A stretch of 59,508 nt of DNA, filler included, from Platydemus manokwari (Eukaryota), in assembly GCA_037951405.1 (NCBI GenBank). It is 5 parts of 5 records of this genome, joined end to end, with 100 filler letters (N's around TTAATTAATTAA, not from the genome) between each part and the next. Parts side by side here need not be neighbours in the genome. Positions count along the whole stretch, not along the records: positions 24,368 to 36,314 come from JBBMOY010378889.1; 4 more parts are not named here. One strand, 5' to 3'. The position numbers and the translations under genes were made by a program. The notes below the pieces were generated by a model. The model did not search any database, was not told the origin of the DNA, and was given only the letters and a program-made list of their open reading frames with translations. Positions 1-59,508 of this stretch are shown piece after piece. The stretch's first letter is position 1. Every line of letters starts with the position of its first letter.

Positions 1-408
1 AAACATTTTATTAAACTACACTCTGAAGGATCTACCTTTGGGGATAATTGAATAATTTTTATCTAAAATCTATATTTTAAATTTGTAAGGAAAATAGCGG
101 TTCTCACGGTCTCTGTGAGATAACCACAGGCAATTTGTTTTTTCAATAAATTTTTGATTGAGCTAATCTGTGTGACTAATTGATTGTACTTCATAATTTA
201 AATAAAATTTGTTATAGATTCTTTTGTTGTTGATATAAATAAAAACAATAAAGGGACTCACGCTGTTGAGTTGTGTTCTAACAGCAAACAAATTAACATT
301 CAACCACAACCCAACAGTTGAGTCAAACCGACCATTAGGCTGAGAACTCATAAATATGTAAAACCTAAACCAAACAAATATTGGTACGTTTGTTAATTCT
401 TGTTCCAT
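1..408 (-). CDS. Partial multi-exon gene of unknown function, running off the left edge and divergent from cullin-2
   Basis: Phase-0 GT-AG introns at 387-340, 261-168 and 107-63 join open exons into (M)EQELTN|PNGRFDSTVGLWLNVNLFAVRTQLNS|ISSIKNLLKKQIACGYLTET|IKIIQLSPK. Internal exons are 78 and 60 nt with GTGAG donors. The start is uncertain and no homology is recognised. Confidence 0.45.
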
Positions 409-1431
409 CTGATGATTCACTGTAACTGAGCTCTAGCTCTGGATCACTGCTTATTTTCATTCTCAAATCAATATATAGTAACTTTCATATGGAAACTACA
501 ATTATGAAATTATTATTAAAATGGAACCAAATTTACATTATTAAAGCACTAATGATTATAATTAGTCGGACTTTTAAATTCTTATTATTATGAAACTGAG
601 TTTGTAAGACTGTAAGATGAGTGACAACATGAAATCAATTTTTAATATAGAGAAATATATGTTACAAATTTCAAATTGAGATCTTTGCAAATTACAAAAT
701 TGCAATATTAGTAAATTTTAGCTTAAGATATATTGAGAATATAATAATATCATCAATATTGTATATAACCTCATCAGTGAGAATATTCGTAGCGTTATTG
801 GACAATTGATAATTGAAGTTCAATTAGCGATTAGTTAATTAAAGTTCAACAAATCTACAATAAATAATAATGATTAAAAATACAAACAAACTTGGAATAC
901 AAATGCTATATATGTATATATTTAACTACTTAAAATGATTAAAATAAATTTTACATTTAAATAATTAATTTAATTAACATTAAAGATAATGCTGAATTTA
1001 AACTTTGGACATGTCTGTATTAAACAAAGTCATTGAATTAATCTAAATTAAAATGGCTGCTTTATAAGTAAGATATGTCCCGAAAAGATCAGTATTTTTT
1101 AAAACTTAACTAATTACTTTTTATTCATAAAATGTTTTCGTAGCTCAGGCTTTTAAAAGTAAAAACAAATTTGCATTAATATTTATTATTTTAATTGTAA
1201 TAAAGTTTATTTACAATATTTGAGTTTTGAATAAGAAATTAAGTTAATTGTTCTCACAATATTTAAATCGTTGCGATAACATCTATCAGATATGATTTGT
1301 TTTATTATATTACATTATAACTTTTAATTTAAAAGTACTAACTCTTAATAATCTTTTTCGGCTATTTTATTTTTTTAATATTATTGATTATTAATTATTT
1401 ATTTCAATTTTATAAATGGTACATTTTAGAT

Positions 1432-3019
1432 ATGTCTCTTAGACCTAAATCGATTAACTATAATGACTATTGGAGGAGATTAAGTAGTGTCGCATTGAAT
1501 GTCTTAAAATGCGAAAATGTATCCAAAATGCAATGGAATTCAAGTTTTAGCGATGTTTATGAAGTTTGTGTAGCTAAGAAGGATGGTGCAGAAATTTATG
1601 CTGAATCATTATATATGGATACCTTTATATTAATTGAGAAACACATCGAAGAAATTCAGATACAATTAATTAATATAGATATTAATGATTTCTTGCCTAT
1701 TTATGTTAAAAAATGGGAGATTCTTTATAAAGGATTGGAATATTTACATAGTTTATATAGGTTTGATATTTTTAATTTAATTAAATAGATTATTTATTCT
1801 ATTGATAGCTATGTTAATACGCAACATGTTAAAAATCGTAGACCAACCGAATCAGATATTTGCTATTCACAAGCTGTAATTAATGTCAGTGAAAACAATA
1901 TGGAGATTAAAGAAGTTTTATTTTAGCTTAAATAGTTATCTTTTAATATATTCGTTAAGATGGGTTTAGAATTATGGAAAGAAACAGTATTAAAAATAGG
2001 CGATAAATTAAAATTTAGTTTATTAAGAGAAATTGAATGGTAAATAAATTTTTAATTTTCCTTTATTTGTAGATAATTTTATTAATCGTATGACATAATA
2101 ACACAAAATCATTTCTAATCGCATATATTTTCAAATGTGAAATATCATTTATTAATGGATTGTCTTTGTTTGTAAAAAAATTTAGGGATCGTCGAGGCGA
2201 ACGAAGTGCTCAATTTGATTATATTCAAGAAGCCATCAATTCTTTGTTAATTGTCGGAAATACAATCGTTAGCAATTTAGTATGATGTTATGAGAAAATC
2301 ATGTTAATTTCTTATTGATAATTTGTTGTTTTTTTTTTGGATAATCAGAGCAAAACGTATCCGTATGAGAATCTATTTGAAAAAGATTTATTAATAGCCA
2401 CAACGAATTTTTACCAATTATGGGCTGCTGACAAGTCGTCGAATTTATCATGTTCGGAATATGTGATCCAGGTTGGTGATTTGATATTTTGCCATCATTG
2501 ATTGTTTTAAACAAAAAATGGATATTTGGTTTCAGGCATTGGAATTGAGAAGACAAGAAGAACAGAGATGTCGATTGTGTTATAGTGAATCATTGAAAAA
2601 GATATCAGATTATTTCCGTGATATCATTGTTGCTAATCAAATTGGATTCTTGAATTCATCGATTAAGAATATTATTGATAATGAATCACGAACTGGTATG
2701 ATGGTTTTCAGAATTGGATTTGTTTTTAATATTATTATCATCAATAATCATGATATTCATGAATAATATTTATCATTGTGCTATTTCATAGATTGTCATT
2801 GTGATCTCTTATATGATGATAGCTTTTGATAAATATATGAATCCATTGCTCATCATTTTGATTGGATTATTATAATTGATGATTTGTGTTTTAGATTTAC
2901 GGAATATTTTTGCATTATTATCACCGTATGATCTCTGTACGGAATTGAGGAATCGACTTTATGATCATACGGTTGAAGCTGTTCGAAATACAATCTCATC
3001 AGTTTATACAAATATTCTG
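1432..3019 (+). CDS. CUL2: Cullin-2, N-terminal ~339 aa (7 exons); C-terminal exons not found
   Basis: Exons 1432-1760, 1809-1914, 1960-2039, 2186-2279, 2349-2471, 2536-2695, 2895-3019, all GT-AG and in frame. MSLRPKSINYNDYW..W..FSDVYEVCVA..KGLEYLHSLYSYVNTQ..MEIKEMGLELW..LLREIEWDRRGE matches the CUL2 N-terminus (MSLKPRVVDFDETW..FSDIYALCVA..YLNTQ..LLREIKNDRGGE). Confidence 0.9.
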
Positions 3020-3039
3020 GTATTTATTATTTATTTATA

Positions 3040-3470
3040 TATTCCATTTCATTTATATTATTTTATTTTTCTCGCATCATTTATTGCGATTTTATTATTA
3101 TCATTATTAATATATTATTATTATCATTATTTTATTAATATTATTATTTCATTTATATAAAACTTTTATTATTTTTATTTTATTATTCTCGCATTGTTTA
3201 TTGCGATTTTATTCTTATCATTATCATAATATTATTATGATTATTTATTTTTCTTGCATCACTTATTACGATTTTATTAGCATATTATTATTTATTTCAT
3301 TTATATAAAATTTTATTATTTTATTTTTCTTGTATCTCTTATTGCGATTTTATCATTATCATTATAATAATATTATATTATTTATTCATATAAAAGTTTT
3401 TTTATTTTATTTTTCTCACGACACTTATTGAGATTTTGTTTTTCTGGCATCATTTATTGCGATTTGATTA
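3040..3470. repeat. Degenerate intronic minisatellite
   Basis: About 6 diverged copies of TTTTCTCGCATCATTTATTGCGATTTT separated by (ATT)n-rich spacers, immediately after the cullin donor at 3020. Confidence 0.75.
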
Positions 3471-3473
3471 TTA

Positions 3474-3821
3474 CTGTAAAATCCCGAGTATAAGCTGCAA
3501 CGCGTATTAACTGCAGATGATATTTTTATAAAAACTGTAAAATCCCGAGTATAAGCTGCAACGCGTATTAGCTGCAGATGACATTTTTATAAAAACTGTA
3601 AAATCCTGAGTATAAGCTGCAGCGCGTATTAGCTGCAGATGACATTCTTATAAAAATGTATTGAGGTTTTGAGGAGTGTGATGTTGAAAGTTGAAATAAA
3701 TAATCTTATCTTCGATTTGAATTGTTTTTTAGTTGTATAAGCTGCACATCATATTAGCTGCAATTCGAAAATGTTGCCGTTATGTACGTATTAGCTGCAG
3801 CTTATACTCGGGATTTTACAG
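3474..3821. mobile_element. pogo/Tigger-like MITE with TA target duplication and triplicated left end
   Basis: Left end CTGTAAAATCCCGAGTATAAGCTGCA at 3474 is the exact reverse complement of TGCAGCTTATACTCGGGATTTTACAG ending at 3821. TA flanks at 3472-3473 and 3822-3823. 61-bp unit repeated at 3474, 3535 and 3596. No ORF. Confidence 0.85.
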
Positions 3822-6800
3822 TAATAATAATATTTATAATAATAATAATATTTATAATTATAATTTTTATAATAATAATAACAATAATAAAATTATAAAA
3901 TAGGTGAAATAGAATTTACAAACATCATTGTATTGTTTTGTCACAACATGTTTTCAAGCTGGCATCCATTCTGGTCCAGATATTACTGACAACACAAAGT
4001 AATTGAATCACATATATCGACTATCGATTGTAATGGTTACTGAACTCTAAATTACTCCAGGTCTTTTAGGTTCCAACGAAAATAGAAAGATCGATAGTAG
4101 TATGGAGGATAGAGAATCGTGGAAGCATTTTTAATATGATATTTTTAATTTATACTAAATTTTGTGTCGATTTAAACAAAAAATTCAATTTAACAGTTAG
4201 TTAACGAGACCGTTTAGTAGATATTGGGAAAATATCTGAAATCGGTTGAGAGAAATTGTATCCATATTGATAAATGAGATGATAATCTAATTTATTTAAA
4301 TAGACACTTTTTCGTTGCTAATTTAATTTACGACTCAATCGGCCAATAACCTGGTTGTGAGAGAAAATTCTCAACTATTATCATTCCAGTTTTGGTAATT
4401 TTTCCATATTTTGAAAAAATATCAATTTGGGCAGCAGTTATCTATCTCGGAATCAAGCCAATCATTTATTACAGCCATACTCTAACGGTTCGAATCCAAT
4501 GAAATTTAGTTTGTCATTCACATTTGAATTCTCATTTTAATGATTTGATTGGTCGAGATTTATTGATTTGAAATTTTAAACCAGATTTCACTGATCGAAT
4601 TAAGTGTGACATTCAAGATGGAGTTTACAAGAGAATTATTTTTTGTTGTTATTCTATTTTGGTAAATACTTGATATGATCTGGTTTTCTGAGAGGCAGAA
4701 AAATTATTTGAAAAAAAAACTAACTCATAATAATATTAGTAATTATTTTTAAAAATATTTCTAAAGAATATTTTTCTACGCTCATTAAAACAAAACTTTT
4801 GATAAAAATTCTTCATAAAATTGAACGTGAATGAAAAATAATCAATCCAAAACGAGATTAATTAGAGTCTGTTTCCTTCTACAATAATTACTGTTTGCCT
4901 TTTCTTTTAATTAGGATTCCTTTACTATCATATCAACTCGTGTTTTTATTATAATTTTTTCTGAGCATCAACTTTTTCTACGGAAAAATTCTGATTAGAA
5001 TCGCATACAGTTTAGAATTTAACAATAATTTTTTGTGAAAATGTAACTTGTTGAATATGAATTGTGTTCTGAAATAGGAATTCGACATAATGCTAGTGAG
5101 ATATGCAGTAATGTGAGACCAAAATTCAAGAGGTGTTCTCCTCCAAATAATAGTAAATTGTAATGAGGTGGCTGGATTTAATTTCGGATTTAAGGTTAAT
5201 TTCCGATGTCACCGAAGCAAACTATTGCTAAACTGATTTGTAGGAATTAGCGAATTCCCATAGCTCTTACAATGACTATGATGTTGTATCTCAAATATTG
5301 AATCTACCAAGCCCGGTCATGAAGAAATGTAGGAATTGGATAGGAAGTATATCACGAAGAATTAGTAAAACAGTAAACAACAGTATCTCGACTTGTTTTT
5401 TTGAAATTATCTCTTTTGAAAATATCTCTTGTTATCACAATCATCAACCTTTTTCTTAATACAGAAAAGAACCACAACAATAAGTATAACTATACAATAA
5501 AAAATAAATTCAATATATTGAAACAAAATGTTTACAGTGGTTTTAAAAAGTTTATTGCATATTAAAAACAAATACTTCCAACAACTAGGAACGACGCTGA
5601 CATGATTGTCAAATAAATAAACTAAATCGGTTCGACTAGTTTTAGTCCATCTTCAATTAGCCTCACAATTGGATTAATATTAAGTCGTCATCAACTTTTG
5701 ATGAAAAAGAAAATATATCAAGCCAATTCTTAACACAGAAATAAACAACAACTCAATTCGAAAATGATTTTCATTCTTGTTGTAGTTATTTTCTCATTTC
5801 TCTTTGAGGGTTTAATTGTGTTTTATCATTTGCTTTGATATTTTGTGTTTTATTTTGATAATTAGCTATTATCATTATAATTAAGGCAGTTATAATTAAG
5901 CCTTTACATTGAATGCACTTAATTATAATAGACAATATGAGAGGAGAGACGTAGAAAATTCATAACTTTATTTTCATTTATAAGTAGATAATATGTTTTC
6001 AGATTTATTTTGTTTATGATAAAGGCTGAGGTAGACATATCGATTTTTTGAAAATAAGATCTTCAAAATTCGTTTGATTAGTTTTCCGTGTAAATTAAGG
6101 TTTGGTGAAACTCTTATAGTTGGTGTGATTCACATTTTATTCACAACAATTTCTGAGCTAGCTTGTATAACAAGGAATCGTTCGAATATGGAATAATTTG
6201 GTTTTAAATAAGCTATAGAATGAGATATGTTTTATAATAAAAAAATTGATAGCACATTATAATTATCTGTTTCACTGAAATATCCGTCAATTTAATTCGT
6301 TAGGAATTTTATTATAATACTGCAATTGATAAAGGAATAAATCTCTTATTACCTTTTTAGAAAAATCTATTATTTCCATTATCCAGGTCTTTAGTTACAA
6401 ATAACCCGTAAAATTATTCATTCAAAATCTAATGATTATGATTAATAAAAGTATTATTAATTAATTTTTCTGAACATTTTTTTTCAGCTTTATACTAACG
6501 ACGATCGACTGGAAAATGTTACGATGAAATTTTTCCTATGACAATGTGCAGACGATATCAATTAAAAAAAATCTTTACCTATCGCAATTTCATTTCGAAT
6601 AATTATCGATAAGTCACTTTCGATATATCACAAATGAGTCGAATATTTCTGCAGTTGAGACCAACAAATATTTCTTCAATTTTATTTCATAGATATTTTT
6701 ATTACATAATATATTTTTTATAATCTAAATCGATATTAAACGAGCTCAATAAAAATCCATATTGTAATACAAAGCTACTAGTATTTCAGTACATTCCTGT

Positions 6801-7721
6801 TGAAAATCAGTTTAAGAAAGTCAACACACAAAAGTATATTAAACCAAAAATAATTTTTTTTCTTGATCAACTTTCATTCTAAGATGCAGTGATCAATAAA
6901 TAATCGAATGAAAAATGGCAAAAAAGGAAATTTATAAAAACCAAATAAAGAAACACAAAATTAAAAATACCATGGTAAATTTTGTTTTAATCAAATCATT
7001 GATGGGATTTCATTAAAATTATAATATTTCAAATGAGCGACAATAACAGCGAAAGATCTTTGGAATCTGTGGGTTTGGATTGGTGTTGGTTTTAATTAAA
7101 TTTAATTTTCGTCTTGATTAATATGGAGAGAATGTGTGATTTTAAAACGATCGATGAGGTGACTTTGTTCAAATGTCGCTCTTGACGAAAGAACAATTAA
7201 TTTATTTAAATAATATGGTAATTTTATCGATTCAATCTTATGCTAATAATTTTTCAATGAAAGATTTTTCTTCTTTTTGCTAATCACAAGATAGAGAAAA
7301 GAAACAAGTCTAATTTTGTTTTGTTGCGCTTGTTTATTAGCCGTTGTTTATGATTTATTGAATTAAATGTGTGTTTTTTTTTAATTTTTCCGGTTGTAAA
7401 ATTATTGTTAGACTGACCTTATTGGAGTTTGGTTTTTTGTCGGCAGTTGTTGATGAAATAATGGAGCTAGCCAGCTTAATGGTAATACTCGTGTAAAATG
7501 TTTTTTTTAAATCTTGCTACATTATTGATTGTACTTGATATGTAAATGTCTCTTTAAATACCAATGGTGTAATAATTGGAATATCTGAATATATCCATAT
7601 TTGCTTATATAAGAGTTCTTCTGAAATTCTTGCTTCCTCGGATAGAGTTAAAAAATTAATTTATTGAAGTGGTGTTTTCAGTCATTAGAAATTTATTTTA
7701 GAATATATTCTCATATTTATG

Positions 7722-8100
7722 CCGTACGATTCATAAGTCCCCGTCTCTAAAACTAAGATAAAACAAAAAACACCAAATAATTTATAGTGCTTATAGTTAG
7801 CCATACAATGGTGTACCATGATAGTGCCAAAGCTTACCAAGAATTTCAACAAAATTTCAATTGTGCATCACCAGCTGGGACAACAGTGCAATATTGGAAA
7901 CAGAAGTTTGAAGAAACTGGAAACTTATACACTATGTTTCCACCAGGAAGACCGTCTGATGAAATCATGAAGGAAAAGGTGGTAAAATTTGTAAAATAGA
8001 ATGATAACACAAATCATCGAGAAACTACACGAGTGCGTATGACTTCACAGAATTCTGTTCCGAGATGTCTCAGGGTTGGAAAAAATAAAACCTTTTAAAT
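7722..8100 (+). mobile_element. Tc1/mariner-superfamily transposon 5' fragment (TIR plus transposase HTH)
   Basis: TIR-like CCGTACGATTCATAAGTCCCCGTCTCTAAAACTAAGATAAAACAA matches both ends of the 55578-56098 element. ORF 7787-7999 has FQQNFN..P..TTVQYWKQKFEETGNL..PPGRP, a DUF4817-type transposase N-terminal HTH pattern. Confidence 0.75.
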
Positions 8101-9348
8101 ATTCTTTTTTTATTTTACTTTTAAAGAGGGAGATTTATGAATGACATGGTTTTTTGATATTTTATGGGTTTTATGCATTAGATTTGATTTTTCCAAGTTT
8201 CTTTTGGAAGTCATTTACCTTCTTAGTGGAATTGGTAATAAATCACTAAACTAAAAACAATAAAAATATTTCACATGTTATGTAGATATTCCTTTTATTT
8301 ATAAAACATAATCAAAATATTTACAAAATAATCGCTTATCAAAATAAATCAAATTAGAAATCTATCTGATCTTCATTCGTTGTGATTTGCTCTAATTTTA
8401 TCGAGATCAATCACAAATAATGAAAACAATCAAAGAAAGACTGACAGTTCTGAATGCACACATTTTGATTGCTAGCGATGATAGGTTGATCATATTATTA
8501 TCAAAATCGTCAACTGTATATCGAATATGATAAACACAGAATGAATTACTCTACAACTGAATAAAAGTGCATTAAATTCTCCTGTTTTTCGGATCAATCA
8601 ATTTTGCAAAATGATTCTCATCAGAAGTATTCAAGTCGTTAAAGCGAAATCTGATCAACACCAAGATTTTCAATTTTACTTCTTCTTTTCCATTCACATC
8701 TAACAAATATTTGACTTTGTTTATGTTTTATAATTTCAATGTCGAGAACATGCATGAGAAAAACTGAAACTGTATTTCAGAGCTCAATGATATACATATC
8801 GCTTCATTGATATAAGAATTTCTCGCTTTGTGAACATGTGAGGAAAAAAATCATTTGATGAATTTTTATGATGTTGGTAATAAAGTATTTGATAAAAGAC
8901 AAAAAATACCAAACGAATAATTTTCATTGCAATGACTAATATTCCATCAGTATAGCTTCATTCATGATGCTGATATGCAATAAAATCATTGCAGGAAAGG
9001 TTAAAATATCAAATGCATCTATTGATTTTCGGCGGGAAGAATTGATTCTGTTTGAAAATATTTGATGCAATTCTATTGATAGTATGGGAATGTGTTGAAT
9101 GTTTGTCATGAATGGTGAAGGTGAAAGTTATACAAAATCAAATACTTCAATCACTATGACGACACGATTTTCGAATATTATTTGAATCAATTGATATGAA
9201 ATAAATTCTGCTTGGCCATTTGTCGCACCATTAATTATGAATTGACAAAAAATTTATTAAAGATGAGAGTTTTATATTGATCTCGCACACAGCTTAAATC
9301 GATATTGGATCGCATAAATTCCATCGATTTTAGATTTATTCAGTTTAA

Positions 9349-9375
9349 ATAATAATAATGATAATAATAATAATG

Positions 9376-9407
<32 letters not shown>

Positions 9408-9410
9408 AAT
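9349..9410. repeat. (AAT)n/(GAT) microsatellite
   Basis: Direct trinucleotide run; it produces the spurious poly-Leu ORF 9272-9508. Confidence 0.85.
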
Positions 9411-9949
9411 AGTAAAAGATTAGTTCGGCATACAACGATATTGCAAAAAGGATTAAGAATTAATATATGGATAAAAGATGGACCACATAAGTAGGAAATT
9501 AAAGTCACATTAAACGCATGTGCAAAGATGAGGAAAATACGGAAATTAGTTACTCAAAATATGAAAAATGAAAAGAAGAATATTGTTGAGGGCATGACAA
9601 TATTTCTTAATTTTGACGAACTTCCAGATAATACATATATAATAGGTCAAGGATTTTCACAATATGATTCATATAATATGTATGCACAGTGCGTGCTACA
9701 TCAATGCCAAAAGCGCCAGTAAATAATTTAGAACTAGGCCAATAGACATTGTATTGAAATGAAGATAGAATCTTAACATTTATATGATTAATATTGAGCA
9801 AACGTTGTTAGCGGAATCAAACAAGAGAATATTAACGAAGTAGATACGGATGAAATGGAATTAGTAAAACACATAATAGGAAATTTACCTACAATGAAGA
9901 AGTTGTAATTGAACCCTATTGATGAAATATTTATTATGGAAACCCATGG

Positions 9950-10610
9950 TGACGTTGGTCTTAAGTCCGATGATGATACCGGCAGCAAAGCCTCTAAACT
10001 GTCAATGAAGATTTTTGACAGAAGAAGCAACTGTGACTTGTGATATGAGATAGATATTGATAAGTTAGCAAAGCAAGTATCGAAATATAAACAGTTTTAA
10101 GGAACATACAATACATCTTGGAAAACATTAATACAGGAAAACCAAATCTTTGCTTAGGAGAAGGATTATAGGAATATTTGAAATGACATTTGGATTAACA
10201 GGAGCACCAATTAACTTTCAACGACTTATGAATACTGTGTTAACAGATGCACCCCATGCAATGGTCTATATAGATGACATATTAGTCTATTCCGAGAATA
10301 TTGATGATCACATAATAGACGTAGGAAGAGTATTCTTTAGACTAAGAAAATCAGGGTTGACAAGATAACCCACTAAATGTGAATAAGAAAGACCATCAAT
10401 GCCATTTTTTGTGACATATAATATCAGCACAAGGAATCGCATCGGATCCAGCAAAAGTGAAGAGGATAGCCAAATTTCCGGAACGAAAAACTATTAATAA
10501 TGCAGAAATATTCCTGGAAATGACAGATTATTATAGAAGATTTCAAGAAAATTATGCTAGGATAGCAATGCCGATTTATGTTTCTATGAAAAAAGCAGCA
10601 GAAGAATACA
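9950..10610 (+). mobile_element. Degenerate Ty3/gypsy reverse transcriptase relic
   Basis: FGLTGAPINFQRLMNTVL..VYIDDILVYS..H..VFFRLRKSGL (YxDD), followed by a broken thumb region ..DYYRRFQENYARIAMPIY, with stops and frameshifts. Confidence 0.9.
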
Positions 10611-12788
10611 GACAATAGAAAGAATGAAGAAGAGAAAATTGAGACAGAAAAAGTTAAAGGAAAGCAACGTAAAAAAAGAAAAATTTAAGCTGATACAAAA
10701 ACGGGAACTCACTAACGAAACTGGCAGTAAATATATGAAGTGCAATTCATTGTAAAAAATGACACAAGAATGTGTGACAACAATGACAACAGTGGGGACC
10801 ATGATAGCAATAGTTCCGAAACCACAGCAAGTAGCATATTATATGCTAGAAGTACATGGTGCCTTAATATTTCCGGAGAATGTCACAAGGACAAGGAAAA
10901 CCAATACCAATGAAACTATTTACAAAATCCCCTCAATCATTATTGCGATAATCTTAATTAAACAACATCTAGAGGAATACACGACAAACAACCCTTAAAA
11001 ATTTAAATTCCAAATATAAAGGAAAATATTATCAATATTATAAAATTTTATTATATCATCCCTCTGTTTCTGGCAATAAAAGCAACAGAGACCAATATTC
11101 ATTCAAACAAATCTGACATTTAAGCTCCGATACTGTTTTAATTATCATTACAAGGTCACCAATTAACCTGCATTTATTAATATAATATTAAAGATTAAAA
11201 ATATTTTCCAGGATTATTACAGTTTAGATTTCAATAAATCAATATTTTCACCCAGTTCAAGATTTGAATTCAATCAAAATAATAAATCCAATATTAATCT
11301 AATAATTTTAATAAAATATTATCATTATCAATGCTATTATTTAACAGATATAATCATCAATTATAAATGTGAAGAAATCATATTGACATATATTAATGGA
11401 AGAACATATCATTAAAAATGCAACAATTTTATGATTTGAACAATTTCCTTAAGATTACAGAATATTTCCAAGTGGAACTTTTCGATTGAAGGCGAAATGC
11501 TATACATGTATTTGATTCACATCATCGTCTGTATCTGATAACCAGAAATGTCCCAAAATTGTGCAATCTATTTCAATGATGTATACAATAATAGATTCAA
11601 CATGTTAGATTTTTTCCAATTTTGAACTATTTGATTTCTTATCTGGCACAAATCTCACATTGAATATTCCGATGTTTAATATTTCAAGTAATACATTTAA
11701 TAAGAATGATTTCTACATTAGTCACAGAACCAAAACAAAGCGGTGTAAATTGTATATGTGATCAATAAATTTGGATTTTGATTATCTTGTGAGGTTTGAC
11801 TTGCATTTAGTCTCATCCAATGAGGTAAACTTTCGATGTTTAAACTAGATAAATAAATATCATTGACCAGAATATAGGTTAGAAGTAACGATAGATAGAA
11901 CGGCTTCGGCGCACGGACGATATTTTGAGTATTTTCATCAAATCACTTCTTCAATTGCAAAATTAATATAAATTATAATTTAGCAACATTATTTATAAAA
12001 ACAATAATTATTACCATATTTTAATAAATATTATATTAAATATAACCATTTTCATAAAAAACAAAAAGCCATAAATATACAAATTAGAAAATATTTAAAT
12101 AGTGCAAGAGTTAATTAAAGAAAATATTATTAAAACAAAAATAAGAAAATTAAATAAATCTTTATGATTATTAAGATTTATTCAATCTTTCGATCCTATA
12201 CTTGTTTGTAAATGTAATTACAAATTATTATTCATATCTTTACATTCTTTCTACAAAATACGACTTTACTATTTTTATGACACATTTCATATTGTTCAAT
12301 CATTAAATATAAGTTATTAATAAAATTTAAAAAAATTTTTTGCTTCATTATTATTTAGAAAACTAGTTTTGAAAACATCTTCAATGAATGATTTACCAAG
12401 CATGATTGTTGTTGTTATAAAAATAGAAGATAATTATTGTTCAAAAAGATATTCAATATTATAATTTTCAAAGCTATCATCTATTCAGAAGTAGTTATAT
12501 ATCAGATTGAAAATTCAAAATCAAAATCCAAAAGATGTTGTATTTTATCTGTTCATAATTTTCAATTTATAAAATTAGTAAAACAGACCAGTCTCTGACA
12601 TCCTAACTCTCAAATCCTCGCTTTCTACGCTCGCTCGAATTTGAGAATTACAAGAGCAAAAGACTGGTCTATATTATTACTATATGATTTTACATTAAAT
12701 AAAACACTTTAAAAATTCAAAAAACTCAGAAAATTACAAAAACAAAAAAACCATACAATCAAAACCTATTAAAAAATAAATCTCCAAA

Positions 12789-13151
12789 ATGAATGTGCAC
12801 AAATGCTAAATTTGTGATTCAACGTTTAAAACCATCCAAGCTTTAAAACCTTATGAAAAATCTAAGAGTCATGTAGCAAAGCTTAATGAAATTGCAAATA
12901 GACAGCGATATATACTAAAAGAATTCAAGGAATCTGATATTAGTTATGATAAAAATAACTCAAAATTTATTCCAATCATTGGTAATAACAAAATCAAACA
13001 ATTAAGAGTAAAATTACATAACTCCAATTATCCAATAAATAAAATGGAATTTGATATCACAAATAATAACCAAATAAAACCTTATTTAGCTTATGTCAAT
13101 TTATGTAAAGAATTTGGAAAGAAACTACAATTAAGTATGTTAGATTTTTAA
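12789..13151 (+). pseudogene. Intronless 120-codon ORF relic with a decayed N-terminal C2H2-like zinc finger
   Basis: MNVHKC*ICDSTFKTIQALKPYEKSKSHVAKL...LSMLDF*. One in-frame TAA at 12807-12809 between the two Cys; the first His position is Tyr. Confidence 0.5.
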
Positions 13152-13221
13152 TAGTTATATTCAATATTTAGTTTTGATGTTAGTGCTTAATATGAGAAAT
13201 TAATAATAAATTGATATAACT

Positions 13222-13321
13222 NNNNNNNNNNNNNNNNNNNNNNNNNNNNNNNNNNNNNNNNNNNNTTAATTAATTAANNNNNNNNNNNNNNNNNNNNNNN
13301 NNNNNNNNNNNNNNNNNNNNN
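13222..13321. other. Artificial scaffold spacer N44-TTAATTAATTAA-N44
   Basis: Exactly 100 nt with a six-frame stop linker; identical at four sites. Confidence 0.97.
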
Positions 13322-14890
13322 TGTTTAAATGATTTGGTAAAACAAAAACTTTAAACAACTAAAAAACATGAATAACTTTTGACTCAGCCTAATAATTATG
13401 TTTATGCAATTCATTTAATGTTGATGAAGACATATTAAAACTAAAAGGTTTATGTAGGTTTCTGATTTAACGATTCGCAGATATTCCACCAGTGGTTCTA
13501 TGTAGCAGTACTTTCGACTCACTAGTATCCTATATGTATCTTGGAAAATACCCTTTAATTATTTGGATCACTTATCACTGGATATTAGGAACTTGCTGTG
13601 ATTGGATTTTGTTTTCTTACCACGATTTACCACACTTAAGCTATAAGAAAAATGTCTAGTTTTTCCTTATGTTTACCTGGGCAAAAGCACTGTGCAGTGA
13701 TGTATAAAATGTTAAAGATAAAATCTGGTTTACTTATAATCGATTTATTTGGAATCAAAGCCCTTTTCCAACAGATTTCCACACTGAGGGAGAGCAAAGT
13801 AGAGTGAAATGGACTTGGTTTAAAATTTACCAGTTTGGGAATTCATTGAATCAAATTGGGATTCTTTTTGTGGACTACCTGCTGGAGTTGACAAAGAACT
13901 GCCTAATCTTTGTAGTCCCATTTGTTTATCTGTTCATTTTCAGTAATTATTTTTATGGGATGTCCAACAACTTGAACCGAAGAAATCAATTTTAAATCTT
14001 TGAAATTCTCTCAATAATCTAATTTATCTTAAGCAATTATCATCTAAATAAATGCTCGTATTTTCTTATTAATTTTCGTTTTAATATATATTTGAACATA
14101 CATTATTTGAATAAATTCTCTCTTGATAATCTGTGGATTAAATAATGCGCCATATTAGAATCATTTTAATAAAAGTAATTCACGCCCATTGTTTAAATAA
14201 ATTACTTATTTAACAAGATTATTCGGTAGGAATACAAAATAGCAAAAAAATGAAATCCCAAGGAAAGATTTTCAGAATGCTTGTAAGTTTCAAATATGAA
14301 TTAAATTTTCTTTCAATTTCAAATCTTTACTATAAATTATTCAAAAATCCGATTTATATTCTTTATTCCGTTCTTTGGTTTCTGTGCCACATGATAATCA
14401 TTAGGAGGTACTGAAAAATTATTAGGTGTTTGGATTGGTAATTATTCTACTGAAAACTTGTTTTTTAGTTCAGTTATTACGCGTTTTTTAATAAGCACGA
14501 ATTAATTTTCAGATAATTATAATACTTAAAATCTATAATTAGATACCGATGATAATGTAATGAGATATCGACGATGAGTCATTGGGATATCGATAATGAA
14601 ATAAATTAAGTTAAATTATTAATCTATAGTTGCAAATAATGACGATTAATTCGTTCCTTATTAAATGCTGTTATAAGCCAGGATTTTTTATTGTCAAATT
14701 TTGTTGTTGTAAAAAATCATGAGTTGAAATAATTTAAAACATGTAATTTGATTACAAAGGTTGATAATTAAAAATAAAGACTACCAATAATTAATACAAG
14801 GATTTATAGAGATAATCGATTTATCTCACAAGCTGTACAATGAAATTGATCCAATGAAATGGATATCGATAGAATTAATTCTATTCTGTT

Positions 14891-16720
14891 CTAACCTAAC
14901 AAATCGGCTATTAAATTTATAACTGATGTTTGGCCGATGGTTTTCTGAAAAAATAACACCTGAATAAAATCGGGATTAATATTAATCATGTTTTGTAGTT
15001 GATTGGCCTCAGATGTTATTTTATTGTTGGGGTCAAATAATTTGCAAACACTTTTTATGTGATCCATACAACCATTGTGAACTTCTGGATCTAATTTCGA
15101 ATCTAAAAATGGAATTTTATTTCGAAAGATCAATCACCAATTACAAACCAATCAATCTCAGATCGACGAAGATCAATTGTTTGAGAACATACATCTCCGC
15201 TGGCATCAAATTGAGATTTGATAAGGTTTGATATAAGATAACACATTGGTTGATTTGATTCTGATACTTCATTATCAGTGGTGAATTGGCTATATTGAAT
15301 ACAAATGTTAATATTTTTATTGAGATATCTTTGTTATTATAATTATGTTTTGAAAGTTTTAATTAAATTTCAATACTTCTTTTATATCACGAACCAACTT
15401 ACCACAAATTCTGGTCATTAGAGAGCAATCGTAAAATGGTACATGAGATTCAAAGGCAGATAGAAGAAATAGTTGTGACCAATTGGTCTCTAATAATACT
15501 AAAATGGCTTTTTTAGAGAGTGGAAGCGATCGGATCCAATTGACCATACAAAACAATGATCGTGCAGCTATCTCAGAGAAGAATGTTTCCTGAAGTATAC
15601 CGATAACTGCAGTCGAGTCTTGCATCAAGATTGAATTATTTTTTTCAATTCTACCACTATCCGGATTGTCACACAATGAGGAAATCGAAAACGAGTTCTT
15701 CGACAATTTGTTGGTTACCAATTTGTTAGGAGAATGATTTTGATCAATAAATCTAATTTCTTCAAACGGTTTCAGAAAAGATGTGCTTGAATGAGATGGA
15801 ATGGATTTATCTAGTATACTGTTGGACAATTCTCTGAAGTACAAAGCTACTTTTCGGCGAACAGTTGAACTTCTTGGACCTCGTTCATGTTGCACAGCTA
15901 AAAACAAGTACAATATAATAATGTGTGTCAGTATTAACAATAATAATAATTATTAATATTATGAGTATGGAATAAAATGTCTAATAGTTAGCACAATAGT
16001 GTCGATAAACATCAATGCAGATATGTCAATACATGTTTGTCACCTCGATATTCATGTAACTGTGACGCGGACAGTGATTGATTTGATTACTTTTACCGTG
16101 TATCTACTGGTTGATAAATAGCATTACAGACCTGTCTATCAATAATTTCGCAGCCTCCAAAACACATTGGTAACACATCCAGTCATGCACAATAAAAAAT
16201 ATAATCAAAATAATACTCACCTTCCTTATTCATACCCGATTCTATGCATTTCTGTAATCGGCACGCGCGACATTGATTTCGGTGGGTTTTGTCAACTTTG
16301 CATAATCCTGTCCAGGAATTCCCCTTTGTTGATTTATTCTTGCATCCATATAGTCTGTTATGACGAATGGATCTCTACAAAATTTAAAACAAAACTTATT
16401 GAAGCTCCATTGGCATCATCATCGATCTCACCTTGAAAAATCCAGCACAGCTGTAAAAATAATTTCAAAGACAAAATATTTAAATCAATTCCTTACCCAT
16501 CACAAGCGTAAATTCCATAATGTTTTCCAGATGAATGATCATGACACACTTTGCAAGGCACATCCAACAATATTCGACCTGGACCGTTGTTCATGATATT
16601 AAGAAAATTGTGTACTTTCTCACTTGAATTCATACTGGTAGCAGTGCAAGAAATATTATTGGAAATCCAGTGATCTTCAGATGAAACTGGAGAACTTTTA
16701 ATATCGTTTAAAGATGTCAT
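14891..16720 (-). CDS. tll: Tailless/TLX orphan nuclear receptor (NR2E1/2), 6 exons, ~414 aa
   Basis: Exons 16720-16497, 16450-16432, 16374-16221, 15897-15403, 15289-15149, 15102-14891 (1245 nt, in frame). [60 protein letters not shown]; T-box [21 protein letters not shown]; [40 protein letters not shown]. Confidence 0.95.
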
Positions 16721-16755
16721 TGATGAAAGTTAGTGTATAGTGGTCATTTAACAGC

Positions 16756-16786
16756 TTATATAGCACAATTGCTTTTATCTCATTGG
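16756..16786 (-). promoter_or_regulatory. Putative tll core promoter (CCAAT and TATATAA)
   Basis: On the minus strand, CCAAT at 16786-16782 and TATATAA at 16762-16756 lie just upstream of the ATG at 16720. The AT-rich background makes this weak. Confidence 0.3.
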
Positions 16787-19439
16787 ATATTGATGGTGTC
16801 GCTATTCAACTAACAGACCAATAATGTTTTGCGAGGTTCATGTTAGCCTTAGTTCAGACTAGCATTTGAATGTCAATATGTATTATCATCATCAAATGAA
16901 ACATCATATTGTCACATCTGCATCCCATTTTACTTCATATCGAACTTCATAATTGACTCCTGATGTTCGCCGCACAAATATTTACCATCATTCCTCCAAC
17001 AGATGAAATGAAAGCTATTTATTCGTATTATTTTTTTTTGTTTATTATCTCTCGACATTGATGGGCCTATTGATGGATAAATATTATTTTTTAATCTATT
17101 ATTTAATCTATTATTTGAAATAAGGTTTGATTAGATAAATTTACATGTTAATTTGAAAGTTTTTATTGTTGTTTGAATGGATAACAGTAGGTCACAACTA
17201 TTATCTGAAAATTTGAAAACATAATTTTGCTCTAAAAATGATTCAAAACTCGATGTAAGAACACCTGATAAAGTAAGAATGAGAATTGGTTTGTTACGGC
17301 AATCTCGATAACCAAATTTCATAAACAATACAAGTTTTTGTTTTAAATTTTTATAATTTAATAAAATTACTCTGAAAACAATAGCTTTATTTTACTGAAC
17401 GATCTTGATAAATGCTCTGTGGGTGGCTCAAGACTAAAGTAAATAAACTAATGAGAATTGGGAAAATTCATAAGTAAGAGAGCTGGTTGAGAAGTTCAAT
17501 ATAATCGATATGCTATGATTTATCAATAATATCGATAAATAAATATACGAAACAAAATGGCTAAATAATAGATTGATGCACTCAAAGGGAAAATTGATAT
17601 TCGAGAAAAGAAAACTAAATATATTAATGGAAGGCTAATTTGTATTTCGATTTTGAAACGATTTTAAGAAATGTAATTAAAAATTAAAACAATCAAAGTA
17701 TCAAAAGAGACCCCAATTCTCATAATTTCTCTCACAAAATCGACCAATGTTTAACTCATTACTGTTCAGTTTTAGCTGAAAGAATACCTGAAATTCACAC
17801 AGCTCGACAGGCGCCTTGAGTTTCGGTTGAATGCAAAAAACAATTAAATATAATAACATCATGCAGGTGTACGCAACATAATCGAGTCAGTCATCTTGTG
17901 ATTAGCTTTATATTTTCAAGTCATCATGATGAATGACATCGGTGAGTATCATCACTAAATTGACCGTAGCAATTTTAGTAGTTCTGAGATTCTCTGGTGC
18001 TATGTTGGTGCTGTTTGTTTTAGTGGTCTTTGAAATCGATGATTGAAACTGTTATAGCGATGAATGCTGAGAAAATCAGCTGTCTCCGTAAAAGGTGTTT
18101 TGTCAATTGTATAAGTTAATTTTCAATCTTTATTTTCTTTTGTGCCCGTTAGTATTGATAATTCATTACTTATCATCATTCACGATATCGAGAGATTTCC
18201 TTCTCTATCTTTGAAGATTTCTTCGAGTATCTATTTGGGAAAATTGATAGAAACAGTAATAAATGTACAACTATCAAATATCTTATCTGTATTCGTCTAA
18301 CTATAATTAATCAAAACTCTGCAATAGAAACAATGATCAATATTAATAAAAAAATTCAATTTCTTCTCCCAGTCATTAATAAGCACATATTTGACAACAA
18401 CTCAAAAAGATAATAAAGCTAGGAATCGTGGAATTTGTTTGAGGAAGTTTTAGCATAACAACAAAAGATCTGAAAAATAAAACCAAAAGAAATTCAAAAC
18501 AATTACGGCACAATTTACGACAGTAATTTTATCAGGTCGAAAAATGACATCACCAACACAGATTATGATTTCGTAAAATAAATAGAAAATGAAAAATTAC
18601 CAGATTTCTATTAAATGGAAAATTAAACACAATCGTCACAACATTTTACAATTTTAAAGGAATTTACTCATTATAGTTTTAGCTCCAATCTGCATGTTTA
18701 AGGAAAAGCAAAAACCACACTCAAATTTGTCTGGCGATTTTTTTGATATTCAAATAAAATTCTGATGTCTCCAAATTATTTTATTTTCTGAAACCATCTG
18801 GGTAACATCCATGATTAAATAGATAAATCAATTATTACAAAATATCATGGAATTATATTCTTAGGAAGAAGTAATTATTATATCTAAGGATTTTAATTTT
18901 ATCATTTTATCGCATATATTATCTGGTCCATTGGCATTTCCTCCCCTAATATCTTTTGTAATTTAACTTTAAAATTGTTAAATGTACCTTGATGATTCTA
19001 TAATTTCTATCAATAATACTTGTTATATCAACTTTCTCTTGTAAAATCACACACAACATGGCCAAAATATTTGAAATGAGAGTTCTACTAAAAGTCATGA
19101 ATAATTAGTTTAACATCTTCGACAAAAATTCATGATAAATATTGATTGATTACAAGGAATATCACAGGTTGAAGAAACGTTTTTTATTAGAATTAAAAAT
19201 ATTTTGTCAAGACAAAGTCAGAATTCCGTTCATTAATATAATTTCTTACAAGTAACTTTAATAACGACAAAACCTAAGATGATTTTTTTACAAACACGAT
19301 TAATCCTTTTCTAATCACTCAACTCACTTTATACTTCACTTGGATAAATAATCTGGTAATTTATAAACAAATGATCAAGTTCGAAGTTTTGTAGGATAAG
19401 ATAAAATTTAAATTGAAGAAAAATTGTTTTTGCTGGCCA

Positions 19440-21602
19440 GTTCTGTTTTAACAGACTATCTTTTGGATTATGTACTGCTCCAGAGTTTAATGAACGATAT
19501 TCAAGAATTTTGTTTACAAGGGCGGTCTTATTTATCTGGACGATATTTTAGTGTATGGAAGAACAGTAGAGGAACACAATGAGAAGCTCGAAAAGGTATT
19601 CAGGTTGGTTAAATCATCAGGTTTGAAAATCAATCCCAAATAAAGTGCTTTTATCACTAGAAAATTGAATTTCCTGGATCATACGGTTAGTAAAGAAGGT
19701 ATAGAAACTAATAACGACAAAGCAAAGAAGATTAAGAAGGCAATTAAACAGGGTTGCATTACTCAGTTGAAGTCGTTCCTAGAAAATTGAATTTCCTAGG
19801 TCATACGGTTAGTGCAAAAGGTATAGAAAATAATAACGACAAAGTAAAGAAAATTAAGAAGGTAATTAAACCCGGTTGCATCATTCAGTTGAGGTCGCTT
19901 CTAGGATTGTGTAATTATTACAGATGATTTATCAAAGACTACGCATGAATTATTGTTCCGCTATATGCGACGATGACTGGAAGTGATAAGAAATTGGAGT
20001 GGACTATACAGCATGAAGAAAGTTTTGTAAACCTAAAGGAACAATTATGCACAGCTCCGATTTTGGCATTTGCGGACCCAAACAAAAAGATGATTTTAGA
20101 TACCTACGGTAGTTTTGGAGCGATTGCCGGCGTCCAATGCTATCTGGATGGCAATCGAAAAGAGAGAGTAGAACACTTAACAATCATGAAAAAGGTTATT
20201 GCGCGACAAAAAAGAAGCTTTTGGCAATCCACGAGTTCACTATGTATTTTAAACATTATCTAGGAAAAGGAATTTGTGTCTCGCACTGATCACAAAGCCT
20301 TGACATACATGAAGAAAACTTATCCGGATTAAATTTCGAACTTCAATATCGGAAGGAATCTGATCATGGAAATGCAGATGGACTCTCAAGAATAGGCGAA
20401 CCATTTTGTTCACAGTGCTTAACTCAGAACCAAGATGCTAAAGAAGGTAAGCCATAAAGTCATTTCATTAATATTGTCGAACATTCAATTGCAAATAATG
20501 ACAAACTAAGGAAGATTCAACAAGAAGATGTTGTCGTTGGTTCCATTAGAAAATGATTACAGGAAACGGAAACAGTGGTGAATTCAGCGATCAAGAAAAG
20601 CATATTTTAACAGTTTAGAGAAATATGAATTATTTGAAGATATGGTAGGATATAATGGTAATGGAAAGAAGCGAATTGTTGTACCAGAGGTTCATTCTCA
20701 GATAATGACTAGATGTCGTCATAAGTAGTTGTGCCATATCGGTAATAAGAAATTGGTCGATTACATTCAAAAAATTTACTTCTGGCCACATATGCCACGA
20801 AGCATCTAACACGAAGTACGAAATTGCGATATTTGTGCTAGACGGGAGGTATACACTGGACGGACTAAAGAAATTATGATTTCAGGGTAAGAGTTTGGTC
20901 CTCTGGAACAGATCGTTATTGATTTTGCACACTTTGGGGAATTTATGACTAAAACCAAATATCTATTAGTTATTGTTATATAGATATGGTGCTCCAAAAT
21001 CATTGCTCACTGATCGGGTAGAATCTTCAAGGGTAAGAAAATGAAGGAATTATCGACATGTTTTGGAATAAAGCAAGAATTTACTTCCCGATACAAACAT
21101 CAGATAAATGGCTTACCTCAAAGGATGATTGGGACGGTCAGAGACACGGTGGTAACAACAATGGCATCAGAGAAACAGGTTTGGGATAAATTAATACCTC
21201 AAATAGAATTCATCGTCAATGCAACATATCAAAGTTAAATTCAACATTCTCATTTTGAAATATTGTTTGGACGAAAAATTAATATGCATGAGTTATGACT
21301 AAATAAACCAAGCCACCAAGACAAGATCATCAAAGAAACGGGAAACCAGCTAAAACTACTAGCCACAAAATTAAGGAGATTCGATGCTAAAAAAGAGGTT
21401 GTAGAATTTTCGCTGTTGGAGAAGAAGTTTTAGAGTTGAAAGAATCACACAAGATAAAAAAGAACTGAGGTCGTTATGAAGGTTCTCACAGAATTTTGAA
21501 AATTTTAAAGCCACATCTAGTGCTTCTTGATTTCCAGGGACAGTCGAAACCTCAAAGAATTGAATGGCTAAAAAGGATCTCAAAACAACGGGAGAGGGAA
21601 GT
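19440..21602 (+). mobile_element. Degenerate Ty3/gypsy pol (RT-RNaseH-integrase) ending in a polypurine tract
   Basis: YLDDILVYG, FLGHTVS, FLGLCNYYR, LCTAPILAFADP..ILDT, RTDHKAL, HGNADGLSR, integrase HHCC remnant (CHIG..WP..VRNCDICA), core (HQINGLPQRMIGT..IEFIVNATYQ) and PPT GGGAGAGGGAA at ~21590-21600. Many stops. Confidence 0.92.
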
Positions 21603-24267
21603 TAGATAAAAATAAATTTTGTTTTAATATTGAAAGAACCGCGTGTGATTTTTAAATAAATAAATTTTAAAGGAAGTAACTGATGTTTTTATTAAAGAAA
21701 ATAGAATAATATTTCCCAAAAGGATATCATTACTTCATTAACATGGTTAAAGTTCTCAAAGAACATTTGACTTTTTTAAAACTACTTCTTCACTGAGCTC
21801 TTTTCCCACCTGAATTTGGTTGCAGTAGTTCCAAACACAGTTTATTTAAGGGCATTACAGATTCATATGAAAAATTTATCAAATCACACAACTGTATTAA
21901 TTTTAGTGCATTATCGTTTTACAATGAATTTTATTGATTTTCAGACATTATTATATTATGTCTGGTTTAAATGTTATATACTAGATTTAATTTATTCACG
22001 TAGCCTTTATTTCGGTACTACGAAGAGCGAATATAAGTGGAATTGTACCTCCGCGTCGTAGCCCTAGCAAACAATAAGCTATATCATCAAATTCCATCAA
22101 TATATACTAATGAAATCTCTTACACTTAACCAGCAAACCACAAAATTAAATACTACAACACCGATATTAAAACAATATTTTTTATTTACTGACTCTGGAA
22201 GATTTGGAGGTATATCTGGACAAGAATCAAACAACCCTCACTGGTAATTGGCGGTCTCTACATCTGTCTTTATACGTGAAATTTGTATTGTAATTTGTGT
22301 ATCACATTTTTATTTGATCTTTTATTTCTCAAGTTCCAATTGGATTTATTGATTTTGTGTGCTCGGAATTAGTCAGTCCCTATGTGTGTGCTACTGTGTA
22401 GTTATGTCCATTTTTCGAATTAGAACCTCCCATTTAGTTCCCTCTGATTGGTTGTTTGCTATGGCTGTGTGGTAGTGTATGCTAATATTAGAGTTCCAAA
22501 GTGCAAAAATAGTTTTTCCTTTGTCGTATAGGAACAAAACAAAATGTTAAATCAAGTAAATATTCCAATCATAACAGTTCTTATATTTATAAGGATGATC
22601 ATAGACATGATTTTTTGATGGTGTAAATTTAAGTTCTGATATGTTTAGCAATGCATTAATATTTTTTTTTATAAAATAAAAGAAAAATCTTAGAACATTT
22701 TTGCCGTTGTTTCTAATTTTTACTAAATAGTATCTTGACATACTTTGATGCATTTTTAAATAATAAATTTTTATAATATTTTAAAACTTCAGTTTATTTC
22801 AAACAACTAAAACTCTTCTTAGATATTTAAATCAAATATTCAAAATGTTTTAATGAATATAATTATTTAAAATATAGTTTTTTGAAATTCATTCATTAAA
22901 TTTAGAAATTTATTTAAGCACAACTTTTCTTAACTTCATCAATTTTAATTAGTGTAGATGATTAATAACAATAAAAGCCTCAATAGTAATTTTTTTACTA
23001 AATTAAAGCATTTATATAGAAATAATATTATTTTATGTCAGTGAATATTAATTAAAAACAACAGATCGTAAAATGTAAAATTGAATTTATTTCCAATAGA
23101 TTTGCTAAAAAAGTTGCTAAATATTATAATTAGAAATTACAAACAATTCTTATTCTAATTATTCGATTGTCAGTTAAAAGCAGATAAATAAAATAGATTA
23201 TTGAGAAACAGAAATGTTGAATTACCACTTATATTTTAGAAATTTACTCAAAACAATTAGAGTAAAAATATGTCCATTGAAATGTAAGTGGCTAAAAGAA
23301 AACACTAAAAGTCATTTAGAAATATATAATGCGCTACTTATCGTAATTTAATCAATCAAATTTTTATTTCTTATGACGATTTTCTCATATTGGTTTTGCA
23401 ATTATTATGGTGTGTACATGACAAACACAACTTCCTCCACCCGAAGTTAAAATAATCTTATCTGGTCGGATTCAGATCCTAAATATAAAAAGAAAGAAAA
23501 GGCAATGAAAAAAATGTAATCAAATCTAAGCCTTGTTGTTAAACTGAGTGATTGTGCAAACTTGAGATAACGATTGAAAAATTAAATGTGATTGTGAAAT
23601 TACGAGCAGTCTATTTTAAAAGGAATTTGAAATATTTTTGTATTGTAAAGAAAAGTTGACATTCATTTTATTGTAGATTTATGATAAAGACAAATAAATT
23701 GTATTATCACATTCTTGATATTGATTTATTTTGTTTATAATATTTAAGAGCACACACCCACCGGATTCACATTGCGCTTCAACTGGTAGTATCGAGCTTA
23801 CAATATAATAAGAAATAATAACCGCAATAACTCTAATAAAAATTTATTCATGGCTTATTAAAAATAGTTTCGATAATTGAGCTAAAGTTCTATAATGGAA
23901 TATATTTGTGCTTTTGGATGCATGTAGCAATTACTTATATACTAAGGAATGTACACGTGTCTTATTATTGTATTTTTATAATTGAAATTATTCACTTATA
24001 ATTTTAATTAAATATTTTTAGCACCTATCTGCTTTATTTAGTAACACGTTAGTATTTTGCGATTAAATTTATTTTCAGTAAAAAAAACCCCATTGTTTTA
24101 GTAAGATTTGATTTTGTTTTAATGAGAATCATAATATTTGAGATTTAAACAAAGCCTCGTTAAAAAATTATCTGGTTACTGAAAAAAATGGGGATCTTAT
24201 CGGTTATATGGGCGCAAATTTAAGTATGACTATTAATTATATAATATATCAATAACTTAATATCAAT

Positions 24268-24367
24268 NNNNNNNNNNNNNNNNNNNNNNNNNNNNNNNNN
24301 NNNNNNNNNNNTTAATTAATTAANNNNNNNNNNNNNNNNNNNNNNNNNNNNNNNNNNNNNNNNNNNN
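24268..24367. other. Artificial scaffold spacer N44-TTAATTAATTAA-N44
   Basis: Same 100-nt linker. Confidence 0.97.
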
Positions 24368-26353
24368 GTTTTTAATTAATAAAATTGTGAAAATCCTAAT
24401 CATGAATTCTTTTGATTCAACACAAGCAACAAACGAAGTCGCTGTTACTAACAAATAATATTATCCATTTATAAACTTATCATTATATCATAAAATTTAT
24501 TTATTATTCCTACCGCAAGGGGTCTCAACATTCGTTTACAAAAATAGCTTTTGTGTTCATTCATTCTGTTTTAAATATGATTTTTGTCCCATCACTTTTA
24601 TTCAATAAATTTTGACATTCACGTCACTTTATCTATCGATTAAATCTTGCTATTGTTAAAATAAACAAGAAAGAAAGTCATAAAATCTCATCAAAACCTA
24701 TAACTTATATTGAGTATTTGTATAAATAGACAATAATAAAAGTGCTCCAAGTGACATTAACGCAAGTCAATTATAATAAGTACTTACAAAAGCTTGGCAA
24801 GCTACAGAAACATACAAATTACCTTTGATGATTGATATTAAAATTAATAAGAGAGAAAAATCAATAAAATAATAATCAGATAAAGCAGTGGGAGATACAG
24901 AAAATAATAATTGCAACATTTTAAGAATGAAAATCAAAAAATAATGATATGTGCGCAAAAATAAAATAATAATTACGAAACTAATAATGGCCTCACTATT
25001 TGGTAGTAAAGAAAATAATTAAGTGTTAATATGCCAACGTTGTGAAATAACATAGAAACAATACCGAAAGACATGGATAGCATCATAGCAAAACAAGAGA
25101 CAACTCATCATAATCAATCACAACAAATCACAACATACAGAAAGTTTCTTCGGATAGCAAAATATCGATGGCAGTGATTAAATTTGATCTGGTGATCTTC
25201 ATGTACTGTATTCAGTTCCAATTTTCTTAAATACAAATTTGAAGACTTTGGTGATTTTTTACAAAAACTTCTGATAGTAGCTTCCGTTGTTAGTTTCTTA
25301 GTATTCAGTATGTTATAAAAACCAGCAAAATAACCGCACAAACCATGGAGAAAATCCTCAATTAATCGATACGCACAGATTCTATTGCTTTGATCTGTCG
25401 TAACTTTTATGCGATTTTCTAATGGTTGTTATCTCTGTCTAATTTCTGGGTACTGATCCCGTTCATTGATTTGACCACTGTGAGTGTAATCCCGTAACTT
25501 GATTATTTGACGCTTTAGTTTCCTGTATAATATTGTGATCGCAAATTAAAATTTTAATGTCCAGCATTGGTAACATTACTATCGCATTAAGTTATTCGAT
25601 GTTATCGCGAGTAACACTTTCTAAAGATCGTTCAGATACAATTCCACCCTTTCCATAAAGATAATTTCATTAAAGCTCAATTTAAACAATTCATATAAAC
25701 TCTGTTTTTTGAGTTGTCAAGGGAATGGAACAAAAATATCATGGTTACGCAAATTATTTTTTGATAAATGAACATTGATGGCAAGACGGCTAATAGATTA
25801 AAAAATTAATTTTTCTATTTCACCAATTTAAAAATTACTCTATTATGAAGATAAATTCGAATAACAACTTAACGATTTAGAGATAAGACTTTATTGATTG
25901 TAATTGTTCATACAATGCGTTCTTGTTTAAATAATCTAACAGTAAAGATATTGTAACATGACATCATTTAGACATATTTTTTACAAAAATACAAATTCAT
26001 TCATGTACAACCTTGATACCGCGAGTGTGAAAACAAAATGCTAGCCATCGAAATAACACGAATAAAATAGTAAGCTGTTTTAATTGATTTGTAATATAGT
26101 GAATCACTGAATTTTATAAAGTTATTAAATGCACAATTATAATTGAAGAAAATAATCATTAAATATGAACTAATAATATCATATGTATATATTTGTGTAC
26201 AAAAACCTTTACACTAAAACAATTAATGACAATGAATTAAATAATAATTAAAAGGTGACATATTTGATAAAATCGAATAAATACAATAACATGAGCAATC
26301 AATGGAGAATAGTTTATTCACATAACAATCAAATTATCAAATCATATTCAAAT

Positions 26354-29300
26354 TTACATGATGGAGCATAAGCTTTTATTTTCTTGAACTGGTTCTTCTG
26401 AGTCGGAACACTGATCGTAAAACGAGTCATCATTCGATGTTTCTAAAACGGGATTAGCTCTCGGATTCGACTGAAAGCTTTTCCAATTATTTGCTTCTTC
26501 TCTTTTATATCCTGTTGAAGGCATCGCTGTTAATTTCTTCAAAGCACCTGATTTTGCAGTATCAATGTGACTTGGTCTGGCATAATTATCTCTGCTGACA
26601 GGATTCACTAAATCACCCATTGGTGTAGAAAATACCGAATGTGCTGTCACTGACTGACTGATATTTGGAATTTGTGGAGGAGAATTGTTGTGTAGTCTGA
26701 CACGAGCAGAAATCAAATCCGACAAATCGGAATTCTTTTTCAATGGTGATTTACTATTTTCAAATTTTGGAACGATCGATTTACTACCAATAAGTCTTTG
26801 TTTTTCTTTTTGAAATAAATCCGATTGATAATTCAGATTTTTATTGCGCTTTTCGATGATTTTATTCTTTGTAATTTTCATTTCTTCTTCCATTCTTTTT
26901 GTGAAATCTGCCAAATCTTCTTGTTCATCTTTAGATGCTACCTCATCCGTTGCACTATTAAACGAGTTTCCATGAATTTCCTTCACTTCTACCTCTCGAT
27001 TAAAAGTCACACTTTGTCTTTTTTCAATATTAACTCGAGACATTTTTCTATTTGCCTCTACATCTTCTTCTAGACACACCATTGGCCGTTTGTAAGGTGA
27101 GGGCTTAGACAGTATGCCAATGGGTTTTTGTTCTCTCATGCTGTGAAATTTAAACGGTGATGGTGCTATGGAGATAGGTTTATTGAGTTCGGATATTTGT
27201 GAAGTTTTTTTCAAATCACCAGATATGACAGGCGAAAGAAAAGACAAGCTTTCGTGAGTCAATCTTGGTATTGTGGTTTCGGAAACTTTTGGAGGTGTGC
27301 GTTGACTTTCCATAGGATCATTACTTTGAGATACTTTTTCTAATTTTTGTTTTTTAATTTGATCGATCGTCATCAAACCAGGAACTATATTAGAACTAAC
27401 TGGAAGTGTTTTTGATTTTGTAGGTTCTTTCGATTTGATTTCGTTTAAGTTGGGTGTATGAATACCAGATTGACGACCCCTTATTTTATTTCGAACTGGG
27501 CTCAATTTTCTCTCTTTTAATTCTTTAGTCGTTACCAAGCCTGGAACCTTTTCTAAATCTGCGTCATCTACAGTTGCGTCACTGGTTTTTACCGCTGATT
27601 TTTCTTTAAATGTTATTAAATTACTTGGTTTATTCTCAACCACATCATTGATAAGCTCTGATGATTTATGAGAGATATTTGTAGATATCTTATCTACATG
27701 AGTTTCTGAGTGAGGAGAGACTGATTTAATTGTGGAAGACTTTGAGATTGAATTAAAATTATCCACAGGATTTTTGATGCCAGCTGCAGCATCGATTTTT
27801 TCCAACATTTTATCCCCTGCATTTACTATTTCACTTGGTTTTTCTGATTTTACATTGATAGATTGACGAACTCTTGTTTTTGAAGTCGTGCTAGTTACAG
27901 ATGAGCCAAGTAACTCAGATTTTCTTTTTCTAAGATCCTCAGTCATCCGAAGACCGGGAATCTTTTCTTGATGCCCTGAACTTAATGCTACATCTGATGG
28001 TTCTACTGTTGCTTTTAGCAATCCAGATTTTCTATTCTTGATATCGGCAGTCATTCGTAGTCCGGGAATCTTTTCTTGTTTTTTAGGTGAATCCGGTACA
28101 ACCATCTCTTCGGTAGGCACAGGAATTTTTGACAAATTCTTGGCACTGACCAATCCAGATTTTCGATTTCTAATATTATTTAGCATAATAAGTCCGGGTA
28201 CCTTCGATTCTGCCTTCTGTGTTTCATCAGATTCTTCTTTCTCTACGACAAACGGCTTTTTGACTTTCGGTAAACGACCCATAGTTTTTCGTTGTGCAAC
28301 AACTGCCGGTTTCTCAGAGTTCACTTCTTTTATATCTTCTCTATCTTGAGTCTTTGAAACATCAGTCGTACTAGAAACGGTATGTTCGATTTCTTTAATT
28401 TCCTTAAAATCCATAGTAGCTTTGGTCACCCTTGATGCTTGTCGGCGACATTTATTGCCAACACTTTTATTTACCTCCGGTTTTTGAACAACTCCACGCT
28501 TCCCTAATCTTGAAGCGGAATAATTATCTTCAATTTCCATCTGTTCTGTACCATAATTATCATCGTCTAGCAGCACCGAACAGTCAAAAAGAGCTACTGG
28601 ATCAGCAACTTTCATTTCAACGTCTATTGGTGCTTCCACTTTGTCATCTGGTTTAGCAGCGATTCCTATTTGTCTACTTGATAACTTTGCTTTTGAATTT
28701 TCTTTATTTAAACATGCCTCATCAATTGGTGCTGAAGTCTCTAATTCCTTCTTTTTGGGAATTCGTCCTCTTTTTCTTATACTCTTATTAATATCATCAA
28801 CTTCCATATTGTTTTCTTCTTTCTGAGTATTTACAAGCTTGGTTTCTACAATATTCATTGGAGCATTATCTACTTTTTTTGCCTCTGGCCTACCTCTCTT
28901 TTTGGGTGTTTCATCAACTTTAGACACAATATTATCTTCATTTAATTCGATCTGTTCTTTAATAGACAATAATTTAGTTTTTTTCTTAGGTGTTTCCATC
29001 ACAACATCTTTTAATGTACTCTGTTCATCAACATCTTTAGTCAATCTAGTTTTTCTTCTAGAATTCATAGAGACTTCTTCCGAAACATTCAAACTCTTAG
29101 GTTTACTTTCTTTATTAATTAACTTATCAAGAATTTTAAAATCTTCTAAGCGAATATAAAAGTCTTTTAAATCTTTAATAATTATCTCACCTTTTTCTTT
29201 AGATGACTTATCGCTACATCGATCTTCATTCGTGATATCGGATGTAACATTCTTTTGCTTTAATATTTCTAAACGACGCAATCCAGGCTGGCTTTCTTTG

Positions 29301-29458
29301 CTTGATTTTGGGGCAGCATAAATTTCATCCTTAGCTTTAGACTTTTTCTGCGCAGCTTTACTGAAATAATTTTAAAATATTAAATTCCAATTGTTAAAAA
29401 TGAAAGACAATTACCTTCGCAAATTTTCTTTTCTATTAATTCGACCCGAAACAGGCAT
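26354..29458 (-). CDS. Orphan ~1016-aa Lys/Ser/Glu-rich protein with AT-hook-like motifs, internal repeats and C-terminal CaaX (CSIM)
   Basis: Exon 1 29458-29415 (MPVSGRINRKENLR), 54-nt GT-AG intron, exon 2 29360-26354 fully open (3007 nt); total 3051 nt in frame. Ends ...ENKSLCSIM*. Confidence 0.9.
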
Positions 29459-32400
29459 CAAAGAATAATGATTAATATAATACTGATTAATATATGAATA
29501 TCTAAATTTTGAATAAAAGAAAATGGATTATTTTTAAAACAAAAATTACATAGATAACACCATTTTAAAAACATATTTTTATATTAAAAATATTAAAATA
29601 CGGAAAATAATTGCACATTTATTAACATAAATAGACACTAAATATCAATATTAATTTAGAACAAGCAGATGATATACTATTTTGAACTCAGTTACTTTGT
29701 GAAAATTTGAGGTAAAAACTATAATACGAAAAATAATTCAAGACTGAATAATTATTAGACTTCATTTTAACGAATAAAATAAATTAAACTATTAATTTCG
29801 AGAACATCTATTTATTTGTAATAATTTTGTAAATAACGCACTAAGTCAGATTATAAAAAACTTTTATAAGAGAAATTTGTTGTTCCCACTTTCTCTGAAA
29901 TTTATATGACAAGCTATTCTTCATGTTTATTAGTACATAGTTCTTTCATGTTCTATTGCTCTGATACTTCCCACGTCATATTCATTTGTGATACTACATA
30001 ATAGTATTTTTATCGAGTTGTCTCAACTGCTCATTATGTTCCCCCGTAATGGCTGGACATAATTAGTTATTGTGAAATATCTTTTCATATCATTTACAGC
30101 TCTTCTCCACTTCTTATTATAACATCATTTATGACCCCTATTACCACCAAAGATGCTATCGTGATAGCTACTATTCTGTAATTTTCTATTCTTACTCGAA
30201 AATTGGCTTTAATTACTCTTCCAGAAACAGATAGTATCCAGATTACTTCTTCCTTCATCTTCCTTTGGTTTATTAATTCACTTTTTGGCAAAACATCAAA
30301 TATTCTTTTAGTCTAACCGGAACCTTGCCAATATCTCTCATTTCTTATGATAAATTTACTGACACGTGTCCTAACAGTCACCTTTTGCTGGATCACCGAA
30401 TTTTTTTGTTGAGAATCCTACTTATTGTGCTTATAACGTGTGTCAATTGTTAACGGCTTATTCGGTCTAAATGTGATGCTTTCAGCAATGTTGGATCACA
30501 CTCATACTGATTCATTTCATAATTTATGATTGATTCTTCAAAAAACACCAGTTTTCTAAGTCTCATTAAAAAGCATATGTTTGTTTAGTGGTTGCATCGA
30601 ACACCTTTTGAAATATCATCAGTTGCCCTTGATAATCTCACTCTATTTCTATGCTTGTTTCTTCCTTGACGACATCCAGACGTCTACGTTCGTTCACTTT
30701 ACATTTTCATATCGCATTTCCTCGGACCTTTAATTCTGATTACATAATCCGAGTATGCAGTATTATTTCACTTTGGTTGTCATCAAAGTATGTATTTTCC
30801 TTCTCGACCACAGTAAAGCAATGATTCTATATACTTCACAGTGGATTTCATTGAGATTTATTTAAAATAAATCAATTTCATTTGATTTACGTAGTGAAAT
30901 TTCATTCCAGGATCTCACCTACTTCTAACAAACAAATACTAAATCCTATAGTTGATTTATTACATTTTTAAAATAATAATACACACGTGTTCCTTATTAT
31001 CTCGAATAATATCATCAGGAACGTTATTCACTGTATGATGGTAAGCATTTTATCAATAGTTTTACTTTAAACTTCATAACATTTCCCTTTCATTCATAAA
31101 ATTTTATTCTTGTTCAATACAAAAATAAACTTCATCAACACTTTAATAAATTGATATTGCTCCGGTTTTCTCCAAATTTTATCTGTGAAATGTGATGGAA
31201 TTGGTTCACTATTTCTACTATTTTCATAACTACCATTCCCTCAAGTTATTATGATAATTTATAAACTCCAAAATCTTATTTTTTTAAAATTTTTGTATAA
31301 TAAATTAAATTGAATACGTTAACTTTCATATATTTTAGTTGCGAGGATCTCTGCAGCTTTTCGTTTAAATTAAATTAATTTGTTTTACCAGACTTTGATT
31401 ATTACTAAAATATTGGCAACTTTTGAAAATTAGTCAATACTTTCAAAAAATTTATGTTATATTTTTTATCAACACGTGATCACAACTTTAAAAGTTATAT
31501 TGACAGGATCATAAGTATCCGGATATCGGATCTCTTCTTCACACCAACAGCCTGTAACTCTACGGGATGTGCATTTTAATTATTAATAGAATTGAGCTGG
31601 TTTATTAAATGAGTTATGATTATTTTGAAATGAACATAGTATAACAAGTTATCGACTTGACATAACACGAATTATGAAACTTCACATTATTATTATAAGA
31701 TGGGTTGCAAATCATCAGATTTCAAAATGGGTCTCTCAAATCTCTGCAAACAGAGATTCACTTCACAACAAATTTATTGATTTAACTAATTATTCATTAT
31801 CAAGCAACTTTAGTTTTTCATTGGTAAGAGGTACCAACATAATCGAATGACACACAGCTTAATTGTAACCTGATTTTTCGTGTTATAACATTTAAATAAG
31901 AATTTGAATTGTTAATTGCGATTTGCATGTAGAGAAAGTACCATAGTTCAACATAATTACATTTATATTGTATTTATTGCGAGTAAATTAACAACCATGA
32001 ATACTACTTCAGTTCGCAAAAATTGTTTTAGTTTTTAGAAATTTAACCGGAGCCAGCATTGAATTAATCATAAACATATTTTAGTAACCAATAAAGTAAT
32101 TATATAATTATATTAAACAAACTGAATCTTAATAAAAATCAGTTATTTAAACTATTCAGTGCAAATTGATTATAGGGTTTTAATGAAAAACTTTAACAAA
32201 ACAAAAGAGGTTTGATTTAATAGACTATGCAAAAAAATTTGATTGAGTCGTACTCGCAACACTGGAATCTGACTGACGTTCGTTCTAGATACAATTGTTT
32301 CAATACTTATGCAGATGTTAATATTTTTTGTAATTTTTCTTGTGCAATATTTGACCGATAAAAACCTATAAAACCCATAGTCCATTGAAAAATCCAGAAA

Positions 32401-33899
32401 ACTACTATTTTATAGAAAAGAAATCAAACGTTCATATCATCTGTTATTCCACAGCGTGAAATTTTAAAAGGAAAGCTTTTAAATAAAATTTAAAATATTC
32501 GTATAATTGTTTTTACTTCGATATCTTAATGTTCGAAATTGATTATTAAAAAATAAAATTTCTAAAATATTGTTTGGAATCCGATACAGTTCGAACGACA
32601 CTGAAAAAATTATAGATAGATATCATAATAATGACCAAATCCATCTTTCATCTCTTATTCTAACCACAAATCAAACTATCGACAAATTTGTCAACTATTC
32701 GGAAAATCCAAAAATCAATCGACAATAATTCGTCTCTAATAATTCGTAAATTATTCATCAATAAATGCGTTCGTACAACCACACTATTGATGCAAACTCA
32801 AATCAAAGAGTGAAAATCTATAAAATATTCAGATTCCTGTTCAGCTAATTCAATGTCCTAATACTTGAATTACTGTTCGATGTTAACTGCAGCTTTAATA
32901 ATAATAATATTTAATAATAATTAATTGATTTGTTTACGACGGAGAATGATTGTCTTTATTCTTATGGTATGATCAATAAAGATGAATTCAGTTAGTTAAC
33001 GGATCCATTTTTTAAAGAAGAGATCTGTGAGCAAGAAGATTCTTTATTACTTGAAATCTATTATTTGAAGAAGACTACCAGTAAGCGTGAGTAACTTTTC
33101 CTTTGTAAGATTTTAATGCTAAACTATACATCAACCTATTGACGGGCCATAACAATTATTTGATTGAGAAATGGTTAATAAACTCCCTCTTATGAGGAGG
33201 AAAACCAATTACCTTTCAAGATGATAACTCGATAATAAAAAATAGACGATGAAATATATACAAGTATTTTATAAAAATGTTTCTTAACATATGGTCTTTC
33301 AGTAAAATACTGGACATATATGGGAATCCTGATCTCCGACAATACATGAACTTCTTGTGCTGTTCTTGATTGGCAAAACGTTTCCTATAATCGTATATGA
33401 CAATTCTGATAATGTGTAACTAAATCTGTAATAATGTGTTGGGGAAATGGCAAAATGAAAACTATAATCAATCCAAATATGAGAAACTTTAACAATTTTT
33501 GCATTCAAATAGTTTCGCTTGATAACATTAAATTATTCATCGATGTATAGTGTAAATGTATAAGTATTGTAACAATTTTTAGGGTTGATTATTCAAGCGG
33601 TTATTATTGTACCCATTTTTATGAATGGCTTGATTAATCAAGCAATGTATTTTATTTTTACCTTTTTATAATTAATTAAATTTTTTTGTAAATCAAGCTT
33701 CTGGTTTATTATTGAATTGGAAAAAATAATAATAACAATAATAATTATCATAAAATGATAATGATAATAATTTATTTGCGGTTGATAAATATTTTAGCAC
33801 CTTTTCAAGAAAATATTAAGAATTAAACGTAGTAAAATATTGAATTATTTATATCACATTATTTCAAAGTTAACGAGTAAGTTTATTTTAATAAAATAA

Positions 33900-34760
33900 A
33901 AAGGAAATCCCATGGGAATAAATTTAATTGCACCCATTTTTGCCAATAATCCATGACGATTAAATTCGTCTCCCAATTCATATAAATAGGGGGAAAACGT
34001 CATAATTCACGAACTAATGCCAGTTACACAAAACCGTCTGATACGTGAAGTCATACTCGTCAGTAGAAGCTCGTATTCGATCCGATCCATATTGTGCCAT
34101 AGCCATTGTTTCAAGTATATATATATATATGCTCGTTAACGTGAGTCAGATTAGTTCTGTAAACCACTGATCAATACTATAAACACCGTGTATATTGTTC
34201 AACTATAGGGCTTTGTTTCAATATCTTGAAAGGTGGTTTTGCTGCAAGAGTATGCAGTTTATTAACCGTAAATCTTTCCCAGAAGCTTGATAAGGTTGTT
34301 CGTATTTTTTGTTGTATATTTAGCCATTGTAAAACGTAATAATTTATATAATTGCCTAGTGTAACTTTGGTGTCAATAAATATTTTTGTAGACAACGAAT
34401 TTGTTATTGATTTGAGTAAGATTTGATAATATTGATAGTAAAGGTTGAGACTGATAGCATTGAAATAGAGACTGATATTTTAGTTAAAATCTTTATAGTG
34501 TTGACATAGGAATAATTTTAGTAGTAAAAATTGATCGTTGTTGCCGTTTGATATTATCATCATATAATATTAAACTCGAGACGAGGAAAGAAAGAAATAG
34601 GTTCAATAGTTCGTAAGTAGGGCTTGATCAGAACCACGTGTGACTGATTAAGACAACAGTGATGATCAACAATAATACGAATAAATTAAATTTCGAGACT
34701 GATAAGGTTAATAGCAATAAAAACAAGCGAGCCCAAAACGCATCACAATTAGATAAGACT
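33900..34760 (+). repeat. Dispersed LTR-like repeat, copy A
   Basis: Alignable by eye to the reverse complements of 46390-47170 and 47230-47572 (e.g. TATAAATAGGGGG; GGTGGTTTTGCTGCAAGAG; GTTGCCGTTTGATATTATC; TAGGGCTTGATCAGAA). Confidence 0.8.
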
Positions 34761-36314
34761 CTATTAAATATTAGAAATATTAACAATTGAATAATACCTT
34801 ATATTAGACAGACAAAAACTGTAGTGACCTGAAGGCATTGAACAGTCACTGGAAGGAACTACGTGCCACCCTTCTGCAATGAAAAACTAAGGAAATGATT
34901 TTATAAATACTACAAACTCTAACCACTTTGTAGCAATTTGATTTAAACCTTGCAATTAATCTCCTTTCAGAGATTGATACAATTTTAAAGTGTAGAGAAA
35001 TAATAAAAATCACCATGATGAATTAATTGAAATATTGTTAAATGAGCTGAATTCGTACAAACAATCTGTAATGAAAAATCAGCAATTGAATTCCTTAGAT
35101 AAATTTGTTTGTTTACAGATAATTATTGTCTCTAAGATCAACCTCAATAATCGAATTATTAATTGATAATCAGTCCCACTGAAGTCACAATAATATCCAT
35201 GTAATTATAAATGAAGAGAGGGCGAGGAAGAGTTTCCGGATGAATTATAAATAAATAATAATAAATAAAGATAAAAATTAATTAGTGATAAAAATAAAAG
35301 AATTATTTAGTAATTAATATGTAATATCACAGTGAAAAAAGCATTCAAATAATGCATAACATTACCGTCTACCCACTGATCAGACTTGTATAAATAGCCG
35401 ATCAGGATTGCATTCAACACCTATAAAAATAACGACCGAAAATATCGATTATTCGTAAGGCAATCAGATCGTTGAGCGTGTATTATATTTTGGCAAAAGG
35501 AATTATTTTGTTGATGAATTCAAATAAGTTACGCTGAGTCATGTTGATTGGTTATTTTAAATATTTTCATTATCATAATCATAATTACAATTTACTAATT
35601 TATATTTTTAATACCTATTGAATAATCTCTTGTCGAAAAAAATAAATCTTCAAACTCAACTCTCTTCCCCGTCATCTTCAGACTTCCAGCAAATCACTTT
35701 TGTGACGCACTGGGCATTGAAAATCAAATCTTTGTGTTATTTGTCATTGTTGTTCTCCATTTTTCGCAAATAAAACTTGCAAATAATGGTTTGAATCTTG
35801 CATTAGTCAACATGGTGTAGCAATAGGATAACATTGCCGTTATAAATTTATATTTTCAATTTTATAGGATAACAAGGATATCATTCAGCCTTTTCATTAA
35901 ATTAACAATTTTTGTTGATATTAACAACTTAATATTTTAAGTCAAGACAAAAGAGGATCAGGTTTTGTAAGCCTTTAGATCTATTCAGTGAAATAATTTC
36001 AATAACGTGGTCATCAAAGTAAAAGCGATAAGACAACGATAAATATAAATCAAAACAAAAATCCCAAACAATAACAAATATTAATGTAAATATTCCACAT
36101 TTGCTTCATTCAGCTTTATTTATTTTAATCGGAATTATTATTAACACTTTTCATTTATTTTAATAAATAACGTTTAATTTGTTTATATTTCATAAGTTCA
36201 GAAGGATTTGGCTTGTTTAAAATAAAATAATATTAAGATTTATTATGTGCCTGACTCCAAAGGCGCAGTAATAGAAACAGTGATAATAATTTTAATATAA
36301 ATAGAGAATAAATT

Positions 36315-36414
36315 NNNNNNNNNNNNNNNNNNNNNNNNNNNNNNNNNNNNNNNNNNNNTTAATTAATTAANNNNNNNNNNNNNNNNNNNNNNNNNNNNNN
36401 NNNNNNNNNNNNNN
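36315..36414. other. Artificial scaffold spacer N44-TTAATTAATTAA-N44
   Basis: Same 100-nt linker. Confidence 0.97.
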
Positions 36415-39400
36415 GTTTAAATAATTGATTGGCGGTTGATTGCAGTTTTTCAAATAAATATTATGACGGAATGTGCTTTTAACTTAACTCATATTGTCAA
36501 AAGTCAAATACATTTATTTCAAAAACAATATGTAAGGAACTGTCCCACAGAAAACTGGAAATTAATTTCCTTATCATTTGTGTACCTTTTAAGTAATCGT
36601 CTTGAAAAAACGAATCTTTTTTAGTGCTGGATTAAATACATTTGATTAATATTTATTTTGAGCTAAAGTTTAAAAAAGGCGGTCTAAAATAAAATTATAA
36701 AAATACCTTATGCGCGAAAATTCATCACTATGAAAGTAGGTCAAAGTACCCCTTTTCTTAATTTAAACCCAACTTTTTATTTAGTTTCAGTTTAAACCCA
36801 AATTATTTATTTAATTATTAATATATTAAATATTTAATTACTAATAATGTTCTCTTGGAATCAATCCCAGAGCTCCACAATATGATTCGATTGTAACTCG
36901 ACCGTCTTTATTGGGCTCAAAAAGTCTTAACCATTTCTAAATATACAATATGGTTGAATTTATTAACTTGCGAATGTTGATATTAAAAAGAGTAATTTTT
37001 TGTTTTCAAAATTGAATGAAATAGATAAATCACGTAAGAAAAAATAATTGATCGTTATCTTATTTTAAAAAGGTAATTATTGGTCTCCATTAGAAACGAT
37101 ATTAGTTAAAAGTTTAAATGACCTTAAATTTTAAATTTTATATCGCAAATAAAATTTAATTAACATAATAAATAATTAATAAAATAAGAATGTTAGAGCG
37201 GAAATTCAATAAAAGAAAACAATTATAAATAGGACTAAATAATTATATAAATATTTTCTTTCAAAGTGATTTCAAGACAAATTATTATTAATGATTTTTA
37301 CAATTTAGCTGATCTATATGATAAGATGTTATCTTACCAAAAATTAAAAAACCTAATTAGATTAAAACTAGATTTTAAAATGATATAAAATAATCAGTTA
37401 AGAAAATCAATAACTGCTTACGTCTACAAAATCACCGTCAAAATTGTGCCGCCTCATGTAGGAAGAAATCTCATCATATGTTATTTCACCACAATAATCG
37501 ACATCTATTTCCTCGAAAGTCTTTAAAAAATCCAATGACATAGCTCAAAATAGAATATTGAAGCACTGATGATTACTATAAATGTCAGTCTTATTTACAA
37601 ACAAACACATAAAAATTGTTTCAATTTCACTTCTTTCAAAAAGATGATAAAATTTTTCAGTAAATAAGCTTATAAAATGAAAATTTTTTCAACATTTCAC
37701 GACCTTTGGTAAATATCACTGCTTTAATTGGAATTTATGTTTGAGTGTGAGTGGTAGGAAATATATTTCATAAGATAAATAACAGTTATACAGGTGGTTT
37801 TTATTTAGATTTACATCTACTCCTATTTTGCTTAAAATCAAAATGAAAAATAATCGGTAATTATTTAATATAAATAGGATCTTCGGGAGGGGGGCTGTAG
37901 CAGAATACATTATCTCGACCTTAAAGATTTAAATAATTTTCCTATTGAATCTTTCGTGTGTTGGGCATGAAACTTTTCTTTTGTTCCATTATTTTTCAGA
38001 AGATCTGTAGTATTTGTTGGGTTTTGCTTATTTCACTTGGAGAATTTGCAGTGCTTGACGTGCTAATACAAATTTGATGTTGTCAATGAGATTGTGTCAG
38101 AGAGGAAGTTGATTTCAAAGGTCAAAGCAACGGTTCAGTGTTTTTTGGATAATTTGGTATTTTAGCGACACTATTGATTCTTGAAGTAGTTTCGGAGTTG
38201 GTATCAAATAGGGAGATTTCACCTGGAAGATGGCTTGGTAAAATAATCGGTGAAGTCGTTATTGATTGTCGAGTAGTTTCGCCTTTCAGTTCTAGGACCT
38301 CATTAGGAGGTGGTTGTAGGCCGAATGGTTTCTTAGGAATATAAAAGTAGGAGAAGTCATTATTGAATTGCTAAGTTGATGCGTTGACCTTTGTGAACCA
38401 ACTTTAAGCTACCAGAAGTTGGTTTTGGCAATGGTTGAGATTACGAAATATTGTTTTGTCCGTTTCTTATATTTACGGAAAAGGTTTTGTTTGTTATTTT
38501 ATTCAAGTCTATGAATATTTTAATCTGATTTAATTATTGTAGGTAGATTTTATTCAATGAGATAATATATTAAAAGATGATTTAGAGGTTAATTCAGAAG
38601 TTTAGGTTGGCCATTTATGAGTTTATGAATAGCGTATTATTGGCATTGGTCATCTAATAAAGATTTTTATCGTTGATATGCTTATTTTGATATTAATTTA
38701 GAATATATTAATTTGTAGAGTAATATAATTAGGTAAAAATTAACGATAGATATGGCACCTTTTAACGGGTTAAATGTAGTTAGATATTGCTAAAGATTCT
38801 ACTAGTGTTATTGTGGAAGTCAATTACAAATTATAAAAACAATGTGCAGCCTTTTAACAAGGTAGCAATAATAACTGATGAAATAAAGTTAATGGATTTA
38901 TTATTTACTGCTGGAAGTTTTAGAATTTTACTATAATGAAATATCAAGAATATTTACAAAACGAAACACTTAATTTAGTAATAGTACAATTGCAAGTAAT
39001 AAATCGGTTACATAGAAATGATCATTGTTGTAAATAAAGCTGAGTTGTATATCAGTGTCATTGATCTGTGAATCAATTTCGAAATTATTAACTTGATCGT
39101 CAAATCGTTAACTGTGATAAATAATAAAGTGGAACTGATATAAAAAATTGTAAATATTCAGCATTCTATTCATTCGTTATCATCAGGTAAAGTTAACACA
39201 TGTTTAAAGCTTAATGAAAATTAGTTTGTTAATATCCAAGATCATAGACACTTATGTTCAATCAATTTTTCAATCATTAAGTGGCTTGTAATGTATTTAC
39301 TTGATTAAAATATGAAGATTTTTACATAAATTAATAGAGATTTCATTCTTATTTTGTTATCTGATTCCACATTTCCAAATGATAAATATTTTTTATCGAA

Positions 39401-39919
39401 TTGAAACTTTCTGTATTTTCAAAACCTTTATAAAATATCATTAACTTAAAAATCATCCCGGTTCCATTTTTGTCATAATAATAACACCAATGATCCAGAA
39501 TTTTTTATTACAATAATACAAAAAAGTCTTGGTCGATCTAGATAATAAGAATTTAATATAATCACGATGACTAAACACGTGACAAGAACAATGAAAGAGC
39601 ATAACTAAGAAAACCAATATTCAATCATCGGGACTCATTTTATTGCGCGGGTTTTATGTGAGATTATTGTTAAAGATGTGATATTATTTGATATCAGAAG
39701 GTTTTTTTATTAACTTTAACTTATCTAATTCCAAGTGATAAAAGTCGTTACTGCAATCTAATCGTCTGGTATTGTCAAATTATTATTAAAATATAAATAC
39801 TAATTATAAAATAAAGCCATACTAAACATCAAAATATATTTGATTGATTGAAATAATTTTATAACATTATCAGATAAAGTAAGAGTCTATTTTATAAGCA
39901 CACTAACCTCAAGATAAAA

Positions 39920-40090
39920 TTAAAGGGCGTGTCACCCAGGTGGTCGCACAAGTCTCTCTGGAAAAGTGAAAGTGGGGAACCAAAGATTTTAAAAGACCAC
40001 AAGGCTAGAAATAGCTGTAGGTGTGGAGATAATTAATAAAACAACAATAAATAATTAACATTTTTGCATAAAATATTTTCTGAATAATTT
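39920..40090 (+). repeat. Dispersed repeat, probable DNA-transposon end (copy 1)
   Basis: TTAA-AGGGCGTGTCACCCAGGTGGTCGCACAAGTCTCTCT..GGGGAACCAA..CCACAAGGCTAGAAATA is homologous to 48720-48900. Confidence 0.55.
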
Positions 40091-40646
40091 TGCTCGGATA
40101 ATAAATAAAATTCAAACTATAAAAGGATAAGGAAATGATTGAATTCGTTCAAATAAATCTAATTCAATATTTTTGAGCTTGAAATCTTGGTCGTAAATTT
40201 TCTACGTGCTATTTTGTGCTCGAAAAATATTCATTTTCCAAACCACACCAATAATGAAAATCAATATGAAACATTTAGCGCGATAATAAATATAAAATCC
40301 ACAATTCTCTTTACCAAATCTTTCATAGGAAATCGATGTAAGATTATTTCCAGTCAATTTTATCATTCTCTCATTAATATAGCATTTTATAATCTTTGAT
40401 ATTCATCTTAGAGCATTGATTGGAACAATGGTCAGATCACCTTGACAGTTTTTGATATGAAAACATTGGATTTGATATTCTGTCATCTTCTGTCAATAGA
40501 AATATATCGCCAGAATAAATAAATAAATAATTAAAACTGAAATGTAATTTTTTTGTGTTGGACTATTTTGATGTTGTGTCTATTAACGACAAGCATATAT
40601 ATATATATATATATTTGGTGTGAAAATATAAATTTATAATTATAAA

Positions 40647-42254
40647 ATGAGAATACGATTGCAATTATTATTTATTTTGCTATTGATTCAATTGATTAGA
40701 GGTAAAATAATATTATCGATTTAATATTTTGTTGATTGACCATTAAATTATTATTTTATTGATTTATCTGAATTTTAAATGATTTGGAGTTTAAAATAGA
40801 TATTTTCATCAATTACTTTCAGCCAATCAATTTTTGGCAGTTTTCCATCACCGAATGGATTATAACAATGCCAATAATTATTGCAAAGGTCGATATCTAC
40901 AAATGGTGAAAATAGAAAATGGAACTAAAAATGTATTGGATTATGAAAATCATTGTTATTTATATAAATATAAACATTTTAGAATTACGTCAATGAATTT
41001 GCGGCAAGCCAAAGAATCGGTCGGTATTGGATTGATGGAAACGATATTGATGAAGAAAGTGTTTGGGTGGATTCGGATAAGCATATAATAACATACAAGC
41101 AATTCTTTCCTTAATATTTGATTGTAAAATAAAACATTATCTCTGCAGAAATTGGCATTGGATTGAACCAAACGGCGGTCGTCACGAGAATTGTGTTGAG
41201 GGAGCACTTCATAGTTCTGGATTTTGGAACGATATCAGCTGCAATCGATTAAATTTCGTCGTCTGTGAATATGGGATGAGAGTTCCGAGTATGTTAAAAT
41301 TAATATTGCATAAAATGAGTCAATTGCATCTGAGTGATAAATCCTTATATGTAACTAAAATGTAATTACGTCAGTGAACACGTTCAAATCGATTGGCTGA
41401 ATACACCGATGTGTGAATCAGAGATCGATAACTGAAAATCACTACTGTACGACTCTAATAATTTATAAAAAGAACTGAAAAGTCGCGATGCCAAATTATG
41501 TAATTAAATACAATTATATAAACAAATCGATATAATTTAATATCAAATCTGAATTAAATCAATAAAAATTTAATTCAATTCGATTAATTTACTAGAATAT
41601 GATCACACTATGCTTTCAATTTATATTGTCGATATTTTAAAAATGTAATTCTTGGTTATTTTTAAGGGCTTCATTACACATTTGTGTCGCATCCTATCAA
41701 AATGACTTATTTCCAAGCTGTGAATCATTGTCGATCTATTCATAGACATCTACTCAGAGTTAGAAATCCTCAAGAAAATGTAAGTGCTGGTGTTTTCTTG
41801 TTTCCAATTTGTTTTATAATTGAATCTCTCTTATTATCATTACTATTTTCTTACTTCTAAAAATCGATAAATCAATAAAGCATCTTAATTCGATATAATA
41901 GATTAGTCGAACCATAACGTTGTGAACATTTATGAGTAACGTTTGATATTTTTATTCAGACAGCTGCATTCCAGTACGCACGATACCACAGATTAGGAAC
42001 ATATTGGATTAATGGGAATGATAACCAACATGAAAGTGAATGGGTCGATACGGAAAATAGATTGTTGATATTCAGGTCGAATATTTTTTTATTGAATAAT
42101 TATTTTATTGTTTATTTGGTTTAAATGTTTTAGAAATTGGCATACAAGCGAACCGAACGGTGGTAGAAATGCTAATTGTATTGTTGGCGGATATTTGGCA
42201 TCCGAAGCTTGGTTTGATGATCCTTGTCATGCTAGACATTCTGTCATTTGTTGA
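40647..42254 (+). CDS. Secreted tandem (double-domain) C-type lectin, 7 exons, ~256 aa
   Basis: Exons 40647-40701 (signal peptide MRIRLQLLFILLLIQLIRA), 40823-40932, 40983-41098, 41149-41288, 41667-41779, 41960-42075, 42134-42254 (771 nt in frame). CTLD1: YWIDGND..NW..EPNGG.HENC..WNDISC..VCE. CTLD2: YWINGND..NW..EPNGG.NANC..WFDDPC..IC*. AATAAA at 42280. Confidence 0.88.
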
Positions 42255-45200
42255 CATTACTGCCGAATGTCGAATTTGAAATAAAAGTGCTTTAAATAAT
42301 GTTTTTTGCTAAAATTAAATGAGATATCGCTTATCACAATTGATGGTCATTTCTTATGGCGAGATGTAAATTTGATGATCTCTTAACCAACAAACTCTTA
42401 AACAATAACAATACTATTATTAATATTCTAATGAATAAACTGGTCCCACTTCATTCCATCTAATCAACACAGTATTCCAATAAATTTTCTAAGTTTGGTT
42501 TTACAATTCAAATTTTTATCATTGATACCTCTGAAAATAAATAAAAAATATATTTGAAGAATCTGGTCAATGCAGTTGCAATTTTCATTGCGGAAGACTT
42601 TTAAGACTACAAGGAATTTCAAAGTGATTGCAGTGACTAACAAAAACTATGTGTAGTTATTAAAGTAATACAGAAACCGTGTTTTGAAGGTGAGTTAGAA
42701 AAATCTTAGGATTCAGAACAGTTTAAACAAATTCTTAAACTAGATTCTTTTTAAAATTACATTTTATGTTGTTCTTCTTCTTTATTGATTCTCCATCTCC
42801 CTCTCTCTGTGTCTATATATAGCTGTTTTCTCTTTGCACTTCTCTATTGTCAGTAAACATTGTCCGTGGTAGTGAAATATTTTTAGTAATAGTGAAATGT
42901 TTTGTCTTTCTCTTTTCTGCCTCTACTAATAATCACACTTTTAAATGTAATAAGAGATAGCAAATCCAAAATTGAATAGCTATTCACAATTTAAAAATGG
43001 TGATAATGATAACGAGTAGTTAGACCAAAATGAGATGAATGCGAATCACAAAACTATATAGTTACTGAGCCAAACTCGATTAATTTAGTCAATTTTAATG
43101 AGTAATAACACAAAATACGGGCAAACCAAAATAAAATATGCATGAAAAGTATTGAGTGTTAAATTCAATTCAAGAAAAGTGTATGAGTTTATGCTCCTTC
43201 CTGATATTGTGGTGAAATAGATTCGACAATAGATATAAAATATAAGATTTCGATAGGTAGATATGAACTCAGAAAATGAGTTTACCTATAAATTCAAACT
43301 TATTCAGAAGTAGAATGTCCTTTGGGAATGATTGACAACTTTCAGTGAAACACTTGATATATAATTCACAATTCGTAGACAATGACTTGCCCTTGATTTA
43401 TAAATGAGTATGCTGCCTCTAGTGATGGCTAGCGGTCTCGAGATTTATTTAATGGACCATTTTCTCAATCTGTTTATACTCTTCTTGAGTTTGCTGACTA
43501 ACACGGTGATATTCATTGAAAATCGATTGAATTAATCGAAGTTATCTGATAAACCATTTCATTTTCTGGATTGTAAAATAAATTCTAACAAACTTGATTT
43601 CATGGATTAATCACAATTAACTGTCTGTCAATTTTTCGATTTTGCTTTCCGGGATTATTTGGCAATATTTTCTTGTCGACAATTTCAATCATTCGTTAAC
43701 TTGCCATAATCACACTTCGCTTATTTAATAAACATTTCATGAAAATTCCATATAAATAATTTTACATTTATCAAAGATTTCTAAATTACTCTACGTGACA
43801 ATTGAGGGCGATATTTTCAAACGCAATTCAACACACACACAAATACATATTTTTACAAATAATAAAAATAATAATTTTATTCTCAAACATGCTAAAATTT
43901 GCATATTAGGGGAACACCAGTTTATGGTATTCACGCCATAAATAATCTTGAAGAATATTTTTGCAGAGTGAGTAAATTTAAGAGCACGATTTTTAATTAA
44001 TTAATTATTAATCAATAGTTTAGTAATAACAGTAGTCACCTTCATTTGGTTCTCCGATATCTCTCGCGTGAATATTTAGCAGCAATCTACTTGAGAAGTG
44101 CATTGCGCAATTCACCGGTTTTTTGTGTTCTCATCTTGTTAAATTCTTTGGTTTCCTAAATGAATATCATTAATAATATTCTTTATTGTCATTACACTCC
44201 GCACAAATCAATTAATAGTAGCATTTGTATTGATTGAATTTCGTGTATGTTTAGTACCTGACGAATTTTCTGCAACGGGACAAACAATAATTGTTGCCGC
44301 AATCAATTTATATGATTTTAAACCTTTAGACAGTTCAGTTAAGTTTTCCGGTAACTTCGTCTTCATACGAGTTGCAGAAGCCATCGAAGACCAGTAAGAG
44401 CTAGCATGAAAAATCCCTCTACTACACACAGTTAATATTCCTACTATTCCCAGAAAACCATTTTTTGTCTTGACTAAAACGATGATCTATAAACCAAAAT
44501 AAATTTCATACACCAATCGCATGTCAGGATATAGTGAATTTTTATTTCCATTAATATTTTAATAATTTTATTGTTTATTCAGTATTTTTAATTATATTTG
44601 TACCAATACCAAGATTTCAGTACTATTTTGTGGCTATGTTATGAATCCTCTACAATAGTACAATGAATTATATTCCAAATGAACTTTGTCGAAGCTATCG
44701 CCATTGTGAATATATATGACCTTTAATAACTTTAATAATCTTTGTCACGTTAATTGTCTTTTAATTCTAGATTATTGTCTTTTATTACACTACTAATAAG
44801 CGTAATGAATGAACAAATGTATCTGGTCAAGGAAATCCCCGGCAAAAAAATTAAAGCAAAACCCAAATGAATTGTTAACCATTTTACATCTTATTTTGTT
44901 GTCTTTTATTCAGAGTAAATTATCTGTGTATAAATCAATTTTTTACTTTAAAAAATCGATATATGTTCAGAATAATTGGAGGAAAAGTGCAATTCATTTT
45001 TTCAACAAACTTCTATTCGAAAATTCAAAGTCTTGTAAAAATACTTGCCTCTTAAAAGCGCGGAACTTTAAAATTTTTGTAAAAAAATACTGGTGGTATT
45101 TATGTTTTTTAAAAGAAATGAATCCTAGTTAATAACAGAAGTAATTGATAATGAAACTTCAATAGAATCAAACCGAAACACTTCTTATTTAATAACATCA

Positions 45201-46389
45201 TTACTAATATTAATATCTTTTAATACTTCTTTTCCTATTTCGAAAATATATTGTCGATGAGGATAAGATATAATGAAATATAATAATTAAAATCAAAATA
45301 ATTTAACTCGTATAATTACTTCTTTTGTAGTCGCCGGTTTGCATAAAAATGACAAAAATAATGTCATCAGAAATAAATTATATTAGAGCTATAATTATTT
45401 GCTTATTTATTCTATTTATTTATACTGCTATTGACATAAGATCGCTCAATAACGAATCTAATATTTGAAGCTCAAGAAGTGCCATGATCTAACCATTGTT
45501 CCTAACAGAATTCAATGATTTCTCTTAAATGTCAAAGATAAAAAATAAAATACAATTTTGACGAATCAATCAATCACAAATATTGTGACATGTGTTAGCC
45601 AATATTTTCTCAGCATATTATAAATAATCGATTATTATCTCATCTAAATCCATATCAAGAACTAATTTTCGTCTTCCAGTTACTTGCTTGTTATTTCCAC
45701 TCAGAGCTTTCTCATTTGTATCCTATTCACAAAGCCCTGGTGAAGATCCATCGTAGAATATTCTTGTATGAATCATTATCTTACCAATCTCTGTAACACA
45801 GAACATTATTCTCCAGATCCGGTAATCTACAAGTTCTATGTTTCATATTAAAGTTGCGACGAAGAAATTCATGTCGCATTGTTTTGCCTTCATCTTTCAC
45901 ACTAAATCATATAGCCAACCCTGATCGATTTGTTTAAATTTAAATCTTGAACTTTCCAGTCTTGTTTATGAACTACCTTAAAAAATTTTCCTAAGAAAGA
46001 TCCACCTAGAAAATTTTAACTTTGATCTCCAGATATTTTCTTACTGATAAAAACGAAATATTTTGTCCGCCCTTATATTTTGAATAGCAATTCACTTGAC
46101 TAAAAATGTAACTCCAAATGACAGATATATCTAGAAAGTGGTGATTTATAAACTCTTTCATCGCGCTGAAGTAAAATTAGGCTAAAGATGTTTGATCGAT
46201 AAATAAGAAATATAACCACCAAATATAGTGATAATTTTATAAACACAGAATCTTATTGTTAATTATTCCAGTATAATTCTGAGCATACTCTGGATTGCCG
46301 ATGCCAAAATGATCTTCTTTCCACTGGATTGTACTATCGCATCTTTAATATTATACATTGTCCTTGCAATAATTGCGACTTCTGCTTAA

Positions 46390-47170
46390 TACGATTATTT
46401 TGATGAGTTTTTGGCTTTCTTGGTTTTGTTATTTTATTCTTATCAGTCTCAGATTTTAATTCGTTGCTAATCAATGTTGTCTTAATCAGTCTCTCGTGAT
46501 TCTGATCAAGCCCTAGGTACGATCTATTGAATTTATTGATTTCTATTTTCACCTCACATTTAATACTGTATGATGACAATACTAAACGGCAACAATGATC
46601 TAATGATTTTGAAGCTATGAGTCTCAACTTAATCAATAACAAACAAGTTTGGGTTTTATAAAAATATATTGACACGACAAATACAATTGACACTGAATAT
46701 AAATTACTACAGTGATAATAAAATGTTTTGATAAAAAATGTACAATTTATCCGACAATTCTTATCAAGCTTCCGGTTAATTCCTATCAAACACTGTTAAT
46801 AAACTGCACGCTCTTGCAACAAAACCACCTTCAAGGATGTGAGACAAAACTCTATAATAGGAGATATTCACGACTTTTATAGTAACGATCAGTTTGTTAA
46901 ATAATGATCAAACTCACGTTTATTGGCATATACAATTGAACAATTGATTTACACGAATACTTCTGCCAAATATGGATCGAATACTTACACACCATGAGTT
47001 AGCGGTTTCAAGTATGGCTAAGTGGTTTCGAAATACGGGCGAAATTATGAGGTTTAAACCCCCTATTTATACTATTTGGAAGACGGGTTTAGTCGTCACG
47101 ATTAAATGAAGAAAATGTTTACGTTTATCTTAATTCTCAAGAGATTTACCATTTATTCTTAAAGAAAAAA
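46390..47170 (-). repeat. Dispersed LTR-like repeat, copy B
   Basis: Inverted homolog of 33900-34760. Confidence 0.8.
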
Positions 47171-47229
47171 TTCCCCAAAAGATTGCTCATAAAAATAATA
47201 TAATATTATGGTATTTAATATAATTTTTT

Positions 47230-47572
47230 TTAACTCGCGTCTGATATTATATGAAGATAATATCAAACGGCAACAATGATCAATTGTTAATAAAACTATT
47301 CTTATGCCTATTTTTACAACTATTTTATCAGTCTCAATTAAACAATAACTATCAATTCAATAATAAAACTCGTGTTTTATAAAAGTTTATTAACACAAAT
47401 ATTACGTAACAATTATATAAATTACCACAAACTAATATGGTTAAATACAAATTCAATACAAAACAACGAACAAACTCATCAAGCTTCTGGGGAAAATTTA
47501 CGGTTAATAAACTGCACACTCTTGCAGCAAAACCACCTTTCAAGACGTTTGAGATAAAACTCTATAATAAGA
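47230..47572 (-). repeat. Dispersed LTR-like repeat, copy C (truncated by gap)
   Basis: Shares GTTAATAAACTGCACACTCTTGCAGCAAAACCACCTTTCAAGA with copies A and B; same orientation as and adjacent to copy B. Confidence 0.8.
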
Positions 47573-47672
47573 NNNNNNNNNNNNNNNNNNNNNNNNNNNN
47601 NNNNNNNNNNNNNNNNTTAATTAATTAANNNNNNNNNNNNNNNNNNNNNNNNNNNNNNNNNNNNNNNNNNNN
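47573..47672. other. Artificial scaffold spacer N44-TTAATTAATTAA-N44
   Basis: Same 100-nt linker. Confidence 0.97.
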
Positions 47673-48719
47673 TTAAATTTGCTTTAAATATGTATCATAA
47701 ATCTCTAAAATTTCTAAAATATGTAGGTTAACCAAATCACCTTGGTAACAATGGTAACAATGTAAAAATAGTTTGATAAAACAATGTTCAGAGTAGTCTA
47801 TACCTTAGCCAAGTTATTAACCACATCACTAAGACTATAAATTGAATAAAGCAGAAAAATATTACAATTTTTTTCAAATAATTAATTCCTTCATAAGCTA
47901 AGTTGCAATATATATTTTATCAAATACTTTTTTTACATCAATGGATAATAAGGATAAAATAGGGTTTTCAATATTTTGAAGTTACTGTCTTGGATAAACT
48001 CTTTCCATGATGTCAAATTTTCAGTAGTCCTCTACCAAAACATTAATTATCACTTATTATCAATGTACACTTAATACCAAAGTACTGAAACATCCATTCA
48101 CTGCTTATTATCGATTACTAGCAATTTATTTCATTTAATATCGCTTCATTTAAAATAAATGTTTGCTTAATATTACTATAAGAATTTTAAATTTCATTGT
48201 TCGTCACTTTAGCAAATGTGGTCAAGCTGTATTGTCTGTATTATCGAGGAAATATTTGATACAATTCACTAGAAAATCTAACTAAAATTTAAAAGAAAAA
48301 ACTAGTGACGAATTGAATTTTATATTTCAACTAATTGAGATAAGCATGATACCTCATAGTTTTCTAGTTTCTTAACTAATATATTACAGTTTTAAATTAA
48401 ATTTGACAATTATTATCAAGTTAAATTTGTATCATAGTCCTCATATGTGTTATTATATAAAAGATATAAAAATTTGTGTCAAAAGGTTTTTAGAATCTGT
48501 AACTTTACTGGAATCCAACAGATAATAGTTGATGTTGCAGAATAATCACTGGATAATATAATTAAATAATATTTAAAATGTAAATATTAATTATATCACA
48601 ATCAATAACAAATTCAACAAGTCTATAAAATATATTTGATTCATTTAAATATAAATTTATAACAAATAGCATATGATATCTAATTCTATTGTACAAGCAC
48701 AGAAACCTCAAGAGAAAAA

Positions 48720-48900
48720 TAAAGGGGTGCTACATAGGTGTTCGAACAAGCCTCTCTAAAAGTTGAAGAAGGGGAACTAAGATATGACCTTCTTATCGGA
48801 TTTTAAAAACCACAAGTCTAGAAATAATGGTGGGTATGCAGTTAATTATAATGACAATAAAAATTTTTCTCATTATAGAATATCTTCAGAATAATTGAAA
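48720..48900 (+). repeat. Dispersed repeat, probable DNA-transposon end (copy 2)
   Basis: Diverged homolog of 39920-40090. Confidence 0.5.
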
Positions 48901-50067
48901 TAATAAATATTGGAATGGATAAGAAATTGTTTTATGATAATAATAAAATTCTTCCTAATAATATTGTATTGGAAATTTTGTGCCTAACATATTGTGGGTA
49001 GAATGACTGGTTTCACTCGTTTACATACTGTTTCAATTTATTCCATCTATGTGTTTCATCCCTCTTAACACTATTTTTTAGTAATATTCTATGCTTATTA
49101 TCGTGCTACTATTTTTGGTTTCTTTAATACGCCAGTTACTATTTTTAGTTGGTATGTTTATATATAATAATTTTGTTTTTATTCTATTTTTGGACATGTA
49201 GTAACTTTTATTTTTAGATTTTATTTAGACACTACTATGACCTTGAATTCAGAGAAACAAGTGACGTTTTTAAACAAATTTTTAAAAAATAAGTATATTT
49301 TTTGTTGAAAATTTGAATTTAGTCTTTATTTTATTTCAAAATTTTTTGTACTTTTTGTTTTTCACTATTTAGTTGCTCGTGTTATGATTAATGAGGTAAA
49401 ATACTACAAATCGAAGAGAATGTATTCAATATTAACGAATAATTCGGACTTATGTCTTCGTCTAAAAATTTTAATAGTCTGCTAATAAATAATTCGAAAT
49501 ATTAGTTAATAGTAAATAAATTATCTTTGGTTTACGCCCATCTATCATTAATTCTTGATTTCCATTTCATTAAATTTGCGTAACATTTCTAGTTTCATTT
49601 CATAGAATTATTGTCCAGGATTATTAAAAAGTTTAGAAATCGTACACGACAAGGAAAACTTATAGTATCTCAAACCTTTTAATGAATTATATGAAGTATT
49701 CGGTTCGTCACAATCTTTTATTGGAGAAAAAAGAAATTATTTCATTGCTAATTAATTAAAATTATCGCATTTATCGTTTAGAAATATCAACATTTATATT
49801 AGCCAATTAAAATATCGTAACAATAATATTATATTGGGGAGTGATTCTTAGAAACTCTCAATGAAATGGCTAACTTTTATTTATATTTTTAAAATATTAC
49901 TTATCAAATTTATCTTTTTGCGAAGTTATGCAAAAATAAGGCATTATCAAATATTCACATCAAGTGAAAGCAATTCTTGTTGCATGAGTAATTCACAAAA
50001 TCCCATTTATGTAGGCACATGTCGCAAGATACAACAAATCAATGAACACTAGAGGGCTAATGTACTG

Positions 50068-53000
50068 TTATTCAGACGTCATTTTAACATTGCGATTCGA
50101 TTTTTCATAGCCTTCAGCAATCGGTTCGGCTACTAAGACATTATTGCTATCGTTTCTTATAACAGTATTTCCGTCTAGCTCGAGAGAAAGATTGTTTGTG
50201 GAAAACTCGGTTCCCAAAATGCCAGTCGACAATTCAAGAGATTTTGCAGTCAATTTCTCGGTTGATTGATCCAAACTCACAATATTCAATTGTCGTAGCA
50301 GTGATAAGGCTTCTGTTAAATTGACTTCAATATTGGCTGATGTTTCTTTGAAGTCTGGACTACAATTCTCCTTGGCCCAAGTTTTCACATCTAATTCAAG
50401 CTGCCTTTGTGATATTCCTACAAATGATAAATATATTTGTCATAGAGAATTGTCCAACATTTTACCAAAAGTAGTAACGTTAATCTGGTTTCGTGTCCTT
50501 ATAATCATTGGTTAGTCGCAGAGTTTTTTATGACATTAAAATCATTGTCTAACACTGATACTTAAAACATATTTTTATTTGAAAATATAATTTTTTTAAA
50601 AAGAAGTTTCATTTGCTTCGAGAAAGAAAATCTATACTCAATTTGTTGGTTTGTACATCTTAATGGATAACTTAGCATTACAGAATAAAGTGAATAGATA
50701 TATTTAGATTTTAATTTTAATGATTTTATTCACGCATCTGTTACAACACAACGAATCTGTGCAATTCATCCCCATCCGCACTGGGAGCAAAACGATACCA
50801 TATATAGATAAAAAACATGACATCAATTGAACATAATCACAATAGAATGAACATATAATAGGATGCTATATAATACATAAATAAACACCCGATACTGATA
50901 TTAAAGAGTGTCTCACAAATTTAAACAAAAAAATAAATAATAATAAAAAAAACAATAAAAAATTATAAAATTTCAAAAAATTAATAAAGGATAAATAAAA
51001 CATACGAAATATTTATAATATCTAACCTACAATGAATGGTAAAATATGGATAAAATAAAATTTTGTTTTACTGAATCGTACATAACCGAAGTTGGAAAAC
51101 ACGTTAACGCTTGTGAAATTTGATTTATTTGTATTTTTTTATAATATTATAATTTTATTCAGCTAAATTTTTAAGGAATTATTACATTTTTAAGTCTGAC
51201 TATGTATCTAATAATTATATTTCAATATCAAGATTACTATTACTTCTCTCGTATAACACATTTTCTTATTAAACCACAACACATTACAAAAAAATCTTAA
51301 ATCATTTTTGAACAATAGATCGATAATCTATTTTTATTCCCGATAAAATCAAGTTAGATAGGAGGGAGACTCACAGATAAATGGTTTAAACGATCAGGAA
51401 ATATAACTGTAACAATGGCAAATAGTACAAACACCAGCCATTCCAAAACATCTATTATAATTCAATATTTATATTTTATTCGTCAACCAATATCAGGTGC
51501 ATCAATAACAGTAATGATTAAAGGCAGCTGGGAATGTATTGGGAAACCTCATATTAAAGGTGAAGTAAAATTTGGTCTGGGATAAAAAAATCTTCTCAAA
51601 GACATTATTGTAAAAGAAATTCACCAACATTTAAGGTGAAATCGATATTATGAAGAAATGTGAAATGTTTTTAACGGAAATGAAAACGATCAATGCAATT
51701 CATCAACACTGTGATGAAAATAGAATGGTAATGAGTGGATGACGTAATCGAGATTGTTTCTAAGATTGAGTAATTATTATTGTCGATTCATCTAGGATTA
51801 TGCAATAATAACAGGTCCTTTGTATCGTCGATGTCCAAAAATGAAAAAAAAATTGAATGGACCAAAGAGTGTGATAAAGTTTGCAAAACTTAAGAAGTTG
51901 TCAAAGGCACCAATTTCAGAGTAACAAGATTCTAACAAAGAAATAATATAATTAAACAAGCTTTGAAGTTCTTCTACATCAAATTGATGTTAAAGCGATG
52001 AATGGAGGTAGTTGCATATGTTTCTGGAATTCTTAACATTCACAAAAAAGCCTATTGTGTTGCTAGAAAGGAACTTTTGGAAGATCATGAAATTACGCAT
52101 TTTAAGCATTATTTACTTGGCAAAGGATTTGCAACTCGCACTGACCACAAAGCTTTGGCCTACCTAAGAAAACTATCAAACTGATAAGTTCTCAGTTTCA
52201 AAAATGGTTTGCAAACTCAACGGGATTCAATCTAGATCTCTAATATAGTAAGAGAAGTGATCAAGGAAATGCAGAAGATTAAGTGTAGTTCCATGCTCGC
52301 AATGTTTAACACAATACATAGGAGCTAAATAAATCAAGCCCAAAACTCGCTTTATCAATGCTTTGACACTCAATTCTCCGCAATGATGAATTATGAAAGA
52401 TCCAACATTCCGATAATGTTCTTTTAACAATGGCTTCAAAAATTGGAAACTCAAGTCAACTATCAAGAAAAATAAATGCTTTCCCAACTTAGAAGTAATA
52501 CGAGCTGTTTGAATTAGTCATGGTCTATAATGACAATGGAAATAATAGAATTACAATACCAACAGACATTCACAGAAATAAATTAGACACCTTCATAAAG
52601 AGTTACGTCATATTAATAGTAAGAATTTGGCTGATTATATTCAGAATATGTATTACTGACGATAACATCTCGAAATATTGAGCATAAATTTCAGAAATGC
52701 AAAGCACACATGATAACGAAGGACTGATATTGCTACGAAGGTCATCGTATAATTCTGAAATTCCTGAGTACACAGCAAGTGAATTTTTATTTCAAGAGAA
52801 AATTCAAGTCTAGAAAAATTGAGCGGCTAAGGAAATCTTAAAAATAATGAGATGGGAAAATATTCCGAATTAAATTTTCGAATGATAGTTATGATATCAT
52901 GTTGTCACCTTATTATATAAATAATCTTTCATTGACAATTCTATTGATTTCATCCACAACTAGAAAATTCTTTAAAATTTGATTTTCTTTTGTTAAAACA

Positions 53001-56000
53001 ACTGCAAAAATATTTAAGAAATTTCCTAAATAATTTTCGAGATAAGCTATAATAAAACAAATAATTTACATTTTAAATTAACACGTCTAAAAATTTCAAT
53101 TGAAATAATTCTATTTGATCGACAACATGAATCAATAGAAAAGCACATAAATGTAATTATATGAAATGATAAGGCTTAGATGTCAAAAATTATTACATTG
53201 ACTGTTTGAGAAAATAAATATTCATTGAATCGATCAATAATATGCTCACCAGCATTGAGATATAAATTTCTACGATGAAAATCTTTTTTGATATATTATT
53301 ATTTAAAGAACATTCAGTGAGAGATCTGTTTTTAATTTGATGATGAATCAGTATGTGAGGATATTAAATTGGATAAAATTTTTGAAGATTTGATTCTGTG
53401 TAGAATTTGAATTTGTATAAAATTTAAGTTTTTATAGAATTTAATTTCATAAAATAAATTTATTTGTTTATGTAATTGCATTGAAATACATAATTTGTTG
53501 TTGTGCCTTTTTAGTTCGTTTTCAAAGTATTTTTTATAACGTACTAGCGGCTTACACAATGTATTATGAAAATATCTATGTTATAATCATAATAATGATT
53601 ATAGTCTATAATTAATAGTAATTTTACGTTATAATTAATAAAAATATCAATATTGATTATTATAATGATTTTCATAGATAATCAAATAAATATATTTCAC
53701 AATCTTAAATTTATTTAGAAATATGATGATGAGTCCGGAAATGCAATTATAAAATGGCAAAATGATAGTCAAAGATTTAATAAACGTAATATATTATATA
53801 TAATAATACTATTATTTTATATTTTTTTCTGGAAAACCAATAATATTCAAATAGTATTATTGTAGGAATTTAAAAAAATTGTGTTTTAATGAATTCAATA
53901 GCTTTAATCTACAAAAAAGGGAAAACTTTGTCAAAAATACTAAATTTCGGTCTTAAACTTTAAAAAATGTGATTGTAATTCCTCTAACACCAATATAATA
54001 GCGACAAAACTTGAATTATAAATTGATAGCCACGCCACTGCTTTAATAATAATGACAATAAATTCATATATAAATTAATTCTCCGAGGGGAAATCTCGAA
54101 GAAATGTTGAGGAAACTTTCTACGATAAAACTAATTTATTTTTATTGTAGAAAATAAAATTTCGAACGAAGATACTGATGCACGAAAGTACTGATTTCCG
54201 TTTCTTAGATACGACAGAGAAACACTCTTAATAAATTGAGGAGAGCTATTTTAAGAAACATCCCAACCAAAATTGATCAATGGAAAGGAAAGAACTCGTG
54301 ACAAATTGATATAAATATTATTTATTAAGTATCAAGTAAAAGACCAAATGCTTATTTTCAATTAATATATTTAGTGTTTTATCTAATACTTCTAATATGA
54401 ATTTATGAACCAATCTATGTTGACATCTAAGGTTTATTACCAGCTTAACTATAAATTCGATAAATGATAGTATCTAACTATACTTAATTCACAGACTTGT
54501 CAAGGTGGTGAGAAGTGAATATATATTCAAATATATTCTTCCAGACACATATTAGAAAGATTTGAAACAGTAAATAATCCAACTAAACATCGTTTAATAC
54601 GAATATCAATTTCCAAACAAAATCAAATATTATTTTGTGATTAAGGTTAATATAAGTATCAGTTCCTGTAAACACCGATATTTCGGCAGGAACGTTATTT
54701 TTCACAGAGTAAGAAAATAATGCAAACATATTGAAAAAATATCAATAAAATAAGTATATTATTCTTTCGAAGGTTATACTTTTATTACTCAATGAATAAA
54801 GTAATTTCAATACATCTTTCACATTAATAATAAAACATTAATATAAAAATAACTAATAAGAATAATAATAACCAATAAAAAATATACAAAGATAATATAA
54901 TAGCCATATTAACTAATCCAAAAATAATAATAGAAAGAATTAATAAAATAAATAAAAATTGATAGTGGTAATTATAATGATAATAAAACCAATTATATTT
55001 ATAATTATCATTATGATAAACCTTGGATGTCACCATAGTATTTGTAATCCGTTGCTATTTTAAAAACCACACATTAAAAACGAACTGAAAAGTCAGGCCA
55101 CCCAACTATATTTTAATACAATTATATAAACAAATTAACTTGATTTTATACAAGATAAATTTTTATAAAAATCAAATTTCATACAAATTTAAGCTCTAAA
55201 ATTTCTATTTCAATTTATTTTTCTCATATCCTCCTTTAAAATCTTCGATTTTCTTGTTATTGTTAATTGACATTGTCACCATATAAGCCGCTACTATTTT
55301 AAAACCACACATTAATAACGAAGTGAAACGTCACACCACTAAACTATATTTAAATACAATTATATAAACAAATCAATTCGATTTTATACAAAATAAAATC
55401 TTTAAAATTTTTAATTCAATTTAAAATGCTCACAGTGTTGATCAAAAATATTAATATATCGATAAGTATTTCATAAAAGACTGCATTTCATTTCAGTGAA
55501 TCAATATTTCGATTAAGTCTTAGTCATTTATAGATTCATTGAAAATAAAATCTAGATATTTGTCCAATGGTTTTCAAACGTGTGATTCATAAGTCTCCTT
55601 ATCTAAAACTAAAATAAAACAACATGAAGAACAAACTAAATGTAATGAAACTACTTTAATGCACAGCAAAATACAGTAAAAACAAATAACTGTAAATAAT
55701 AAGCAATTCCATAGCAACTGTTCAAAATGTTCACCAAATAGAGATTGCATCGTTTCCTGAAGCTTGGAATAACATTTACGGACGACTTCTTGATTGATGT
55801 TTTAATTCATGTGAAATTGCTTCTTCAAGTTCGTTGTATAATTGTTATGGATTGCATAAACTCGAGCTATGGTATAGCTCCATGTCCAAAAGTCCAATAT
55901 CGTGAGGTCTGGGGATCGTGGTGGCCATTCTTTTGGTCCTCAACGACCAACTCACAGCTGTGGAAAATGTTATTAAGAAATTATTAAGAAATAAAGTACA

Positions 56001-57647
56001 TTAATCAGTGAATAATAATTAATATCAATGGATATAAATATTATTGTGTTTTGTTGTTTTATTTTAGTTTTAGAGGCAGAGACTTATGAATCGCACAGTA
56101 TATTGATTAATCGATCGATATCAATAAATAACCACAAATAATTGCAACTATATTAATATTAATAAATAATAATAAATTGAAAATAATAATAAATTAAAAT
56201 TAGTAATAACTATAAATAAATAACAATAATAATTATAAACATCAAAAAATAATCTTAATAAATATTGAAAAAAATGAATAATAATAATAATAAATAAATT
56301 ACCATTAGGATTATTCAAGATATTGACATATGCTAGAATGGATTCTTTGAATATTTCATCCTGAGCTCTGTCACCCAATAAACTGATGACTCCTCGATTA
56401 TTAGCGACAATCGATCGATAATTCAGGTCAGATCGCCATTTCCAATAATTGGATTTTTTTTGCTGAATCTGTAATGAATTATTATTTTCAGACAACATCT
56501 CCATGACAACCGAAGAATGAGTAATATTTCACTGTATTAATAATTGTCGACAGCAATAACAAGATATTTAATGAATTAATGGAAAATTATAAAAAACCAA
56601 GTGAATATTTCAGACGAATAAAATCGTATATCGAACTCACCACATGCCAATTGAGAAAGCCAACCCCTCCTGATAGAATTGCCAATGATGTGGCCAACTG
56701 ATGACTGGATGCTAGCAACCATCCAGAATCTATCGAAGCAACCGGTAACATCCAATGTGTACCCAATCCGATTGCTAACATTGCACTTGTGCTCAGCAAA
56801 ATATTCTGATCGAATTTCGATTTACAAATCTCGACTTGAGGCATCGTGTGAATCAATTCACCCTCCGATATATCTTTAAACATTTTCAATTCGATCTTGT
56901 TGGAATTTTTCGATCGAACAGCGATTGCCACTCGCCTAAATCAAATCGAGTATTACACACATATAAATTATTTTTCGGCGAACATCTCGCCAAACAATGA
57001 CGAGCACCACCTGTAGTTATCACCTTCCACGAATGGGTTGTTGACAAATGACAGAAATGGAAAATATTTATCAACGATCATATTGACGAGATTTTTTCCC
57101 GACGAATTTTCTCGGCCCAGCAACCAAACTTTGAGCATTTCGTATTTATTAGTATCAATGAACACCTTGCAACACAATAATTATCACCGGCAAAATCACG
57201 AGACAACCTGCACAGAACTGTATCCGCCATGTTTCTTTAACCATCGGGCGAGATCAGATTGATTCATTTCTTTAAAATTTGCCAACTCAAACAATCGGCC
57301 CAATTTTTGCATAAACCAAAATTCATCGTCGAGAATTTGTCGCCGAGAAATCGTCCACCTAACACCGCCTGAAAGCACTTCAACGTCGGGATTTAGGTGT
57401 TCATAACCGGTCTGATAAAATAATAATTCCATTCATTCGCATCGATATCATTAGGGTTTACTTTAATTTCCTTGAGGAAAAAAAAGTTTCGATTGGTAAT
57501 ACAAGCGTCCAAATATCTACAAAAATCTTCAAAAAGCGACTGATTTATCTTTGTGACATGATTATTATCTTGGGATAATTTCCGTATGATGGTACTGCGC
57601 GCCAAAGGAATAAATTGTTCTCTTATAAAATATTTTAATGAAAGCAT
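50068..57647 (-). CDS. TMEM143: Transmembrane protein 143 (DUF3754 family), 6 exons, ~451 aa
   Basis: Exons 57647-57462, 57411-57208, 57165-57011, 56935-56641, 56468-56303, 50417-50068 (1356 nt in frame). REQFIPL, YEHLNPDVEVL, ANFKEM, KVWLLGRE, ELKMFKDI, two hydrophobic helices, NNRGVISLLGDRAQDEIFKESILAY and LELDVKTWA..EALSLLRQL parallel TMEM143 (RERFIPF, YDPINPDRETL, ANF, LKSFKD, RAQDEHTKEALLA, VENWL..ALAHL). The start codon is uncertain. Confidence 0.88.
51600..52860 (+). mobile_element. Highly degenerate Ty3/gypsy pol relic inside the TMEM143 intron (antisense to host)
   Basis: KAYCVARKELL..HFKHYLLGKGFATRTDHKAL (RNase H), CSQCLTQ linker and integrase zinc-binding remnant. Same family as 19440-21602. 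Confidence 0.8.
55028..55400 (+). repeat. Two tandem diverged copies of a ~130-bp dispersed repeat
   Basis: TGTCACCATA..AAACCACACATTAA..GAA[C/G]TGAAA.GTCA..AATACAATTATATAAACAAAT at ~55028 and ~55274; third partial copy at ~41470-41530. Confidence 0.7.
55578..56098 (-). mobile_element. Internally deleted Tc1/mariner element with both TIRs and the transposase C-terminus
   Basis: TIRs ..GTGTGATTCATAAGTCTCCTTATCTAAAACTAAAATAAAACAAC (left) and the reverse complement of CTGTGCGATTCATAAGTCTCTGCCTCTAAAACTAAAATAAAA (right, TA at 56099-56100). The minus strand encodes EWPPRSPDLTILDFWTWSY. Confidence 0.85.
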
Positions 57648-59508
57648 AGAAGCGAAACAAAAAATAATAATAAAACTTCTGTGAAAATGGGCTGTTAATT
57701 GGAGAAATTCGAAGCAAACTAAAATCAATGTTCTTCGGGATTTTATAAGCTTGAGAAATCCACGATTTTAATCTATAAAATACGACTAAAATCAGTTTAC
57801 TTCAACTTGAAAATACTTTAATGGTAATTGATTTAATTTGATCATTTAAAATTTTTCAGTTGAAATTAAAAATATTCTTAAAAACCGAAAGTTTGGTAAT
57901 CTAAAATATTATTATAATAAGATAATCAAAATTTGAAAATTTTCGTATATAAGCAGAATATATTAAAACAGCAATTTCAATAACAGTAATTATCAAATTA
58001 AGCGTTAATTTATAGTCACAGAATAAGTTTGATTTTATAAAAACATATTCAAACCACGAATTATTGATTTGTTATTTGATGTTTAAGTTATTTTAACTTT
58101 AAATTCATCTTCAAATTCTCAAATTGAAAATTATTAATCCTTTTAGTTATTCAATTTATTGTCAAACTATATCGTCCCCAATACAGTAATTACCAGAATA
58201 ATTTCAACGGTGTCAATCTAAAAGAATTTCATGCCCCAGAATTTGTTGGTTGATGAAGCAAGTATTAAATTTATAATTGTACACAACATTATGTAGCGAA
58301 TTAACTATAATAATCAGGGAGTTATTTTTACTTTGAAAATCTGATATATGCATAAACTTCATTTTATAATAATAAAGTGTCAATAAAGTTTGTAACAGTT
58401 TACTATATTGAGTTCCTTATTACTAAAAACATATATAACCAATAGTAACTACTGAAAATAAAACTGAATAAAGTTGTTAGACTATTATTCTTATTAAATC
58501 ACGCTGTCTATAATCAAATATGTAATCCTTAGTAGCATATATAACAATTCATAAAATAAGAATCACAGCGATAGAATAAGCCTCAACAGAAAGTTCATAC
58601 AAAAGTAGACTCAGCATTATAAAGAAGGAAAAGATGATGAAACTTTACTCAGCATAAATGACTGATGATTTCTTCCCAGAGTTCACATGTCATATAGTGC
58701 TAACTTTGTGTGTATTGATGAATGTTTTGTGCATTGATTTTTATGTGTTTAAGATCTCTATACCTAATTATTTTGATTGGAGGTTTCTCTTTATTCTTCA
58801 AGGTAAATGGCTCATCATATAGTTCGTTATTTTCTTTGGTATATATCGATTGAAATCTAAAGTTTTAACATACATATTATACGTTTCGCTATGACTTGGT
58901 AAATTACTATGACAAATCAAAAAATGGCGACGGTAAAAATAAAATTATCTACATTGAATCATCAAACCTACAAAGCAATCAGTGCACCAGCAGAAGCAAA
59001 TCACATATTTTGACACAATAATTTCAGCTACAGAACAGTTATTGTTTTTGTCATAATCATTCACGATATTACGTACATGCACGACGCATTCCTAGGAACT
59101 GATCCAATAATTATTTAGCATCATCTTCATGGAATCTCTCAATAATAGTAAATTTTATTCATTTTATATGTTCAAAGGACGTTCTTTTTGATTTTCTACC
59201 AAAATATCTCACAAAGTCCAAAACAATTTCTCCCAGCATGAATTGATCTCCCTTAGTCTTCATATTGAAGGAGAGCACTACTTTATTCTCTCAATCGTTT
59301 ATTCATATTCTTCAGGTCTTATTTTTATTTATTAGATCGAATCTACATGCAATCTATTAATCTGGTTAGTTTTTAGATCACTTTTGAAATAATAAATTAT
59401 CATGCTATTAGCAACTTACATTAAATAAAAAGGGCAAATTGTCGATAATAAATGATTAATTTGAACTTCCATTAAAACTATCCACTTTAATAATAATTTT
59501 TATTAAAT

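Follow-up and report, generated by a model that had tools for sequence, protein, structure and literature searches.

A two-exon orphan gene of Platydemus manokwari encodes a largely disordered protein with a C-terminal CaaX box

The window, meaning here the whole stretch of DNA that was analysed, comprises 59,508 nucleotides (filler included) from five joined parts of the Platydemus manokwari assembly GCA_037951405.1. A minus-strand gene of two exons lies in the part taken from JBBMOY010378889.1 (Table 1). The frame open at 29359..26357 on the minus strand gives 1001 aa, and translation of the joined exons gives a protein of 1016 aa that ends in CSIM, as stated in the earlier note, which had described ~1016 aa lying nearly all in one 3-kb exon. 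Numbering in the 1016-aa protein follows the joined model; database searches and folding used exon 2 (1001 aa), exon 1 being too short to search. An Rfam scan of the whole piece of DNA gave no match, and ten further open frames in that piece had no Pfam match.

Table 1. Features of the two-exon gene, with positions along the window
Feature	Position	Strand	Remarks
Exon 1	29415..29458	(-)	ATG + 14 codons + 2 nt (MPVSGRINRKENLR); donor AG/gtaa
Intron	29361..29414	(-)	54 nt, gt..ag, phase 2
Exon 2	26354..29360	(-)	3007 nt; 1001 full codons + stop (26354-26356)
Degenerate PGL-like copy (QPGLRRLEILKQK)	29252..29290	(-)	N-terminal; no PGL aligned opposite in relatives
Conserved block EII..FYIRLEDFKILDKLIN	29105..29188	(-)	Short predicted helix, exon-2 residues 72-84, pLDDT ~50
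Basic patch 1, TPKKRGRPEAKKVD	28868..28909	(-)	TP site; aligned to TPRKRIRAAVKKAD (L001) and TLKRKGRH..VEKVD (P0002)
Basic patch 2, RKRGRIPKKK	28748..28777	(-)	Loose counterpart LKRKGRSVSRR in L001
Conserved block RLPKVKKPFVVEKEESDE	28223..28276	(-)	R, P, K, PFVVE invariant, 3/3 members
PGL repeat 1 (KVPGLIMLNNIRNRKSGLV)	28148..28204	(-)	DNA repeat family D1; predicted helix 390-399
PGL repeat 2 (KIPGLRMTADIKNRKSGLL)	28016..28072	(-)	Pattern + DNA repeat analysis
PGL repeat 3 (KIPGLRMTEDLRKRKSELL)	27908..27964	(-)	Best conserved copy; predicted helix 471-483, pLDDT ~68
PGL repeat 4 (KVPGLVTTKELKERKLSPV)	27494..27550	(-)	Pattern + alignment
PGL repeat 5 (IVPGLMTIDQIKKQKLEKV)	27332..27388	(-)	Pattern + alignment; predicted helix 665-673
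Conserved block PIGILSKPSPYKRPMVCL with SPYK site	27071..27124	(-)	17/18 residues identical in L001; SPY..P in P0002
Conserved block EKRQSVTFNREVEVKEIHGNSFNS	26954..27025	(-)	RVxF-like V-x-F, then V-E-V, E-I; 23/24 identical in L001
Long amphipathic charged alpha-helix (predicted)	26786..26932	(-)	Exon-2 residues 810-858, AlphaFold2 pLDDT 89-97; begins 22 residues after KRQSVTF
Second short helix (predicted; DLSDLISARVRLH)	26690..26728	(-)	pLDDT ~72; aligned to GLSQMIAARALEN in L001
WKSFQ motif	26471..26485	(-)	Sole Trp of the protein; WRSFQ in L001
Acidic tail (DDS..Q.SD..KS) + CaaX box CSIM	26357..26431; CSIM 26357-26368	(-)	L001 end DDSMTSQDSDTGKSKCALM, then stop
AATAAA, candidate poly(A) signal	26313..26318	(-)	36 nt past the stop

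Searches of protein libraries of 1.84 billion and 5.8 billion matched only two relatives, both uncharacterised: a genomic contig (L001) with the same start codon, exon 1 and splice phase and a CALM end, and an N-terminal fragment (P0002) that lacks the C-terminus. Exon 1 recurs at L001:20-63 with five synonymous differences and one conservative difference (E to D), followed by an intron (64-149) of identical position and phase. The N-terminus of P0002 reads MPTGGRINRRDKLRSK, and its protein is continuous over the exon 1/exon 2 junction (..LRSK..). The window gene and L001 have the start codon, exon 1, the splice phase and the C-terminus in common, and P0002 shares the N-terminus. This is a real gene, and purifying selection acts on it.

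Conservation along the protein was found to be a mosaic, with 74% identity in the SVTF segment versus 8-30% in the linkers and 34% overall. The best 50-residue segment spans the SVTF block (37/50 identical between L001 and the window protein). Such a mosaic is typical of disordered proteins carrying linear motifs. The conserved set comprises the MPxxGRINR start, the FYxxLED..DKLIN helix, the TP[KR]KR basic patch and R[IL]PKx[KR][KR]PFVVE; it further includes four to six [IV]PGLxMxxx[IL][KR]x[RQ]KSxL repeats, PIGILSKPSPYKRPM, EKRQSVTFNRxVEVKEIHGNSFNS, the long helix, W[KR]SFQ and the CxxM tail. Of the eight [ST]Px[KR] sites, six are not conserved, and neither are the RGRP core and the KEN motif.

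Wider searches did not enlarge the family. Exhaustive HMMER of 1.84 billion representatives (E up to 0.001) found no third protein beyond the same two, and a word-index protein search returned only these two, whether run with the whole of exon 2, with a three-sequence profile or, at E up to 10, with the 735-815 block by itself. Pfam gave no accepted match for exon 2 or for its last 256 aa, nor for the protein of L001 or for P0002; a single line, AAA_21, came up at E 0.1 with 13 bits (cutoff 27) and was treated as noise. At E up to 10, PDB sequences were matched neither by profile A2 nor by the 41-aa SVTF block or the last 300 aa of the protein. A protein-pattern scan of JGI metagenomes produced 299 pattern matches, none confirmed, and a scan with the back-translated VTFNRxVEVKEIHGN pattern produced none. 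The protein is without a known family and probably lineage-restricted. This agrees with the orphan status originally proposed, in that no member has a Pfam or PDB match and the only relatives are two uncharacterised sequences; a clear match to a known family, named beforehand as evidence against the proposal, did not turn up in Pfam, PDB or the protein libraries.

AlphaFold2 modelling of exon 2 gave a mean pLDDT of 38.8, with 880 of 1001 residues below 50 (~88% disordered). The only confidently predicted element is the helix of ~49 residues at 810-858, whose hydrophobic pattern is preserved in L001. A charged helical stretch after KRQSVTF had been anticipated, and this helix (pLDDT ~90) corresponds to it.

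The five-fold novel repeat reported earlier was recovered. Its module, [IV]PGLxMxxx[IL][KR]x[RQ]KSxL, spans 17-19 residues, occurs as five canonical copies and one degenerate N-terminal copy, and is conserved in the relatives. The PGL tripeptide was found six times in the window protein versus 0.1 expected (5000 shuffles of the same protein), and the full pattern five times versus 0 expected. Across the three members PGL counts were 6, 6 and 4, versus 0.06-0.24 expected from shuffles. In PGL repeat 3, IPGLRM, D and RKSEL are invariant (3/3 members). The module tends to a short predicted helix, ending at a basophilic-kinase-type Ser. At the DNA level, L001 contains 111-nt tandem copies that are 90% identical and the window contains 62-nt tandem copies that are 79% and 63% identical; tandem duplication changes the PGL repeat number.

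[S/T]PxK had been put forward earlier as the CDK consensus. Eight [ST]Px[KR] sites occur in the window protein (TPKK 138, TPKK 166, SPKK 439, SPVR 635, TPPK 703, SPFK 749, SPYK 769 and SPLK 886) versus 1.8 expected, the fraction of 5000 shuffles reaching eight being 0.0002. Since shuffle counts were far lower for PGL, the full repeat and [ST]Px[KR] alike, these motif features of the window protein exceed chance; their functional weight turns on conservation, which is not equal among the motifs. The [ST]Px[KR] enrichment is seen in the window protein and is not significant in its relatives: L001 has five sites versus 2.0 expected (p 0.05), P0002 has three versus 1.5 (not significant), and only two of the eight are positionally conserved, TP[KR]K at 166 and SPYK at 769. 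The KEN box in exon 1 was considered as an APC/C degron and rejected, because KEN is not conserved in the relatives (KDN in L001, RDK in P0002).

Both sites previously described as AT-hook-like, KKRGRPE (167-173) and RKRGRIPKK (210-218), are present, but the RGRP core is conserved in neither relative. It occurs once in the window protein and not at all in L001 or P0002, where the aligned positions read PRKRIRAA and LKRKGRH, respectively. The second site reads GRI-P rather than GRP, and Pfam AT_hook gave no match at E up to 1. The AT-hook was rejected as a family feature, and a tether to AT-rich chromatin is left without a conserved basis, because the RGRP core is found only in the window species. 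In basic patch 1 the columns for T, R, K and D do not vary, and the GRP core is not conserved. The TP[KR]KR..KK patch resembles a classical import signal in the alignment, and TP[KR]KR is better read as a putative nuclear import signal with an adjacent proline-directed site.

The motif KRQSVTF (796-802), previously called RVxF-like, is invariant in both members that cover the region, and V-T-F and VEV/EI are kept in L001. The RVxF docking pattern of Wakula 2003 and ELM is [RK]-x(0,1)-[VI]-{P}-[FW]. KRQSVTF does not conform to it, because two residues (Q, S) rather than none or one separate the basic residue from Val. The KiR-SLiM, FDxxLP(P/A)N(T/S)PL(R/K)(R/K)Gx(T/S)P, stands directly after RVxF-PhiPhi (PMC5005033); it is absent from the window protein, where the region reads SVTFNREVEVKEIHGNSFNSATDE. 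Kinship with Ki-67/RepoMan was rejected because the KiR-SLiM is absent; there is also no Pfam match. The RVxF-like assignment is weak.

The CaaX end announced from the sequence is present. CSIM, followed directly by the stop, has Cys at -4, an aliphatic a2 and an X among M/S/Q/A/C, and its counterpart in L001 is CALM, with the DDS..Q.SD..KS tails aligned. Conservation of the box rests on n = 2, because only one of the two relatives has a C-terminus; in that one, L001, the loss of CaaX that had been named as counter-evidence was not seen. CSIM, which is also the prelamin A box, undergoes complete modification by human FTase in a yeast reporter (PMC11152559), and the lamin B box, CAIM, is close to the CALM of L001. 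Beside the CaaX lies neither a polybasic stretch nor a conserved second Cys: the tail before it is acidic, and L001 does not keep the Cys at -17.

These features suggest how the protein may work. Farnesyltransferase would modify the Cys of CSIM, and the conserved TP[KR]KR basic patch would drive nuclear import. To associate with the nuclear membrane and deform it, a protein needs no more than an NLS and a CaaX, and Kugelkern of Drosophila is a non-lamin farnesylated protein of the inner nuclear membrane (PMC2947476). A protein with NLS and farnesyl, without a polybasic or palmitoyl second signal near the CaaX, would end at the inner nuclear membrane, with GFP-NLS-CaaX, B-type lamins and Kugelkern as precedents. 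The PGL modules would bind a partner multivalently, switchable via phosphorylation of the RKS serine, and the long helix would dimerise or bind a partner. The invariant PIGILSKPSPYKRPM and KRQSVTFNRxVEVKEI blocks would dock one or two conserved partners, with PP1 a candidate for KRQSVTFNRxVEVKEI. We give about an even chance to the reading that this is a lineage-restricted disordered scaffold, anchored to a membrane by a C-terminal farnesyl. That membrane would most likely be the inner one of the nucleus, on its nucleoplasmic side. A place at the nuclear envelope, binding of PP1 and control by the cell cycle are what we infer.

It is possible, though doubtful, that the three sequences form an undescribed family of lamin-independent farnesylated inner-nuclear-membrane proteins, in which phospho-switchable PGL helices bind a chromatin or lamina partner multivalently and an invariant, non-canonical SVTF-VEV block brings PP1, or else another conserved enzyme, to the envelope. 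Functionally, such a family would correspond to dipteran Kugelkern, to which it might also be very distantly related. If so, disordered nuclear shapers or tethers anchored by a CaaX are not confined to flies. To our knowledge, very few non-lamin proteins carry a farnesyl anchor inside the nucleus; Kugelkern, the main example, is regarded as fly-specific. Another family of unrelated appearance that combines an import signal, conserved linear motifs and CxxM would suggest that lipid-anchored, disordered coupling of the nuclear membrane to its contents is recurrent. The conserved motif set is compact (the PGL module, PFVVE, PIGILSKPSPYKRPM and the SVTF block). Even if the localisation guess is wrong, this is a clean orphan disordered protein, conserved only in short motifs and a lipidation box.

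Other explanations were weighed against this scaffold. If AT-rich DNA merely contained an open frame by chance, or a pseudogene in decay, and the motifs were low-complexity noise, a K-, S-, E- and N-rich protein without a domain match would fit. However, the open frame runs for 3 kb in DNA of ~35% GC, the exon-intron layout, start and stop are kept in L001, whose gene reaches 68% GC, and 74%-identity blocks stand inside 34% overall identity. This explanation is exceedingly improbable, being effectively refuted by the exon structure and conserved blocks shared with L001. Farnesylated proteins also occur on the ER, Golgi, plasma membrane, peroxisomes and kinetochores, and CaaX alone is an endomembrane-targeting signal. 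The protein could instead be a cytoplasmic endomembrane or plasma-membrane scaffold, in which farnesyl puts a disordered multivalent adaptor on the ER, Golgi or plasma membrane, with basic patches that bind membrane or RNA and are not import signals. That the CaaX could direct it to endomembranes unaided, that the basic patches are only putative import signals and that net charge is positive over most of the protein are consistent with this. We consider it unlikely, given the acidic upstream tail, a CaaX flanked by neither a polybasic stretch nor a conserved second Cys, and the import-like TP[KR]KR..KK patch.

Also unlikely, in our view, is a mitotic scaffold that carries a farnesyl and works at the kinetochore or the chromosome periphery, where farnesyl and proline-directed phosphorylation would steer it and its SVTF would recruit PP1 at mitotic exit. 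Models for such a scaffold are the farnesylated CENP-E, CENP-F and Spindly, and Ki-67, RepoMan and KNL1, which involve PP1 at mitotic exit. The C-terminal CaaX of CENP-E, CENP-F and Spindly serves the localisation of a cell-cycle protein, and CENP-E also docks PP1. The conserved CxxM end, two conserved [ST]Px[KR] sites and the invariant KRQSVTF, followed by VEV/EI near the PhiPhi position, point in this direction, as does a basophilic KRxS site immediately before V-x-F, of the kind through which Aurora B gates RV[ST]F motifs (PMC8786283). Against it, SVTF falls outside [RK]-x(0,1)-[VI]-{P}-[FW], FDxxLP(P/A)N(T/S)PL of the KiR-SLiM is absent, the exon 1 KEN is not conserved, [ST]Px[KR] enrichment in the relatives is not significant, and the protein has neither a motor nor a long coiled coil nor an FHA domain, nor indeed a Pfam match of any kind. 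Ki-67 and RepoMan (CDCA2) are alike in being long and disordered, with internal repeats (Ki-67), V-[ST]-F followed by hydrophobics, and proline-directed and basophilic phosphosites flanking that motif. They differ in lacking a CaaX, and the window protein lacks a pattern-conforming RVxF, the KiR-SLiM, an FHA domain, the Ki-67 repeat and any Pfam match. CENP-E, CENP-F and Spindly share a C-terminal CaaX but are long coiled-coil or motor proteins whose box ends in Q, whereas the window protein has one predicted helix of ~49 residues.

Further comparisons are offered by the nuclear envelope. B-type lamin and prelamin A tails likewise combine an NLS with a CaaX ending in Met, and CSIM is that of prelamin A. 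Unlike lamins, the window protein has neither an intermediate-filament rod nor a lamin-tail Ig fold; no Pfam match to either was found in 3/3 members, and the AlphaFold2 model contains no folded domain. A distant orthologue of Kugelkern (Kuk/charleston, CG5175), with the same ancestry and the same job of enlarging and shaping the nuclear membrane of early embryos by way of its farnesyl, and diverged beyond detection save for short blocks, seems quite improbable. The two proteins share their part types: both are non-lamin and mostly non-globular, without a lamin rod, with an NLS (putative in the window protein), a helical or putative coiled-coil segment, a CxxM-type farnesylation box and short, highly conserved blocks ~100-220 residues before the end, in the C-terminal third (PMC2947476); those of Kugelkern lie at 353-404 and 453-473. 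However, Kugelkern has 570 aa versus 1016 aa, its coiled coil is N-terminal (137-184) whereas the helix of the window protein sits after a conserved block, no PGL repeats or SVTF block are described for it, and it is known only from Diptera; a literature search for non-dipteran orthologues found nothing useful. Provided that the searched library contains Kuk, the failure of exhaustive HMMER at E up to 0.001 to give a third protein speaks against a similarity that would be easy to detect. For the farnesyl-anchored scaffold of the inner nuclear membrane that we favour, the likeness to Drosophila Kugelkern, set against it by description, is probably one in kind: coiled coil or helix, NLS and farnesylation box are all present and the lamin rod is missing, in a different order and at nearly twice the length.

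A single gene was evident in the piece at 24368-36314 of the window, on the minus strand. Joining its two exons reproduced exactly the 1016 residues and the CSIM end described in the earlier note; database searches and fold prediction took exon 2 only, and the joined model served for residue numbering. The remaining 9 kb of the piece gave no Rfam match, and none of its open frames matched Pfam. Upstream of the gene, a minus-strand stretch had, like the coding exon, a GC skew of -0.15 to -0.30 and an AT skew of -0.2, and its GC was above that of its surroundings. It carried many stops and no Pfam match, and is possibly a UTR or non-coding exon of this or an upstream gene.

The gene is real and conserved. 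The same two proteins, and no others, came back from a word-index search, from a profile search and from an exhaustive HMMER search of 1.84 billion representatives. One, P0001, is encoded on a Logan-assembly genomic contig of 3.4 kb (L001), and was called from an internal ATG, with the frame open further upstream. The contig holds a matching first exon, MPVSGRINRKDNLR, which ends at the same AG/gt and in the same phase as that of the window, and a second exon that opens as the window's does and includes 117 residues missing from P0001. The true product is about 986 residues, longer than the database protein. Across the 14 codons of exon 1, five differences between window and L001 were synonymous and one was conservative. 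The other relative, P0002, is a 642-residue fragment whose N-terminus, MPTGGRINRRDKLRSK, runs across the splice junction, confirming the start codon and the exon join. The L001 C-terminus, DDSMTSQDSDTGKSKCALM and stop, aligns with that of the window, DDSFYDQCSDSEEPVQENKSLCSIM and stop.

The claim that no family is recognisable also stood. No Pfam family was found in any of the three members, solved structures gave no match to the protein, and no third relative was present in protein libraries, including NCBI and UniRef entries, or in JGI metagenomes. The window's own protein was likewise absent from the protein libraries searched, which indicates that they hold no annotation of the source genome and that its lineage is probably thinly sampled. 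The base composition and short introns have, tentatively, an arthropod-like look. Given this sampling, the new-looking family is described as having no detectable known family, not as restricted to a few species.

Identity between the window and L001 proteins was 34% overall and very uneven, peaking at 37/50 across the SVTF block and reaching only 4-10/50 in many linkers, despite a GC gap between the genes (up to 68% in L001, 31-39% in the window). Such patchy conservation is the hallmark of a disordered protein in which short functional motifs hold the whole together. AlphaFold2, run on exon 2 with the three-sequence alignment, gave a mean pLDDT of 38.8, with 880 of 1001 residues below 50. 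The sole confident element was a helix at exon-2 residues 810-858 (pLDDT 89-97); residues 878-890 formed a shorter predicted helix, and three PGL repeats and the FYIRLED..DKLIN block contained short helices of moderate confidence. The conserved elements are listed in the table, in their order along the protein. The invariant PFVVE, with the acidic Ser-containing run EKEESDE after it, may resemble a SUMO-interaction motif plus a CK2 site.

Coordinates of the gene and neighbouring features, and conserved elements of the protein
Feature	Position	Strand	Observation
Exon 1	ATG at 29458	minus	14 codons + two bases; gtaa donor at 29414
Intron	3' end at 29361	minus	54 nt; tttcag
Exon 2 open frame	29359 to 26357	minus	1001 residues, then stop
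AATAAA		minus	36 nt past stop codon
KEN tripeptide (RKENL)	29428-29436	minus	in exon 1
PFVVE + EKEESDE	28223-28276	minus
Skewed upstream stretch	29868-30867	minus
Tandem duplication	29464-29494		15-nt, AT-rich; directly upstream of start codon
Microsatellite	33725-33771		(AAT)16
L001 exon 1	L001:20-63		followed by 86-nt intron
L001 extra exon 2 residues	L001:150-501
P0001 called start	L001:502		internal ATG
L001 gene	L001:1-3417		GC 0.34 in first 500 nt, 0.66-0.68 in 3' two-thirds; window copy 0.31-0.39 throughout (one protein family, very different base compositions)
L001 PGL array	L001:1139-1410		three tandem 111-nt units
Element 1			MPxxGRINR, N-terminal start
Element 2			EII..FY/CHIxLEDxxxxDKLIN
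Element 3			basic patch TP[KR]KRxR....KKxD
Element 4			R[IL]PK[VA][KR][KR]PFVVE[KR][ED], then acidic residues
Element 5			PGL modules
Element 6			PIGILSKPSPYKRPMxCL
Element 7			EKRQSVTFNRxVEVKEIHGNSFNS
Element 8			long amphipathic helix
Element 9			second helix
Element 10			W[KR]SFQ
Element 11			acidic Ser-rich tail + CxxM

The PGL module, [KI][IV]PGLxMxxx[IL][KR]x[RQ]KSxL, occurred in five copies in the window protein, with one further degenerate N-terminal copy, in six in L001 and in four in the P0002 fragment. In shuffled versions of each protein, PGL tripeptides numbered 0.06-0.24 and the full pattern never appeared. The module, whose third copy (IPGLRM..D...RKSEL) was invariant across all three members, matched no motif or domain that is known. 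The first three window copies were recognisable in the DNA as a 62-nt family (79% and 63% identity), and L001 carries tandem 111-nt copies; copy number therefore shifts by local duplication in each lineage. Within the L001 array the modules were near-identical, with 49-nt cores 82-94% identical and the first two units 90% identical over the full 111 nt. The array is a recent lineage-specific expansion, absent from the window. Every module closes with basic-x-basic-K-S, a site of the kind that basophilic kinases favour, and this site may serve as a phospho-switch.

Taken as a whole, the protein has about an even chance of being a farnesyl-anchored, disordered, multivalent scaffold associated with the nuclear envelope. 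The CaaX box was supported, as CSIM in the window and CALM in L001. Prelamin A has the same CSIM box, which human farnesyltransferase modified to completion in a reporter system (PMC11152559). Within the scaffold reading farnesylation is likely, since the box is conserved and experimentally validated. AT-hooks found no support as a family feature: RGRP occurs once in the window and never in the relatives, whose aligned residues are PRKRIRAA and LKRKGRH, and binding to AT-rich DNA is highly improbable. Thr-Pro and a following K/R cluster are conserved at this site, and would read better as an import signal adjoining a proline-directed phosphosite. The proposed CDK sites were supported in part: [ST]Px[KR] was enriched in the window (8 against 1.8 expected; 5 against 2.0 and 3 against 1.5 in the relatives), and two positions alone were conserved, 166 (TP[KR]K) and 769 (SPYK). 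The exon 1 KEN tripeptide was rejected as an APC/C degron; it is KDN in L001 and RDK in P0002, and probably arose by chance.

The protein could instead be a farnesylated mitotic PP1 scaffold. The RVxF-like KRQSVTF is invariant, and the VEV and EI that come after it sit roughly where PP1 partners carry a PhiPhi motif. It nevertheless fails the usual RVxF patterns, because two residues lie between the basic pair and Val, and the window protein lacked the KiR-SLiM, the defining motif of the Ki-67/RepoMan mode. The motifs of those partners are RVSF...EL in Ki-67 and RVTF...EV in RepoMan (PMC5005033). Kinase gating of RV[ST]F motifs has been described (PMC8786283), and the KRxS that precedes V-T-F would be an apt site for such gating by an Aurora- or PKA-type kinase; this is a lead, not a result. 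PP1 docking is doubtful even within the nuclear-envelope reading. A second rival, a cytoplasmic membrane scaffold, would share the lipid anchor; the stretch directly upstream of the box, however, was acidic, with no conserved second Cys and no polybasic run. Because this plasma-membrane second signal is lacking, the import-signal-like patch is conserved and a precedent exists for an NLS with a CaaX box, a location at the nuclear envelope is slightly favoured.

The observations of the earlier note were thus confirmed, and its interpretation, a chromatin to nuclear-envelope tether, only in part. In the nuclear-envelope scaffold, partners would probably bind at the PGL modules and the two invariant C-terminal blocks, and dimerisation through the long helix is possible. 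A further rival, compatible with such a scaffold, would be true orthology to Kugelkern, the Drosophila non-lamin farnesylated inner-nuclear-membrane protein. B-type lamins and Kugelkern are precedents for an NLS plus CaaX being sufficient to associate a protein with the nuclear membrane (PMC2947476). The predicted mode of action, that of a lipid-anchored disordered nuclear protein, has a known precedent.
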